In this document: positions 1 through 64,000 of the stretch, in pieces | How the letters are laid out: each line of letters opens with the position of its first letter | Position numbering within the stretch: position 1 is the stretch's first letter | Assembly (NCBI GenBank): GCA_021413845.1 | Contig: JAIOPP010000095.1 | Coordinates: forward strand, 5,993 to 69,992 | Source of the DNA: Planctomycetia bacterium | GTDB lineage: Bacteria > Planctomycetota > Planctomycetia > Pirellulales > PNKZ01 | Direction of reading: 5' to 3' | DNA length: 64,000 bases | The notes under the pieces: model-generated | What the model was told of the DNA's origin: nothing | What the model saw: the letters and a program-made list of their open reading frames with translations, nothing else | Database searches by the model: none | Translations under genes and position numbers: made by a program

Positions 1-1744
1 GCTCGACCGTGATCGTTTCGCCGGTTCCCTTCTTCGCGGTCTGCAGCACCGTCCGAATCGGCGGCAGGGCCGACATTTGCAACGGATCGACGGCGACGAT
101 CGAGCCGACCGGATCGGTGAGCCGCGTGCTGGAATAATAGAGCGGAAACTCGACCGGCTCCCGAATCCGCAGCTCGAAGGTTCGGCCCGGCAGGTCGAGC
201 CCTTGCCCTTCGTCGATGCCTGCCGGCAACAAGCAGACGGCCTTCGCCGCGGCCTCGTCGGCGGAGCCCAGCCCGACGTAATACGTTCGCGCCGAACCTG
301 CCGCGATGCGCACTCCTTGCCCACGCCGCACGAGCCCATAGTAGGCCGCGCCGCGCGCCACGGCTAAGTCGAGCCGGTGGTTATCGAGAATGCGCGGTTG
401 CCACGCTTGCGCCCCGGTCGCGCCCGGCGGCGCGAACCAAGAGCCGAGCACTTCCAACAGCCGGCTCCGCAACTGCGGCGACTCGAAGAACCCTCCGTTG
501 AACAACACGATGTCGGGCCGCGCCGGATCGTGCGGCGTGTTCATCGGCACATCGTCCGTGGCGACGTGCCGATGCGCGGAGAGAAACGCTCCGAGATAGC
601 GCGTCATCGCGGCATCGGGAGCGTAAGGGAGCCCGAATTCTTGGAAGCCGCTCCGTCGGGCCGGAGGTTTTTCATCGAGCTTCGTCCGAGGCAAGAAACC
701 TTCGACGAGGAGCGCTTGCCCTTCGCCGGCGTCGAGCTCGATGCTGCGGCCGCCGCCGATCAAGCGCGAGCCGCCGCCGGGAAGATTCACTTTGATCCGC
801 TCCGGCGGCGCGGGCCCGAGCAGCGTCTCTTTCACTTGCCGGCAACTTCGCAACAGCGTGGCCCATGCGCGCGGCTCGAGCTTGCCGCCGTCGGTCGCTT
901 TCCGTTCCAGGTGATGTGCGAGCGCCAGGTCGAGGTTATCGCCGCCGAGAATCAAATGGTCGCCGACCGCCACACGATGAAACTGCACGCGACCATCGCC
1001 GCCGGCCCGCACGCGGATGAGCGTGAAGTCGGTGGTTCCGCCGCCGATGTCGCACACCAGGATCTTCTGCCCCGGCTCGACTTCGGTTTGCCAACGATCG
1101 GCGTGGGCCGTGATCCAGGCATAGAACGCGGCTTGCGGCTCTTCCAACAACACGACCCGATTCAAACCGGCGAGCTTCGCCGATCGGATCGTCAACTCGC
1201 GAGCCACTTCATCGAAAGACGCCGGCAACGTGAGGACGATCTCCTGCTCTTCCAGCGGATAACGCGGAAAGCGGTAGTTCCACGCCCGGCGAAAGTGTTC
1301 GAGATAGCGGGCACCGACATCGACCGGCGAGAGCTTCACAACATCTTCGGCACCGTGCCAAGGCAACAGTTCGGCCGTACGATCGACGCCGGCATGGCAG
1401 AGCCAACTTTTCGCCGACGAAATCAACCGGCCCGGCACGGTCTCGCCGTGATCGCGGGCGAATGTGCCGACGACATACGGCGGATCGCGGTCTTGCCACG
1501 GGAGTCGCATCGCGCCGGCGGCGAACTCCCCTCCGGCCGGCTCGTAGTGGAACGAGGGCAACGTGTCGCGGGCTTCGATCACGCCGGGAGCGACGATCTG
1601 CGGCACCGGAAAGTCTTGCACCTGCGACGCCGCACCGAGTTCGGCTTGTTCGGTGTCGACGAAAGCCATGGCCGAGTTCGTCGTGCCGAGATCGATGCCG
1701 ACGATATAGCGGCTCGGGCCCGATGGAAGCGCGTCGTTAGCCAT
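1..1744 (-). CDS. Hsp70-family ATPase (DnaK/HscC-like), partial: C-terminal part lies beyond the left edge
   Basis: Absent from the ORF track because no stop codon lies in the window. My reverse-strand translation from the ATG at 1744..1742 reads MANDALPSGPSRYIVGIDLGTTNSAMAFVDTEQAELG..., which carries the Hsp70/actin-fold phosphate-1 motif. The +strand ORF 377..1753 is its antisense shadow. Confidence 0.8.
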   Translation of the reverse strand, partial: MANDALPSGPSRYIVGIDLGTTNSAMAFVDTEQAELGAASQVQDFPVPQIVAPGVIEARDTLPSFHYEPAGGEFAAGAMRLPWQDRDPPYVVGTFARDHGETVPGRLISSAKSWLCHAGVDRTAELLPWHGAEDVVKLSPVDVGARYLEHFRRAWNYRFPRYPLEEQEIVLTLPASFDEVARELTIRSAKLAGLNRVVLLEEPQAAFYAWITAHADRWQTEVEPGQKILVCDIGGGTTDFTLIRVRAGGDGRVQFHRVAVGDHLILGGDNLDLALAHHLERKATDGGKLEPRAWATLLRSCRQVKETLLGPAPPERIKVNLPGGGSRLIGGGRSIELDAGEGQALLVEGFLPRTKLDEKPPARRSGFQEFGLPYAPDAAMTRYLGAFLSAHRHVATDDVPMNTPHDPARPDIVLFNGGFFESPQLRSRLLEVLGSWFAPPGATGAQAWQPRILDNHRLDLAVARGAAYYGLVRRGQGVRIAAGSARTYYVGLGSADEAAAKAVCLLPAGIDEGQGLDLPGRTFELRIREPVEFPLYYSSTRLTDPVGSIVAVDPLQMSALPPIRTVLQTAKKGTGETITVE

Positions 1745-1759
1745 GACGAATGAAACGGG

Positions 1760-3568
1760 CTAAGCCGATTCCTCGCGCACGCTGAACTCCAGCTTCCAAC
1801 GATGCGGCGAGATCGTGCTGGCGCACCAGAGCTCGAAGACGCCGAGCTCCGTGATGCGCGACTCGAACCGCACCGGCACGTAGCCGTCGTCGGCTTCTTC
1901 CATCGCCGGCAAAACCGTCGCCAAGGGATCGGTCTCGACGAGTTCATCGTCGGCCCAACGCTCGCGCAGGTCGCCGGGACGATCGCTCTTGCGAACAGCC
2001 GAACTAAAGAATCGAAACTCCGCCGGCTCACCGACCACGAGCCCGATCTCTCCGCCGGGAACTTCCGCGGCCGTTCCTTCTTCCATGCCGAACGGCACGA
2101 CGCAGAGCGCGCGCAGCGGGCGCTGCGCGCCGGGAATCGCGAGCCCTGCGCTCTCGATGCCGACGTAGTAGGAACGCGCCGTGCCGCCGCGAATGCGGAT
2201 GCCGCCGGCGGTCTTTGAGCGGGCATAGTAAGCGGCGCCGCGCGCCACGGCACAATCGAGATCACTGTTCCCTTCGAGCGTGCGAGGCAGCCGCGCGGCG
2301 CCGCACCAGCCGGCAAGCACGTCGAGCAGGCGAGCCCGCAGCGTGTCGGCTTTGAAGACTCCGCCGTTGAACAACACATGCAAAGGCTTCGCCGCCGCAG
2401 TCTCCGAAGCCGCGACGCCGAGCACGCCGTTGGAGCTGAGAAACAGGGCCAAATGTCGCGTCACGGCGGTATCGACTTCGTACGGCAAGCCGAGCTCGCG
2501 GAAGCCGGAGGCCCGATTCTTCTGCGGCTTCGCGGCGGCCTCGCAAGGGGGAAAGAAGCCGTCGACGAGCAGCCGCACGACGTCGTCGCGCACGAGATCG
2601 GCCGAGATCGTGCCGCCGACTAAGCGGCTTCCGCGCCCTAACACGGCGACGGGATGTTTCTCCGGTCCGCCGGAGGCGAGCAAGGCTTCCTTCGCGGCGC
2701 GGCACGAATGCCAAAGCGCGACCGATTGCCAAGGATCGAGCTTCGCTCCTTTTTGCTCGAGCACACCCGCGGCGTAGTGCGCAAGAGCGAGATCCATGTT
2801 GTCGCCGCCGACGAGCGTGTGGTTGCCGACCGCTGCGCGGCGCAGCATCAACTCGCCGCGCTCTTCCGCAACCTCGACGAGCGTGAAGTCGGTCGTGCCG
2901 CCGCCGACATCGCATACCAGGAGCGATTCGCCGACTTGCAACGTCCGCCGCCAGCGATCGCCCGTATCGGCGAGCCAAGCGTACACGGCCGCTTGCGGTT
3001 CTTCCAAGAGAATGAACGCTTCGGGAAAGCCGGCGGCAAGTGCCGCTTCGCGCGTAAGTTCGCGCGCGGCGGCGTCGAACGAAGCGGGAACGGTGAGCAC
3101 GACCGATTGGTCCGCGAACGGCGCACTCGGATAAGCCGCGGTCCAAGCGGCGACCAGATGTTCCAGATAGCGCCGCGAGGCTTCGACCGGAGAAATCTTG
3201 GCGACCTCGTCTGGCGCGCCCCAGGGGAGGATCGCCTTGCGCCGGTCGACCCGACTGTACGCGAGCCAGCTCTTCGCAGCGGCGACGGTTCGCGTCGGCG
3301 CGTCGGCCGATTGCTTGCGGGCCCATTCGCCGACGACGTAATCGCGTCCGATAGCCCAAGGCAAATCGTAGCTCGCTTGGCCTCGGTCGTGATCGCCGGC
3401 GAGATACGTGAACGACGGTAGCAACGGGCGCGATTCGAGTACGCCGGGCGCCGTGAGTTGCGGAATCGGCAACACCTCGACCGTGGCGCGCTCGTCGTCG
3501 AGCGGCGCATAGGCGAGCGCCGAGTTCGTCGTCCCGAGGTCGATGCCGATGGCGTAACGCGCACTCAT
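1760..3568 (-). CDS. Hsp70-family ATPase (complete paralogue)
   Basis: Track ORF 1760..3601. The internal ATG at 3568 gives MSARYAIGIDLGTTNSALAYAP, a canonical Hsp70 N-terminus. The second actin-fold motif LLVCDVGGGTTDFTLV is present. A 15-nt gap separates it from the next Hsp70 gene. Confidence 0.85.
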   Translation of the reverse strand: MSARYAIGIDLGTTNSALAYAPLDDERATVEVLPIPQLTAPGVLESRPLLPSFTYLAGDHDRGQASYDLPWAIGRDYVVGEWARKQSADAPTRTVAAAKSWLAYSRVDRRKAILPWGAPDEVAKISPVEASRRYLEHLVAAWTAAYPSAPFADQSVVLTVPASFDAAARELTREAALAAGFPEAFILLEEPQAAVYAWLADTGDRWRRTLQVGESLLVCDVGGGTTDFTLVEVAEERGELMLRRAAVGNHTLVGGDNMDLALAHYAAGVLEQKGAKLDPWQSVALWHSCRAAKEALLASGGPEKHPVAVLGRGSRLVGGTISADLVRDDVVRLLVDGFFPPCEAAAKPQKNRASGFRELGLPYEVDTAVTRHLALFLSSNGVLGVAASETAAAKPLHVLFNGGVFKADTLRARLLDVLAGWCGAARLPRTLEGNSDLDCAVARGAAYYARSKTAGGIRIRGGTARSYYVGIESAGLAIPGAQRPLRALCVVPFGMEEGTAAEVPGGEIGLVVGEPAEFRFFSSAVRKSDRPGDLRERWADDELVETDPLATVLPAMEEADDGYVPVRFESRITELGVFELWCASTISPHRWKLEFSVREESA

Positions 3569-3619
3569 CCGATGTAGTTCCTCATGCCGACGGCAAGCCA
3601 AGGTGACAGGAAGCCTTCG

Positions 3620-4189
3620 TTATTTGATTTCAAGTTCGATCGGGGCGACGATCGTCTGTGCGGCTTCGCTGCCGGTCCAGGCGGGGAGTTCGCACCGTGT
3701 CGCTTGCCAACCATGGTGGGCTACCATCCCGCGAAACGGTGGCTTCCCGACGACGTTGCCGGTAAGGCGAAAGCGGGCCGCATCGAACCCCTCGGCGACT
3801 TCCAACGGGCTTCCCTCCGCTTGCTCGGTCGCCGGCCGGAGCGCGAAGATCCGTTCGATCGCAGCGGCGCAATCGCGATGCACGTCGCGCACCGCGGCGC
3901 CGATCTGAGCGTCGTCGTAGGCCGAGATGGACTCCTTCAGGAAATCGACCAAGCGTGCCTCGCGCTGCAAGGCGAAAAGGAGGCTAAGGGCATCGTTGCG
4001 CGTCGGCTTGGGCTTCGCCGGCGCAGCCGCTTTGACCGGGCTCGGCGCCGCGGCGGGGACGTTTTCCGGAGCGGCTTTCGCCGGTTGCGGGCTCGCCGAA
4101 CCGTCTAACAGCAGCGCTACGCGACCGGCGAATTCTTGGTTCCCAAGCGCTCGGAAAAAGGACTTCAAGGCGATGGCTAGCCGACCCAC
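3620..4189 (-). CDS. DUF2760-like protein, first gene of a DUF2760-Hsp70-Hsp70 operon
   Basis: GTG start at 4189, with AAGGAG 5 nt upstream on the coding strand. The N-terminus GRLAIALKSFFRALG is followed by an Ala/Pro-rich linker and a structured C-terminal half. The family call comes from the remembered DUF2760/Hsp70 neighbourhood, not from a search. Confidence 0.6.
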   Translation of the reverse strand: MGRLAIALKSFFRALGNQEFAGRVALLLDGSASPQPAKAAPENVPAAAPSPVKAAAPAKPKPTRNDALSLLFALQREARLVDFLKESISAYDDAQIGAAVRDVHRDCAAAIERIFALRPATEQAEGSPLEVAEGFDAARFRLTGNVVGKPPFRGMVAHHGWQATRCELPAWTGSEAAQTIVAPIELEIK

Positions 4190-4438
4190 GGCAACTCCTT
4201 AGAAAAGGCGAATGCACACAGAATGGCGGTCGCAGCCGTGAGTTGTCAACCCATGCGGAATTGCCGCCGCTCGACGCGCGGCTGAGCTTCCATTTTAGGA
4301 GGAGACCAACTAAGGTTAATGCCCTCGGCGCAGCGAAGATACGTCGAAACCACACACGGCCGACCGGCGGGAGACGAGACGCTTTCCCGGCGCGGTCGGG
4401 GCTACTACTTTTTCCTTATCATATCGGTCGGGTAGTTC

Positions 4439-5752
4439 ATGCGCATCGCAGTGATCGGAACGGGATACGTCGGGCTGGTGAGCGGAACTTGTTTTGCCGA
4501 TAGCGGCAACGAGGTGATTTGCGTCGATATCGATGCGGCTAAGATCGAGGCTCTGAAGCGCGGTGAGATTCCGATCTTCGAGCCGGGCCTGACCGAGATG
4601 GTGATCCACAACATCGAGGCCGACCGCCTCCACTTCACGACCGATCTCGCGGCCGGTGTGCGCGAGGCCGACCTCGTGTTCCTCGCCGTCGGCACGCCGA
4701 GCGCGCACGACGGCTCGGCCGACTTGACGAACCTCTGGAAGGTCGTCGAACAGATGGCGAGCCACTTGCCGACGCAAGCGATCGTCGTGACGAAAAGCAC
4801 GGTGCCGGTCGGCACGAACGCCGGCATTCGCGCTCGGCTGAAAGCCGCGACCGGCCGCGATTGCGACGTCGCGAGCAATCCGGAATTCTTAAAAGAAGGG
4901 GCCGCGATCGACGACTTCGTAAAGCCCGACCGCGTGGTCGTCGGCGTGACGAGCACGCGCGCGGCCGAAGCGCTCCGCACGCTCTATCATCCGTTTCTAC
5001 GAACGGAAAAACCGTTTCTCGTTATGTCGCCCGAAAGCGCGGAGATGACGAAGTACGTCGCCAACGCGCTGCTGTCGACGAAGATCAGCTTCATCAACGA
5101 GATGGCGAATCTGTGCGAACTGATGGCGGCCGACGTGAACGACGTGCGCCGCGGCATCGGCACCGATAGCCGAATCGGGCTCGCTTTTCTTTTTCCCGGC
5201 GTCGGCTACGGCGGCAGCTGCTTTCCGAAAGACGTGCGGGCCTTGGAGTCGATGGCGAAGAGCAAAGGGTACGAGCTCAAGATTTTGCCGGCCGTCGATG
5301 CGGTGAACGATCGGCAGAAGACCGTGCTCTTGGAAAAAGTGCTGAAGCATTTCGGCAACGATACGGCAGGGAAGACGATCGCCGTGTGGGGGCTGGCCTT
5401 CAAGCCGCGCACAGACGACATTCGCGAAGCGCCGGCCTTGGCGATGATCGATCAACTGCTTGCGCGCGGGGCGAAGATTCAGGTCCACGACCCGGAAGCG
5501 ATGGAGAACGTGCGCAAGAAATACGGCGACAAGCTGCACTATGCCGATCGCCCGTACGACACGCTAATCGACGCCGACGCGCTGTTGATTATGACCGAAT
5601 GGAAGGAGTTTCAGAATTTGAATCTCGCGGCCATTCGGAAGCTGATGCGCAAGCCGGTCATTTTCGACGGCCGCAACATCTACGAACCGAAAGCGCTGCG
5701 CGACGCCGGCTTCACCTACTATAGCATCGGCCGGGCTCCGGTTTTGCCGTAA
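4439..5752 (+). CDS. ugd: UDP-glucose 6-dehydrogenase
   Basis: 437 aa. N-terminal Rossmann motif [14 protein letters not shown], and the catalytic-Cys region [10 protein letters not shown]. Confidence 0.9.
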
Positions 5753-5816
5753 GCAGAGCAACGCGTTCGGTTTCGTCGGGACATTATTCGAGACACTCGG
5801 GAGCGACAGAGCGGCG

Positions 5817-6794
5817 ATGAGCAACAAGATCAAACGGATCGTCGTAACCGGTGGGGCCGGGTTTCTCGGCTCGAAGCTCTGCACGCGGCTCGTCGAACAA
5901 GGAGACGACGTCATCTGCGTCGACAACTTCTTCACGAGCCAGAAGAGCAACGTCGATCATCTGCTCGCAAAGCCGAACTTCGAGCTGCTGCGCCACGACG
6001 TCACGCACCCGTTGTGGCTCGAAGTCGATGAGATCTACAACTTGGCTTGCCCCGCCGCGCCGGGCCATTATCAATACAACCCGATCAAGACGATGAAAAC
6101 GTCGGTGATGGGGGCGATCAACATGCTGGGCATGGCGAAGCGCTGCCGCGCGAAGATCCTGCAAGCGTCGACCAGCGAAGTGTACGGCGATCCCGAGGTG
6201 CATCCGCAGCCGGAGTCGTATCGCGGGAGCGTCAACCCGATCGGCACGCGCGCCTGCTACGACGAAGGGAAGCGCGCCGCCGAAACGCTGTTTATGGATT
6301 ACTGGCGGATGAACCATGTGAACATCCGGTTGATCCGGATCTTCAACACTTACGGGCCCGGGATGCATCCCTACGACGGGCGCGTGGTGTCGAACTTCAT
6401 TCAGCAAGCGCTCGAAGGAAAAGATCTGACGATCTTCGGCGACGGAAGCCAAACGCGGAGCTTCTGCTATCGCGACGACTTGATCGAAGGGATGATCCGG
6501 ATGATGAACGGGCCGGACGAGTTCGTCGGGCCGGTGAACCTCGGCAACCCGACCGAGTTCACGATCTTGGAGCTTGCGAAGCTCGTGATCGAGCTGACCG
6601 GCGCGAAAGGGAAGATCATCGAGAAGCCGCTACCGGCCGACGATCCGAAACAGCGCAAGCCCGACATCACGCTGGCGAAGAAATGGCTCGACTGGGAACC
6701 GACGATCCCGCTGCGCGAAGGGCTCAAGAAAACGATCGAGTGGTTCCGCTCGATCGACATGCGCAAGTATCGGCCGCCGACGCCGAACTACTAA
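5817..6794 (+). CDS. uxs: UDP-glucuronate decarboxylase (UDP-xylose synthase), SDR family
   Basis: 325 aa. [10 protein letters not shown] nucleotide-binding motif and YDEGKR (YxxxK). It lies immediately downstream of ugd. Confidence 0.85.
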
Positions 6795-7158
6795 ACGACT
6801 CGTCGAGCCGTAGCGCCGTTATTCGTTCGCGCTCGGCAACTTGCTGGAAGATTGCGTCGCTCGGAATGCGCTCGAGCATTTCGCTTCTTGGATGTCGTCG
6901 CCCGATCTTCCGCGGTCTCTCTATTGTGACGCAGTGAACTCGTCGCCTACGCGCCAGGCTGCGCGAAACCTCACCAGCGGCGGACGATGTTCGACACACG
7001 TGACCGCCCGACGGTTCGATTTCGATGAATTATCACGGCTTACGCGTGCCGCTAGCAGTTGGGCACCCTGTTTGCATTGGTGTTGATTCAAGTGTCCTGA
7101 AACTTGAGTTGCCGCTCGTTCACCATTGCAAAAACTACCCCGACTCGGGAAATGATTT

Positions 7159-7881
7159 ATGAAAACGATTTTCTTCGCCGTCGTGTTCGTCGCCGTCTGC
7201 GTTTACGCGCTGGAAGTTCGACCTGAAAAGTTGTTTGCGTCGAAGCGTGTGCCTCTCGCGCCGCCGGCGATACCGACCGGCGAGCGGTTCTATGTCGTCC
7301 TCTTGGCGCATCAGAATCAGGAGAACGAAATCGCGATGTCGCACACGTTTGCCGTGTTTCTCAGGACGAGCGGCACCGGCGCCGAGCACCAAGTGTTAGA
7401 GACGCGCACGATCAATTGGCTCCCTGTTTCCGGCCATGTTTCGATCGTCCGGCCTGCTGAGCCGGGCATCAATAAGAGCCTCGCGGAAACTCTTGCGTGG
7501 GCGAAACAACGCGGCCTCGAGCTCACGATGCGCGGGCCCTACGAGATCGATGCGGAGTTCTTCGGGCGGGCGGCGGCACAAGTCGCGCGGCTCGAACGCG
7601 GCGATTTTAAGTATCGTTGCTTCAATACCCAGTCGCGAAACACGGCCAAGAATTGCATCCATGCCGTAGCGGACATCTTCGAAGATCAGGGCCGGATCGA
7701 CACAGGCAGCGCTCGCGGACACGAGGCGATGCTGAAAGTCGCCGAATACTTCCAGCCACGCTTCAAGGGCAAAGAACTCTTGGCCGCCGACGCCGAGCCG
7801 CTGCTGGCGAAACTCAATCTGCAGGATCTTCGCAAGCAGGCCGGCGAGCAAAACCTCGGAGCGGTCGCTGCCGGAGAGTGA
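7159..7881 (+). CDS. hypothetical membrane-anchored/secreted protein (possible permuted papain-like His...Cys motifs)
   Basis: 240 aa with a hydrophobic N-terminus, MKTIFFAVVFVAVCVYA. The motifs SHTFAVF and KNCIHAV are noted. No confident family. Confidence 0.55.
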   Translation: MKTIFFAVVFVAVCVYALEVRPEKLFASKRVPLAPPAIPTGERFYVVLLAHQNQENEIAMSHTFAVFLRTSGTGAEHQVLETRTINWLPVSGHVSIVRPAEPGINKSLAETLAWAKQRGLELTMRGPYEIDAEFFGRAAAQVARLERGDFKYRCFNTQSRNTAKNCIHAVADIFEDQGRIDTGSARGHEAMLKVAEYFQPRFKGKELLAADAEPLLAKLNLQDLRKQAGEQNLGAVAAGE

Positions 7882-7908
7882 GGCGGCCTGAGAGGCCGAT
7901 GCAGTTCG

Positions 7909-8400
7909 CTAGGCGTCGTGCGCGCGGAGCATCATCGCGGTTTCTTCGCGAAGGATATAGAGCGTCATTCGGGTTTCCCAGACGAGTAGCCCGGAACCGA
8001 CAACCAGACCGCCGACGCCGACCATTCCGGCGCATAGCGCGATGCCGAGCGCGATCTGCCGCGGCAGGTCTTGCTGTACGACGAAGAGCGCCCCGGCGAC
8101 GAGCGAAATCAGACTCGCCGCTCCGAACGAGCCGACGGAAACGTAGAACGCCGTGAGTGCCCGAACGAGCAGCAAGGCCCGTCGCTCGGCATATCGCAAC
8201 TGGCGAACGCGAAACGCCTTCGCGGGATCATCGGTGCGAGGTTGATCGCCGACTTCTTTCGACAGCGCTCGGGCCCGATCGATCGCCCGCGCGAAACGAT
8301 TCGCCGTGCCGAGCGACATGATCGACGAAGCGTTCGTTAAGATCGCGGGAGCCGCAATGAAAGTAAGCAGGCTGAGCGGATTCGCCGCGAGTGGTTCCAT
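7909..8400 (-). CDS. DUF2721-like membrane protein
   Basis: Track ORF 7909..8622. I use the internal ATG at 8400 (MEPLAANPLSLLTFIAAPAILTNASS...). The product has three hydrophobic helices and a central RFARAIDRARAL segment. The upstream 74 codons are Arg-rich and overlap the neighbouring gene end region. Confidence 0.55.
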   Translation of the reverse strand: MEPLAANPLSLLTFIAAPAILTNASSIMSLGTANRFARAIDRARALSKEVGDQPRTDDPAKAFRVRQLRYAERRALLLVRALTAFYVSVGSFGAASLISLVAGALFVVQQDLPRQIALGIALCAGMVGVGGLVVGSGLLVWETRMTLYILREETAMMLRAHDA

Positions 8401-8426
8401 CGAATATCGGCGCCCTGTGCGAGAAA

Positions 8427-9797
8427 TTAGATCGTGAACGGTGCGCGATACTTGCGGCTCGTAAGGGCCTGCGCTTCCGAGTCGTCGATAACGGCCTCTT
8501 TCACGGCGTCCCAGCGGATCTTGCGACCGGTTTGAATTGCGATGTTGCCGAGATGGCAAGCCGTGGCCGCGCGATGACCGATCTCGATCTCGCACACCGG
8601 CGGCTTGCGCGACGCCACGCATTCCAAGAAGTTGCGATGATGGTTCTCGCTCACATACAGCCGCACATCTTCGGCCTTGAGCGGCTCCTTCAACAAGTAT
8701 TCCGGCTCGACGACGATCTTGCCGCGGGCTACGAAAATCCTTCCTTCGGAGCCGATGAACGTTACCCCGCCGGGAATGTCTTTCTGCTGCTGGCCGACGA
8801 TCATCGTCACGTCGTTCGGGTACTTATACGTGACGCGGCAGGTCTCGGTGACTTCGTGCCAATGCTGCGGGTGGAACGTGCCGGTCCCTTCGATTTCGAG
8901 TGGGCCGGATTCGTCCATTCCCATGCCCCAATGCGCGATGTCGATATGATGCGCGCCGAAGTTCGTCATCTGCCCGCCCGAGTAGTCGCGAAAGAAGCGG
9001 AAGTTGTAATGGACGTGGTTCTTGTTATACGCGCGCTCCGGGGCGGGCCCGAGCCAGGCGTTGAAATCGAGCTCCGGCGGTGGAGCGCTGTCGGGAATCG
9101 GCTCGCCGGGATGATTCGGCTTCGGGATCCCCACCAACACTTCCTTCAACTTCCCGAGCCGGCCGGAGCGGACCAACTCGCAAGCCTGCCGGAACTTTTC
9201 GTCGGAACGTTGCTGCGAACCGGTTTGCACGATCCGCTTTCCCGCGCGGACCGCGTCGATCATCTTGCGCCCTTCGAAGATCGTGTGCGTCAGCGGCTTC
9301 TCGCAATAGACGTCTTTTCCGGCCAGGCAAGCGTCGATCGTCATCCGGGCGTGCCAATGGTCGGGCGTGCTGATGACGATCGCGTCGATGTCTTGCCGAT
9401 CGAGCAGCTTGCGATAATCGGCGACCCCTTCGACGTCGCGCATAAGCACCTTCTGCATCGCGGCTTGCGCATCGGCTAGCACTTTCGAGTCGACATCGCA
9501 CACCGGGCCGACCGTGCAGAGCGAACCATCGAGCTTCGAGAAGCTTCTTAAGTTCGACATCCCTTGGTTCTTCACGCCGATGTGCCCGGTGACGATCCGG
9601 TCGTTCGCGCCGAAGGCCGAGCGGGGGACGAAATACGGCGCCGCCAGCGCAGCCGAAGCGGCCAGCGAAGTCTTGAGGAATCGCCGCCGCGAAACTTGCG
9701 GAACCGAAGCCGAAACCGAAGCAGCGTGCGCACGATCGAGGGGCAAAGACATGGCAAAGGTTCCGGGCGAGGTTTCCGAGGAAGTGGCGGCGAACAT
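8427..9797 (-). CDS. Gfo/Idh/MocA-family oxidoreductase with Tat signal
   Basis: Twin-arginine motif SRRRFLKTSLAASAALAA, followed by a Rossmann-type N-terminal domain. The start may instead be the ATG at 9752. Confidence 0.75.
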   Translation of the reverse strand: MFAATSSETSPGTFAMSLPLDRAHAASVSASVPQVSRRRFLKTSLAASAALAAPYFVPRSAFGANDRIVTGHIGVKNQGMSNLRSFSKLDGSLCTVGPVCDVDSKVLADAQAAMQKVLMRDVEGVADYRKLLDRQDIDAIVISTPDHWHARMTIDACLAGKDVYCEKPLTHTIFEGRKMIDAVRAGKRIVQTGSQQRSDEKFRQACELVRSGRLGKLKEVLVGIPKPNHPGEPIPDSAPPPELDFNAWLGPAPERAYNKNHVHYNFRFFRDYSGGQMTNFGAHHIDIAHWGMGMDESGPLEIEGTGTFHPQHWHEVTETCRVTYKYPNDVTMIVGQQQKDIPGGVTFIGSEGRIFVARGKIVVEPEYLLKEPLKAEDVRLYVSENHHRNFLECVASRKPPVCEIEIGHRAATACHLGNIAIQTGRKIRWDAVKEAVIDDSEAQALTSRKYRAPFTI

Positions 9798-10111
9798 CGA
9801 GCGACGGCGAAGGGAGAGGCGATCCCGTTATATTCGGAGCAACCGATGTTTTCTACCTGCGCTCCGCTGGAGCCGACGGTCGTGAGCGTGAAGAGCCTGC
9901 GCCGCGAGCGCGCCCCGGCTTGAAAACCGGCCCGACGTCACCTATAACGGAACCTCGCCGCGGACGTGGCGAAACTGTTTTTGACGCCCGTTTCTGTCAT
10001 CTAGAGTGACCGATTATGTGGCGCCTATCGCATCTCTGTATGCCGCCGAATCTCTTGCCGGCGATTTCGTATAATCGCTGTCGGATAAACGACAACCGTG
10101 AGGCCGACGCG

Positions 10112-11032
10112 ATGGCTAAAGCAATTCAAAAACAGATTCTTTTCATCTCGCACGTCGCCGAAGAGATTGCGATAGGCAAGGCGTTTGAGAAGCTGATAGA
10201 CGAAACGTTTATGGGCCTAATGAAGCCGTTCGTTTCCGATATCCCGTTGGGTCTGCAATGGTACGAGACCATTAGTAAGAATTTGAAAGACTGCTCGGCC
10301 GGAGTCGTAATGGTCGGTCCGAGGTCGGTACGACGGCCTTGGATCAATTGGGAATCTGGAGCGATATGGGGGCAGGGCAAAAAGATTATTCCCCTATGCC
10401 ACTCAGGATTGATACCGACCAAGTTGCCATACCCGTTGCAAGGTCTTCAAGCGGGAATAGCTACCGATGCTGAATCTCTAAACTTGGTTCTTTCAGTTGT
10501 CGCACAATGCTTAGGCTGCAACATGCGAACGGTCAACGTTCAGCCGTTTATTGATGCGGTTAAAGCATTCGAGATAGACGACGCAAAAAACAATCTTTTG
10601 ATTAAGAATGAAGGATCGACCGACGTTGACGGAATGGGAAAACACGAAGTCGACATTATGAGTGCGTTACTCACGAACCTAGATAATCCCGAAGCAGCAG
10701 TACCGACAGATGAGATTTATAAAGTTGCGACATCGATGGGGCATTCTCGTAATGCAATTACGCTCGGTCTCGGGATGCTCAAGCGTAGGGGGCTAATCGA
10801 GTTTGCCGACCACGGAAATTATAGTAATGACGTGTGGTTCGTCACCAAGCCAACGCCCGATGGTTGGGAATGGCTTTATTCAAACTCGCACTTATTCATA
10901 ATGACGGCGGAACCCGAACCAGCCGCCAAGACTAACGACGACGGGCCACCGTTGCGACGACCGGGTATTAGTCCGATAAGGGAAAAGCCCATTCGTCGGC
11001 CTCCTGTTGATGATGGAGACATTCCTTTTTAG
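10112..11032 (+). CDS. TIR-like domain protein with C-terminal winged-helix-like domain and Pro/Arg-rich tail
   Basis: Track ORF 10016..11032; I prefer the ATG at 10112. TIR_2-like elements are ILFISH, GVVMVGPRSVRRPWINWESG and KKIIPLC...LPYPLQGLQ. The C-terminal segment SRNAITLGLGMLKRRGLIEF looks wHTH-like. G+C is depressed relative to the flanks. Confidence 0.7.
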   Translation: MAKAIQKQILFISHVAEEIAIGKAFEKLIDETFMGLMKPFVSDIPLGLQWYETISKNLKDCSAGVVMVGPRSVRRPWINWESGAIWGQGKKIIPLCHSGLIPTKLPYPLQGLQAGIATDAESLNLVLSVVAQCLGCNMRTVNVQPFIDAVKAFEIDDAKNNLLIKNEGSTDVDGMGKHEVDIMSALLTNLDNPEAAVPTDEIYKVATSMGHSRNAITLGLGMLKRRGLIEFADHGNYSNDVWFVTKPTPDGWEWLYSNSHLFIMTAEPEPAAKTNDDGPPLRRPGISPIREKPIRRPPVDDGDIPF

Positions 11033-11255
11033 ACACCGGGCATGGACAGCAATGTCTTCTTTTACCCGCGAGCGAATATGCGAAATGGCTTTGTATGCGC
11101 ATTCGCGCACGCATGTGCTGAAAGCTCTCCGCTCGGAATCAAGTCTTGTACTCTCTCAAGTGAGTTCATGCTAAGATGGCGGCAGCCCTCCGCCGCTTCT
11201 AGCTTGCCCGCCTCGTGATATCGTTCGCTCGCGTCACGCCCTTCGAGTGCGATCT

Positions 11256-13583
11256 ATGCCACGCTCGATCTTTTCGCTTTTCATCGTCGGTTTGACGATC
11301 GCCTGTGCGGGCGCACCCATCTGCGCCGAAGAAAAGAAGACCTACGACGGGCCGAATTGCCTGGCCCCGGTCGATGATTTCTTTGCGAACGAGGTTTGGG
11401 CGAAGGTCGGGGCGCAGGCGTGTTTGAACTGTCATAAAATCGGAGGGGATGCCGAAGAGAGCAAGTTCGTGCTGCGCGATCCGAGCCGGAGCCAAGGGAC
11501 GGCCCGCAGCGAGGCGCTGCTGCACAATCGGGATGCGTTTGCGCGGATGGCGAAGCTGCGCGAGGGAGACCGCTCGCGGATCCTCGTGAAGGTGACCGGC
11601 GGACTCGAGCACGGCGGCAGCGACGTCCTGAAAGCCGACTCGACCGGCTATCGGATCCTCGCCGATTTCGTGCATCGCACGACAGCCCCGAGCGCGGCGG
11701 TTGCGCCGCAGATCAAGATCGACGAGCAGAACGTCCGCGCGTTCTTCGACGGCATCGTGATGGTCGACGATAAAAAACTGTTGCGACGTCTGACCCTCTC
11801 CTTAGCCGGCCGGCTGCCGACCGCGGCGGAGCTGGCGGCGGTGAGCTCGCAGGGACGAAAAGCGATCCCGGCGCTGCTCGACGGCATGATGAAGGAAGAA
11901 GCGTTCTACACGCGGCTGCGCGAAGCGTTCAACGATATCTTTCTCACGGTCGGTTTCGAGGACAACCCTGAGACCGTGCTGTCGTACGAGCATTTCAGCA
12001 AGACGCGCAATTGGACGCAGAGCTTCGACCTGAGCCGCATCAAAGACGAGAAGGAACGGACGCAGGCCGGCTACAAACTCTCGGGCGACTATCGCAAAGC
12101 GATCCTCGGCGAGCCGATGAAGCTCATCGAACATATCGTGCGCAACGACCGACCGTTCACCGAGATCATCACGGCCGACTACATCATGGTCACGCCGTTT
12201 TCGGCCCGCGGCTACGGCATCTACGACGAACTGAAAGGGAAGTTCGCGCTCCCGGAGAATCCGCAGGAATACATTCCGGTGAAGCTCAAGGCGCTCGTCG
12301 CCCGCACGCCGAACGACAACCAAGAATCGGCGACCGGCTTCTACCCGCACGCGGGCATTCTGAGCACGTTTCAGTATTTGCGCCGCTACCCGACGACGGA
12401 AACCAACCGCAATCGTCTCCGTTCGCGGATGTTCTATCAGCACTTTCTCGGGATCGACGCCTTAGAGTTGGCGGCGCGCGTGTCCGACGCCGCGGCCGTA
12501 ACGGCGAAGTTCGAGATCCCGACGATGCAAGCCTCGGAGTGCGTCGTGTGTCATCGGTCGCTCGATCCGGTGGCGAGCTTGTTTCAAGACTACTACAAGT
12601 TCGAGGGAGTGTACGGCCGGCGCAAAGAGGGTTGGTATAAGGATATGTTCGGCGCGGGCTTCGAAGGGGAAGAGATGCCGCCGGCCGAGCGTTGGCGAGC
12701 GCTGCAATGGCTCGGCGAGCGGACCGTGAAGGACCCGCGCTTCGCGACGGCGATGGTCGAGCATGTGTACTACATTCTCGCCGGCCGCAAGGTGCTGTTG
12801 CCGCCGAAAGAGCTCGACGATCCTCTCTACGCCGCGAAGAGCCGCGCCTATCAGGCTCAGCGGCGCGAAGTCGAAGCGATCGCCGTGCGCTTCGCGCAAG
12901 ACAAGTTCAACTTGAAGACCGCCTTTCGAGCCTGGGCCGAGTCCGACTTCTACCGGGCCGACGGCTTACGCTCTGCCGCGGCAAGCCCGCAACGCGAGGC
13001 CGAGCTCGACGACATCGGCCTCGCTCGCATGCTCTCCCCCGAGCAGTTGGAGCGGAAGCTCGCCGCCGTGTTCGAAGAACGCTGGGGCCGGCTCACGGAT
13101 CAAATGGCGATGCTCTACGGCGGGATCGATTCCAAGGAAGTAACGGAACGTGCCGCCGACCCGAGCGGCGCGATGGGTGCGATCCAACGGATCATGTCGA
13201 ACGACGTCGCTTGCAAACAAACCGCGCGCGACTTCGCCCGCCCGCCTGCCGAACGTCGACTGTTCCCCGGCATCGAGCCCGACGTCGTGCCGGGCAATTC
13301 TCCCGACGGAGACGCCGCGCTTCGGCGGGCGATCGCGCACCTGCATCAGCGCATTCTCGGCCGCGACGATGCCGTGGACTCGACCGAAGTCGACCGGACC
13401 TGGGAGCTTTTCGCCGGCATCATCGACGACGCGCACCAACAGAAAAGTTTCGAGAAACGCGAGAGCTACTACTGTCGCCAAGGGCTTCCCGAGCCTTTGA
13501 CGAACGATCCGCACTACACGCTGCGCGCTTGGCGCGGCGTCGTCACTTATCTCCTGCGACGGCAGGAATTTCTTTACGAGTAG
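11256..13583 (+). CDS. secreted CxxCH-motif protein of the planctomycete DUF1549/DUF1553 or DUF1588 type (partner of DUF1501)
   Basis: Signal peptide MPRSIFSLFIVGLTIACAGAPICA (ATG 11256; the track starts at GTG 11247). Haem-type motifs are CLNCH and CVVCHRSLDP. A DUF1501 gene follows after 4 nt. Confidence 0.7.
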   Translation: MPRSIFSLFIVGLTIACAGAPICAEEKKTYDGPNCLAPVDDFFANEVWAKVGAQACLNCHKIGGDAEESKFVLRDPSRSQGTARSEALLHNRDAFARMAKLREGDRSRILVKVTGGLEHGGSDVLKADSTGYRILADFVHRTTAPSAAVAPQIKIDEQNVRAFFDGIVMVDDKKLLRRLTLSLAGRLPTAAELAAVSSQGRKAIPALLDGMMKEEAFYTRLREAFNDIFLTVGFEDNPETVLSYEHFSKTRNWTQSFDLSRIKDEKERTQAGYKLSGDYRKAILGEPMKLIEHIVRNDRPFTEIITADYIMVTPFSARGYGIYDELKGKFALPENPQEYIPVKLKALVARTPNDNQESATGFYPHAGILSTFQYLRRYPTTETNRNRLRSRMFYQHFLGIDALELAARVSDAAAVTAKFEIPTMQASECVVCHRSLDPVASLFQDYYKFEGVYGRRKEGWYKDMFGAGFEGEEMPPAERWRALQWLGERTVKDPRFATAMVEHVYYILAGRKVLLPPKELDDPLYAAKSRAYQAQRREVEAIAVRFAQDKFNLKTAFRAWAESDFYRADGLRSAAASPQREAELDDIGLARMLSPEQLERKLAAVFEERWGRLTDQMAMLYGGIDSKEVTERAADPSGAMGAIQRIMSNDVACKQTARDFARPPAERRLFPGIEPDVVPGNSPDGDAALRRAIAHLHQRILGRDDAVDSTEVDRTWELFAGIIDDAHQQKSFEKRESYYCRQGLPEPLTNDPHYTLRAWRGVVTYLLRRQEFLYE

Positions 13584-13587
13584 GCCC

Positions 13588-14868
13588 ATGCGACGCGATT
13601 TTCTGAAATACTGCGGCCTGGTCGGTCTCGGGCTCGCCGCGCCGATCCGCTTCCCAGGCGCTGCGCGCGCGGCCACCGACGACGCCCCCTACGAGGGCCC
13701 GTTGTACGTCGTGTTCAACGCTTCCGGCGGTTGGGACACGACCTACTTGATGGACCCGAAAGGGGTCGGCGAAATCAACCGCTTGTACAAGGCCGGCGAC
13801 ATTCAAACGCGGGGCGAGCACAAGTTCGCCCCGACAAAGAAACACATCGCGGCCGGCATGAGCAACGAAGAGTTCTACGCCGAGTTCGGCGACGAGCTGC
13901 TCACGTTCAACGGCCTCGACTATTCGGTGAACAACCACGCACCCGGCTCGCGCTACATGGCGACCGGCAAGCTCGACAGCATGGCCTACCCGACGTTTGC
14001 CGCGCTCGTCGCCGCGTGCCAAGGGCCTGCTTGTCCGCTGTCGTTTTTGACGTTCGGCAACTATTCGACGACGGGCAACCTCGTCGCGATGTCGCGCGTG
14101 CCGTATTTGCCGTCGCTGCAAAAGCTGGCGAATGCCGATGCCGTCGAAGGGAATCGGCGCGCGCCGTATCACGACTCGTTCGTGCTCGAGCGGATCGAGC
14201 GGACGCTCGAGGAAGGGAACAAATCGCGGGCCGCGGAAGTCCGTCTGCCGCGCATCGAACGAGCCGACAACATGCTCTACGCCGCGCAAGCGAACTCCAA
14301 AGCGCTCGAGCGGGTCACCCCTTACATTCCGACGACGTCTCCCAAGGAGCGGCTGTCGCAACAAGTCGAGATCGCGCTTGCGTCGTTCAAAGCCGGCGTC
14401 TGCGTCTCGGCGAACCTCTCGATCGGTCAATTCGATAGCCACGCCAACAACGATCCCGACCAGATGAAGCTCCTGCCGGAATTTCTCGCCGGCATCGCGT
14501 ATCTGTTCCGCCGCGCGGAAGAGTTGAAGATTCGCGACCGCTTGGTCGTAGTCGTGCAGAGCGAGATGGGACGGACGCCGACCTACAACAAAGGAAACGG
14601 CAAAGATCATTGGTCGATAGGCTCGATCATGTTCCTCGGGCGAGGCATCAAAGGGAATCGAGTCGTCGGTGCGACCGATGAAAAACAGTTCCATATTCCG
14701 GTCGATCCGAAGTCGCTGGCCTGCGACAAGGAAAAGGGAATTCGCGTCCGGCCCGAGCATATTCACACGGCGCTGCGCGAGTTCGCCGGCATCGCAGAGC
14801 ATCCGTTCAGCAAGAAGTTCCCGCTCGGCGTCGTCGAAAAGGAACGACTGCAAGGGCTCTGGGGCTAA
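13588..14868 (+). CDS. DUF1501 (sulfatase-fold) protein with Tat signal
   Basis: Tat motif MRRDFLKYCGLVGLGLAAP, then YVVFNASGGWDTTYLMDPKG, and the C-terminal EMGRTPTYNKGNGKDHW...GIKGNRVVGATDE. Confidence 0.8.
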   Translation: MRRDFLKYCGLVGLGLAAPIRFPGAARAATDDAPYEGPLYVVFNASGGWDTTYLMDPKGVGEINRLYKAGDIQTRGEHKFAPTKKHIAAGMSNEEFYAEFGDELLTFNGLDYSVNNHAPGSRYMATGKLDSMAYPTFAALVAACQGPACPLSFLTFGNYSTTGNLVAMSRVPYLPSLQKLANADAVEGNRRAPYHDSFVLERIERTLEEGNKSRAAEVRLPRIERADNMLYAAQANSKALERVTPYIPTTSPKERLSQQVEIALASFKAGVCVSANLSIGQFDSHANNDPDQMKLLPEFLAGIAYLFRRAEELKIRDRLVVVVQSEMGRTPTYNKGNGKDHWSIGSIMFLGRGIKGNRVVGATDEKQFHIPVDPKSLACDKEKGIRVRPEHIHTALREFAGIAEHPFSKKFPLGVVEKERLQGLWG

Positions 14869-14942
14869 GCCGCTCGAGGGTTGATCGCCGCGTTAGCGCG
14901 AAGCGGCGCGGGGGGAATCTTTCGGTAGTGTCGCACGGGTCG

Positions 14943-16214
14943 TCAGGCGAGCCAACGGTCGAGCCAGTTCCAAGCGTCGGCCTGGCGCTCGCGGTTGAAT
15001 TCGTGCGGTCGGTCTTCGACGACGCTGCGAAACCGCTCGGCGACGCCGGCCTTGGCATAGCAAGCGGCGATCTTATCGTGCGCCGCTTGCACGCCGACGA
15101 AGTCGAACAACTCGTCGCGCTTGCCGCTGATCACCATCAGCGGCGTCGGCGCGGCGATGCTCGTCAGGTCGGGATAGTCGATGTGCCGATACAGGCCCGG
15201 GATGAGCTTCGTGTGTCCGATCGTGCTCCGGACATGGGCCCGCAGCTGATGCGGAAACGAACACATCCAGCCGCACGCGACCGCGGCCTTAATCCGATCG
15301 TCGAGCGCGGCGAGATGCGCCGAACGCAAGCCGCCGAGCGAATGCCCGACGCAGCCGATGCGCGCGGCATCGACATCCGGCCGCGAGGCGAAATAGTCGA
15401 GCGTGCGGAGATCGTCCCAATACATCAGGCCGGCCCAGGTCGTGCCGGCGGTGAAGAGCGTCCGGCCCATCATTTGCTCGCTCGCGGCGCTGCGACGATT
15501 GAACCCCAGCACTTGCTCCGGCGTGATCGAATGTGGGCGATCCTTCCACTCTTGCGGATCGTCTTCGAGCACCATCCGGCGCTGGCCCCAAAAGAAGATA
15601 TCGATCACGATCACGACGTACCCGCGCCGCGCCAGCTCGACGGCGATCGCACGTTCGCCGTATGCCTTTTGCAATTCGACGACCGAGGCGTGCGCGGGAT
15701 CTTGCTCCAGCAGCGTCTCACGCCCCCACATGTAGAACCCGCCATGCGCGTGCAACGCCACGATGCCCGGTGCCGGAAGCTTCGCTTTCTTCGGGATCAA
15801 CACCGTCGCGGGAACGCGAAACACGGGGGTCGTGTTGAAGAGAATCTCTTCTTGGATGTAATCGCCCCGATCGACGCGCGAGACGACTTCGGCCCGCGGG
15901 TCGCACGCCTCGGGCCGGTAGTGCATCAGGTCGAACATCTTCGCCCGAGCTTGGCGCTTCCACGCGGCAAGATCGGAGAACTCGCCGTTCAGATACGAAA
16001 GGGGAAACTCGGGACCGGCCTTGAGCTTCTGAATCAAAGGATCGAGCGTGCCGGTATGCGGGCCGCGCTTCGGCGGCGGTGGGCTCATGACATAGCGAAT
16101 CTCGACCGCCGGCTTCGCGTCGGCGGCCTCCGCGTTCGAAGCGAGCGCCGTCGTTGCGACTGCGGCGGCCGTGCCCGCGATGAACTCGCGGCGTGAATTG
16201 CGAGGCTGGGTCAT
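14943..16214 (-). CDS. alpha/beta-hydrolase (esterase/dienelactone-hydrolase-like) with Tat signal
   Basis: Tat motif SRREFIAGTAAAVATTALA and nucleophile elbow CVGHSLGG. Its start codon overlaps the upstream stop (ATGA at 16214..16211). Confidence 0.7.
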   Translation of the reverse strand: MTQPRNSRREFIAGTAAAVATTALASNAEAADAKPAVEIRYVMSPPPPKRGPHTGTLDPLIQKLKAGPEFPLSYLNGEFSDLAAWKRQARAKMFDLMHYRPEACDPRAEVVSRVDRGDYIQEEILFNTTPVFRVPATVLIPKKAKLPAPGIVALHAHGGFYMWGRETLLEQDPAHASVVELQKAYGERAIAVELARRGYVVIVIDIFFWGQRRMVLEDDPQEWKDRPHSITPEQVLGFNRRSAASEQMMGRTLFTAGTTWAGLMYWDDLRTLDYFASRPDVDAARIGCVGHSLGGLRSAHLAALDDRIKAAVACGWMCSFPHQLRAHVRSTIGHTKLIPGLYRHIDYPDLTSIAAPTPLMVISGKRDELFDFVGVQAAHDKIAACYAKAGVAERFRSVVEDRPHEFNRERQADAWNWLDRWLA

Positions 16215-19200
16215 GGGGCGGGCTCCTCATTGCCGTCGAAGCGCATCAGCAGCAGCGTGTCGTCGTCTTTCTCGAAGCGGCGTTTCGACGGCGCCTCGAA
16301 CGCTTGCGGATAACGACCGACCTTGCTGATGCGCAATTCGTCGATCGCCGCGTCGAGCACATCCCCCACGAACAGGATCGCGTCTCCCTTGGGTTCGTCG
16401 ATCGGCCACGGCATCGGCGGGAAATACTTCGTCGGGTTTTCGGTCTCGCAGAAGCGGCCGTGTCCGGTATCGGCGCGGGCCCAACCGAGCGAGGGCTTGC
16501 CGTCGAGATACATCTCGCTCAACCAGCCTCGCTTCGGATCGGTCGCCCAACTCAAGGCGAAGTGATGCCAGCGCCCGCCGACGACGGTCGTCGGGTTGCG
16601 GAGGTCTTGGCCCGGGTAAGGGTACGGCGCCTGCTTCGAGCCGACCGGCGGTTTCGCCGAGCACGGGGCCTGAAACGAAAATTGGTTGCCGCCGCGCGGG
16701 TCTTCGTCGTCGCCGCCGTAGCGACGAAGCGAAACCGGCCACAACGCGCCGGAGATCGCATACTTATCGAAGTTCACGGCCGACATGCCGGTGCTTTGTC
16801 GAGGCTGAAACCAAAACTCGAGCGTGCCGTTGCGATAGTCGATGCGCTCGTACTGCCCCTCGCCGATTTTCGCGCCGCGCGGAACCCTCAGGCTTCGCTT
16901 CTCTTTCAAGACGAAAGCCTCGTCGTCGGGCTTGTGCGTCAGGCCGGCGACGAACGGGGCGTCGCTGGTGACTTCCGACGACGACGCTTCGGCCTCGCGC
17001 GCCGGCATTTGCTCCTGCACCACGCGGGGAACGAAGTAGAGCTTCGGATCGTGCTGCGCCAGGATCGGCGGAATGCCGCCGCGGAAGGCGACGAAGACCA
17101 AGCCGGAACAATGGATCGATATCATCCGGTCGCTCGCGCCGACGGGCGGGGCATACCATTGGCCCGCCGCGACGTCGATGCGTTTGCCGCCGTCGTCGAG
17201 CGTGATCGGCTTGTTCGCGTAGATCGCACCGGTCTTCTGCGCAGGAACCTGAAAGTGCCAGACCGGCGGGGTGTCGTGCGTCGCTCGGAGCACGATGCCG
17301 TCGCGCGCGACGACGACGAGCTTCTTGGCCGTGTGCTTGAAGATGAAGGGGATGTTCGTGAAGCGATACTCCCCTTCGACCGTTTCGGCTCCCATTTCGA
17401 GCTTCGCGAATCCTCCGCCTAAGCCGAGCGCCTCTTTCGTGAAGTAGTTCGGATAACTGTTCCAATGGACCGGCCCGACGTCGTAGTCGCGGCTCGGGCG
17501 CCCGTAGCCGGTTTCGGCGTGGGTCACGCGGAGATCGTAGCCGGGATTGAAGCGGAGCTCGAACTTCAACGGCTGATGTCGATCTTTGGCGAAGTGAATC
17601 TCGACCGGATGGCATTTCGCGCCGGTATCCAGGGCGACATACGGACCTCGCTTCCCTTCGGTCTCGACGAGGAGGTCCATGCCGTAGTAGGCCGTCTCCA
17701 GGAAATTGAAGGCATGAGTTCCGCCGGCATGCGGGCCGCCGCGCACACCGGAGACATCGCGCCGCTTCCCCTGGGCATCGTAGAACTCGAACAAGACCCG
17801 ATTGAATCGCTCTTCCATCAACTCCGCATAGCGAATGTTGCCGGTCAGGCGATACGCGAAGTTCGCGAAGTAGCCGCTCTGCTCTTGGTAGCCGAAATTC
17901 GTGACGGGGACGTCCCACAACCAAATGGGAAACGCTTTCTCGACGAGCATCTTGAGGGTCGTCGGCGACTGTGAGGCCCGCCAATCGGCGAGCGCACCGG
18001 AGATCTTGATGGGGTACTTTTCCCAGGCGCCGTAGTAGTCGGGATCGGCCCAGCCGGTCATCGTGTCGAGGTCGATCATGCGGCTGCGAATCTTATCGAG
18101 CGCTTCGCGATAGCGGTCGTCGCCGGTATGCGAATAGAGGGGCGCTACGAGTTGAAACGGCTGCGCTCCGTCGCTCGAGGCGCCGATCTGCGGCAAGGCA
18201 TCGAATTGGAATCGCTTGAGAAACACTTCGCCGCTACGAACGATGATCTCTTCGCTCCAGCGATCGCCGGTGAGATAGTGTTGGAGCAGAAACCCTTCCG
18301 GGTCGAAGCCTTGATGGCCGTTAAGCGTGCCGCCGCCGTAGCGATCTTCGATGCCGCTCCAATAGTAAGGATTGTCTTCCGAGCCGCCGTTGCCGACGCG
18401 CGAGCCGAGGCTGCGCGTGTTGCCCGCGACGTGCGCGAATTTGAAGTCGGCCAGATGGCGATGCAGGGCGTGCGTGTAGTCGTGGTACATCCGATCGCCG
18501 CTGCGGGCATAAGCCTGCCAGAACGCGGTCTGAGCGTGGTACATCTGATCGGCGTAGCGATAATCGAGCCGGGGCATCTCCGAGCCGGGGAGCGCGAAAT
18601 AGTTGTCGTAGGAATGCTGCCCGCAACCGAAATCGAGGAAACCGTAATCGCCCCAGCGCTTCGTCTCGGCGACGGGATAATCGCGCACCGTGTCGTGGAG
18701 GAATTTTTCGAGCTTCGGAAACCGCTGCGGGTCGTAAGGATGAATAAAGCCGAGCGCTTCGGTCTTACGCATCCAATGCGGATCTTGCACGACCAGCGGC
18801 GCGCGCGAGCAGAGCATGCCGACGGCCGGCACGGCGGCAGCTTGCTCCGCCGAGAAGAAGTGGAGCCAGAGATCGTGCGTGCGGGCGCTGCCTTGCGCGT
18901 TCGCCGTACGTTTGCGCATCGCGGCGCTGCCGCCGGGAAACTTCTTGTCGACCCAGGCTAAGCCCCAATAGTCGACCAAGCTCGAGATGCGATAGTCGAG
19001 CAAACGCCCACCACGGCTCGACCACAGGTGCGCGGCGATGGTCCCTTCGGCAATCTCGAACTCTTTCGGAAACAGTTGCGCGGCGTTCGGCATGGCGACG
19101 AGCACGCCTCCCGTGCCGGCTTGCACGGCGGCCCAATCGCCGATCGCCGCCGGCTGTTCGGGCGTGCCGATCTCCGGCAGCGCGACCTCAGCCCGCGGCA

Positions 19201-20128
19201 AGCGGATCTCGCGACGGCTCACCTTTTGGCCGTGGTGCGGATACTCGCTCTGTAAGATGTGCGCGGTTTCGCCGGCGGCGAGCGTCCCGGTTAGCGGGGC
19301 GTCGTCGCTTGCGGAATCGGCATCGAACCAGACGGGCCGGCGGTCGGCCTTGTTCGTGGCAACTTGAAAAGCCAGATCGGCGAACTGCGTTTTGTTCGTG
19401 TCTTCCGTGACGATGAAACTGTGCTGGGCTTTTAAGGTCGCACTGCCGGCGAAAAACTCCAGCCTTACGACATACTTGCCGAGCGTTTCGCCGGTCGCCG
19501 TTTGCAACATCCCTTCGCGCCGCACGACGGCGTAATCGGTCCCTTGGTATTCGATCGTCGGCGGCGCGCTTTGCAGTTCATCGCCGACGCGGCCGACGTG
19601 GTCTTTCACGACGAGGCACGCGCTCCCGCCGGGAGAGGCGATGGCTTCGCCGACGGAAATCTTTCCGAGCAGCGGGCCTTTCTTCGGCAACTCGAAAGTC
19701 GCCGCGCCGGTCTCGATGCGAATCGCATCGGCGTCGTCCGCGACACGTAGGCCCGGCCGGCGATCGGCCGGCGAGGCGACGGCGAAGTATTCCGTTCCCC
19801 GCTGCGCCAGGAAGCGGACGCCGAGCCACTTCAATGACGCGTCGGCAGTCCATTTCGCGAGGGGTTCGAGATCGGCCGTGACGGTCTTGCCCGCGCCGTC
19901 GACGATGTGAACTTGCTTCGCGTCGCTGATGGCTCCCTTGGGCATCGAGAGCCCGCAATACACCGGGAACGATACCGCGGCAGGAGCGTGCTCGGGCCAA
20001 TCGATGCGGAGCGCGATCCGCTGCTGGGCAAGTGCAACTTGCGCAGCTGCGATCGGCGACATAGAGACTATCGCCGCCATGCAGGCGACGAGGCCCGACC
20101 AACGTGATCTATCGAGCATGCGTTTCAT
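16211..20128 (-). CDS. 1305-aa secreted protein with C-terminal LamG/concanavalin-A-like domain; putative polysaccharide-active enzyme
   Basis: Signal peptide MKRMLDRSRWSGLVACMAAIVSMSPIAAAQ. The C-terminal motif AIDELRISKVGRY is typical of LamG_3-type domains. The central region has no family I can name. Confidence 0.6.
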   Translation of the reverse strand: MKRMLDRSRWSGLVACMAAIVSMSPIAAAQVALAQQRIALRIDWPEHAPAAVSFPVYCGLSMPKGAISDAKQVHIVDGAGKTVTADLEPLAKWTADASLKWLGVRFLAQRGTEYFAVASPADRRPGLRVADDADAIRIETGAATFELPKKGPLLGKISVGEAIASPGGSACLVVKDHVGRVGDELQSAPPTIEYQGTDYAVVRREGMLQTATGETLGKYVVRLEFFAGSATLKAQHSFIVTEDTNKTQFADLAFQVATNKADRRPVWFDADSASDDAPLTGTLAAGETAHILQSEYPHHGQKVSRREIRLPRAEVALPEIGTPEQPAAIGDWAAVQAGTGGVLVAMPNAAQLFPKEFEIAEGTIAAHLWSSRGGRLLDYRISSLVDYWGLAWVDKKFPGGSAAMRKRTANAQGSARTHDLWLHFFSAEQAAAVPAVGMLCSRAPLVVQDPHWMRKTEALGFIHPYDPQRFPKLEKFLHDTVRDYPVAETKRWGDYGFLDFGCGQHSYDNYFALPGSEMPRLDYRYADQMYHAQTAFWQAYARSGDRMYHDYTHALHRHLADFKFAHVAGNTRSLGSRVGNGGSEDNPYYWSGIEDRYGGGTLNGHQGFDPEGFLLQHYLTGDRWSEEIIVRSGEVFLKRFQFDALPQIGASSDGAQPFQLVAPLYSHTGDDRYREALDKIRSRMIDLDTMTGWADPDYYGAWEKYPIKISGALADWRASQSPTTLKMLVEKAFPIWLWDVPVTNFGYQEQSGYFANFAYRLTGNIRYAELMEERFNRVLFEFYDAQGKRRDVSGVRGGPHAGGTHAFNFLETAYYGMDLLVETEGKRGPYVALDTGAKCHPVEIHFAKDRHQPLKFELRFNPGYDLRVTHAETGYGRPSRDYDVGPVHWNSYPNYFTKEALGLGGGFAKLEMGAETVEGEYRFTNIPFIFKHTAKKLVVVARDGIVLRATHDTPPVWHFQVPAQKTGAIYANKPITLDDGGKRIDVAAGQWYAPPVGASDRMISIHCSGLVFVAFRGGIPPILAQHDPKLYFVPRVVQEQMPAREAEASSSEVTSDAPFVAGLTHKPDDEAFVLKEKRSLRVPRGAKIGEGQYERIDYRNGTLEFWFQPRQSTGMSAVNFDKYAISGALWPVSLRRYGGDDEDPRGGNQFSFQAPCSAKPPVGSKQAPYPYPGQDLRNPTTVVGGRWHHFALSWATDPKRGWLSEMYLDGKPSLGWARADTGHGRFCETENPTKYFPPMPWPIDEPKGDAILFVGDVLDAAIDELRISKVGRYPQAFEAPSKRRFEKDDDTLLLMRFDGNEEPAP

Positions 20129-20153
20129 TCCCAGAAGAAGCAGCGTGAACGGA

Positions 20154-21581
20154 TTAAGGGGCCGTGGCTTTCAGGAGTTTGCCAACATGATTAACGATGG
20201 TCTCTTCGACCGTCGGTGCGAAGGGGCCCGGCATGACGGGCTTGGTGCCGTACGACATCGCTCGTTCGGCCTCGTAGCCTCCTTCGAGCAAGACACGCTT
20301 GCTCGGAACGTAAGCGAAGACGTCGTTGCAATAGCCCGCGACCCAGACGGCGGCCGGCCCGGCGAGCTCGCGCTTGAAACGGAGCGAAAAGTCGACGACG
20401 GTTTCGCCGGACAAGCCGATCAGCAGCAGGTCGTCGCCGAAGCGGACGACCTGCGCCGGAAACGGATACGACTTGATGAGCGTTCCTTTTTCGAGGCACG
20501 CGAGGCGGCGTTGGTCCCATTCGAGCAGATACGAACCTTGCGACTTGGGGTACTCGGCTTTCGTGGCGATGCGGGCCTTCAAGCGCTCGATGGACGGCGG
20601 CGGCTGAAAGTCGAGCGCGACGGAGTCGTAAGCGAGCCGCAGCGGACCGCGCACCGGCCGCGACTTCGCTTCCAGCGCCGCTTCGACCGCGAGCGCCAAC
20701 GACCGGCCATGCTGCTCGCTATATTCCGGCTTGAAGCGCGGGTAGCCGTTCTGATCGCCGCCGCAGCCCAGCATGAACAGCGCGACGACGTTCGGGTGCT
20801 TGGCTTCGATCGCGTGCTGCGCAGTGCCGGCGTAGTCGCCGTGGAAGCGTTTGAAGTTCAGCGTCGTGTTGTGGCAGGCATAGCCGAAGAGAACCGCCCG
20901 AAGCACGCCGTCGGGCGATTCGACCTTGAGGACCGGCACGTCATGGTCGACGACCCCGTCGGGATTCGGGCGGTTGAGATACAACTCGGGATCGCCCGGC
21001 TCTGCTTTCAAGCGGCGGTTCATTGCGAAGCCGCAACGGGCGTGGCCGTAGCGCAGCTGCGCGGGGGCCAGCTCGGCGAGGGCCGTGTCGATGAGCTGCG
21101 AGAGCTTTGCGACCAGCGTGCGGTTATAGCGACGGCACATCGCCGCGCGCTCCGGGGCAATTGCAGCGAGCTCCTCCTCGGAGAAGCGAAGCTCCGGGCC
21201 GCAGTGCGTGTGCGAACAGTTGACCAGCAACGACTCGCGCGGCAACTTGTGTTTCGCGGCGACGTATTTTTCGAGCTCTTCGCGCAACAGAATCGGCACG
21301 TCGAGCAGATCGAGCGTGACGATCACGAGCCGGGTCTTCGTCGCACCGTCTTCGATCGCCAGCGCTTTGGCTGCGAGGTCGAGTGCGGTTCCCTCGGCCG
21401 GGACGACCCGATTGCCGAAGCCGGCGAGATACATCGGCTCGTCGGGCGTGACCGAGACCTTCGCCGCGGCGGCTCGCCAAGCGCTCTCGTTCTCGGCGGC
21501 ACGCGCCACGACCGCGAAGGCCGGCAGCCAGGCGAGCGCAAGAAGTCCGATCTGCAGCCGACGCGAAGTGAGCGCATTCAT
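20154..21581 (-). CDS. secreted neutral/alkaline-ceramidase-N-domain-like hydrolase
   Basis: Track ORF 20154..21896; I use the ATG at 21581 (MNALTSRRLQIGLLALAWLPAFAVVARA signal peptide). It has LAGFG... and the NCSHTHCGPE motif. Confidence 0.55.
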   Translation of the reverse strand: MNALTSRRLQIGLLALAWLPAFAVVARAAENESAWRAAAAKVSVTPDEPMYLAGFGNRVVPAEGTALDLAAKALAIEDGATKTRLVIVTLDLLDVPILLREELEKYVAAKHKLPRESLLVNCSHTHCGPELRFSEEELAAIAPERAAMCRRYNRTLVAKLSQLIDTALAELAPAQLRYGHARCGFAMNRRLKAEPGDPELYLNRPNPDGVVDHDVPVLKVESPDGVLRAVLFGYACHNTTLNFKRFHGDYAGTAQHAIEAKHPNVVALFMLGCGGDQNGYPRFKPEYSEQHGRSLALAVEAALEAKSRPVRGPLRLAYDSVALDFQPPPSIERLKARIATKAEYPKSQGSYLLEWDQRRLACLEKGTLIKSYPFPAQVVRFGDDLLLIGLSGETVVDFSLRFKRELAGPAAVWVAGYCNDVFAYVPSKRVLLEGGYEAERAMSYGTKPVMPGPFAPTVEETIVNHVGKLLKATAP

Positions 21582-21712
21582 GGCGGGGAATCCAGCGGGG
21601 GGCTTGCGAAGCGGGGAGTCGGCAGCAAAGCACGGCAGGAAGCACAAGCGGCGAGCGGCTTTATTGTGCGAAGGATTCGCGCCGGACACAACCGAAGCGG
21701 GACGAGCGCCGG

Positions 21713-21910
21713 TTAGCTCGCGGCCGCATCGAGCCGGCGACGGACTTCGCGCACGATCTCGTCGATCTGATACGGCGGCAGGTTCGGCGGTTCTTTTTCG
21801 AGCTTGGCTCGCCATTCGACTAAGAGCTTCTGCTTCGCGCCGTTCTTCGGCTCGCGGTTCGTCTCGTCGACGATCTTGGCGATGATCGGCTCCCAATCTT
21901 TAAGGCCCAT
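21713..21910 (-). CDS. small hypothetical protein (65 aa)
   Basis: Internal ATG at 21910 (MGLKDWEPIIAKIVDETNREPK...). The sequence is charged and helical-looking. No family. Confidence 0.4.
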   Translation of the reverse strand: MGLKDWEPIIAKIVDETNREPKNGAKQKLLVEWRAKLEKEPPNLPPYQIDEIVREVRRRLDAAAS

Positions 21911-22213
21911 CGACGGTGTTGCTTTCTGCTCTCGGCACGGCGGCGCGATCGTCGAATGCGCGGAAGAGCGCTCGCCGAGGCCTGTGGGAAAAATCACTGA
22001 TGTACGGCAAATGATACCAGACGGCGCCGCGCAAAGCGCCTAGCTAACCTCACGGCCCAGCCCGATTTCCCGCACCGGCTCCACCGCGCGATCCTCGACG
22101 GGTCCTCTGCGGCGGCGGCGTACGGCGGCGTTTGCTTGCTCGTGAAATATCCGTCTGCTAGTTTCTGCGTAGCAACCTGGCACATACAGCACCACACCTC
22201 GAGGTTTCCGGCG

Positions 22214-22684
22214 ATGGGGTTCCTGCAAACCGTCAAGAACTGGTTGAATATCGGGGGCGTGAGCGTGAAGCTGCAGGGGGTCAACCCGCGGATTTCGCGC
22301 TCGGGCCGCTCCCTCGACGGCCGCGTGGTGCTCACGTCGAAAGGGGAGAAGCTCGTCCTGAGCCTCACCTATCGGCTCATCATGAAGGTCACGAAGAAGA
22401 AGCACGACGCCGACGAGAAGGAAGAGACGCAACACACCCTCTCCGAGATCGTCCACGACGAGCAGTTCGAAATGACGACGGGCGAAACCAAAACCATCCC
22501 GTTCTCGCTCCCCTACGTGTTCGAAGAACGCCTGCAAGACCGCGGCGGCTTCCTGGGCACGCTCGGCAAACTCGGCGCCTTCGCCAACGACGAGAAAGAA
22601 GAATACTTCCTCACGGCCCTGTGCGACGTCAAAGGAACCGCGCTCGATCCGATGGCTCGGGTTGATTTGGTGTTGGTCGACTGA
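22214..22684 (+). CDS. Spo0M-like (arrestin-fold) protein
   Basis: ATG at 22214. The N-terminus MGFLQTVKNWLNIGGVSVKLQGV...LDGRVVLTSKGEKLVLSL matches the SpoOM family N-terminal pattern as I remember it. Confidence 0.55.
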   Translation: MGFLQTVKNWLNIGGVSVKLQGVNPRISRSGRSLDGRVVLTSKGEKLVLSLTYRLIMKVTKKKHDADEKEETQHTLSEIVHDEQFEMTTGETKTIPFSLPYVFEERLQDRGGFLGTLGKLGAFANDEKEEYFLTALCDVKGTALDPMARVDLVLVD

Positions 22685-22708
22685 GGCCGGCGACAAACAC
22701 TTCTGCGC

Positions 22709-23047
22709 TCAGGGAAACACGAACGAGCGGGTCGCCGGATCGAACCAGAGCGTGGCGCTCCCGACGTGCAACGTCACGCGATCCGACCGTGGGTCGACGT
22801 CGATCCACGGATTGTCGACGCCGATCTCTCCGACCGTGCCGAGCCTGGTGACGCTCCGCGCCTTTTGCTCGGTGGCGGAAGCGTAGAGCGTGCCGTCGTC
22901 GTCGGTCAGGCGAAACGTGATCGTCGCGTCGTCGAACTTCGCGGTCCGCTTCGCCAGCGTCTTCGGCTCGAAAGCAAACACCAGAAACGAACTCACCCCG
23001 AGCACCAAACCAACAGCCAGAGTTAACCAGAGCCAACGTTTCAGCAT
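22709..23047 (-). CDS. hypothetical N-terminally membrane-anchored protein
   Basis: 112 aa, with the TM/signal segment MLKRWLWLTLAVGLVLGVSSFLVFAF. It ends 2 nt from the htpG stop region, in the same orientation. Confidence 0.5.
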   Translation of the reverse strand: MLKRWLWLTLAVGLVLGVSSFLVFAFEPKTLAKRTAKFDDATITFRLTDDDGTLYASATEQKARSVTRLGTVGEIGVDNPWIDVDPRSDRVTLHVGSATLWFDPATRSFVFP

Positions 23048-23049
23048 AA

Positions 23050-24993
23050 CTATCCCGGCCCGTTCTTCAGCTTCGCGGCGTCCTCCAAGATCTGGTTCAT
23101 GCGTTCGACCAGTTTGTGCGGGTCGGTAAGGTAGCCGTCGACGAGCATCGCTCCTTCGAAGAGTTGCTCCGCGGCTCGTTCGACGAACGGGTCTCGGCCG
23201 TCTTTCGCGACGAGCTCCGTTAGGCTTTTGATCAACGGGTGCGAGGGGTTCAGCTCCATCACCCGTTGCGGCAGGTCGGAGCTTTTGTTCATCATCCGCA
23301 TCAGCTTGTCGATGTGGCCCGAGGGTTGGCGGTCGTCGCTTACTAAGCAGGCCGGGCTGTCGACGAGGCGTTCGCTGGTGCGGACGTCGGTCACGCGCGG
23401 GCCGAGGATCTCCTTGAAGCGCGCGCTGAGCAAGCCGATGTCGGCCCGCTTGGCGATGTCTTCCGGCTTGTCCGCGGCTTCATCTTTGCCGAGCCCTTTC
23501 AGGTCGTCGGCCTTTACTTGATCGGCCGAGATGAGCTGCTTGCCGTCGTAGTTGCCGGCGCTGCCGATGACGAATTCGTCGGCCATCTCTTGCAGATACA
23601 GAACTTCGATCCCGCGCTTGCGGAACAGCTCTAAGCGCGGGTCGCGCAGCAAGGCCGCACGGCTCGGGCCCGAGAGATAGTAGATGGCCTTTTGCTCGGC
23701 GGGCATCGCGGCGGCGTAGTCTTTCAGGCCGATGAGGCCTTTGTCGTCGTCGTGGCGCGAGGAATTGAAGCGGAGCAGGTCTTGGAACTTTTGGCGGTAG
23801 GCGAAGTCGCTATAGCCTTCCTTGAAGATCCGGCCGAACTTCTCCCAGAATTGCCGATATTCTTCCGGTTGCTTCTCGGCCAATTCCAGCAGCTTGTCGA
23901 GCAGCCGGCCGGTGAGGGTGTCGCGAATCTTGCCGACGAGGCGGTTCTCTTGCAGCGTCTCGCGAGAGACGTTGAGCGGCAAGTCGTCGGACTCGACGAC
24001 CCCGCGCACGAAGCGCAAATAGTTCGGCAGCAGGTTCTTGTTCTCGCTGTCGATGAGGACGCGCTTCACATAGAGCTGCAGGCTCACTTCCGTTCGGCCG
24101 AACCCGAGCGTTTCGTGATTGGAGCGCGGCACGAAGAGGAGCGCGGAGTATTGCAACGGCGCGTCGACCGAGAAATGCAGCCGGAGGAGCGGGTCTTCGT
24201 CGTCGTGGCTAATGAGCTTGAAGAACTCGTTGTACTGTTCGTCTTTCACTTGCGACGCCGGCTCGCGCCAGAGGGCCGAGGTTTGATTCGTCTGCTCGCC
24301 GTTGACGAGAATCGGGAACGGTACGAAGTTCGAATAGCGGCGGATCGTCTCTTGCAGCGTGTGTTCATCGGCGAAGCGATCTTCGCTCGGCTTAAGGTGG
24401 ATTTCGATCCGCGTGCCGCGCGGCACTTCCCCCACGGCCGGCTCGACGACGTAGCTCCCCATGCCGTCGCTCGTCCAGACGATCGCCGGCTCGTCGGGCT
24501 TCGCGCTGCGGGTCGTGAGCACGATCCGCTCGGCGACCATGAACACGCTATAGAAGCCGACGCCGAAGCGACCGATGAGGCTTACATCTTTCTGAGCCGC
24601 CTCCTTCCCTTCGGCCGCGAGTTGCTGGAGGAACGCCGTAGCACCGCTATGGGCGATCGTGCCGATATTGGCATGCACCTCGGCCTCGGTCATGCCGATG
24701 CCGGTGTCGACGATCGCCAGCACCTTGCGCTCGCCGGCGGGGGCTCCTTCCGCAGCGGCTTCCGTCCGGGTCTCCAGCTTGATCTCGAGCGGCAGGTCGG
24801 CATCGACCACCGGTTGGCCGGAAGCCTGGAGGAAGCGAACCTTTTCGATCGCATCGGTCGAGTTGGAAATGAGCTCGCGAAGGAACACGTCTTTCGACGT
24901 GTAGACCGAATGGATCAGGATATCGAGCAGCTGCTTGATCTCGGCCTTGAATTCGTGCGGCTGAGCGACAGGGGGATTGGCGGCGGTGGTCAT
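23050..24993 (-). CDS. htpG: molecular chaperone HtpG (Hsp90)
   Basis: 647 aa. It has the GHKL N-box FLRELISNSTDAIEKVRF and Hsp90 length and organisation. Confidence 0.95.
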   Translation of the reverse strand: MTTAANPPVAQPHEFKAEIKQLLDILIHSVYTSKDVFLRELISNSTDAIEKVRFLQASGQPVVDADLPLEIKLETRTEAAAEGAPAGERKVLAIVDTGIGMTEAEVHANIGTIAHSGATAFLQQLAAEGKEAAQKDVSLIGRFGVGFYSVFMVAERIVLTTRSAKPDEPAIVWTSDGMGSYVVEPAVGEVPRGTRIEIHLKPSEDRFADEHTLQETIRRYSNFVPFPILVNGEQTNQTSALWREPASQVKDEQYNEFFKLISHDDEDPLLRLHFSVDAPLQYSALLFVPRSNHETLGFGRTEVSLQLYVKRVLIDSENKNLLPNYLRFVRGVVESDDLPLNVSRETLQENRLVGKIRDTLTGRLLDKLLELAEKQPEEYRQFWEKFGRIFKEGYSDFAYRQKFQDLLRFNSSRHDDDKGLIGLKDYAAAMPAEQKAIYYLSGPSRAALLRDPRLELFRKRGIEVLYLQEMADEFVIGSAGNYDGKQLISADQVKADDLKGLGKDEAADKPEDIAKRADIGLLSARFKEILGPRVTDVRTSERLVDSPACLVSDDRQPSGHIDKLMRMMNKSSDLPQRVMELNPSHPLIKSLTELVAKDGRDPFVERAAEQLFEGAMLVDGYLTDPHKLVERMNQILEDAAKLKNGPG

Positions 24994-25140
24994 GGTTCGG
25001 AAGCCGGTACGGGTGAGAACGGAAAGTCGAAGACCGTCGGGAGCATGCTCGCTCGGAGGCGAGAACCCGTTATTTTGTCGGCCGAGGTCCGGGCCGTCAA
25101 ATCATGCGTGGTCCGGTCGAGCGAACCCGGGCTGCCGGCG

Positions 25141-25183
25141 AAAAAAATCTCGGCGCAAAGGCTAACCCTCCGGCAGCGCGAGA
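25141..25183 (-). terminator. terminator-like hairpin plus T7 run on the htpG-sense strand, inside the htpG upstream region
   Basis: On the minus strand, TCTCGCGC (25183..25176) pairs with GCGCCGAGA (25156..25148; one bulged base) across a 19-nt loop. It is followed by TTTTTTT (25147..25141). Confidence 0.35.
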
Positions 25184-25268
25184 GGTTAAGATTCCGCTGA
25201 CCGATTTTCGGACCGCTCCCCCCTGGGTTCCCTTTCCCACACGCCGCCCTTCCCTCCGGAAAAGAATT

Positions 25269-28200
25269 ATGCCTTCGACGTTTGCCGCTTCCTCGCGTGC
25301 CTCGCTGTTCACGCTCTCGTTGTTCTCGCTGGCCTCCTTGGCGATGGCTGCCGATCAGCTGCCGGTGGTCAAGCCCGATGCGGTAAAGCAGATCGCGGCT
25401 GCGAAGCAGGAGACGGCCAAGCCTGTCGCACCGGCCGACAACCGCTACACGCAAAAGCCCGAGATCGCCGCGTCGAACGAAGCGATCGCAAAGCCCGCTG
25501 CGGCTGCGGCGACCGGCTCTTCGCCGTTTCTCGCTGGTCCGAAGCCGTCGTGGATCTGGGGCCCGGACGTGAACAAGAAATACGTCGTACGGAAGAAGTA
25601 TTCGGGCGATGTGAAGTCGGCCGTGCTGAAATTGTCGTGCGATAACTTAGCGACGATCTACATCAACGGCCGCAACGCCTACGTGAGCAACGATTGGCAC
25701 GACGCGCCGGAAATCGACGTGACGGGCAAATCGATTCAGCCGGTGAATGTGGTCGAAGCGGAGATCAGCAACCAAGGGGACACCGCCGGGTTCGTTTTCA
25801 AAATGATCGTGACTAAGAACGACGGCACCGTCGAGTACGTCGTCAGCGACGACAGCTGGGAAATCGCCGACGCCCGCGACTCGACGGAGTGGAGCAAAGC
25901 CAAGATCGTCGCCGCGTACGGCAGCGGGCCGTGGGGCGAAGTCCTGAGCGGTCCGTCGCAGGCCGTGGTCGCGAATCAATCGCTGTTCAATGTGCCGGCC
26001 GGTTTTCAGGTCGAGAAGTTGTTCACCGTGCCGAAGGAGTTGCTCGGCTCCTGGGTGAACATCGCGACGGATAACAAAGGCCGGCTCATCGTGAGCGATC
26101 AAGGAAACTTGGGCCTGTGCCGAGTCACGCCGCCGAAGCTCGGCAGCCAAGACGAAACTCAGGTCGAGCGGCTCGATATTAAGTTCGAAGGGAAGCAAAT
26201 GTCGGGCGCGCAGGGCTTGCTCTGGGCCTTCGACGCGCTCTACGTCTGCTGCAACGGCGGACCGGGAAGCGGCCTCTATCGCTTGAAAGACACGAACGGC
26301 GACGATCAGTTCGATGAAGTCGTTAGGCTGAAAGACTTCCGGGGCGGCGGCGAGCATGGGCCGCACGCGATTCGCCTCGCTCCCGACGGCAAATCGATCT
26401 ACCTCGTCGCCGGCAACCACACGCTGCCGCCGTTTCAGTTGAAAACCAACAGCCCGATCCAAACCATGGGGGGCGCACGAACCGAACAACTACACGCCAC
26501 GCTGCCCGAAGGAGCGACGAGCCGCATCGCCCCGAACTGGGATGAAGACTCGCTCCTCCCGCGCCAATGGGACTCGAACGGCCACGCGGCCGGCATCGTC
26601 GCTCCCGGCGGTTGGATCGCGAAGACCGATCCGGACGGCAAAGCCTGGGAAATGTTCTCCGTCGGCTATCGCAACCAATACGACTTCGCCTTCAACGGCG
26701 ACGGCGAAATGTTCGCTTACGACTCGGACATGGAATGGGACATGGGCTCCCCTTGGTACCGGCCGACGCGAGTCTTACACGCTACGAGCGGCAGCGAATT
26801 CGGCTGGCGCAGCGGCACGGCCAACTGGCCGGCGTACTACGTCGATAGCTTGCCGCAACTGATCGACATCGGGCCCGGGTCTCCCGTCGGCGTCGAATTC
26901 GGCTACGGCGCGAAGTTCCCCGCGAAGTATCAGAAGGCGCTCTTCATCTGCGACTGGACCTTCGCCACGATGTACGCCATCCACATGGTTCCCGACGGCG
27001 CAAGCTACAAGGCCGTGAAGGAGGAGTTCGTCGCCCGCAACGCGCTACCGCTCACCGATGTGACCATCGGCACCGACGGCGCGATGTACTTCACCGTCGG
27101 CGGGCGCGGCACGCAAAGCGAACTGTTCCGCGTGACGTACGTCGGCACGGAATCGACCGCGCCGGTCGATCGCCAAGAAGCGGCCGGAGCCGAATTGCGT
27201 GCGCTTCGTCGCAGCATCGAAGCCTACCATCGGGCCGATGTCGAAGACGCCGCGAAGGCTGCGGCGTTTCTCGTTCCCCACTTAGGACACGCCGATCAAC
27301 ACATTCGCTACGCGGCCCGCGTGGCGCTGGAGCGGTTGCCGCTCGCCGCGTGGCAAGAGCAAGTGCTCGCTTCCGACGATGCCGAAACGGTCATCATCGG
27401 GGTCGTCGGGCTCGCGCGCACCGCCGATACGCCAGCGCAACCGAAGCTCCTCGCCGCGCTGGATAAGCTCAACTACGCGAAGCTCACCGAGCCGCAACAG
27501 GTCGAGCTATTGCGAGCCTATCAGCTCGTCTTCATCCGTCTCGGCCTGCCCGACGAGGGCGTGCGTAGCGTGCTTGGTGCGAAGTTCGATGCGTTATTCC
27601 CCGGCGTATCGAACGCACACAACCAAGAACTCGCGATCCTCATGGTCGCGATGGGGTCGCCGGGAGCGGCTGCGAAGCTGATGCCGATGTTGAGCAAGGA
27701 GCCCGGCGCAGCGGCGACGGTCTCGTCCGATCTTTTGGCCCGCAACAAGGGCTACGGCGGCAGCATCGCGACGATGCTCGCCAACCATCCCGACCTGCAG
27801 CAATATCAATTGGCCTTCACGTTGCGCAACCTGAAAAACGGTTGGACACCTGAGCAACGCAAAGAGTATTTCTCGTGGTTCGAGAAGGCACGCAAATGGA
27901 GCGGCGGCAACAGCTACCAAAAGTTCCTCACCAACATCGACAATGACGCCTTCGCGAATGCGACCGACGCCGAGCGGCTGATGCTTGAGTCGTTGAAGGT
28001 GCGCAAGCCGTACGTCGTGCCGCCGTTGCCGAAGCCGAAGGGCCCCGGCCGCGATTATCCGGCGGCCGAGATCGTCGAGCTCTCGAACGCGAAGCTCAAA
28101 GGCCGCAACTTCAAGAACGGTCAGCAAATGTACGCGGCGGCGCGCTGCGTCGTTTGCCATCGCTTCGGCGGCGACGGCGGCTCGACCGGTCCGGACCTGA

Positions 28201-28547
28201 CGCAGCTCGCCGGCCGCTTCAACGTGAAGGATCTCACCGATTCGATCGTCGACCCGAGCAAGGTGATCTCCGACCAGTACAAAGCCTCGGTCGTCGAAAC
28301 CAAAGACGGCAAGACCTACACCGGCCGAATCGTCAGCGATGCGAAAGACACGATCACGCTGGTCGTCGATCCCGAGAACTCGTCGAAGGTCTTAGAGATC
28401 AAGAAGTCGGAGATCGAGCAACAGAGCCCGTCGTCGGTGTCGCTGATGCCGAAGGACTTGCTCAAGACGTTGAACGAAAACGAACTTCTCGACTTGATGG
28501 CCTACCTGCTCTCGCGCGGCAACCCGCAAGACGCGATGTTTAAGTAA
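25269..28547 (+). CDS. Pirellula/Verrucomicrobium-type membrane-bound-dehydrogenase-domain protein with C-terminal c-type haem domain
   Basis: Track ORF 25104..28547; the ATG at 25269 gives the signal peptide MPSTFAASSRASLFTLSLFSLASLAMA. The protein has a propeller-like centre, a HEAT-like region, and CVVCHRFGGDGGSTGPDL near the C-terminus. Confidence 0.7.
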   Translation: MPSTFAASSRASLFTLSLFSLASLAMAADQLPVVKPDAVKQIAAAKQETAKPVAPADNRYTQKPEIAASNEAIAKPAAAAATGSSPFLAGPKPSWIWGPDVNKKYVVRKKYSGDVKSAVLKLSCDNLATIYINGRNAYVSNDWHDAPEIDVTGKSIQPVNVVEAEISNQGDTAGFVFKMIVTKNDGTVEYVVSDDSWEIADARDSTEWSKAKIVAAYGSGPWGEVLSGPSQAVVANQSLFNVPAGFQVEKLFTVPKELLGSWVNIATDNKGRLIVSDQGNLGLCRVTPPKLGSQDETQVERLDIKFEGKQMSGAQGLLWAFDALYVCCNGGPGSGLYRLKDTNGDDQFDEVVRLKDFRGGGEHGPHAIRLAPDGKSIYLVAGNHTLPPFQLKTNSPIQTMGGARTEQLHATLPEGATSRIAPNWDEDSLLPRQWDSNGHAAGIVAPGGWIAKTDPDGKAWEMFSVGYRNQYDFAFNGDGEMFAYDSDMEWDMGSPWYRPTRVLHATSGSEFGWRSGTANWPAYYVDSLPQLIDIGPGSPVGVEFGYGAKFPAKYQKALFICDWTFATMYAIHMVPDGASYKAVKEEFVARNALPLTDVTIGTDGAMYFTVGGRGTQSELFRVTYVGTESTAPVDRQEAAGAELRALRRSIEAYHRADVEDAAKAAAFLVPHLGHADQHIRYAARVALERLPLAAWQEQVLASDDAETVIIGVVGLARTADTPAQPKLLAALDKLNYAKLTEPQQVELLRAYQLVFIRLGLPDEGVRSVLGAKFDALFPGVSNAHNQELAILMVAMGSPGAAAKLMPMLSKEPGAAATVSSDLLARNKGYGGSIATMLANHPDLQQYQLAFTLRNLKNGWTPEQRKEYFSWFEKARKWSGGNSYQKFLTNIDNDAFANATDAERLMLESLKVRKPYVVPPLPKPKGPGRDYPAAEIVELSNAKLKGRNFKNGQQMYAAARCVVCHRFGGDGGSTGPDLTQLAGRFNVKDLTDSIVDPSKVISDQYKASVVETKDGKTYTGRIVSDAKDTITLVVDPENSSKVLEIKKSEIEQQSPSSVSLMPKDLLKTLNENELLDLMAYLLSRGNPQDAMFK

Positions 28548-28606
28548 GAGTTTCGTCCACGACGAACGACCCTGCCCGCCCAAGAAACCCTGCCAGGAGC
28601 TTCGCT

Positions 28607-29956
28607 ATGTCGCTGCGCGCGTCTCGTCGTACGTTCGTGAAATCGCTCGCCGCCGCCGGCGCCGCGGTTTCGTTTCCGGCAGCGAGTTGGGCCCGAGTCG
28701 CCGGGGCGAACGAGCGGTTGAACATCGCGAGCATCGGCACGGGAGGCAAAGGCTGGAGCGATCTGACCGGCGTCGCCGCGAGCCCTGCGGTCGGCGTCGT
28801 CGCGCTCTGCAACATCGACAACTCGAAGCCGCACCTCGGCCAAGCGGCCGAAAAGTATCCGCAAGCGAAGTGCTACGCCGATTGGCGCAAAACGCTCGAC
28901 GACGCGAAGCAATTCGATGCCGTCCTCGTCTCGACGCCCGACCACATGCACGCTCCGATCGGGCTCGCCGCCATGCAACTCGGCAAGCACGTCTTCTGCC
29001 AGAAGCCCCTTACGCACACGCTGCACGAAGCCCGCCAGATGACGCTCGCCGCGCGGAAGCACGGCGTCGTCACGCAGATGGGGAACCAGATCCAATCGTT
29101 CGAGGCTTACCGCACCGCGGTCGCGATCGTGCAGGCCGGGCTCATCGGCAAGGTGAAGGCCGTGCATTCGTGGCAAGGGGGCATCCCGCGCTGGCCGCGC
29201 GCGCTCGATCGCCCGGCGGCGTCCGATCCGGTTCCTGCCGGCGTCGAATGGGACTTGTGGCTCGGCGTAGCGCCGGAGCGGCCGTTCGTGAAGGGGATGT
29301 ACCACTCGTTCAATTGGCGCGGCTGGCAAGATTTCGGCACCGGCCAACTCGGCGACTTCGGTTGCCACATCCTCGACCCGGTCTTCAAAGCCCTCCACCT
29401 CACGGCCCCCTTGAGCGCGCAAGCCGAGGCCCCGGAGATGAACAAGGAATCGTGGACGAAGTGGGCCACGGTGCGCTATGTGTTTCCGAAGACCGAGTAC
29501 ACGGCCGGCGAAACGCTGCCGCTCACCTGGTACGACGGCGACGGCATCACCGCGCCGCGCGAACTGCTCGGCGATATTCCGGCAAGCTTCAAGCTCCCCG
29601 GCTCCGGCTCGGCGCTCGTCGGCGAAAAGGGCACGCTCGTCGTGCCTCACGTCGCGCTGCCGAAGCTGTTCCCGGAAGAGAAGTTCTCGGCCGCCGACGT
29701 GCCGAAGGTCGGTGCGGTCGATCATTACGTGCAGTTCGCCGATGCTTGCCGCGGCGTCGGGAAAACGACTTCGCACTTCGACTACGCCGGCCCGCTGACG
29801 GAAGCGGTCATGCTCGGCACAATCGCCGTGCGGCTGCCGAAGCAAGAACTACTGTGGGACGCCGCGGCTTTGAAAGTCACGAACTCCGCTGCGGCGCAAC
29901 AATTGGTCTCGAAGCCCTATCGCAAAGGCTGGGAACCGAGTTGGCTCGGGTTGTAG
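28607..29956 (+). CDS. Gfo/Idh/MocA-family oxidoreductase with Tat signal
   Basis: AGGAG lies 7 nt upstream of the ATG. Tat motif SRRTFVKSLAAAGAA, and the Rossmann start LNIASIGTGGKG. Confidence 0.8.
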   Translation: MSLRASRRTFVKSLAAAGAAVSFPAASWARVAGANERLNIASIGTGGKGWSDLTGVAASPAVGVVALCNIDNSKPHLGQAAEKYPQAKCYADWRKTLDDAKQFDAVLVSTPDHMHAPIGLAAMQLGKHVFCQKPLTHTLHEARQMTLAARKHGVVTQMGNQIQSFEAYRTAVAIVQAGLIGKVKAVHSWQGGIPRWPRALDRPAASDPVPAGVEWDLWLGVAPERPFVKGMYHSFNWRGWQDFGTGQLGDFGCHILDPVFKALHLTAPLSAQAEAPEMNKESWTKWATVRYVFPKTEYTAGETLPLTWYDGDGITAPRELLGDIPASFKLPGSGSALVGEKGTLVVPHVALPKLFPEEKFSAADVPKVGAVDHYVQFADACRGVGKTTSHFDYAGPLTEAVMLGTIAVRLPKQELLWDAAALKVTNSAAAQQLVSKPYRKGWEPSWLGL

Positions 29957-30000
29957 AGTTTGCCGCAGCCGCAGTTCGCCCGACTTCTTGCGCCTGCGGC

Positions 30001-30020
30001 GCACGGACATTTGTCCGTGC
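30001..30020. terminator. GC hairpin between convergent genes (weak terminator candidate)
   Basis: GCACGGAC-ATTT-GTCCGTGC, an 8-bp perfect stem. There is no U-tract on either strand. Confidence 0.3.
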
Positions 30021-30032
30021 CACCCCGCGGAG

Positions 30033-30557
30033 TCAAGAAGATGACGCAGCCTCCGCAGGAGCCTCGACAACCTGCCACGTCATCGACTTTGCAACAACTT
30101 CCACATTGAAGTCATCACCTACAAAGAGATAGTGCTTGAACTTATCGACGGGAACTCTTAGGTCGCTCAGCAGTTCGGAGTCATGCACGGTAAATGCGGA
30201 TGGCTGAGGGCAAAGGTCCGTTGCGTTCCATTGGTCTTGAAAACGCCTTGTTGCTCCCTTTAGGGCATTGTTTTCATCCGCAAAGTTTGGGACGAGGCTC
30301 CAGTCGTAGCCGTCGATTCTGGCACTGTCACTTGCCGAATTCTCGGGATACAGCTTTGCAAATTGAACTTGCTCCAAAACGACAGCGATCTGTTTGTATC
30401 GCCCATGCTGGGAACACAGCTTGGTGGTCTCACCAAGGAAACCAACGAACGTAACGTATCCGTGATTTACGCCGTCAATGTTCCGAGAGGCAAACCCCAA
30501 GGAGGGAGTCGAAGGACTAATCGACCAAGGAACGATAAGTGGGTGAAGTTGCGGCAT
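30033..30557 (-). CDS. putative immunity protein of the adjacent toxin tip
   Basis: The ATG at 30557 lies 1 nt after the toxin TGA (30561..30559); the track ORF starts at 30602. The product is 174 aa and net acidic, with no signal peptide. G+C is about 50% by hand count. Confidence 0.55.
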   Translation of the reverse strand: MPQLHPLIVPWSISPSTPSLGFASRNIDGVNHGYVTFVGFLGETTKLCSQHGRYKQIAVVLEQVQFAKLYPENSASDSARIDGYDWSLVPNFADENNALKGATRRFQDQWNATDLCPQPSAFTVHDSELLSDLRVPVDKFKHYLFVGDDFNVEVVAKSMTWQVVEAPAEAASSS

Positions 30558-30558
30558 A

Positions 30559-31524
30559 TCAGCGTCCAAATCCTGGAATTGAAATAATGTACGGTGAACC
30601 ATCTGGGCGGCTCATGATCCTCAGGTCGTTCATGCTCGGAGTAACCGGCACACGACCACCAGGAAGCGGCGAATCAATTATCAAATCTTCGCCAAGTCGC
30701 CGGAGATACTTCTGTTGTTGACGGGCCGAGAGAGAAGCCAGATCAACAATCGAAACTCTAGTAGGTTCAAGTCCGGCTTCCGCAAGGACTGCTCTCGTCC
30801 TTGTGTTCATTGACACCAACGCCCCGGTGTCGGGATGCCTAAATGCCGTCAGTGGCAAATCGTCGGGAGTAAGATCGCCCTTACGCAAATCGGCGACAAC
30901 ATCGGCGAGGCTACGACCACTTGTCTTGGGGAACGCATCATCGACGCTGAATGACGGCGACACTCGCCGTTGACCGAACAATACCGGCTCGCCAATTCCC
31001 TTGGCGGGAGCATTTGCTTGGGCGCACATATTATGCGCGAGAACGCGTAGCTCGCCAACGGCGTAGTTATGGAGGTCTTGGACTTGGAGATTGTAGACCT
31101 TCTCGACGACGGATCGCAGCGCGATCGCTTGGATCGGGACTTGTCGTCCGTCCATCAGGAGCACGACGTCGCCGAGGAGCATGTCGCCCGCGTCGACCCA
31201 GCGGCCCGGCAGTTGCGAATGCTCGGGCGTCGCGATCCGCACATGGTCGGGCCGCGGGCGGTCTTCGAGATCAAGGCCCGACACGACCCAATACGGATGG
31301 TGGTACGTCGATTCGATCGTTTGCTCGTCGATCGTGAGCGCGACGAAGTCGCCTACATGGTCGAACTCGTAAGTCTCCACGACCGGTCGCAAGACCCACT
31401 CCATCCGGGCAAGATCGAAGGCCCAGGCCAGATCGCCCACCGCGATAGGCATCAGCCTTGGGAAGATCCAGCGGCGCAAGGAGCCGGAAGAGGCGCGGCC
31501 GGCATCGTAGCAGGCACGTTCCAC
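30559..31524 (-). CDS. 5'-truncated (orphan) polymorphic-toxin module: C-terminal part of a Hint domain plus an unassigned C-terminal toxin domain
   Basis: Hint motifs are HHPYWV, GRWVDAGDMLLGDVVLL, KVYNLQVQDLHNYAV and VLAHN. The N-terminal Cys strand and all upstream delivery domains are missing. The first 24 codons are read out of an inverted-repeat arm. The likely usable ATG is at 31452. Confidence 0.7.
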   Translation of the reverse strand: MERACYDAGRASSGSLRRWIFPRLMPIAVGDLAWAFDLARMEWVLRPVVETYEFDHVGDFVALTIDEQTIESTYHHPYWVVSGLDLEDRPRPDHVRIATPEHSQLPGRWVDAGDMLLGDVVLLMDGRQVPIQAIALRSVVEKVYNLQVQDLHNYAVGELRVLAHNMCAQANAPAKGIGEPVLFGQRRVSPSFSVDDAFPKTSGRSLADVVADLRKGDLTPDDLPLTAFRHPDTGALVSMNTRTRAVLAEAGLEPTRVSIVDLASLSARQQQKYLRRLGEDLIIDSPLPGGRVPVTPSMNDLRIMSRPDGSPYIISIPGFGR

Positions 31525-31615
31525 GTGCCGTCCGCCACTTGCGTCGTTCGGGGAAGAAGCCGTGTGGGTTGTGAAAGGTCCTGCGTGGCTACGGCACGTG
31601 GAACGTGCCTGCTAC
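31507..31615. repeat. perfect 25-bp inverted repeat with 59-nt spacer
   Basis: GTAGCAGGCACGTTCCACGTGCCGT (31507..31531) is the exact reverse complement of ACGGCACGTGGAACGTGCCTGCTAC (31591..31615). I checked it base by base. Confidence 0.95.
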
Positions 31616-31733
31616 TTTAGAATCGGCTGCTTGGGCGACTGGATGACTTCGTAAACTCGGCCGGGTATACTGCCGGCTCTGCTTGCCGAGTTTCGAGCTC
31701 AACCTTCACGTTTCCTTGCCGACGGGGATCACG

Positions 31734-33041
31734 ATGCAGCCTGTTTCCGGTTCCGCTAGTTCCGCGCCGCTCGACATGGGGATCCGTGTTCGTTTGTCGC
31801 TGATGATGTTTCTGCAGTACTTCGTGTGGGGCGCGTGGTTCGTCACTCTCGGCGGCTACATCGGCGGCAACACCGATCAAGGGCGCGACCTCTTCGAGCC
31901 GGGCTTCACCGGAGTCGCCTACGGCACCGCGGCGATCGGCGGCATGATCGCGCCGTTCTTCGTCGGCATGATCGCCGACCGCTTCTTCTCTTCCGAGCGC
32001 ATGTTAGGGCTTCTGCATCTCGCCGGCGCCGGGCTGATGTACTACCTCTCGACCTTGACGAATCAGAACCTGATCTACTATGTGCTGATCGGCTACTTCA
32101 TTTGCTACATGCCGACGCTCGCGCTGACGAATTCTCTTTCGTTCCACCATCTCACCGATCCGGGTCGCCAGTTCCCGGGCATTCGCGTGCTCGGCACGAT
32201 CGGCTGGATTCTCGCCGGTCAGTTCGTCGGCAAGCATCTTAAGTTCGTCGGCCAAGAGTTGCAGTTCGTTTGGGATAGTACGCAAGGTACGACCGTCGAG
32301 GCTTCGACCATTCCGATGTTGCTGGCCGCATCGGGCCAAGCGCTGCTCGGCCTATACTGCTTCTCGCTGCCGCATACGCCTCCGCAGAACCGCGGCGCGA
32401 AGGTCACGATCGGCGACATTCTCGGCTTCGAGTCGCTCAAGCTGTTGCGTCGCCCGGCGTTTGCGGTGTTCGTGCTCGGCTCGTTCCTCGTCGCCATTCC
32501 GTTGCAGTTCTATTACAACTACACGAACTTCTTCTTGCACTCGATCGGCATGGAGAACCCTGCCGATAAGATGACTTGGGGGCAGATCTCCGAGTTTTTC
32601 TTCATGCTTCTGATCCCGTTCTTCTTCGCCCGTCTCGGGGTGAAGTATATGCTGCTCGTCGGCATGGCCTGTTGGGGAGCCCGCTACTATCTTTTCGCGA
32701 ACGGCAACGTCGACGCCAACATGTGGATGCTCTACGTGGGCATCTTGCTCCACGGCGTCTGCTACGACTTCTTCTTCGTGACCGGCCAGATGTATGTCGA
32801 CCGCGAGGCCGAGCCCCGTATCCGCGGAGCAGCGCAAGGCTTTATCGCCTTCGTCACGCTCGGGATCGGGAGCTTCATCGGTTCGATGCTGTCTTCGGTC
32901 GTCGAAAAGCGTGTCACGACCGGAGGCTCGATCGATTGGCACGCGTTCTGGCTCTATCCGGCCGCCGGAGCGATCGCCGTATTGGTGTTGTTCGCCATCG
33001 CGTTTCACGACAAGTCCGATAAGTCCGTGTCAGCTAAATAA
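31734..33041 (+). CDS. MFS transporter of the NupG/XapB nucleoside:H+ symporter family
   Basis: MGIRVRLSLMMFLQYFVWGAWFVTLGGYI aligns with the NupG N-terminus as I remember it. The product has about 12 hydrophobic segments. The start is either 31734 or 31776; the track start at 31683 is TTG. Confidence 0.65.
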   Translation: MQPVSGSASSAPLDMGIRVRLSLMMFLQYFVWGAWFVTLGGYIGGNTDQGRDLFEPGFTGVAYGTAAIGGMIAPFFVGMIADRFFSSERMLGLLHLAGAGLMYYLSTLTNQNLIYYVLIGYFICYMPTLALTNSLSFHHLTDPGRQFPGIRVLGTIGWILAGQFVGKHLKFVGQELQFVWDSTQGTTVEASTIPMLLAASGQALLGLYCFSLPHTPPQNRGAKVTIGDILGFESLKLLRRPAFAVFVLGSFLVAIPLQFYYNYTNFFLHSIGMENPADKMTWGQISEFFFMLLIPFFFARLGVKYMLLVGMACWGARYYLFANGNVDANMWMLYVGILLHGVCYDFFFVTGQMYVDREAEPRIRGAAQGFIAFVTLGIGSFIGSMLSSVVEKRVTTGGSIDWHAFWLYPAAGAIAVLVLFAIAFHDKSDKSVSAK

Positions 33042-33055
33042 GCGGAGGTTCACGC

Positions 33056-34003
33056 ATGGATCGCCGCTATGTATTCGAGGTTGCGCCGTTCGCCGCTTGC
33101 CACGCTTCGACGATCGTCGAGTGTGAGCCCGATAAGTATCTATGCGCTTGGTTCGCCGGCTCGCAAGAGGGTGCGCCGGACGTGCGCATCTGGATCGCGC
33201 GTTCCGAAGACGGCGTGAAGTGGACGCAACCGGATGTCGTCGCGGAAGAGCGCGGCGTGCCGTGTTGGAACCCGGTGTTGTTTCGCGAACGTAAATCGGG
33301 CGAGATCATTCTCTACTACAAGATCGGCACCGGCCCGCAAACGTGGTCGGGCTTCTTCCGCCGCAGTAAGGACGCCGGGCGCACCTGGGGCGACAGCTTC
33401 ATTATGCCGGCCGGCCTGCTCGGGCCGATCAAGAACAAGCCGATCCAGCTTGAAGACGGCACGGTCCTCTCGCCGACCTCCGTCGAGTCTTACAAGAACT
33501 GGGCCTGTTGGGTCGACCGCAGCATCGACGGCTGCCGGAGTTGGACGCGCCTCGGCCCGATCTACCATCCGAAGCAAGCGCACGGCATCATCCAACCGAC
33601 GATCCTCCGCCGGCGCGACGGCGCGCTGCTGATCTTGGCGCGAAGTCGGGCCGTCGGCCAAGTTTGTTCATCGCTCAGTCGCGACGGCGGCGCCACTTGG
33701 TCGCCGGCGGAAGCGATCGCCGATTTGCCGAATCCGAATTCCGGCATCGATGCCGTCACGCTCGCCGACGGCCGGCATGTGCTCGTCTACAACCCGTCGC
33801 ATATCGGGCGCACGCCGCTCGCGCTGGCCGTGAGCACGGACGACGGCGCGACTTGGAAGCAATCGCTCGTGCTCGAACAAGAGCCGGGCGAGTATTCGTA
33901 TCCGGCGATCATCCAAGCCGCCGACACGACGGTCCACATCACCTATACCTGGAACCGTACCAAAATTCGGCACGTCACGCTGCTGCCGAAAGAGCTGGGC
34001 TAA
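33056..34003 (+). CDS. BNR/Asp-box repeat sialidase-like glycosidase (no signal peptide)
   Basis: GGAGG lies upstream of the ATG. Asp-boxes are SEDGVKWT, SKDAGRTWG, SRDGGATWS and STDDGATWK. Confidence 0.7.
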   Translation: MDRRYVFEVAPFAACHASTIVECEPDKYLCAWFAGSQEGAPDVRIWIARSEDGVKWTQPDVVAEERGVPCWNPVLFRERKSGEIILYYKIGTGPQTWSGFFRRSKDAGRTWGDSFIMPAGLLGPIKNKPIQLEDGTVLSPTSVESYKNWACWVDRSIDGCRSWTRLGPIYHPKQAHGIIQPTILRRRDGALLILARSRAVGQVCSSLSRDGGATWSPAEAIADLPNPNSGIDAVTLADGRHVLVYNPSHIGRTPLALAVSTDDGATWKQSLVLEQEPGEYSYPAIIQAADTTVHITYTWNRTKIRHVTLLPKELG

Positions 34004-34226
34004 CGGTCGCCGCAGCGCTGCGTAGTCGGTGCAATCGCTACGGTCGGTCGCGGGCTTCGGGCGATGTGGATTACGTTCCGTTGCGGGTGCCGCTCGGCCC
34101 CTACCAGCCCGTTTCGCGAGGCTGTAAACTACCGCTTCTGCGCCGAGAGCCACGCCGCCCGCTTCGCTCATTCGGACAGCTCGAACGCTCCTTTCCATCG
34201 CCCACCAGCCAGCCTCGAAAGCGCCC

Positions 34227-37200
34227 GTGATCAAGACCTTTAAGAAGCTGCTCGTCGCCAATCGAAGCGAGATCGCCATCCGAGTGTTTCGCTCGGCCCA
34301 TGAGCTCGGCATCAAGACCGTAGCGATCTACTCGCACGAAGACCGTTTCGCGTTGCATCGCTTCAAAGCCGACGAAGCGTACCAGATCGGCAAGCCCGGC
34401 GAACCGATTCGTGCCTATCTCGACATCGACGGCATCATCGACATCGCCAAGGCGAACGACGTCGATGCGCTGCATCCCGGCTACGGTTTCCTCTCGGAGA
34501 ATCCCGACTTGGCGCGGGCTTGCGAAAAGGCCGGCATCACGTTCTGCGGCCCTTCGCCGGATATTCTCGATAAGCTCGGCGACAAGATCACGGCCCGAGC
34601 CATCGCGAAGAAGGCCGGCGTGCCGGTCCTCTCCGGGTCGAGCGAGCCGCTGAAGAACGCGACCGAAGCGGCGGCCCTGGCCGAAAAGCTCGTGTATCCC
34701 GTCCTCTTGAAAGCCGCCAAGGGGGGCGGCGGACGGGGCATGCGCGTCGTGCAGAAGCCGGAAGACTTGGCGAACTCGCTCGAACAAGCGCAGCGAGAAA
34801 GCTTGAATGCGTTCGGCTCGACCGACGTGTTTCTCGAGAAGTTCATTCAGCGTCCGCGGCACATCGAAGTGCAGCTGATGGGCGACAAGCACGGCCGACT
34901 CGTGCATCTTTACGAGCGCGATTGCTCGCTGCAGCGCCGACACCAGAAAGTGGTCGAGATTGCGCCGTCGATCAATCTCGACGCACAGTTGCGCAAAGAC
35001 ATCTGCGATGCGGCGCTCGCGGTCGGCCACTCGGTGAACTACCAGAGCGCGGGCACGGTCGAGTTTCTCGTCGATTCCGATACCGGGAAGTTCTACTTCA
35101 TCGAAGTGAACCCGCGGATTCAGGTCGAGCATACGTGCACGGAAGAAGTGACCGGCTTCGATCTGATTCGGAGCCAGATTCTCGTCGCACAAGGCCGAAC
35201 GCTCGCCGATCCGATGATCGGCCTCGGTTCGCAAGAGGCGATCCGCACGAACGGCTACGCAATTCAATGCCGCATCACGACGGAAGATCCGCTCAATAAA
35301 TTTCTTCCCGACTACGGCCGGCTCACGCACTATCGCTCGACCGGCGGACCTGGAGTGCGGCTCGATGCGGGGAGCGCGTTCTCGGGTGCCGTGGTCACTC
35401 CGTACTACGATTCGCTCTTGGTCAAGGTCATTACCTCGGGCCGCGAGTTCTCCGAGGCGGCAGGTCGGATGGAGCGCTGCTTGCAGGAGTTCCGCATTCG
35501 AGGCGTGAAGACGAACATTCCGTTCTTGATCAATCTCGTGACGCACGAGAAGTTCTTGGCCGGCAAATGCACGACCCGCTTCCTTGATGAAACGCCGGAG
35601 CTATTCACGTTTCAGGCACGCCAAGACCGTGCCTCGCGACTGTTCAACTACTTGGCAGAGACGATCGTCAACGGCAACCCGACGATCAAGGAAAAGCCGA
35701 AAGCGATCCGTCGCGAGCCGGCCCCGGTGCCGACGCTCGATCATAAACTTCCGCTGCCGAAGGGAACGCGCGATCTATTCTTGGAGCTGGGTGCTACGAA
35801 GTTTTCGCAATGGGTGCTCAAACAAGAACGGCTGCTGCTCACCGACACGACGATGCGCGACGCGCATCAATCGCTGCTCGCCACACGGCTGCGGACGTAT
35901 GACATGGTCCGGATCGCCGAGCACTATGCTCGCAACCATGCCGACTTGTTCTCGATCGAAATGTGGGGCGGGGCGACGTTCGACACGGCGATGCGCTACT
36001 TGCGCGAATGCCCGTGGCAGCGGCTCGCCGATCTCCGCGCGAAGGTGCCGAACATTTTGTTCCAGATGCTGCTCCGCGCCTCGAACGCGCTCGGCTACTC
36101 GAACTATCCCGACAATCTCGTGAAGGCGTTCGTGCATGAAAGCACGCAAGCGGGCATGGACGTGTTCCGCGTGTTCGACTCCCTAAACTGGGTGCCGAAC
36201 ATGAAGCTCGCGATGGATGCCGTGATCAAGAGCGGCGGCATTTGCGAAGCCGCGATCTGCTACAGCGGCGACATTCTCGACAAGAGCAAGACGAAATACG
36301 ATTTGAAGTATTACGTCGAACTCGCCAAAGAGCTTGAAAAGATGGGAGCGCACATGCTCGCCATTAAAGACATGGCCGGGCTCTGCAAGCCGTATGCGAC
36401 GGAACTGCTCGTCAAAACGCTCAAGCAAGAGATCGGCATTCCGATTCATTTCCATACGCACGACACCAGCGGCGTGCAAGCCGCCGCGATCATCAAGGGC
36501 TCCGAGCAAAATCTCGATATCGCCGATGCCGCCTTCGCACCGCTCTCCGGTCTCACTTCGCAGCCGAACTTAAACTCCGTCGTCGAATCGCTGCGATTCA
36601 CGAAGCGCGATACGAAACTCGACCCTGACCAACTGCAAGCGACGGCCGAATATTGGGAAGCGGTCCGCGAGTTCTACTCGCCGTTCGAGAGCACGATGAA
36701 GGCGAGCACCGCCGATGTGTATCACAACGAGATGCCGGGGGGGCAATACACGAACCTCTACGAACAAGCGCAAGCGGTCGGGCTCGGGCATCGCTGGCAT
36801 GAGATCACGCGGATGTATGCCGACGTGAATCAAATGCTCGGCGATATCGTGAAGGTCACGCCGTCGTCGAAGGCGGTCGGCGATATGGCACTGTTTATGA
36901 TCGCCAACAACCTGACGGAAGCCGATGTGCTGGATGAACGGCGTGATCTCTCGTTCCCTGAATCGGTGATCGACCTACTCTCGGGCAAGATGGGTCAGCC
37001 GCCGGGTGGGTTTCCGAAGGCGATTCAGAAGCGGATCCTGCGCGGCGAGAAGCCGCTGAAGGGTCGCCCCGGTGCGAACCTTCCTCCGGCCGATCTTGAA
37101 GCGGCCGCGAAGGAACTCGAGAAGAAGACCGGTCGGCCGGCCTCGAAGCGCGATGTCGTGTCGTATCTGATCTTCCCGCGCGTCTATAGCGACTTCATCG

Positions 37201-37673
37201 CGCAACAAGAACTCAACGGCGACTTGAGCGTGCTCCCGACGCCGATCTTCTTCTACGGCCCGCAGCCGGGCGAAGAGACGACGTTCGAGCTCGAGCAGGG
37301 GAAGACGTTGATTCTGAAGTTGATGACGGTCGGCGATCCGCAAGTCGACGGCTATCGCAACGTCTTCTTCGAGCTCAACGGCCAGCCGCGCGAAGCGAGC
37401 GTGCGCGATAAGTCGCAAAAGGCTGCGGTCGAACATCGACCGAAGGCCGATCCGAACAACCCGCAACAGGTCGGCGCGCCGATGCCGGGCATGGTCGTCA
37501 ACGTCGCGGTGAAAGCCGGCGAGCAGGTCGCCAAGGGGGCGAAGCTGTTGTCGCTCGAAGCGATGAAGATGGAGACGACCCTTTATGCCGAGCGCGACGG
37601 CAAGATCGCGCAAGTCGCGGTCCAAGCAGGCAGTTCGGTGGATGCCGGCGATTTGGTCGTGCGGTGGGAGTAG
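34227..37673 (+). CDS. pyc: pyruvate carboxylase
   Basis: 1148 aa with a GTG start. It has the biotin-carboxylase N-terminus LLVANRSEIAIRVFR, the carboxyltransferase motif HFHTHDTSG, and the biotinylation site EAMKMET. Confidence 0.95.
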   Translation: MIKTFKKLLVANRSEIAIRVFRSAHELGIKTVAIYSHEDRFALHRFKADEAYQIGKPGEPIRAYLDIDGIIDIAKANDVDALHPGYGFLSENPDLARACEKAGITFCGPSPDILDKLGDKITARAIAKKAGVPVLSGSSEPLKNATEAAALAEKLVYPVLLKAAKGGGGRGMRVVQKPEDLANSLEQAQRESLNAFGSTDVFLEKFIQRPRHIEVQLMGDKHGRLVHLYERDCSLQRRHQKVVEIAPSINLDAQLRKDICDAALAVGHSVNYQSAGTVEFLVDSDTGKFYFIEVNPRIQVEHTCTEEVTGFDLIRSQILVAQGRTLADPMIGLGSQEAIRTNGYAIQCRITTEDPLNKFLPDYGRLTHYRSTGGPGVRLDAGSAFSGAVVTPYYDSLLVKVITSGREFSEAAGRMERCLQEFRIRGVKTNIPFLINLVTHEKFLAGKCTTRFLDETPELFTFQARQDRASRLFNYLAETIVNGNPTIKEKPKAIRREPAPVPTLDHKLPLPKGTRDLFLELGATKFSQWVLKQERLLLTDTTMRDAHQSLLATRLRTYDMVRIAEHYARNHADLFSIEMWGGATFDTAMRYLRECPWQRLADLRAKVPNILFQMLLRASNALGYSNYPDNLVKAFVHESTQAGMDVFRVFDSLNWVPNMKLAMDAVIKSGGICEAAICYSGDILDKSKTKYDLKYYVELAKELEKMGAHMLAIKDMAGLCKPYATELLVKTLKQEIGIPIHFHTHDTSGVQAAAIIKGSEQNLDIADAAFAPLSGLTSQPNLNSVVESLRFTKRDTKLDPDQLQATAEYWEAVREFYSPFESTMKASTADVYHNEMPGGQYTNLYEQAQAVGLGHRWHEITRMYADVNQMLGDIVKVTPSSKAVGDMALFMIANNLTEADVLDERRDLSFPESVIDLLSGKMGQPPGGFPKAIQKRILRGEKPLKGRPGANLPPADLEAAAKELEKKTGRPASKRDVVSYLIFPRVYSDFIAQQELNGDLSVLPTPIFFYGPQPGEETTFELEQGKTLILKLMTVGDPQVDGYRNVFFELNGQPREASVRDKSQKAAVEHRPKADPNNPQQVGAPMPGMVVNVAVKAGEQVAKGAKLLSLEAMKMETTLYAERDGKIAQVAVQAGSSVDAGDLVVRWE

Positions 37674-37685
37674 TGCTGTTTGCGG

Positions 37686-39281
37686 CTACGATGCGACGGC
37701 GGAGCCCGCGGCCGGCGCCTTCTCGATACGGGTGAGCGTGAGCAAGTAGAGCGCCCCGCAGAGCCCTGCGAAGATCAAATTACGGGCGATCATCAACGTG
37801 CGCGGGAGTTCCGTCGTCAGGGCTCCCGAGGCGCCGTCGTTATCGCCGATGACGATCAACGTCCAAGGGGCGGAATGCTCGTGCGTGTACGGAAAGATAA
37901 CCATGTGGTCTAAGTAGTGATACGGATAAAGATAGCCTGTCATCGCGCAGGCCGCGACGGCGAGCACGATCGTCGCGATGTAGCCGCGCCGCGAGAATCG
38001 TTCGGCGGCACCCAGCAGCAGCATCGGCATCGCCCAGAGGAGATACTGCACGGAAAAGACCTTCGCGAGCAGCGTGGCGAACGGAATGACGACGCAGGCC
38101 ATGCGATACGACGCCGTCCGATCGTAGGTCTCGCCGATCGTCGGCGAGAGCAGCGAGCGCAAGCCGAGGGCGGCGAGCGCCACGAGCAACGTCCAGGTCG
38201 ACGCGACCAACATCGGCTGCTCCAGCTTTCCGCCGAGGTTCCACGAACCGTAGTCGAAATAGCAGAAGAGCTCGCTTGCCGGTTCGAGAAGCATCATCAA
38301 CGTGGCGTACGACGATTCGATCTGCACGCCGCGCACGGAGTGGAACTTGAACATCCGCCACAAGTCGTCGCCGGCGATCACGTAGTAGTACGCGAAGGGG
38401 GCCGCGGCCGTGACGACGAGCACCGCCGGACCGACGAGCAAGCTCCAGCGGCGCGGCGGTCGCAGCAGCGCGTAGAAGTCGCACAACAGAGCGAACGGCA
38501 CGAGTAAGACCGGAATGAGCTTGAAGCTGATGCCGATTCCGAGCGCCGCGTAGGCAGCCGCCGACCAGGCGACCGTCTTCGGTCCTCCTTCGCCGGCCCG
38601 CAGCTGACAATACGCCCAAGCGAGCAAAGCGAACGTGAGCGCGACGTCGAGCCGCTCGAACATAACGTAGCCGAGGAAGGCCGTGGTAAGCGTGTAGCCC
38701 CACATGCCCCAATATAAAAACTCCGGCCGCCGGCGCTGCAAGATCGCGCAGAACAGCGCAAAGCCCGCCACATCGAAGAGGAGCATCCAGATGCGAAAGT
38801 GATCGGCATAGTGCCGATAGTGTTCCTCTTTCAACTTAAGATATTCGACCCATTTCATCTCCTCGACGGTCAACACTTTGCCCTTGGAGTCGACCATGCG
38901 CATGCCTTCGACGTCCATCCCGTCGGCATTGATCGGCAGACGCCAGGAGGAAAGCTCGCGAGGCAGGCTGATGACCCAATACGCGACCGGTGGGTACTCG
39001 AAGTTTTGGATGTCGCGATAGTAGCGCGGGGCAACTCCCTTTTGGAAGTAAGGGGGGAGCCCGAAGTCGACCCCTTGAACGACGTAGTCGAAGTAGACGC
39101 CGATATCGGAAGTGCCGGCACCGAAGATCAAGCCGAAGTAAATGCGCGTGGCGACGAATGCCAGCAGCGCAGCGAGGAGCGGGCGATTGCTCAGCCAACC
39201 GTGGGCGCTGGTTCGCGACGGCGCAGCTTTCCCTGCGGCATCCGGCAGCGGCGTAGCGGAACGGGCGATATCGTGAGGCAT
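37686..39281 (-). CDS. polytopic membrane protein, GT-C-type glycosyltransferase-like (DUF2029-like)
   Basis: Track ORF 37686..39437; I use the ATG at 39281. The product has many hydrophobic helices. The family call is only by general resemblance. Confidence 0.5.
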   Translation of the reverse strand: MPHDIARSATPLPDAAGKAAPSRTSAHGWLSNRPLLAALLAFVATRIYFGLIFGAGTSDIGVYFDYVVQGVDFGLPPYFQKGVAPRYYRDIQNFEYPPVAYWVISLPRELSSWRLPINADGMDVEGMRMVDSKGKVLTVEEMKWVEYLKLKEEHYRHYADHFRIWMLLFDVAGFALFCAILQRRRPEFLYWGMWGYTLTTAFLGYVMFERLDVALTFALLAWAYCQLRAGEGGPKTVAWSAAAYAALGIGISFKLIPVLLVPFALLCDFYALLRPPRRWSLLVGPAVLVVTAAAPFAYYYVIAGDDLWRMFKFHSVRGVQIESSYATLMMLLEPASELFCYFDYGSWNLGGKLEQPMLVASTWTLLVALAALGLRSLLSPTIGETYDRTASYRMACVVIPFATLLAKVFSVQYLLWAMPMLLLGAAERFSRRGYIATIVLAVAACAMTGYLYPYHYLDHMVIFPYTHEHSAPWTLIVIGDNDGASGALTTELPRTLMIARNLIFAGLCGALYLLTLTRIEKAPAAGSAVAS

Positions 39282-39608
39282 GGCGAACTGGGCGGGAAAT
39301 CTTACGGATAACGTCGCAAGAATCGAAACGCGTGGTCGTTTGCTAACAAAACCGGAACACAGATTACCCCTTTCGGCGTGCGAGCCCAAGACGCAAGTCG
39401 GTTTCGACGGCGAAAAATCCCCCTTCCGACGTCGCACAGGCCTCGCTACGATACGCCCCCGCCGCCAGGCCGGCAGCGAGCCGCCGCGGCCTTTTTACGC
39501 TGCTCAAGACGCTTTGAATCGATTCTCGGTGATCGCGCCCAGGCCCGATGGTCGATTTAAGCCGTAGGGAGTCGGTCCGCATAATCTCAATGCATGGAGG
39601 CAGAGAGC

Positions 39609-39890
39609 ATGAGTAACCCTAACGTGTTCGGATGGATTCGCGACAGTGTGCGCCGAGCCGTATTGCTCGGGTTCTCCGATGCGGTCGAACAAGTCGGCAC
39701 GCTCGAAGGAAACCAGAACATCAACCCGCATCTGCTTTCGATGTTGAAGCAGAATCCCGCGGCGCTGGGCGCTGCAACCGGGGGCGGAGTCGCCACGGCC
39801 GAATTGCCGGAAGAGACGGAGTCGGCCAAGCCGCGCCGCCGCTTAGGCCGCTCGTTGGACGATCTTCGCGGCGATTCGCACAAGAGCTGA
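39609..39890 (+). CDS. small hypothetical protein (93 aa)
   Basis: The ATG at 39609 has GGAGG 8 nt upstream. A canonical intrinsic terminator follows, which supports expression. Confidence 0.55.
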   Translation: MSNPNVFGWIRDSVRRAVLLGFSDAVEQVGTLEGNQNINPHLLSMLKQNPAALGAATGGGVATAELPEETESAKPRRRLGRSLDDLRGDSHKS

Positions 39891-39922
39891 CGACCGCAAC
39901 TCGCATAACGGCGAACGAACCG

Positions 39923-39961
39923 GGGGAACGGCGAGCAAGCGCTCGACGTTCCCCTTTTTTT
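39923..39961 (+). terminator. Rho-independent terminator
   Basis: GGGGAACG-g-CGAGC [aagc] GCTCG-a-CGTTCCCC, followed by seven T (39955..39961). Confidence 0.8.
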
Positions 39962-40147
39962 ACGCGCCGCGCAATGAGCCGTGTCGCCGGTGGCGTGCGA
40001 ATCAATCGCTGAGCGTCATGCGGCCGACGATGTAGATCACGACGAAGATCGGAATGCTGACCAGAATAATACCGAAGAGCGCCTGAAGCATGACGGATCG
40101 AGCTCCTTACGAAGAATGAATACGCGAAAGACCTGGAGAGGTTGTAA

Positions 40148-40678
40148 TTAGGATTCAGCGCCGAACAAGCCGAGGATGCCGCGACAGAATTGCGGCAGGT
40201 CGTCGGGCTTGCGGCTGGATACGAAACGGCGATCGACGACGACCGGCTTATCTTCCCAAATCGCACCGGCGTTGACGAGATCGTCTTTGATACCCAACGA
40301 GCCGGTGACGCGGACGCCCCGATAGACTCCGGCCGAGATCGCGATCCAGCCGCCGTGACAAATCGCGGCGACCAGCTTGCCGGATTCGGCGAAGTCGCGC
40401 ACGAGTTGCAACACGTGCGGCTCACGACGAAGTTTATCCGGCATGAAACCGCCGGGAAGGATCACGCCGGCGAAATCATCGGCCGACATATCGTTGATCG
40501 GCGCATCGGCCGTACAAGGGTAACCATGTTTGCCGTGATACACGACGTCGGACTTCGGGCCCGCGACCGTGACATGCGCACCGGCCTCGGTGAGTCGGAG
40601 CTTCGGATACCACAGCTCGAGGTCTTCATACACATCGTCGACGAACGAAAGAAAATGCAGATTCGTGATGCTTTGCAT
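40148..40678 (-). CDS. DJ-1/PfpI-family protein
   Basis: 176 aa, with the nucleophile elbow KLVAAICHGGW. Confidence 0.8.
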   Translation of the reverse strand: MQSITNLHFLSFVDDVYEDLELWYPKLRLTEAGAHVTVAGPKSDVVYHGKHGYPCTADAPINDMSADDFAGVILPGGFMPDKLRREPHVLQLVRDFAESGKLVAAICHGGWIAISAGVYRGVRVTGSLGIKDDLVNAGAIWEDKPVVVDRRFVSSRKPDDLPQFCRGILGLFGAES

Positions 40679-40797
40679 GGTGCCGCTCGGCGAGTTGCGC
40701 GTCAGTGTTTCGTCGTCATCGTCATTATGACGAATTCAGGCCCGTTGCGGCATCCCAAAAAAGGTCTACTGGTTCGTCGTTTCGAGTTGCCGCCGGG

Positions 40798-42264
40798 TTA
40801 TTTCGTTCGGATCGCGCGCCACGCCTCGAGCGCCGCATCGCGGGCCGCGGCATGATCGACGATCGGCTGTGGATAATTTTTGCCCAACACGACCCCCGCC
40901 GCTTTTAAGACCTCGGCCGGCGCTTCGCTCGGACGATGAATCCAAGCGGCCGGCAGTTTCGCCAACTCCGGCACGTAGCGGCGCACGTAGTCGCCGGCCG
41001 GATCGAACTTCTCGCCTTGGCTTGTGGGGTTGAAGACGCGGAAATACGGCGCCGCATCGGCACCGCAGCCGCCGATCCATTGCCAACCGAGCGTATTGTT
41101 CGCCAAGTCGGCATCGACGAGCGTGTCCCAAAACCATTTCGCCCCTTCGCGCCACGAAATCAATAAGTCTTTCACGAGAAACGACCCGACGATCATGCGC
41201 ACCCGATTGTGCATCCAACCGAGTTGCCACAGCTGCCGCATTCCGGCGTCGACGATCGGATAGCCGGTCAGTCCTCGCTGCCACGCGCGCAGTCGCTTCC
41301 GATCGGTCTTCCAAGCGAAGTCGGCATATTGCGAGCGGAGCGGTTCGTCGGTCGTGGTGGGAAAGTGAAACAGCAGATGATGCGCGAACTCTCGCCAATA
41401 CATCTGTCGCAAAAACTTCTCGGCCGCCGCTGCCGCGTTGAGTCCTCCCTTACGAGCGAACAACTGCAACGACTCGCGCACTTGCCGCGGCCCCAACTCG
41501 CCGAAATGCAGATGCACCGAAAGGCCGGAGACACCGTCGTGGTCGGGCCGGTCGCGCTCTTCGCCGTAGCCCATGACTCCGCCGCATTCGATGAACCGCT
41601 GCAAGCGATTCTGCGCCGCTGCTTCCCCCGGCACTGCCCACGATGAAAACTCATCGGCCCAAGGGATCGGGGAGACGAGCTTCCACGATCGGAGCGCATC
41701 CGACTTCGGCCACTTGGCAGGCGCGGCGATCGCCGGCGGCCGGTCGACGACCTCGAACTCGTGATCTTCGGCCCCTTCCGCTTTCACTAGGCTCGCTTTA
41801 TAGAACGGCGTGAAGACTTGATACGGCTTGCCCTGCTTCGTCGCGATTTGCTCGGGCTCGATCAAGAGCGCCGAATTGAACGTGCGGACGTCGAAGCCTT
41901 CGCTCACGAGCGCCGCTTCCAACTCCGCATCGCGTCGACGGAGCGTCGGCTCGTAGCGACGATTCCAGAAGACGGCATCGGCACCCGTTGCGCGGGCGAT
42001 CGACCTGAGCACCTCCGCAGGATTTCCCTGTCGCAAGATTATGCGACTCCCCTGCGTTTGAAGCGAAGCGTCGAGCGCTTCCAGCGAATGATGGAGCCAC
42101 CAGCGCGTGGCTGCTCCGGGCTGCCAAGGGGCTTCGTCGTCGGGCGACCAAATATAAAGCGGCACGACGGGCCGGCCCGCTTCGACAGCGGCGTGCAACG
42201 CCGGATTATCCGCAAGCCGCAGGTCGAGCCGAAACCACACGATGGCCGGAGCGGGAGAAGTCAT
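40798..42264 (-). CDS. phr: deoxyribodipyrimidine photolyase / cryptochrome family
   Basis: Track ORF to 42315; I use the ATG at 42264 (MTSPAPAIVWFRLDLRLADNPAL). The FAD-binding C-terminal motifs are TGYPIVDAGMRQL and GWMHNRVRM. Confidence 0.9.
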   Translation of the reverse strand: MTSPAPAIVWFRLDLRLADNPALHAAVEAGRPVVPLYIWSPDDEAPWQPGAATRWWLHHSLEALDASLQTQGSRIILRQGNPAEVLRSIARATGADAVFWNRRYEPTLRRRDAELEAALVSEGFDVRTFNSALLIEPEQIATKQGKPYQVFTPFYKASLVKAEGAEDHEFEVVDRPPAIAAPAKWPKSDALRSWKLVSPIPWADEFSSWAVPGEAAAQNRLQRFIECGGVMGYGEERDRPDHDGVSGLSVHLHFGELGPRQVRESLQLFARKGGLNAAAAAEKFLRQMYWREFAHHLLFHFPTTTDEPLRSQYADFAWKTDRKRLRAWQRGLTGYPIVDAGMRQLWQLGWMHNRVRMIVGSFLVKDLLISWREGAKWFWDTLVDADLANNTLGWQWIGGCGADAAPYFRVFNPTSQGEKFDPAGDYVRRYVPELAKLPAAWIHRPSEAPAEVLKAAGVVLGKNYPQPIVDHAAARDAALEAWRAIRTK

Positions 42265-42405
42265 CGAAGGGCTCGCCGTTTTGAATCGTAAGCACGGCGC
42301 GGGCCGCCGTCGCATGCCATTCTAACGCTCACGAAGAGTCCGACGACATTTCGTTCGAGAAAGCATCAAGCTTGCGGGTTCGCGAGCGTGGCGAAGCCGC
42401 AAGGC

Positions 42406-43785
42406 TTACTGCGTGTTACGCGCCACCGACATATGGCCGAACAGCGTTTCCGTGCCTCGCACGATATAGAACTTCACCGGTTCGAGGGTCGCGAAGTCGG
42501 GCCGATCGAGAATGTAGTTCACATTGTCGACCGTGACCGTTTCCCAGATGTGCATCCCGACCAAGATGTCGCCGCGACGAATTCCTTGCTTCGCGGCCGG
42601 GCCTTCGTTCTTCACATCCGTCACGACGAGGCCGCCCCGATAGCGAGTGCGGTACGATTGGAATTGGCGTTGCGGAACCGGCTCCATCTTCAAGCCGAGA
42701 ATCGACCAGAACCGATCGCCGCCGGCAACCATGACCCGATCCGACGAGCGCATCTTATCGGGCACCGACGCGACGACGAGATCGAACTTCTCGGTCTTGT
42801 GGTCCCGCTCGATCGTGACTTCGACCGGCGAGCCCGGCTGCTTGCCGAGAAACCCTCGTTCAATATCCAAGACCCGTTGCACTTGCGTCGAGGCGACCGA
42901 CTTCACGATGTCGCCGGCGCGAAGCCCGATCAAGGCCGCGGGGCTATCGTCGAGCACTTCCTTCAACACGGCTCCGTCGAGGCTCGACTTGGCCCCTTCG
43001 ACGACCATTCCGTGCCACGTGCGATCGATCCGCCGCGTGCTGAGTAGATCGGTGGCGATGTTGAGCGCCTTGTCGACCGGAATCGAGAAACCGATCCCCT
43101 GTGCTCCGGCTCGCACGGCGACGTTGATGCCGACCATCTCGCCGTCGATATTCAACAACGGACCGCCGGAGTTGCCCGGGTTGATGCTGGCATCGGTTTG
43201 GATCAGGTCTTCATAGCTCTGCGTATCGCTCACTTGCACCGAGCGATGCAGCGCGCTGATGATCCCCTGCGTCACGGTATGTTCGTAGCCGAACGCATTG
43301 CCGACCGCGATCACGGTCTCGCCTGTCATCAGATCCGCCGACGTGCCGATCTTCATGACCGGTAGCGGTTCGGGGGCGTCGATCTTGATGATCGCCAGAT
43401 CCGTTTTGGGATCGTGCGAAATCATCGTGGCGATATAGGTTTGCTCGTCGTGCGTGGTGACGAGGATCTTACGCACGCCGTCGACGACGTGATGGTTGGT
43501 AATAATGTAGCCGCGCTCGTCGATGACGATGCCGGTGCCCATGCCGTTCACGCGGCGACGTTCGCCGGGCGCGACAGGGCCCCCTTCATTCGCGACGACT
43601 TTCTCGCCGTGAATGTTTACGATCGACGGCCGAGCACCTTGCACCGCTTTGACGAGCGGCGTCATGCGCAGTTCCGAGGCTTGGACCGTTCGTAGTGCGT
43701 AAGCTTCCAGCAGGCATCCTAGGGTTGCGAGTACCGCCGCCGCAGTACGCAAACACCGGTAAGGACGTCGGGAAAACACGGGCAT
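42406..43785 (-). CDS. HtrA/DegP-family serine protease with PDZ domains
   Basis: The ATG at 43785 gives a signal-anchor. Catalytic contexts are ITNHHVV and NPGNSGGPLL, followed by two PDZ-like regions. Confidence 0.85.
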   Translation of the reverse strand: MPVFSRRPYRCLRTAAAVLATLGCLLEAYALRTVQASELRMTPLVKAVQGARPSIVNIHGEKVVANEGGPVAPGERRRVNGMGTGIVIDERGYIITNHHVVDGVRKILVTTHDEQTYIATMISHDPKTDLAIIKIDAPEPLPVMKIGTSADLMTGETVIAVGNAFGYEHTVTQGIISALHRSVQVSDTQSYEDLIQTDASINPGNSGGPLLNIDGEMVGINVAVRAGAQGIGFSIPVDKALNIATDLLSTRRIDRTWHGMVVEGAKSSLDGAVLKEVLDDSPAALIGLRAGDIVKSVASTQVQRVLDIERGFLGKQPGSPVEVTIERDHKTEKFDLVVASVPDKMRSSDRVMVAGGDRFWSILGLKMEPVPQRQFQSYRTRYRGGLVVTDVKNEGPAAKQGIRRGDILVGMHIWETVTVDNVNYILDRPDFATLEPVKFYIVRGTETLFGHMSVARNTQ

Positions 43786-44022
43786 GGAAAGCTCATCGCG
43801 GTGGGGTGGCGAATGATCCGACCTTCGGTCATCGCAAAGCGCACTCTGGGCACGATTTGCGATAGCACGACGGCCAGGACGTTTCATCGGCCCGGTCTTA
43901 AGAGCCCCTTCACAGGGCAATTCCGACGCGGTACAGAATCCCCAGCTTTACGTCTTCCAGACGCAATGCTGACAGTCCTGCTTAATATGCCGATTATCCG
44001 AGCGACCTAAAAAACGACGGGA

Positions 44023-44844
44023 CTAGCTGCGACGAGTTTTGACCCGCAAAGCACTTGTCGACGCCGCACTACCGGACGACGAACGGCTGCTCTCAGCGAC
44101 CTCGCTCTCCGAAGGCTCCAGCGCAGCCTCGGCGGCCACATAGTCCGACGCGCCAGCTTCCGCTTCAGCCGCGGCTTGCACTACCTCGCTCTCGGCGCTT
44201 CGTGCCGGCGCCGCTACTTCCTCGCTCGACGAGGAGACTCCTCGCAAAGCAACCCGATTGCCGCGAGGATCGGTCGCCGGTTCCGGCGGCCGGGGCGGAG
44301 CACGACGTTGCTCGACCGCACGCTGCGTTCCGCTGCTTCCTTGAGCATGACTGCCGATGCCGCCTTCGGCCGGACCGTAGGCGACGCTCCGTTGCGGCTC
44401 GAACACCGGGCGCGTCGGCACGGGATGAAACCGCGATTGCGCGGCCGGCGTCGGTTGTGGAACCGCCGGCATCGGCACGTTCCCCTCGTAACCGCCGCCG
44501 GGGACTTGCTCGTAGTATCCACCGTGCCCTCCGCCACCTCCGCCGGAGCGGCCGGCTCGTCCGCCATGCCGGCAACCGACGCAATTGCCGTCGATACAAG
44601 CATCGCCAATCGCTGAGCAGCCCGTCGTTGTGCAGCTGGTGCAAGAAACATCCTCGCACGGTGCGTCGCAAGCATCGCTCGGGTAGGTCGGGCCGTTCGA
44701 CCGCATGTGCGGCACACGGTTCATCTCCAGCGACCAATCGCCGCGCAACACCAGACCTTTGCGCTCGCAACAACAGCCCGTCATTCCGAGCGACCATGCC
44801 AGAGCGACGGCTGTTACACAGCCGATCGCGAAGTGCTTTCTCAT
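44023..44844 (-). CDS. Cys-rich, Gly-rich lipoprotein, hypothetical
   Basis: Lipobox LGMTGC, then a CCC and a CxxC-dense block (CDAPCEDVSCTSCTTTGCSAIGDACIDGNCVGC), a Gly run, and a low-complexity acidic tail. Confidence 0.6.
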   Translation of the reverse strand: MRKHFAIGCVTAVALAWSLGMTGCCCERKGLVLRGDWSLEMNRVPHMRSNGPTYPSDACDAPCEDVSCTSCTTTGCSAIGDACIDGNCVGCRHGGRAGRSGGGGGGHGGYYEQVPGGGYEGNVPMPAVPQPTPAAQSRFHPVPTRPVFEPQRSVAYGPAEGGIGSHAQGSSGTQRAVEQRRAPPRPPEPATDPRGNRVALRGVSSSSEEVAAPARSAESEVVQAAAEAEAGASDYVAAEAALEPSESEVAESSRSSSGSAASTSALRVKTRRS

Positions 44845-45126
44845 AGTGTCCCCCTGCCGCGTCGCGAGCTTCGCACTCTTCAGCGCATCCTCAACTTAAT
44901 GAGGGTGAGCTAAACAATGCGGCACTCGCAACGATTCCGAAACCGAAGCCCCCATCGGCTCCTACTTAGGATCACATCGGCCGACCGTCGTCCGTAAATT
45001 CAGTACAACCCGCAAACTCTTCACCACCGGAACGACCGTCACCGTCGGCAGCGATTCTCCGGTTTAACTCGCCCCGATAGCGTAGTCCCGCAGAAGGTGT
45101 AGCCATGGAGCCGCGGGCCTGCTCGG

Positions 45127-45156
45127 GTTGACCCGGCCGCGCGCTTCGCCATACAA
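45127..45156 (+). promoter_or_regulatory. sigma70-like promoter candidate for the ABC ATPase pair
   Basis: TTGACC (45127..45132), an 18-nt spacer, then TACAAT (45151..45156), 41 nt upstream of the ATG at 45198. Confidence 0.4.
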
Positions 45157-45197
45157 TCCTAAACTCATACCGCCATGCGACTTGTGCTCGACCGCCT

Positions 45198-46271
45198 ATG
45201 ACAGCTCCCCCGCCGATCCATTCCGCGACGACTGCCGCCGGCTCGTCCGAACCCGTGGTGCTGGAAGTTCGCGATCTGCGGACCTACTTCCACACCGAAT
45301 ACGGCACGGCGCTGGCCGTCGATGGGATTTCGTTTTCCGTCCGCCGCGGACAGACACTCGCCGTCGTCGGCGAAAGCGGCTGCGGTAAGACCGTCACGGC
45401 CTTGAGCATCTTAAAGCTCATTCCGATGCCGCCCGGAGAAATCGTCTCGGGTCAAATCCTCCTCGGCGGGGTCGATCTCGTCACGCTTTCGCCGAAAGCG
45501 ATGCAAGCGGTTCGTGGCGGACAAGCGGCGATGGTGTTTCAAGAACCGGCCACGAGTCTGAATCCCGTCTTCACGATCGGCGACCAGATCAGCGAAGCGA
45601 TCCGATTGCATCGCCGGCTGTCGAAGCAAGAGGCGCGCGCCGAGGTGCTGCGCTTGCTCACCGAAGTTCGGATGAGCGAGCCGGAGCGCCGAGTCGATCA
45701 GTATCCGCACGAGCTCTCCGGCGGCATGAAGCAACGGGCCATGATCGCGATGGCCCTGTCGTGCAATCCGCAATTGATTATCGCCGACGAGCCGACGACG
45801 GCGCTCGACGTGACGATCCAAGCCCGCATCTTGGAAACGCTCCGGCAGATGCGCGAGAAGCACGGCACGGCGGTCCTCCTCATTACACACGATCTCGGCG
45901 TCGTCGCCGAAACGGCCGACGACGTCGTCGTGATGTATGCGGGCCGGATCGTCGAGAAGGCCGACGTTCGCTCGCTGTTCGCGAAGCCGCTGCATCCTTA
46001 CACGATCGGCCTGTTCAACAGCTTGCCGGGGCTCGACGGAAGCCGCGAGCGTCTGCAAGCCATTCCCGGCAGCGTGCCGCCGCCGACGCGCTTTCCGAGC
46101 GGTTGCCGGTTTCGCGAGCGCTGTCCGTTGGCTGCGGCGAAGTGCCTGGAAGATCCGCCGCTCGTCGAGATCGATCCCGGGCACGCTTCGGCTTGTTGGT
46201 TCGCCGCCGATCTAGCCGCCGGCCGCAAGGTCGACTTCACGACCGTCGGCAGCGCGGAGAAAACAACATGA
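45198..46271 (+). CDS. ABC transporter ATP-binding protein, DppD/OppD type
   Basis: Walker A GESGCGKT, signature LSGGMKQR, Walker [12 protein letters not shown], and a C-terminal oligopeptide-type extension. Confidence 0.9.
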
Positions 46272-47353
46272 TCGCCACCCCTCCGAACTCCGCCGAGAAA
46301 CCGAGCGCCGCCGACCGTGCAGCGCAAGCGCCGATCTTGGTGGTCAAAGATTTGTGTAAGTACTTTCCGGTCCGTCGCGGGATCTTCGCGAGGGTGCGCG
46401 ATTGGGTGAAAGCGGTCGACGACGTCAGCTTCACGCTCGAACGAGGCGAAACGCTCGGGCTCGTCGGCGAGAGCGGCTGCGGCAAGACGACCGTCGGCCG
46501 CGCGATTCTGCAACTCATTCGCCCGACCTCGGGACAAGTGACGTTCGAAGGGCACTCGATGCTCGATCTTCCGCGCAACGAACTGCGCGCGCTGCGGCCG
46601 AAGATGCAGATCATCTTTCAAGACCCTTACGGCTCGCTGAATCCGCGGATGACGATCGGCAACGCCGTCGGCGAACCGCTGAGGATTCACGGCGTCGCGA
46701 AGGGGCCGGCCGTGCGTGAGCGCGTCTCGCTCTTGTTGCGCCAAGTCGGCTTGCCGGCCGACGCGGCGAATCGCTATCCGCACGAGTTCAGCGGCGGGCA
46801 ACGGCAACGGGTCGGCATCGCGCGCGCTCTGGCGATGAACCCGGCGTTCATCGTGTGCGACGAACCGACCAGCGCGCTCGACGTTTCGATTCGCGCCCAG
46901 GTGATCAATCTGCTGCAAGATTTGCAAAACGAGCTGGGCTTAAGCTATTTGATGATCAGCCACGACCTGGCGGCGGTGCGGCATATCAGCCGGCGCGTGG
47001 CGGTCATGTATCTCGGGCGGATCGTCGAACTCGCGCCGACGAAACTGCTCTACGCCGAGCCACGGCATCCGTATACACGCGTGCTGCTCTCGGCGATCCC
47101 GGTGCCCGACCCCTCGCAGCGGCGCGAGCGCGTGACGGCGGTCGACGACGAAATCCCTTCGCCGATCAACGTGCCGAAGGGCTGCGCATTCCATCCCCGC
47201 TGCCCGCTCTATGAATTGCTCGGCAAACCAGAACGCTGCCGCACGGAGCTACCTGCGTTAGAGCCGATCGCGCTGGGCTCACCGCATCTAGCGCGCTGCC
47301 ACTACCACGCGGAAACACCGAAGCTCGCGACGTTAGCAACGGGTAAATCTTAG
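46268..47353 (+). CDS. ABC transporter ATP-binding protein, DppF/OppF type
   Basis: The ATG at 46268 overlaps the upstream stop (ATGA). Walker A GESGCGKT, signature FSGGQRQR, Walker [12 protein letters not shown]. The first 169 codons of track ORF 45761..47353 are an out-of-frame overlap of the previous gene. Confidence 0.9.
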
Positions 47354-48654
47354 AACTTCCCGTAAATCCGATCGCGCTTCGCTTGGTTGTAAGCGAGCTT
47401 TTCGGCTTGCGTCATTTCGGCGACGCTCTTCGGAGCCGCTTCCGTCTTCGCCACGGCTGCAGCAGCCGCTTGCGGTTTCGCGGTCGCATGGCACCCGCAA
47501 TCCCCCCCGGCAGGCTTCGCTTCCTTCGCCTTGGTCGGACACGAACAAGCATGATGCTCGTCATGCTTATGCGAATCGGCCGGCTTGGCCGTAGGGATCG
47601 CGGCCGGCACGCTCACCGTGGCCCCGCCGCCGTAGCTCATCACCGAGGTTTGCAACGTGAGATCGTCGGCGAGCGTTCGTTGCGGCTTGATGTTGAGTTT
47701 CTCGAGCACGCCGTGGTACGCACGAACCGCTTCCTCGGGCGAGATGACCCGATCGGTAATCAAGCGCAGAAACTCGACGAACGCCAATTGGTTCTCGGCG
47801 TTGTTGATTTTCCGACCGTAGAGGGCCACGCGCGCCCCGTACTTCTGCGCTTCGCTGATGAGCTTGAACGCGTCGTAGGTGGTGCCCGCCCCGCCGCCGA
47901 GAATGCCGACGACGAGATGCGGATCGTAGGCGACGAGATCTTCCATCGCCTTCGGGCCGTGGTACACGACCTTCAAGAAGACCGGTCGGCCGGCATAGGC
48001 CACGCCGGCCAAGGTGCGCGCGATGGCGTCGTTGATGAAGTTCGCCGTGTCGGCACCTGCGAGCCCTTCCGGCGCGTTCGGGTCGAACACTTCCAAGAAG
48101 TGCCGGAAGCCCTTGAGCTCGGCTTCGGCGCGGAAGCGCGCGTATTCTTCGAGCGCGAGCCGATCGAGATCGAGCCGGTTGTTGAACGTGATGCTGTAGA
48201 GGCCGAGGTTCGCACCTTGCTTCCGTTCATCGTCGGCGCAGTTCAGATGGCCGCACTGAATATGGTCGAGCGAGGCGGAGCGAAACGGGAGCGACGGTTG
48301 CTGGATATAGCGATTGCCGCGCAAAACCCAAACGTCGGTCGTGTCGTTGGCGCGGGCCGCCGGCGTGATGTGCGAGTCGTCGAACAGCCGCTCTTGGTTG
48401 GTCAGCACGTCGTTCGTGCTGGCCGAGGTGAGCATGATGTCGATCTTCCCCTGGCGGATGATCTGACGGATCTGATTGCGGTACTCGGCCAAGGTGCGAA
48501 AGCGAAGCTCGCCCGTGTGCGCCTCGGGCGATTGCCCGGCCGCGCCGATTCCGAACGCCATATCGGCATCCTTCGCATCGGCGATGATGAACTCACGACA
48601 GCCCGAAGGGTCGGCATGAATGGCGGCGAGTTTACGATCGAGCGACTTTTGCAT
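47350..48654 (-). CDS. aldolase-type TIM-barrel protein (DhnA/LsrF/LacD-like by eye) with Cys/His-rich C-terminal tail
   Basis: 434 aa. The ending [36 protein letters not shown] resembles class I aldolase-like barrels. The tail is [28 protein letters not shown]. It lies directly downstream of the BMC operon on the same strand. Confidence 0.5.
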
Positions 48655-48663
48655 GGCTGATGA

Positions 48664-48698
48664 CAGTGGTCGGTGGTCGGTAACCGGTGGTCAGTGGT
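48664..48698. repeat. tandem heptamer array (5 units)
   Basis: CAGTGGT CGGTGGT CGGTAAC CGGTGGT CAGTGGT. It ends 9 nt from the ATG (48654) of the minus-strand gene. Confidence 0.9.
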
Positions 48699-48706
48699 TA
48701 AGAGAA

Positions 48707-49648
48707 CTACTTACCGGCGATGCGAGCTAGAACTTTGTCTTGGGTTTCTTTAAGGACTTGTGCGCTGCGCTTCAAGGCTTGCACTTCCTTCGGCCAGAGT
48801 TCGATTTCGTGCGTGGCGAGTACTCCCTTGCGGCCGACCACGGTCGGGACCGAAATTGCGACGTCGCGAATGCCGTAGCAGCCGTTCTGCACGCTCGACA
48901 CCGGCAGCACGCAGCGCCGGTCGAGTGCGACGGCTTCGATCACGGCTTGAATCGCAAGGCCGACGGCGAAGCCTGCGCCTCCCTTTTTCTTAATCACTTC
49001 CGCACCGGAGCCCTTCGTGCGCGTGAAGAGTTCATCAGCCAAGCGGGGCTGCCAGCCAGGAAACTTTTCGAGCGGCAACCCAGCGACGCTCGCGCTCGAC
49101 CAGATCGGCACCATGCTATCGCCGTGCTCGCCCAGGATGAGGGCCGAGACTTGCGTCGGCGCGGCGTCGAGCTTGTCGGCGATCAAGCTGCGGAAGCGAA
49201 TCGTATCGAGCACGGTGCCGAGCCCGATGACTTGCGCCGGCGGGAGCTTGAGCCGTTGCGCGGCGACATACGTGAGAATATCGACCGGGTTCGACACCAC
49301 GACGACGATCGCGCCCGGCTTGATGCCGACCTTGACGATCTCGTTCAAGATGCCGACGAAGAGATCGGTGTTGCGATTGATGAGATCGAGCCGGCTTTCA
49401 TCCGGCTTGCGCCGCAGGCCGGCCGTGATGCAGATCAGGTCGCTGGTGGGAATGTGTTCGTAGCCGCCGGACGAAATCTTTTGGTCGGCCATGAGCGTGG
49501 CGCCGTGCAACAGATCGAGAGCTTGCCCCTCGACCGCTTCGGCGTTGACGTCTAACAGCGCGATCTCGCGGACGACTTTGCCCGTTTGCAACGCGAACGC
49601 AGTGCATGAGCCCACGAGCCCTGCCCCGCCGATGATGCTGACTTTCAT
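48707..49648 (-). CDS. L-lactate/malate dehydrogenase-family oxidoreductase (BMC-locus associated)
   Basis: Rossmann motif MKVSIIGGAGLVGS, substrate loop AGLRRKPDESRLDL, and GEHGDS. Confidence 0.85.
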   Translation of the reverse strand: MKVSIIGGAGLVGSCTAFALQTGKVVREIALLDVNAEAVEGQALDLLHGATLMADQKISSGGYEHIPTSDLICITAGLRRKPDESRLDLINRNTDLFVGILNEIVKVGIKPGAIVVVVSNPVDILTYVAAQRLKLPPAQVIGLGTVLDTIRFRSLIADKLDAAPTQVSALILGEHGDSMVPIWSSASVAGLPLEKFPGWQPRLADELFTRTKGSGAEVIKKKGGAGFAVGLAIQAVIEAVALDRRCVLPVSSVQNGCYGIRDVAISVPTVVGRKGVLATHEIELWPKEVQALKRSAQVLKETQDKVLARIAGK

Positions 49649-49711
49649 GAGAACCGACCTTATCTAAAATGAGCTTCTATTTTGTTGTTCTAATCGGGCG
49701 TTGCGGGCTAC

Positions 49712-50641
49712 TTATCGCTTCGAGAGTTCGGCCATCACGCGATCGGTGATCATCTTCACCAGCGATTCTTGGTCGATGGCGTTGGCGCTGCCCCCCAGCG
49801 CGGCCGCGGCGGCCGATTTAATCGCTTCGACGACCGGCGTTCCTTCGGTCACTACGCCGGCAGCGGACTTGCCTCCCGGCATCGGCGGCGGAGCGTCGAA
49901 GGCGCGGCGTTCGATACCGGCCGACTTCCAACTGTCGCGGAAGACGTCGTTGGCGCAAATGTCGCAATTCTCCATGCCCGGCGCAACGCGAGGATCGCTC
50001 CAACCCCATTTGGTTTTGAGGTCGATCAACTCTTGCGACTTCTGTTGATTCAAATACGTCACCTTGCCGAGGTCTTTGGCGAGCATGAGCATGCGACAAT
50101 AGGCATCGAGAATTTCGGTCCACCAGTAGGCCCGTTCGACGCTCTCGCCGTAGCTGATCGTGCCGTGGTTGGCGAGAATGATCACGTTCGTCTTCTTCAC
50201 GAACGGCAGCACCGTGTTCGCAAAGGCATCGCCGCCGGGGGTCTCGTAGACCGTGATCGGCGTCTCGCCGAGAAACACTTCGACTTCCGGCAACACGCAT
50301 TGCGGGATCGGCTCGCGAGCGATCGCGAAGGCCGTGGCGTGCGGCGGGTGGCAGTGGACGCAGCTCTTCACGTCCGGCCGTTCCTTCATGATCGCCAAGT
50401 GCAGTAGCACTTCGCTCGTGCGCTTGCGCACTCCGGCAAGCTGTTTCCCTTCCATATCGACCGTGCAAATATCCTCGGGCTTCATGAACCCTTTGCAGAT
50501 CATCGTCGGCGTGCAGAGAACTTCGTTCTCGCTGAGGCGATACGTGATGTTGCCGTCGTTCGCCGCGGCGAAGCCTTTCGCATACAAGCGTCGGCCGATC
50601 TCGCAGATCTCTTGTTTGATTTTGTGGACGTTGACAGCCAT
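49712..50641 (-). CDS. class II aldolase (fuculose/rhamnulose-phosphate aldolase type) with C-terminal extension
   Basis: Metal-binding region VHCHPPHATAF. An extension of about 90 aa ends in the amphipathic helix ESLVKMITDRVMAELSKR, which looks like an encapsulation peptide. Confidence 0.85.
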   Translation of the reverse strand: MAVNVHKIKQEICEIGRRLYAKGFAAANDGNITYRLSENEVLCTPTMICKGFMKPEDICTVDMEGKQLAGVRKRTSEVLLHLAIMKERPDVKSCVHCHPPHATAFAIAREPIPQCVLPEVEVFLGETPITVYETPGGDAFANTVLPFVKKTNVIILANHGTISYGESVERAYWWTEILDAYCRMLMLAKDLGKVTYLNQQKSQELIDLKTKWGWSDPRVAPGMENCDICANDVFRDSWKSAGIERRAFDAPPPMPGGKSAAGVVTEGTPVVEAIKSAAAAALGGSANAIDQESLVKMITDRVMAELSKR

Positions 50642-50705
50642 GAGCGTAGGTTCTTGATTCCGGTTTTAGTGACTGATATTTTTCGCGCGTGCGATCACGC
50701 AACGG

Positions 50706-50990
50706 CTAATGGGCGATTTCTATTTGATCTAAGATGGCGGCGTTGTAGGCGTCGAGCGGCTTGTAGTTCGGCGCGAAAGGTTGAGCCGCTTCGACTCCTT
50801 CGCTGAACGCGATCATGCTTCCGATCCCGGCTCCGAGGTCGTCGTACACGACCAACTCTTCTCCCTGCTCCGTCGATGTTCCCTGGAGATTCGCCAGCGA
50901 CTTCGCGACGACCAAGCGAAAGCTCCCGCCGATGAGGCTGGCATGCCTCCGGCTGAGCGTCACCGTGCCGATCACTTCTCCGATACGCAT
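50706..50990 (-). CDS. BMC-P pentamer vertex protein (EutN/CcmL family)
   Basis: 94 aa. MRIGEVIGTVTLSRRHASLIGGSFRLVV is an EutN-type N-terminus. Confidence 0.8.
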   Translation of the reverse strand: MRIGEVIGTVTLSRRHASLIGGSFRLVVAKSLANLQGTSTEQGEELVVYDDLGAGIGSMIAFSEGVEAAQPFAPNYKPLDAYNAAILDQIEIAH

Positions 50991-51015
50991 CGCTAGAACT
51001 CTATTTTCAAAACGT

Positions 51016-51717
51016 CTATTTCAAAATGGCTTCGTATTTCGCCGGGACCGATACTGCGACCGCGAACGACTTCAACCAGCGTTTGATCTGCATGCCGCCG
51101 AACCGCACGCTGCGGACGACGAACACGTTCGCCCCGACGGCCCGAGCCGCACGTTCGATCGTCGCGGCATCGTCGCCGCCGACCGCTCGCACTCCGACCC
51201 GCCGATTGAGCACTACCAAAGCGACATCCGCTTCGTCGGTCACCAGCAATCCGATCGCTCCCCCCTTCGCTACCTCGTCGCTCAACTCTCGCACCGCGGC
51301 CGCTAGGCCGGTTTGCGCAAGCTGCTCGACTTTACATCCTTCGCTTCGCAAGTCCCTCGTCAAACGACTCGTGTCGATCTTCGCTTCCGCCGCCGCGACG
51401 ACGATCGTCCGCATTGCGACAGTCGCCGATCCGGCACCGGCCGCGCGCCGCACGAGCGCGATCTTCTTCTCTCGCAACAGGTCTCGCACCGCCGGCGTGA
51501 CGATCGCCCGCTCGGCAATGCTCAGCCGCGCGATGCCCGGCAGCCGACCTCGCAAATCCTCCAGTGCAACCACGCGTCCTTCGACCACCAACTCGTTCGC
51601 TACGACGGCCTGCTTCGTTTCCGTTTCCACGGTCTTCGGCCCGACGCTTCGTTCGCTTGCCAAGCGCGACATCACATCGCGGACAATGCGTTCGATTTCG
51701 TCGGCCGTTACGTTCAT
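51016..51717 (-). CDS. BMC-locus protein of unknown function with N-terminal encapsulation-peptide-like helix
   Basis: 233 aa. The N-terminal helix is ADEIERIVRDVMSRL. The C-terminal half (IGLLVTDEADVALVVLNRRVGVRAVGGDDAATIERAARAVGANVFVV) is faintly RpiB/LacAB-like. Confidence 0.6.
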   Translation of the reverse strand: MNVTADEIERIVRDVMSRLASERSVGPKTVETETKQAVVANELVVEGRVVALEDLRGRLPGIARLSIAERAIVTPAVRDLLREKKIALVRRAAGAGSATVAMRTIVVAAAEAKIDTSRLTRDLRSEGCKVEQLAQTGLAAAVRELSDEVAKGGAIGLLVTDEADVALVVLNRRVGVRAVGGDDAATIERAARAVGANVFVVRSVRFGGMQIKRWLKSFAVAVSVPAKYEAILK

Positions 51718-51723
51718 GCTTTA

Positions 51724-51751
51724 GTTCTTGGTTCGTCGTTCTTCGTTCGTC
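51724..51751. repeat. tandem heptamer array (4 units)
   Basis: GTTCTTG GTTCGTC GTTCTTC GTTCGTC. It lies 6 nt upstream of the ATG at 51717 (coding-strand reading: GACGAAC GAAGAAC GACGAAC CAAGAAC). Confidence 0.9.
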
Positions 51752-51772
51752 GTCGATGGGACGACGCTGCAC

Positions 51773-52033
51773 TCACTCGTCGACGATCCCCAACACGCTC
51801 CAACGAACCGGCGAGTTCTTGCTCTTCATTAAGTCGCGAGTGCCGCTGCCGTCGCTCGTAATCATCACCAACTCTCCCGGCCCTGCCCCGAGGCTATCGA
51901 TCGAGACGACGGGATCGCCGTCCGGCGAACGACCATCGGCCTGCAACATCTGCACGACGAGCATCTTCCAACCCTGGAGAGTCGGATGCTTGATCGTACT
52001 GGTGGTGGTGCCGACGACGCGAGCCAATTGCAT
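51773..52033 (-). CDS. BMC-P pentamer vertex protein (EutN/CcmL family)
   Basis: 86 aa. MQLARVVGTTTSTIKHPTLQGWKMLVVQ. Confidence 0.85.
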   Translation of the reverse strand: MQLARVVGTTTSTIKHPTLQGWKMLVVQMLQADGRSPDGDPVVSIDSLGAGPGELVMITSDGSGTRDLMKSKNSPVRWSVLGIVDE

Positions 52034-52074
52034 GGGTGGTTGTATTTACTATTGAGTTCGCGACTGTTTGTTTG

Positions 52075-52158
52075 AATGACTAATGACTAATGACGTAAGG
52101 TTCGGAGCTTGCATCCAGCTTCTTGTGATTCATTAGTCATTAGGATTTAGTCATTGGG
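52075..52158. repeat. inverted heptamer repeats (TGACTAA units) forming a hairpin inside the BMC operon
   Basis: AATGACT AATGACT AATGACG on the left, TCATTAG TCATTAG ... TTAGTCATT on the right. There is a perfect 14-bp complement between 52080..52093 and 52130..52143. Confidence 0.85.
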
Positions 52159-52167
52159 TTTTTCATT

Positions 52168-53613
52168 TTAGGCCTTGCCCAAAATCCGCAGGTCGTCGAT
52201 GAGCGAGCAGCGGCGTTCGCGGGTGAACGTCAGCGGCGTCGTCACTCCTTCTCCGGTCGGCGTCGCGATCGAGAACGAGAGATAACCTTCTCCCCCGAGA
52301 CCGAGCGAAGCCATGCAAGGGCCGTTTTTTACGAACAGGGTCGTGTCCATCTCGCGGCCCATCTTCGTCATGTTGCGGACGTTGTTCGAGTGGATGATCG
52401 CGGTGTGGCGGAAGCCGTGCTCGTAGAACTTCGCCTTCGCGATCGCTTCGTCGACGTTGCGGCAGCGGATGAACGGCAAGAACGGCATCATCTGTTCGAC
52501 GGGCACGAACGGGTTCGTCTCATCGGTCTCGCCGAAGAGCAATTCCGTTTTATCCGAAACCGACTTGCCGATGCCGCGTGCGAGCACCGCCGCATCTTGG
52601 CCGAGAAATTCCTTGGCCGGTGCGTCGTGCTTGTGTTCCCCTTCGCCGACTTTGATGATCGCGACCTTCGTGAGCGCATCGACTTCGCGGGCGTTCAAGC
52701 GTGCGGCACCGGCACGATCCATCGCCGCCATCATCTGATCGAAGACGCTCTCGACGACGAAGACTTCTTTCTCGGCGATGCAAAGCAGGTTGTTGTCGTA
52801 CGACGCGCCGAGGATCATCGCGGCCGCGGCCCGATCGAGATCGGCCGTTTCGTCGACGACGACCGGCGGATTGCCCGGCCCCGCCACAACGGCCCGTTTG
52901 CCGCTATTCAAAGCAGCCCGAGCGACAGCCGGGCCCCCGGTAACGCAGATCAGCTTCACGCCGCGATGCTTGAAGATGCCGTTGGCGGTGTCGAGCGTCG
53001 GCTCGGCGATCACGCAGATTAGGTTGTCGATGCCGACGTCGCGATAAATCGCTTCGTTGAAGCGGCGAACCCCTTCGGCGGCGATCTTCTTGCCGCTCGG
53101 ATGCGGATTGACGACCAGCGTATTGCCGCCGGCGATCATACTTACGGCGTTGCCCGTGATGGTCGGCAAGGAATGCGTGACCGGCGTGATGCAGCCGATG
53201 ACGCCGAACGGGGCGTGCTCGATCACGGCGAGGCCGTGGTCTCCGCTGAAGACTTCGCTGCGCATGAACTCGACGCCCGGAGTGCGCTGCCCGAGGGTCT
53301 TCAGCTTCTCGATCTTGTGGACCAAGCGGCCGACTTTGGTTTCGTTCATTTCGGCGGTGCCGAGCTCGACGCATTGATCGATCGAGATCCGGCGGATGTG
53401 GTCGATGATCCGCTTCCGGTCTTCGATCGTCCGCTTCGAGAGTTGCTCGAACGCCTCCGTCGCCGCCGCGACCGCTTCATCGACATCGGTGAAGATGCCG
53501 TAACGTCCGGTAAACGACTTCGCGCCGGCATGCGCCCGAGCGCCGAGGCCCGACGTGCCGAGATTCTTCAAGACTTCTTGAACGACGTTACGAATCAGGT
53601 CTTCGGTCTGCAT
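52168..53613 (-). CDS. CoA-acylating aldehyde dehydrogenase (PduP/EutE type)
   Basis: 481 aa. The catalytic-Cys motif is [12 protein letters not shown]. The N-terminal amphipathic helix [15 protein letters not shown] looks like an encapsulation peptide. Confidence 0.9.
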
Positions 53614-53667
53614 GGATGGAGCGCCGAGTTAGTTGGAGTTACGGGTGTCTTATTGAGTATTTGGGTT

Positions 53668-53814
53668 AATGACGAATGCCGAAGTTCAAATGACGAAAGA
53701 AGCACGAAATCAGAATGACGAATGAATCTCGATCGGATTGTGATACTTCAAGCAGCTCTTCGACATTCGTGCTTCGTCATTCTTTCGACATTCGGATTTC
53801 GACATTCGTCATTG
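53668..53814. repeat. long imperfect inverted repeat built from TGACGAA-type heptamers, inside the BMC operon
   Basis: The outer 11 bp are perfect (AATGACGAATG at 53668..53678 against CATTCGTCATT at 53803..53813). Inner blocks CGAA, AATG, CGAAAGAA and GCACGAA stay in register, apart from one extra heptamer in the right arm. Confidence 0.85.
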
Positions 53815-53815
53815 C

Positions 53816-54130
53816 CTATTGTGTCTGTCGATCGAACACGTTTTGATTGTCCACCTGCACCGTGTCGACGATGCCGATGATCACGGCGTCGATCGGGAGG
53901 CTTTTCGTTTCCGGCGTGAGGCGAGCGCTGGAGCCTTGCACGATCAGCACGAACTCTCCTTCGCCCGCTCCGATCGTGTCGCAGGCGATGAACGTTCGAC
54001 CGGTCGTAATCAGCTTTTGCCGGTTCGCCGGATCGATTCGATACGGCTCGACGATGAGCAGCTTTTGGCCGCGCATCGAGTCGACCTTGTGCGACGCCAC
54101 GACGCTGCCGGTTACTTTTGCCACGAACAT
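53816..54130 (-). CDS. BMC-P pentamer vertex protein (EutN/CcmL family)
   Basis: Track ORF 53816..54343; I use the ATG at 54130 (MFVAKVTGSVVASHKVDSMRGQKLLIVEP). Confidence 0.85.
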   Translation of the reverse strand: MFVAKVTGSVVASHKVDSMRGQKLLIVEPYRIDPANRQKLITTGRTFIACDTIGAGEGEFVLIVQGSSARLTPETKSLPIDAVIIGIVDTVQVDNQNVFDRQTQ

Positions 54131-54146
54131 AAAAAACTCGATTCGA

Positions 54147-55337
54147 TTATTTGCCGGCTTCGAGCAGTTGTTTCGATTGCCTCGCGACCACGATCTCTTC
54201 GTTCGTCGGGATGATCCAGACCTGCGTCCGACTCTCGTCGGCGCTGATCCGCCCTTCGCCCTTCGCCGCGGCGTTGCGGCCGGCGTCGAGCTTGATGCCG
54301 AGTTCTTCCAGCCCCGCACAAACGTTTGCCCGCAGCTCGACACCGTTCTCGCCGATGCCGCCGGCGAAGGCGATCACATCGCAACCGCCGAGCTCGACGA
54401 GATACGCTCCGAGAAACTGACGAATGCCGCCGATAAATACGTCGAGTGCCAGTCGCGCTCGGGCATTCCCTGCGGCAGCCGCTTTGTTCACATCGCGGAT
54501 GTCTTCCGAGACGCCGCTTAAGCCGAGCAACCCGCTTTGGTTTGCTAAGACTTCGAGCGTTTCTTCGAGCGATTTGCCCGTCCGCTTCATCACTACAGGC
54601 AGCGCAAACGGATCGAAATCACTGACGCGGTTGTTGTGTAACAAGCCGGTCTGCGGGCTCATGCCCATGCTGTTCGCCACGCTCTCGCCGCTGCGAATCG
54701 CACAAAGCGAGTTCGAGCCGCCGAGATGGCAGGAGATCACGCGCAGATCTTTTCGTCCGAGCAACTCGGCGCACCGGCCGCCGATGTAGCGGTGGCTCGC
54801 GCCGTGAAAACCCCAACGTCGGATCGAGTACTCTTCCGCCCATTGATACGGCACGGCGTAGTAGTAGTTCCGCGCCGGGATCGTCTGATGAAAGCCGGTT
54901 TCGAAGGCCGCGACCAAGGGAATCTCAGGCAGCTTCTCGCTCAGCAACCGCATCGCCGCGATATACGGAGGGTTATGCGCCGGAGCGACCCGACTCATCT
55001 CTTCCATCGCCGCGAGCACGTCGGGAGTGACGCGCTGCACGCCGCTGAAAGTTCCCCCATGCACCGCTTTGAAGCCGATCGCCGCCACCTCGCTGCCGTC
55101 CTTCAAACAACCATCGACCGGATCGGTCAGCTGCTCCAAGCAACGGCGCACCGCGACCGCATGGTCGGGCACCGAGGCCGTGAGCTCGCTCCGCTTGCCG
55201 GCGATCTCGACGAAGCACTTGCTCTCGGGAGAACCGATGCGCTCGGTTCCGCCGCGCGCCAACTGGCGCTCGTCGGTCATGTCGAACAAACGAAACTTAA
55301 AACTGGTCGAGCCGAGGTTGGCGACGAGAATTTTCAT
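54147..55337 (-). CDS. ackA: acetate kinase
   Basis: 396 aa. N-terminus [15 protein letters not shown], with an ASKHA fold throughout. Confidence 0.9.
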
Positions 55338-55367
55338 CCTTGAGATCTCCTGATCCTGATTCGCAGC

Positions 55368-55778
55368 TTACGAGAAGTAGGCCTTGACCAAACCTTCCGA
55401 CGGACGCGGAATGACATGGCTCGCGGCTACTTCGCCGACTTGCTGGCCGGCTTGAACGCCTGCTTCGACCGCAGCACGCACGCTACCGACGTCGCCGCGG
55501 ACGATCGCCGTCACGAGACCGCCGCCGATCGAGATTCGCTTCACGATTTCTACGTTCGCGGCCTTCGCCATCGCGTCGGTCACTTCGACCAACGTCACGA
55601 GACCCTTCGTTTCCACCAAACCGATTGCTTCGTTCATGGGGCGCTGTTCCTTAATAGGAGCTTGTACGGGCTGTTGAATCGCCGGTTCGACCGGCGCTTT
55701 CGTTTCGGGCTTCTTCAATGGTCTCGGCGCGGCAGTCTTGCGCGGTCGGACCGGTGGCTTGCGTTTACTGACTGCCAT
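55368..55778 (-). CDS. BMC-H hexamer shell protein (Pfam00936 type) with possible basic Pro/Lys-rich N-terminal extension
   Basis: The core MNEAIGLVETKGLVTLVEVTDAMAKAANVEIV starts at residue 48 of the ORF. An alternative ATG at 55637 has AAGGA about 10 nt upstream. Confidence 0.85.
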   Translation of the reverse strand: MAVSKRKPPVRPRKTAAPRPLKKPETKAPVEPAIQQPVQAPIKEQRPMNEAIGLVETKGLVTLVEVTDAMAKAANVEIVKRISIGGGLVTAIVRGDVGSVRAAVEAGVQAGQQVGEVAASHVIPRPSEGLVKAYFS

Positions 55779-55836
55779 AATTCATCTCGTTTTGACGAGC
55801 AGGATCGACGAGCGAAAAACCAAATATGACTCGGAA

Positions 55837-56133
55837 CTACTCGACGCTCGTCAGACCTTGCGGCAAGACGATGCCGATGTCGTCGTGCGGACGCGGGATC
55901 ACCTGCACGCTGACGACTTCGCCGATGCGTCCGGCAGCCGCGGCACCGGCATCGGTCGCAGCCTTGACGGCCGCCACGTCGCCGGTCACGAACGCCGTGA
56001 CGAGCCCGCTGCCGACTTTGTCCCAACCGAGAAAGCGCACGTTGGCCGCCTTCATCATCGCATCGCTGGCTTCGACCAGGGCGACGAAGCCCTTGGTTTC
56101 GATCATGCCCAGCGCTTCACTCAACTTCGCCAT
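55837..56133 (-). CDS. BMC-H hexamer shell protein (Pfam00936 type)
   Basis: ATG at 56133: [36 protein letters not shown]. Confidence 0.9.
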
Positions 56134-56252
56134 CGAAAAATCTCCCAAAGCGAGAAACGAAAACTGAACGGGTAAATGACTCACTACTGACTTACGCATG
56201 CGACTCGCGGCCGGACACTCTTCGTTCCCGGCCGGCGTCGCTTAACGAACGA

Positions 56253-56927
56253 TTACTGTTTCAAAAGCTCGACCTTGGTCGCGTGGTCGAGATCGGCCGC
56301 GTTCCCTTCATCGGTATCGATATGCACTTCGAGCTTGCTCGTCGCATCGGCGCGAACCAGCAAGTTCTCGAACACGATTCCGCAACTCGAATGAATCCGC
56401 AGGTTCATGCGGTCGCCGTTCTTCACGCCGTAGCGGGCGGCATCGTCGAAGTTCATGTGTACGTGCCGCTCGGCGCGAATCACCCCTTCCTTCAATTCGA
56501 CGACCCCCTTCGGCCCGACGAGCACGCAACCGGGAGTTCCCTCGATCTTGCCGCTAGCACGGACGGGCAGGTCGATCCCAAGCGAAATGCCGTCGGTAAA
56601 GGCGAGCTCGACTTGGCTGAACGGGCGCGTCGGCCCGAGCACGCGCACGGTCGGCAACATCCGGCGGCGCGGACCGACGACCATCACGGTCTCGGCGGCG
56701 GCGAAGAAGCCGTCTTGATAGAGGGGCTTGTCGGGCGTGAGCACGGCTCCGCGGCCGAACAAGATTTCGACGTCGGCATCGGTGAGATGCACATGGCGCG
56801 CGGAAACGCTGACGGCCAATTCGCGCTGCGCGGAACTTCCGTTCTGCGCGGCGGCAGGCTGCTTATAGACGATCTCACGGACGATCCGCTCGATCGCGGC
56901 GCGGTCTAACGTGGGGGCGATGCTCAT
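56253..56927 (-). CDS. pduL: phosphate acyltransferase PduL
   Basis: ATG at 56927. The two PduL repeats are [18 protein letters not shown] and [17 protein letters not shown]. The N-terminal helix [15 protein letters not shown] looks like an encapsulation peptide. Confidence 0.85.
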
Positions 56928-56997
56928 AATGTGTTCGGGTCGGATGTTCTTGTCGGCGCTGCGAGGCGTTCGTGTTTTCGAGAGGCTGCGTATTCGG

Positions 56998-57831
56998 TCA
57001 ATCTGTTTTCGGCGGCGCGGCAACGGTGGCTGGGGTCGGTTCGAGCTTCGCGATCGTCAACCGCACTCCGGCCGCTTCGACTCTGCGTTTCCAATCGGGC
57101 GAGATCCCGTCGTCGACCACGAGATGCTTCGCCACTTCGAGCGGCGCGAGATGCGCCAAGCTCTGATGTCCGAACTTCGTACTGTCGGCCACGACGATCA
57201 CTTCTTCGGCGGCTTGCATCATCGCGAGCTCGGTTTCTACCAGCAGCAGATTGCTGTTGAAGAAGCCCCGTTCGTTGATGCCCGCCACGCTCAACACCGT
57301 CCGTCGCACGCTGAGGCGCGACAACATCTCATTCGCATAAGGTCCGAGCGACACGCCGGTGCGCGGATAAACGTAACCGCCGAGCAGCACGAGATCGGTC
57401 GTGGCGTTCGAAGCGAACAAGTTCGCCGTCGGCAACGAATTCGTCACGATCTGCAACGGCCGGCCCACCAAGAGCCGCGCCACTTCGTAGGTCGTCGTTC
57501 CTCCGTCGAGCAATACCGTGTCGCCGTCGGCAATCAATTCCGCCGCACGCCGGGCGATCGCTCGCTTCCGGTCCCAATTCGCAGGTTGAAGCTGGTCGAA
57601 ATGAGGAAGCTTGGGGGAAGCACCGGTGTAAAACACCCCGCCGTGCGTCCGCTTCGCTTGCCCAGTCTCTTCCAAAGCCTCTAGATCGCGCCTCACGGTC
57701 GACTCGCTGACCGTGAGCAACTCGGCAAGATCCGGGAGAGCGGCAAATCCGCGCTCGCGCACCAGCTCGAGAAGTCGTGTCCGGCGTTCGTCGACGATCG
57801 GCATGAACTGATAACCTCGTGTCACAGTCAT
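56998..57831 (-). CDS. DeoR-family transcriptional regulator (first gene of the BMC locus)
   Basis: [29 protein letters not shown], followed by a sugar-phosphate-binding C-terminal domain. The start is at 57831 or 57804. Confidence 0.85.
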
Positions 57832-57851
57832 GGCAATTATCTGTTATTTAG

Positions 57852-57877
57852 TGACGGAATTCAATCATCATCCGTCA
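57852..57877. promoter_or_regulatory. candidate operator palindrome upstream of the DeoR/BMC operon
   Basis: TGACGGA-N12-TCCGTCA with perfect 7-bp arms. It lies 21-46 nt upstream of the 57831 start, in an AT-rich divergent intergenic region. Confidence 0.4.
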
Positions 57878-58045
57878 TAAATCTGCTTGCACTGTCTCGT
57901 AATGGCTCAAAATCGCCGTAATCTATTGCCGATACATAGCTTAGGTATCTAGCGTTGAGTTTGCGGCTTTCCAAGCGTGACAATTCTTGCCGCTAATTCG
58001 CCACGCGTCCAAGAATTCACTCCATAAAAGTCGACGTATCGGGAA

Positions 58046-58567
58046 ATGTCGAGAATTCTCCACCTCCAAAAGTCGCTCACAGCCGGTCCCGACCCCCTAA
58101 CGGTTCCGGGCGTAACGATTCGGCCGTTTAACGGGGCGACCTCGGCAACGACCAACGCCGACGCTCGCGCATGGCTCGCGCTGCGCGAAGCGGCCTTCGC
58201 GGGGATGCTCGCCGCCGGCCGGAGTTGGACGATCGACGACTTCGACCGCGAGCTCACGGCCAAGCCGTGGTGGTCGCCCGAGCGAACTCTCTTAGCATGC
58301 ATCTCAGACGGCGAGCCGGATTCGATCGTCGGCCCGATCGTCGGCTCAATCACGCTCGGCCGCACCGGTCGACCGCCGCACGATTCGGCTTCCGTGATGT
58401 GGCTCATGGTTCGGCCGGAATGGCGCGACCGGGGGATCGGTCAAGCGCTGCTCTCGACCATCGAAGGCCTTGCGCTTGCTCAGGAGGAGTCGATCCTCAC
58501 ACTGGAAACGCACGTCGAATGGCAAGCAGCCGTGCGGCTTTATCGCGCCGCGGGTTATACGACGTGA
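58046..58567 (+). CDS. GNAT-family N-acetyltransferase
   Basis: 173 aa, with motif A WRDRGIGQALL. Confidence 0.75.
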   Translation: MSRILHLQKSLTAGPDPLTVPGVTIRPFNGATSATTNADARAWLALREAAFAGMLAAGRSWTIDDFDRELTAKPWWSPERTLLACISDGEPDSIVGPIVGSITLGRTGRPPHDSASVMWLMVRPEWRDRGIGQALLSTIEGLALAQEESILTLETHVEWQAAVRLYRAAGYTT

Positions 58568-58571
58568 TCCG

Positions 58572-59204
58572 TTAAGAGATCCGAATACGGCGCCCCTCGG
58601 GCCGGACCTTCCCGGCCGCGAGCAATCGCAACGCTTCCGGATAGGCGATGCACTCCGCTTCGAACACGCGCGCCGCCAGCGTGTCCGGCGTGTCGTCATC
58701 GAGCACCGGCACGGCCCGCTGCAGGATGATCGGGCCGTGGTCGAATTGGTTGTCGACGAAATGGACGGTGCAGCCGCTTAGCTTCGCGCCGTAGGCGAGC
58801 ACCGCTTCGTGGACGTGATGCCCGTACATTCCATGCCCGCAAAAGGCGGGGATCAGGCCCGGGTGGATGTTCAATACGCGTAAGGCGAAGTCGTCCGGGA
58901 TCGGCACGAACTTCAAATAGCCGGCCATCACGACATAGTCGCACCCCGAGCGACGACATTCGTTGAAGACCGCGGCACCGAAGTCTTCATCCGTCGCGAA
59001 CTCGCGCCGCTCGATGACAGCCGTCGCGATGCCGGCGGCTCGCGCGTATTCCAGCCCGCGGGCCCGCGGCGCGCTCGAGATCACGGCGACGACCTCGACC
59101 GGCAGCGCCGCCGTTTCAACCTGTGCGAGGATGTTGCGCAGCGTGGTGCCGCCGCCCGAGATCAGGACTGCGACCCGAAGCGTTTTCTTGCTTAGGTCGG
59201 TCAC
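58572..59204 (-). CDS. purN: phosphoribosylglycinamide formyltransferase
   Basis: A GTG start at 59204 overlaps the ileS stop (GTGA). The sequence [26 protein letters not shown] and the motif NIHPGLIP are present. The track's longer ORF to 59402 would overlap ileS by 200 nt. Confidence 0.85.
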
Positions 59205-62200
59205 GATGGCCGCACCTGCACGAAGACCTGGAGCGTTCCCGCACCGAACGGCACATCGACCGGCTCGGCTCCTTGGAGTTCGCCGACGGTAAGCGATGTC
59301 GCCAAGGTTTCCGAGCGCACGTATTCCGCGAACGGCCCGGCGGCGAACGCCGCAGCCTCTTCGCCGACGACGCCGATCGCGATCCGGTCGGTGTATTTGC
59401 AATCCAGGTCTTTGCGGATCGTTTGCAGGCTGTGAACGAAATCTCGCGCTAGGCCTTCGGCAATCAACTCCGGCGACACTTCCGTCGAGACGACGACCAC
59501 CCCTGCCCCGCTATGCGAGGCGGCCCAGCCCGGCTTCGCTTGCAGGCGAACTTGCACTTCCTCGGTCGTGAGTTCGAGCGGGCCGTCGCTCAGTTCCAGC
59601 GTCGCTTTCCCGGCCGTTTCCAGTTGTTGCAGCAGTGCCGCGGCGTCGACTTTCGCGAGCGCCGGCTTCACCAGCGGTAGCCGCTTCCCGAGCTTCGGGC
59701 CGAGCTTTTTCAAATCGGGAAGCACGGTATAGGCGACGTATTCATCGGCCCGCACCGAGAACTCGACCTGCTTCACGTTGAGCTCTTCACGAATCAGCGC
59801 GGCATGTTGCTCGAGCCAGGCTTGGTGCGTCGTGTCGGCAAGGCAGATCTCGACTTTTGCGAGCGGCTGACGCACCTTGAGCTTGGCCCCCATCCGCGCG
59901 CTTCGGCCGAGCGAAACGACCTCGCGCACCAAGTTCATCTGGCTCGAAAGAGTTTCGTTGATCGCCGCGGCGTCGACTTTAGGATAGTCGCACAGATGCA
60001 CGCTTTCGGTAACCGTATCGGCACCGTTGCCAGCTCCGGCCACCGCCAAATTCTGCCAGATCGTTTCGGCCATGAACGGCGTGAACGGCGCGATCAATTT
60101 CGTCGTCGTGAGCAAGCATTCATAGAGGGTCCAATAGGCGTCGAGCTTTTTGCGATCTTGCTTGTCTTCGCTCCAGAAGCGATCGCGGCTCCGGCGGACA
60201 TACCAATTGCTCAGCGCGTCGACGAAGGTCGTGAGTGCGGTGCAGGCATTGAAGTTGTCGTAGGCGTCCATTCGCTCGACGACGGTTTGCGTCGTCCGCT
60301 GCAACTCGCTGATCACCCAACGATCGAGCTCGCTCCGCTCGGCCACCGGGCGATACGTCTTCGCTCGGGCCAAGACCTCCGGCCCGAGATCGCCGAGAGG
60401 TTTCGTGGCGTCCTTGCCGACTGCGAACTGCGAGGCGGGGTCGAAGCCGTCGATTCCGGCGTAGATTACGAAGAAGCTGTAGCAATTCCAAAGCCGCAGC
60501 AAGAACTCCGGAATGCTCTCCTTGATCGCTTGTTCGCTGTAGCGCGTCGAGGTCCAGGGCGGTGAGCTCGCGTAGAAGTACCACCGGAGCGCGTCGGCAC
60601 CGTACTTATCGAAGATTTCGTTCGGTTCGCGATAGTTGCGTTTGCTCTTCGACATCTTCTGCCCGTCTTCGCCGAGCATGAAGCCGAGGACGATGCAGTT
60701 CTTGAACGGATGCGGATACTCTTTCCCCTGCCCTTCCTTCTCCTGCTCGGCCGCCCCATTTTCGCCGAACAGCAGCGTGCTGATCGCCAGCTGGCTATAG
60801 AACCAGCCGCGCGTTTGGTCGATCGCTTCACTGATGAAGTCGGCGGGGAACTGGCTTTGAAATCGCTCTTTGCTGCCGGCGGTGTGCGGATAGCCCCACT
60901 GCGCAAACGGCATCGCCCCCGAGTCGTACCAGCAGTCGATCACCTCGCTCACACGGCGCATCCGCGCTCCTGCAGCGAAAGGCGAGTCGTACGTTACTTC
61001 GTCGATATACGGCTTATGCACGCGCAGGTCTTCCGGCAGGTCGGGCACGGCCTTCTTCGCCGCTTCCCAGACTTGCACGCCATCGATCCCCGGCTTCGCA
61101 AGCAGTTCGTCGTACGACGCGATCGCTTCCTTTTCGCCGGTCTGTTGGCAAACCCAGATCGGCAACGGAGTCCCCCAATAGCGCTCGCGCGAGAGGGCCC
61201 AATCGACGTTCGACTCCAGGAAGTTGCCGAACCGTCCGTCGCGAATATGCTCGGGCTGCCAATGGATCTTCGCGTTGTTCGCGAGCATGTCGTCTTTAAA
61301 CTTGCTCGTCCGGATGAACCAACTCTTGCGCGGATACTGGATAAGCGGATCCTGCTCGGCCCGCCAACAGAACGGATAGTCGTGCAAATACTCTTCGCGA
61401 TGCCACATCAGGCCCTTCTCGCGAATGGCACGCGCGATGTCCTTATCGGCCTCCTTCACCCAACGCCCTTCGTACTCCGGAGCATCTCTAGTGAACTTGC
61501 CATCGGGCCCGACCGCGCAGATCAATTCTGGAAGTTTCAATGATACAAACTTCGCCCCCGCCATAGTCGAACCGGAAGCGGCGAGTATTCGAAAACGATC
61601 TCGTTCTTCTTGCAGAACGTCGAAATCGACCTCACCAAACGCTGGAGCGATATGGACGATGCCAGTTCCGCTATCGATCGTCACAAAACTCGCAGGGACG
61701 ATTCGCCAAGCAATATGCTGTGATTCCGGATCGCTCTCCGGATCATCATCGCCAACCAACGACCCTTTTAAATAGCCAACTACATCGCCAAACGATTTGT
61801 AGTAATAGTCGAATGGCGGCACATACCTCAGCCCGACAAGCTCGCTCCCCTTCAACGAAGCGACGACTTTCAACTCGCGCCCGATCTTCGCAGCCAGCAC
61901 CTCGCGCAATGCCGCGGCGACGACGAGTTTCTGCGTAACCCCTTCGTGTTCGTCACTGACGACGACGTATTCGAGCTCCGGATGTACCGCCGCGAACTGG
62001 TTGCTCGGCAACGTCCACGGAGTCGTCGTCCACACGAGCAAGCTCGTGCTCTCATCCAAGCCGAGCGCCTTTGCCTTGTCATCCACGACGATCGGGAACC
62101 GCACATACACGCTCGGGTCGGCCACCTGCCGATACCCCTGCCCGACTTCGCCGGCGCTGAGTGCGGTTCCTCCTTGGGCCCACCACCAGACGATCTTATG

Positions 62201-62725
62201 TCCTTGGTAGAGCAAGCCTTCGTCGAACAGGGTCTTAAGCGACCACCACACGCTTTCCACATACGATTTGTGGTAGGTGACGTAGGCCTGCTTCAGATCG
62301 ACCCAGAAGCCGAGCCGTTCGGTGAGGCGTTCCCATTGCTGCATGTAGCGCCAGACGCTCTCGCGGCACTTCTTGATGAACGGCTCGATGCCGTATTCTT
62401 CGATCTCGTCTTTCGAGTGGATGCCGAGCTCTTTGCAGACTTCGACTTCGACCGGCAGCCCATGCGTGTCCCAACCGGCTTTGCGAAGGCATTGGTAGCC
62501 GCGCATCGTGCGGTAACGGGGGAAGACGTCTTTGATGGCCCGGGTCAGGCAGTGGCCCGGATGCGGCATTCCGTTGGCCGTCGGCGGCCCTTCATAAAAG
62601 ACGAACGCCCCCTCGGGCGACGGCCGCTCAAGCGACTTGGCGTAGATGCCGCGCTCGCGCCAGAAGTCGAGCACGGCTTGTTCGAGAGCGGGAAACTGAG
62701 CGTTGGCGGCGACGTTGCGGAACAT
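59201..62725 (-). CDS. ileS: isoleucyl-tRNA synthetase
   Basis: 1174 aa. HIGH-type motif [16 protein letters not shown] present, and an editing-domain-sized insertion. Confidence 0.95.
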
Positions 62726-62736
62726 GGGGCTAGGAA

Positions 62737-62764
62737 GGGGTCAGGGGTCGGGGATCAGGGGTCG
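62737..62764. repeat. tandem heptamer array (4 units) in the ileS leader; G4-capable on the + strand
   Basis: GGGGTCA GGGGTCG GGGATCA GGGGTCG. The G-tracts are at 62737-40, 62744-47, 62750-53 and 62758-61, with loops of 3, 2 and 4 nt. The array starts 12 nt upstream of the ATG at 62725. Confidence 0.9.
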
Positions 62765-62907
62765 GACTCGGCGGACGGCAAATACAGAGACAACGGCGAC
62801 GTCGCCGACGGTGCGCGGCGAGCTTGCTAGACAGCTCACCGACAGGCCGGAAAACGGCCAATAGAACAGGATTGCGCCGTTTTTTCAATCGAAGTCGGCC
62901 CGCGCGA

Positions 62908-63630
62908 TCAAGTCGCGGCGAGCTTGAGAAACCGGCTGGCGAACTTCGGCCCGGTGCCGGTGTCTTCGTGTTTGAAAAAGACATAGGCCTGGTTCCAGGC
63001 CTGCGCCCTGATGCGCTTGATCCAAGTGCGCAACTGCGCGTCGGTATACTTCTCGCGCCGCAAGCGAACGAGGCCCCAACTTGCCGTCTCGACCAGCGGC
63101 GTCGACGGCAACTCATCGGCGTCGGCCACGCACAACGCGCACGCATGCTTGCGCAGCAGGGCGAAGGTTTCTTCCGTGAGCCAGCTTTCGTGCCGAAACT
63201 CGATCGCGGCCCGAGTGCGGCGCGGCAACAACTTCAAGAACGTTTCGAGGCGCGGCAGGTCTAGCTTGCAGTTCGGCGGCAACTGAAACAAGAGCGGCCC
63301 GAGCCGCCGCTTGAGCGCTCCGGCGATCCGGAGGAATTGCACAGTTTCAGCAGAGACATCGCTTAACCGCTTGCGATGTGTGATCGTCTGCGAAGCCTTG
63401 AGCACGAAGCGAAACGTGCCGGGCACTTGCTTCCCCCACGCTGCGACGACGCTCGCGCTCGGCAAGCGATAGAACGTGTTGTTGATCTCGACCGTGCCGA
63501 ACCGCTCGGCATAGTAACCGAGCATCTCTTTCTGCGGCAGCTCTTGCGGATAGAACGAAGGCTTCCACTTCGGGTAGCTATAGCCGCTCGTGCCGACGAA
63601 GAACTCCGTGGTTCGCGCGCTAGATGCCAT
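62908..63630 (-). CDS. DUF72 (YecE-like) protein
   Basis: ATG at 63630: MASSARTTEFFVGTSGYSYPKWKPSFYP... Confidence 0.7.
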   Translation of the reverse strand: MASSARTTEFFVGTSGYSYPKWKPSFYPQELPQKEMLGYYAERFGTVEINNTFYRLPSASVVAAWGKQVPGTFRFVLKASQTITHRKRLSDVSAETVQFLRIAGALKRRLGPLLFQLPPNCKLDLPRLETFLKLLPRRTRAAIEFRHESWLTEETFALLRKHACALCVADADELPSTPLVETASWGLVRLRREKYTDAQLRTWIKRIRAQAWNQAYVFFKHEDTGTGPKFASRFLKLAAT

Positions 63631-63667
63631 CGGAGTCGTTCTGCTCGCAGCGACGATAAAAGCGCGC

Positions 63668-63994
63668 TTAGTACTTCGCCATTCCCGGTGCGATTTCTTC
63701 GGCCCAGGTGTGGATTCCGCCAGCCATGCTTTGGGCCTGCGTGTAACCATTCTGCCGAAGCCACTGCGCGACCCGCATGCTGCGACCGCCGTGGTGGCAA
63801 TGGACGACGATCGGCTTGCCGCGATGGGGCTCCAATTCGCCGCCGCGCGTAGTGAGCTCGCTCATCGGCAGCAGCGTGGTCCCCTCGATATTCACCAACG
63901 TATGCTCCTCCTTTTCCCGACAATCGAGAAAGAGAAACGGTTCGCCGGCGTCGAGTTTTTTCTTCACGCTCTTACAATCGATTTCCCACGGCAA
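63668..63994 (-). CDS. single-domain rhodanese-like sulfurtransferase (N-terminus possibly just outside the window)
   Basis: Active-site loop VVHCHHGGRS. The track start at 63994 is a TTG, and the frame is still open at the window edge. Confidence 0.75.
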   Translation of the reverse strand: MPWEIDCKSVKKKLDAGEPFLFLDCREKEEHTLVNIEGTTLLPMSELTTRGGELEPHRGKPIVVHCHHGGRSMRVAQWLRQNGYTQAQSMAGGIHTWAEEIAPGMAKY

Positions 63995-64000
63995 ACTGGC

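Follow-up and report, generated by a model that had tools for sequence, protein, structure and literature searches.

A single gene in the 64,000-nucleotide stretch of DNA analysed here (the window) encodes a 306-amino acid protein in which a TIR-like domain is followed by a long helix, a winged helix, a disordered linker and a C-terminal tip of the kind found on bacterial SSB proteins (Table 1). We put the probability at roughly 0.45, somewhat short of even odds, that this protein is a self-contained TIR effector that works against phages by abortive infection, is the product of a single, horizontally acquired gene and is governed by a control module that ends in an SSB-type tail. Judged from the sequences of its relatives, it is really the tip that sets the family apart. 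The preliminary description of this DNA had noticed the Pro/Arg-rich tail, which stands as the linker, but had overlooked the conserved tip at its end.

Table 1. Features of the TIR gene and its surroundings (positions are those of the window)
Feature	Position	Strand	Basis
Low-G+C islet, one gene between native genes	9950..11200 (approximate borders)	.	G+C profile, kilobase ranking, GC3
Terminator-like hairpin with T-run, upstream of TIR gene	9955..9982	+	Consensus scan
Palindrome GCGATT-N6-AATCGC, not significant	10061..10078	.	1 observed, 1.26 expected
TATAAT, −10-like hexamer, 36 nt upstream of ATG	10070..10075	+	Single TATAAT on plus strand of the 64-kb window
Shine-Dalgarno-like GAGG, 8 nt before ATG	10100..10103	+	Read from sequence
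Coding sequence, 306 aa (TIR-like domain, long helix, winged helix, disordered linker, SSB-type tip)	10112..11032	+	ORF, family alignment, AlphaFold
TIR-fold domain, residues 8-134	10133..10513	+	Pfam TIR_2 and ThsB_TIR at cut-offs; AlphaFold and Foldseek; AbTir profile match
W77-I-N-W-E81, WxxxE motif, E81 putative catalytic Glu	10340..10354	+	W77 and E81 invariant; alignment with AbTir W204/E208
C96-H97-S98-G99 motif after strand beta-D	10397..10408	+	Conservation in 27 members
Long connecting helix, residues 144-166	10541..10609	+	AlphaFold model
Winged-helix domain, MarR/PadR-type, residues 177-257	10640..10882	+	Models, Foldseek, charges, weak Pfam matches
Disordered Pro/Arg-rich linker, residues 262-299	10895..11008	+	pLDDT 49-67; family comparison
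SSB-type tip D300-D-G-D-I-P-F306-COOH	11009..11029	+	Family consensus, link to winged-helix module

Genomic Setting and Foreign Origin of the Gene

The reading frame that harbors the TIR gene is open across 10016..11032. We take the ATG at 10112 as the start because the N-termini of the family align at this position (MAKAIQKQILFISH versus MAKSIQKPVLFISH of homologue P0002) and a GAGG sequence is found 8 nt upstream; hence, the 306-aa open reading frame reported beforehand is real. A start at 10016, which would yield a longer protein, was rejected on the ground of this alignment and because a promoter-like site would fall within the extension.

The G+C content of the TIR gene is 48.6%, with 51.8% at the third codon position (GC3), against 61.8% for the rest of the window and a GC3 of 73-80% for the neighboring genes. 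The segment 10001-11000 is the lowest in G+C (49.6%) among the 64 kilobases of the window (mean 61.7%, standard deviation 3.0), and values below 55% extend from about 9900 to 11250 in a 300-nt profile. The low-G+C islet previously noticed is thus confirmed by the profile, the kilobase ranking and the GC3 of the gene relative to its neighbors, and the gene, with its foreign composition, was acquired horizontally. Consistent with the native appearance already ascribed to the flanking genes, their GC3 is that given above; the upstream neighbor, on the minus strand, encodes a Tat-signal GFO/IDH/MocA oxidoreductase, and the downstream neighbors, on the plus strand, encode PSCyt2/PSD4 (DUF1549/DUF1592) and DUF1501 proteins. 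The PSCyt2/DUF1501 pair is kept in 80 PVC relatives, none of which carries a TIR gene beside it or has the oxidoreductase gene adjoining it; this comparison shows that the TIR gene is not a syntenic core gene, with the borders of the islet remaining approximate. In six of eight family loci the TIR gene is likewise more AT-rich than its flanks. The window contains no integrase gene, no tRNA gene and no flanking direct repeats beyond chance.

No usual partner gene of a TIR protein is present within ±10 kb in the window, and seven homologue loci lack a conserved partner, the downstream genes differing in every one of them; the absence of a partner, asserted earlier from the window, therefore extends to the family. 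With about 30 clusters the family is a rare one; its genomic context, taken from seven members, includes a second TIR gene, an AbiJ/Abi_C gene, a tyrosine integrase gene, and excisionase-like and SieB-like genes. This context of the relatives makes a role in defence plausible. Phages and plasmids carry a sister subfamily, and it alone turned up in their annotated records (N-terminal domain matches with 44-56% coverage), never the combination of winged helix and tip. Seemingly full-length matches on three viral contigs (L087, L097, L153) were discarded; their C-terminal domain differs and the tip is missing. In a library of viral structures, TIR/NDT-like and helix-turn-helix folds were matched separately, and no protein displayed the whole architecture. 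A search with the C-terminal module alone, aimed at finding it on other effector domains, in an index of 5.8 billion proteins retrieved nothing at E ≤ 0.01, the family itself included, which probably reflects a word-seeding limit.

The TIR Domain and Its Putative Catalytic Glutamate

A TIR-like domain had been read by eye at the N-terminus of the protein, and profile searches, an AlphaFold model and Foldseek comparisons with solved TIR structures all bear this out. The score with the Pfam family TIR_2 (PF13676) is 28.0 bits, exactly at the curated cut-off of 28, and that with ThsB_TIR is 21.3 bits (cut-off 21.2); an indexed search gave a precomputed PF13676 match in all of 115 relatives. Among the PADLOC models, TIR-TM and ThsB models were matched, the latter with E-values of 4e-6 to 4e-4 over 40-50 residues only, and a profile built from the family matched AbTir chains at E-values of 4e-6 to 2e-5. 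The model of the domain (pLDDT 88) has a flavodoxin-like alpha/beta fold that can be superimposed on solved TIR domains, and Foldseek reported a probability of 1.0 for EcThsB, the SPARTA TIR-APAZ protein, SpbK, AbTir, SARM1, RPS4 and RUN1. Nucleoside 2-deoxyribosyltransferase-like and CMP N-glycosidase enzymes were among the fold matches as well; together with Pfam scores that lie at the cut-offs, this means that the substrate is not certain.

The WxxxE motif, which is typical of NAD-cleaving TIR domains (PMC10641520), is represented in helix C by residues W77 and E81. Both are invariant in 27 family members and align with W204 and E208 of AbTir, a protein whose NADase activity is abolished by the E208A substitution (PMC10641520). 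The Glu of the WINWE sequence hence occupies the catalytic position that had been proposed for it, and the domain may well be an NADase. A second motif, C-H-S-G, is located behind strand beta-D; among the 27 members, H97 and G99 are invariant while C96 and S98 reach 90% conservation or more, and by this measure of sequence conservation the motif is a hallmark of the TIR subfamily.

One alternative takes the protein out of defence altogether: it might serve mobile-element addiction or manipulation of the host through the network of SSB clients, for example by competing for the partners of SSB, or its TIR-like domain might cleave nucleosides or nucleotides as an N-glycosidase where DNA is processed. 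The association of the gene with mobile elements, the fold matches to nucleoside 2-deoxyribosyltransferase, MilB and BcmB, and the position of the gene in the window amid housekeeping genes and outside any defence island would all fit such a function. We nevertheless judge it quite unlikely: at the level of sequence profiles the domain matches TIR_2, ThsB and AbTir and not the NDT families, its WxxxE motif is the one typical of NAD-cleaving TIRs, and defence genes (AbiJ/Abi_C, a second TIR gene) adjoin the gene in other genomes.

An Acidic Winged Helix and a Variable Linker

The winged helix suggested earlier for the C-terminal half is found as a fold in both the AlphaFold and Foldseek analyses, while its borders, originally set at residues ~200-275, had to be moved to residues 177-257. 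In this segment the protein resembles regulators of the MarR/PadR type (Foldseek probability 1.0, RMSD 2.5-3.5 Å over about 88 residues). All winged-helix Pfam models stay below their thresholds; sub-threshold matches occur in 1-4 of the 27 members, and these weak matches of the C-terminal domain are exclusively to winged-helix families. Every one of the 27 members has a domain with negative net charge (−2 to −9), and a single member has a neutral wing, that of the other 26 being acidic. In the AlphaFold models, no MarR-type dimerization helices flank the winged helix. Where the recognition helix ends, R225 hardly varies across the family, and position 226 is mostly occupied by Lys or Arg. The domain is followed by a conserved amphipathic [KR]LxL stretch, and the linker behind it varies across the family in both its length (tail of 13-46 aa) and its composition.

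The preliminary description had considered that the winged helix could bind DNA, either as a sensor or as an autorepressor that acts on the palindrome at 10061..10078, over the promoter of the gene. The fold that it shares with the DNA-binding MarR/PadR regulators, the basic residues at the end of the recognition helix and the overlap of the palindrome with the TATAAT hexamer are in keeping with this suggestion. The palindrome is indeed present, but its frequency is that expected by chance (1 observed versus 1.26 expected in shuffled intergenic sequence, with 63% of the shuffles reaching this number), and it was not found upstream of the homologues, so that no significance attaches to it. Moreover, unlike MarR/PadR regulators, the domain has an acidic surface and an acidic wing, lacks the dimerization helices and has no family HMM match above threshold. 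Because of the acidity of the winged helix and its wing and the chance-level occurrence of the palindrome, autorepression is not supported, and we regard a DNA-binding function of this kind as very unlikely.

The C-terminus Matches the Tip of Bacterial SSB Proteins

Alignment of the last six residues of 30 family members gave the consensus D-D-D-I-P-F (F in 30/30, P in 27/30, and I, V or L in 26/30), and all four of the nearest homologues end in DIPF. The six-residue consensus is identical to the hexapeptide of Escherichia coli SSB (PMC5872125; PMC7145534), which is highly conserved as SSB-Ct and serves as a docking site for many partners (PMC5872125; PMC7145534). As in the bacterial SSB tail, a disordered linker of variable length precedes the D-D-D-[IVL]-P-F-COOH sequence; in contrast to SSB, the tail is carried here on a TIR domain and a winged helix, and an OB-fold is found neither by the SSB Pfam model (PF00436) nor in the AlphaFold model. 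That the tip might bind partners as the SSB tip does is suggested by this likeness.

The tip is strictly linked to the winged-helix module: it is present in 26 of 36 related proteins that contain the module and in 0 of 222 that do not (p = 7e-28). In 5,424 open reading frames from 2.46 Mb of loci it was found only in this TIR family and in one SSB confirmed by Pfam, the latter (in locus L112) serving as a control with 106 bits to PF00436, and it is absent from about 2,000 open reading frames of related PVC genomes. Literature searches retrieved no protein other than SSB, immune or otherwise, that carries an SSB tip; strings of the tip peptide occurred solely in papers on SSB. In AlphaFold models of the whole protein and of its isolated C-terminal module, the tail is docked on no surface (pLDDT about 50-60), a modelling result that leaves an internal partner neither supported nor excluded.

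Such an internal partner is at the heart of a second alternative, in which the tail is a regulatory element that folds back on its own TIR domain or winged helix (auto-inhibition) or binds a neighboring subunit (self-assembly); its likeness to SSB would then be convergent, and activation would come from another trigger sensed by the winged helix. In favor of this explanation, SSB's own tip interacts with the DNA-binding core of that protein. The strict co-occurrence of tip and winged helix would be expected if the two interact, and the amphipathic [KR]LxL stretch behind the winged-helix domain points in the same direction. However, an acidic winged helix is a poor partner for an acidic peptide, the tail remains undocked in both AlphaFold models, and six positions, including the terminal P-F-COOH, match SSB, while acidity alone would give less. 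On balance, we view an internal role of the tail as unlikely.

The tip could also be a degradation tag: ClpXP would recognize the [ILV]PF-COOH end and keep the level of a toxic TIR protein low, and a block in proteolysis, brought about by infection or stress, would let the protein accumulate. In Streptococcus mutans UA159, the LPF end of SsbA suffices for degradation by ClpXP, even when attached to GFP (PMC5143411). Yet the same motif is ignored in E. coli, S. gordonii, S. sanguinis and some strains of S. mutans (PMC5143411), and a signal of three residues leaves the conserved acidic positions −4 to −6 unexplained; we consider this possibility highly improbable.

How an SSB-type Tail Could Control a TIR Effector

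In single-gene TIR effectors, a phage protein activates the NADase and the infection is aborted (PMC12847820; PMC11984713; PMC11350192). By analogy with other bacterial TIR effectors, the TIR domains of the protein considered here would most likely cleave NAD+ once several of them are brought together. The control module would be the C-terminal half, composed of the acidic MarR-like winged helix, the variable flexible linker and the D-D-x-[IVL]-P-F-COOH peptide, whose tip may dock in pockets that normally accommodate the tip of SSB. The last seven residues of host SSB are specifically recognized by phage RecT proteins (10.1101/2020.04.14.041095; PMC13490951), and phage recombinases or phage SSB are sensed by many unrelated defence systems (PMC11846896; 10.1101/2025.11.11.687766; 10.64898/2026.02.22.705581).

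For the control of the effector by its tail, we propose the following mechanism. Monomeric host clients would each bind one tail, with no effect. Oligomeric proteins of phages or mobile elements that need the tip of host SSB would instead offer many adjacent pockets and in this way cluster the TIR domains; the clustered domains would break down NAD+ and abort the infection. Candidate triggers are the ring- or filament-forming annealases of the RecT/Redβ type; assemblies of phage helicase/primase or SSB may be others. Since the SSB clients of the host would bind the tip too, the model needs a safeguard against self-activation; multivalency is our proposal for it. In a more far-reaching and rather doubtful version, the family would be a "decoy-tail" immune sensor, which holds out a copy of the SSB docking peptide as bait and thereby catches phage or plasmid proteins that have to seize the tip of host SSB, such as annealases of the RecT/Redβ type and replication or recombination factors; the oligomeric state of these proteins would cluster the TIR domains and set off NAD+ depletion.

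Few triggers of single-gene TIR effectors have been mapped, and these are portal, tail and capsid proteins. An SSB docking peptide on a TIR protein suggests a testable principle of recognition, namely the mimicry of a host hub motif that many phage proteins of replication and recombination must bind, and a phage could hardly evade such a bait, as binding to the SSB tip is not readily dispensed with. If the decoy-tail reading is true, guarding of a host hub peptide through mimicry would be shown for a bacterial immune protein for the first time; the protein would also provide a natural tool to find SSB-tip clients in poorly studied phyla, and the winged helix, linker and tip would constitute a portable sensor module for engineering. 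Even with a role of the tip in auto-inhibition or turnover, no SSB-type tip would have been described outside SSB proteins before, as far as the literature was searched.

Relation to Known Defence Systems

A TIR defence system consisting of one gene is in itself not unprecedented; TIR-V, -VI and -IX (PMC11350192) and SpbK (PMC12847820) have been shown experimentally to act as single proteins. Like these, the protein is the product of one gene that has no conserved partner and is carried by mobile elements; its TIR domain contains the catalytic Glu, and its fold matches the SpbK filament (9phb). It has no meaningful sequence similarity to SpbK, however (the PADLOC spbK match has an E-value of 0.034 over 25 residues), a winged helix, linker and SSB tip are reported for none of the single-gene effectors, and the known triggers of the latter are portal or tail proteins.

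The best matches in both sequence and fold are TIR_2 proteins, Thoeris ThsB and AbTir (EcThsB 8wcf; AbTir 7uwg/7uxr), with which the FISH..E..., WxxxE and beta-D "iPl" elements are held in common. In contrast to Thoeris, no ThsA-type effector (SIR2/SLOG, Macro or TM) is encoded within ±10 kb or in the seven homologue loci, and the C-H-S-G motif is not typical of ThsB. Short pAgo systems (SPARTA) differ in that the C-terminal half is a winged helix here and not APAZ, and that there is no Ago-like neighbor. Retron-Eco8, DARNA, TIR-Retron and other systems triggered by phage SSB or phage recombinases survey the ssDNA-handling machinery of phages (10.1101/2025.11.11.687766; 10.64898/2026.02.22.705581; PMC11846896; PMC11350192), which a mimic of the SSB tip would be expected to contact as well; none of them is reported to possess an SSB tip, and other domains or msDNA sense the phage protein in these systems.

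The Region Upstream of the TIR Gene

The TATAAT hexamer pointed out previously is present as the only copy on the plus strand of the window, and from its sequence and position it is probably the promoter of the TIR gene itself; a consensus scan recognized no good −35 element in front of it. At the closest homologue locus (L001), GTATAATCG stands 39 nt before the ATG. The interval 9700-11400 has no match in Rfam and hence contains no known RNA, retron-like or other. The terminator-like hairpin further upstream is not preceded by a plus-strand gene; it possibly marks the left border of the inserted cassette or is a remnant, though this is uncertain. At the L001 locus, a hairpin with a T-run is likewise positioned just 5' of the promoter-like site.

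Architecture and composition of the TIR gene

The gene certainly encodes, as a stand-alone unit, a TIR domain with the catalytic glutamate, a winged helix of acidic charge, and a flexible linker ending in an SSB-type tip (DDGDIPF-COOH). The main value of the finding lies in this apparent mimic of the SSB tip, which provides a specific, testable hypothesis. The preliminary description had observed the gene and both domains correctly; its interpretation stands in part, its autorepressor idea being weak, and the tip had been overlooked.

Within a longer open frame (Table), the N-termini of the homologues (MAKSIQKPVLFISH...) line up with the methionine at 10112, and a GAGG lies 8 nt 5' of this ATG; the 306-amino-acid product originally proposed is therefore correct. 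The low G+C content noted earlier is strongly borne out: the gene has 48.6% G+C (GC3 51.8%), compared with 61.8% G+C in the remainder of the window and a GC3 of 73-80% in the four nearest genes. Among the 64 kilobases of the window, the one that the gene largely fills has the lowest G+C (49.6%; mean 61.7, SD 3.0), within an interval where a 300-nt profile stays below 55% throughout. The composition is foreign; family genes are more AT-rich than their flanks in six of eight loci. A pretoxin-HINT (PT-HINT) protein of 321 amino acids is encoded in the second most AT-rich kilobase (53% G+C) and may represent a polymorphic-toxin cassette.

The neighbours are ordinary planctomycete genes (Table), with UDP-glucose dehydrogenase, an epimerase, hydrolases and HSP90 encoded at a greater distance. 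The downstream PSCyt2/PSD4-DUF1501 pair is an ordinary conserved two-gene module, found in 80 PVC genomes at 56-76% identity and adjacent in about 75 of these 80 Planctomycetota/Verrucomicrobiota (56-82% identity). None of the 80 has a TIR gene near the pair and their upstream context differs; the TIR gene is thus not a syntenic core gene. Neither a clean empty site among these genomes nor repeats, a tRNA or an integrase marking an insertion in the window was found.

More telling than the palindrome (Table) is the TATAAT that precedes the TIR gene, the only one on the plus strand of the whole window; at the closest homologue locus, GTATAATCG stands about equally far from the start. Judged by these motifs, the gene appears to have a promoter of its own. 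Further upstream lies a hairpin resembling a terminator (TCGCCGCGGACGTGGCGA), with a T-run but no plus-strand gene before it, which could be a leftover or mark the left border of an inserted cassette; the closest homologue locus also has a hairpin and T-run, just before its promoter-like site. The window's only other TATAAT belongs to an antisense promoter-like site inside the gene (GTGACG-16-TATAAT, 10 of 12 matches).

Table. Features of the window and of homologous or phage loci
Feature	Sequence	Position	Strand
Tat-signal GFO/IDH/MocA oxidoreductase	window	8427-9797	-
G+C below 55%	window	~9900-11250	
Terminator-like hairpin and T-run	window	9955-9982	+
Lowest-G+C kilobase	window	10001-11000	
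Open frame	window	10016-11032	+
GCGATT-N6-AATCGC palindrome	window	10061-10078	
TIR gene	window	10112-11032	+
C-H-S-G motif (residues 96-99)	window	10397-10408	
Antisense promoter-like site	window	10845-10818	-
[KR]-L-x-L-like stretch (residues 261-266)	window	10892-10909	
PSCyt2/PSD4 protein (DUF1549/DUF1592)	window	11247-13583	
DUF1501 protein	window	13588-14868	
PT-HINT protein	window	30559-31524	-
Second TIR_2 protein	L005	11000-12007	
Sister-subfamily gene	phage contig L087	1690-2448	
Sister-subfamily gene	phage contig L097	8285-8758	
Sister-subfamily gene	phage contig L153	8001-8759	
Phage SSB	phage contig L112	3727-4116	

TIR domain and acidic winged helix

The product matches Pfam TIR_2 (28.0 bits, cut-off 28) and ThsB_TIR (21.3 bits, cut-off 21.2) as well as the PADLOC TIR-TM and ThsB models, and EcThsB is its sole PDB match by sequence. 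An AlphaFold model built with 27 family members (pLDDT 88) places an alpha/beta domain at residues 8-134, a long helix at 144-166 and a domain of three helices and a beta-hairpin at 177-257; from about residue 262 onwards the tail is disordered. Foldseek matches residues 8-134 at probability 1.0 to EcThsB, the SPARTA TIR, SpbK, AbTir, SARM1 and plant TIRs; further matches are to nucleoside 2-deoxyribosyltransferase-like enzymes, whose fold is the same. The family profile aligns with the AbTir NADase across the whole TIR domain (E 4e-6 to 2e-5), placing W77 and E81 on W204 and E208 of the AbTir WxxxE motif, the glutamate of which is required for NAD+ cleavage (PMC10641520). Both residues are invariant in the 27-member alignment. 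The TIR assignment and the position predicted for the catalytic glutamate (WINWE) are thereby confirmed; NCBI already labels the product 'toll/interleukin-1 receptor domain-containing protein', and the assignment is therefore not new. An invariant or near-invariant C-H-S-G motif after strand beta-D is specific to the subfamily, its H97 aligning with the histidine of the AbTir 'PIWH'.

The winged helix also proved to have been recognised correctly. Modelled by itself (pLDDT 86.5), the C-terminal domain matches MarR/PadR winged-helix proteins (probability 1.0, RMSD 2.5-3.5 A), and its weak Pfam matches among family members are exclusively to winged-helix families. Unlike DNA-binding MarR/PadR proteins, however, it has an acidic net charge in 27 of 27 members (-2 to -9) and an acidic beta-hairpin wing in 26 of 27, and its 'recognition' helix, largely made up of residues that are small or hydrophobic, ends in a basic pair. 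The palindrome upstream of the gene, on which an autorepressor had been proposed to act, is present, but 1.26 copies are expected in shuffled sequence against the one observed, and the homologues have none at the corresponding place; the autorepressor idea is weak because of both. That the winged helix binds DNA or acts as an autorepressor, for which the fold match would speak, consequently ranks below SSB mimicry. Between winged helix and linker, most members have a short, conserved amphipathic [KR]-L-x-L-like stretch that may form a strand for dimerisation or docking.

The C-terminus carries an SSB-type tip

The Pro/Arg-rich tail described earlier is disordered; what had been missed is its end. 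The four closest proteins all terminate in D-[DG]-D-I-P-F. An exhaustive HMMER search of 1.84 billion representatives yielded 3,129 relatives, about 30 of which have the full architecture; hundreds have the N-terminal domain alone in common and carry other C-terminal parts. Among 30 full-length members, the last residue is F in all and the penultimate P in 27; position -3 is I (16), V (8) or L (2), position -4 D (17) or E (7), position -5 D (16) and position -6 D (10) or E (5). The consensus D-D-D-I-P-F equals the hexapeptide at the C-terminus of E. coli SSB, which is described as highly conserved and as the place where many genome-maintenance proteins dock (PMC5872125; PMC7145534). A disordered linker of varying length and composition precedes the tip, just as it does in SSB (tail length 13 to 46 residues).

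In 258 related proteins, an [IVLFM]PF end occurs in 26 of the 36 with the winged-helix module (four of the other 10 finish on a related -F, and several of the remaining sequences are truncated) versus none of the 222 without it (Fisher p = 7e-28). The tip is thus strictly tied to this module. It is found in the TIR gene alone among about 2,000 ORFs of 100 or more amino acids in 1.15 Mb of related PVC genomes. Throughout the 2.46 Mb of loci examined, seven of 5,424 ORFs of 80 or more amino acids end in an acidic-[IVLFM]PF motif: six belong to the family and the seventh is a genuine SSB (Pfam SSB, 106 bits) encoded on a phage contig (Table). Ending in ...EEEIPF, this SSB served as positive control for the motif. 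The tip is not a compositional accident.

A tail acting as an internal auto-inhibitory or assembly element is ranked below mimicry of SSB, the hexapeptide of which the family consensus reproduces. The same applies to a ClpXP degron: an LPF-COOH signal is known, but has been shown solely in some S. mutans strains (PMC5143411). Full-text literature searches located the motif in SSB papers only, and retrieved no report of an SSB-type tip on a TIR or other non-SSB immune protein.

Relatives reside in mobile settings

In line with the single-gene reading put forward previously, there is no conserved partner gene: the genes downstream of the family members at the five homologue loci (L001, L003, L004, L005, L006) are mutually unrelated. 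Neighbours include a tyrosine integrase (L003), an excisionase-like HTH protein with a sub-threshold SieB-like protein (L001), and an AbiJ/Abi_C protein with an XRE regulator (contig of member P0152). On L005, a metagenome contig of 130 kb, another TIR_2 protein, unrelated to the family member (PADLOC PDC-S66/ThsB-like, E 1e-39), is encoded about 130 nt downstream of it, and next comes a protein whose MtlR-like match stays below threshold. A sister subfamily (252 amino acids) shares the N-terminal TIR-like domain with its CHSG motif, but differs in the C-terminal domain and lacks the tip. In three phage contigs (Table) its gene sits between a late-regulator-like gene and terminase genes, the L097 copy appearing disrupted; related copies are present in Javan47 and phiGBSVK, two Streptococcus prophages, and on a Klebsiella plasmid of 4.6 kb. 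The subfamily matches phrog_29177, a phage family of unknown function. The TIR gene moves horizontally, and these neighbourhoods are the typical setting of mobile defence cargo. We regard a defence role as likely (probability about 0.65) and rank a non-defence role below the mimicry model.

A possible mode of action

Bacterial TIR effectors cleave NAD+ on assembly into oligomers, and single-protein TIR defences are known (PMC11350192; PMC12847820). Many proteins that partner with SSB have pockets in which its tip docks (PMC7145534). Phage RecT annealases show specific recognition of the seven C-terminal residues of host SSB (10.1101/2020.04.14.041095; PMC13490951), and phage recombinases or phage SSB trigger many defence systems (PMC11846896; 10.1101/2025.11.11.687766; 10.64898/2026.02.22.705581). 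The tip of the TIR protein could mimic the SSB tail; whether it acts on SSB-client pockets is, in our estimation, an evenly balanced matter. Oligomeric phage clients of the tail would then bring several copies of the protein together and so activate the TIR NADase; monomeric host clients would leave it inactive. This specific bait-and-cluster scheme is tentative and, taken as a whole, less likely than not.

Several known identities are ruled out: Thoeris (no ThsA lies within 10 kb on either side of the gene), SPARTA (no APAZ or Ago), SSB itself (no OB fold) and, by sequence, a MarR regulator. The closest counterparts are single-gene TIR effectors such as SpbK, TIR-V, -VI and -IX by function, ThsB/AbTir-type TIR_2 domains by sequence and SSB by the tail.
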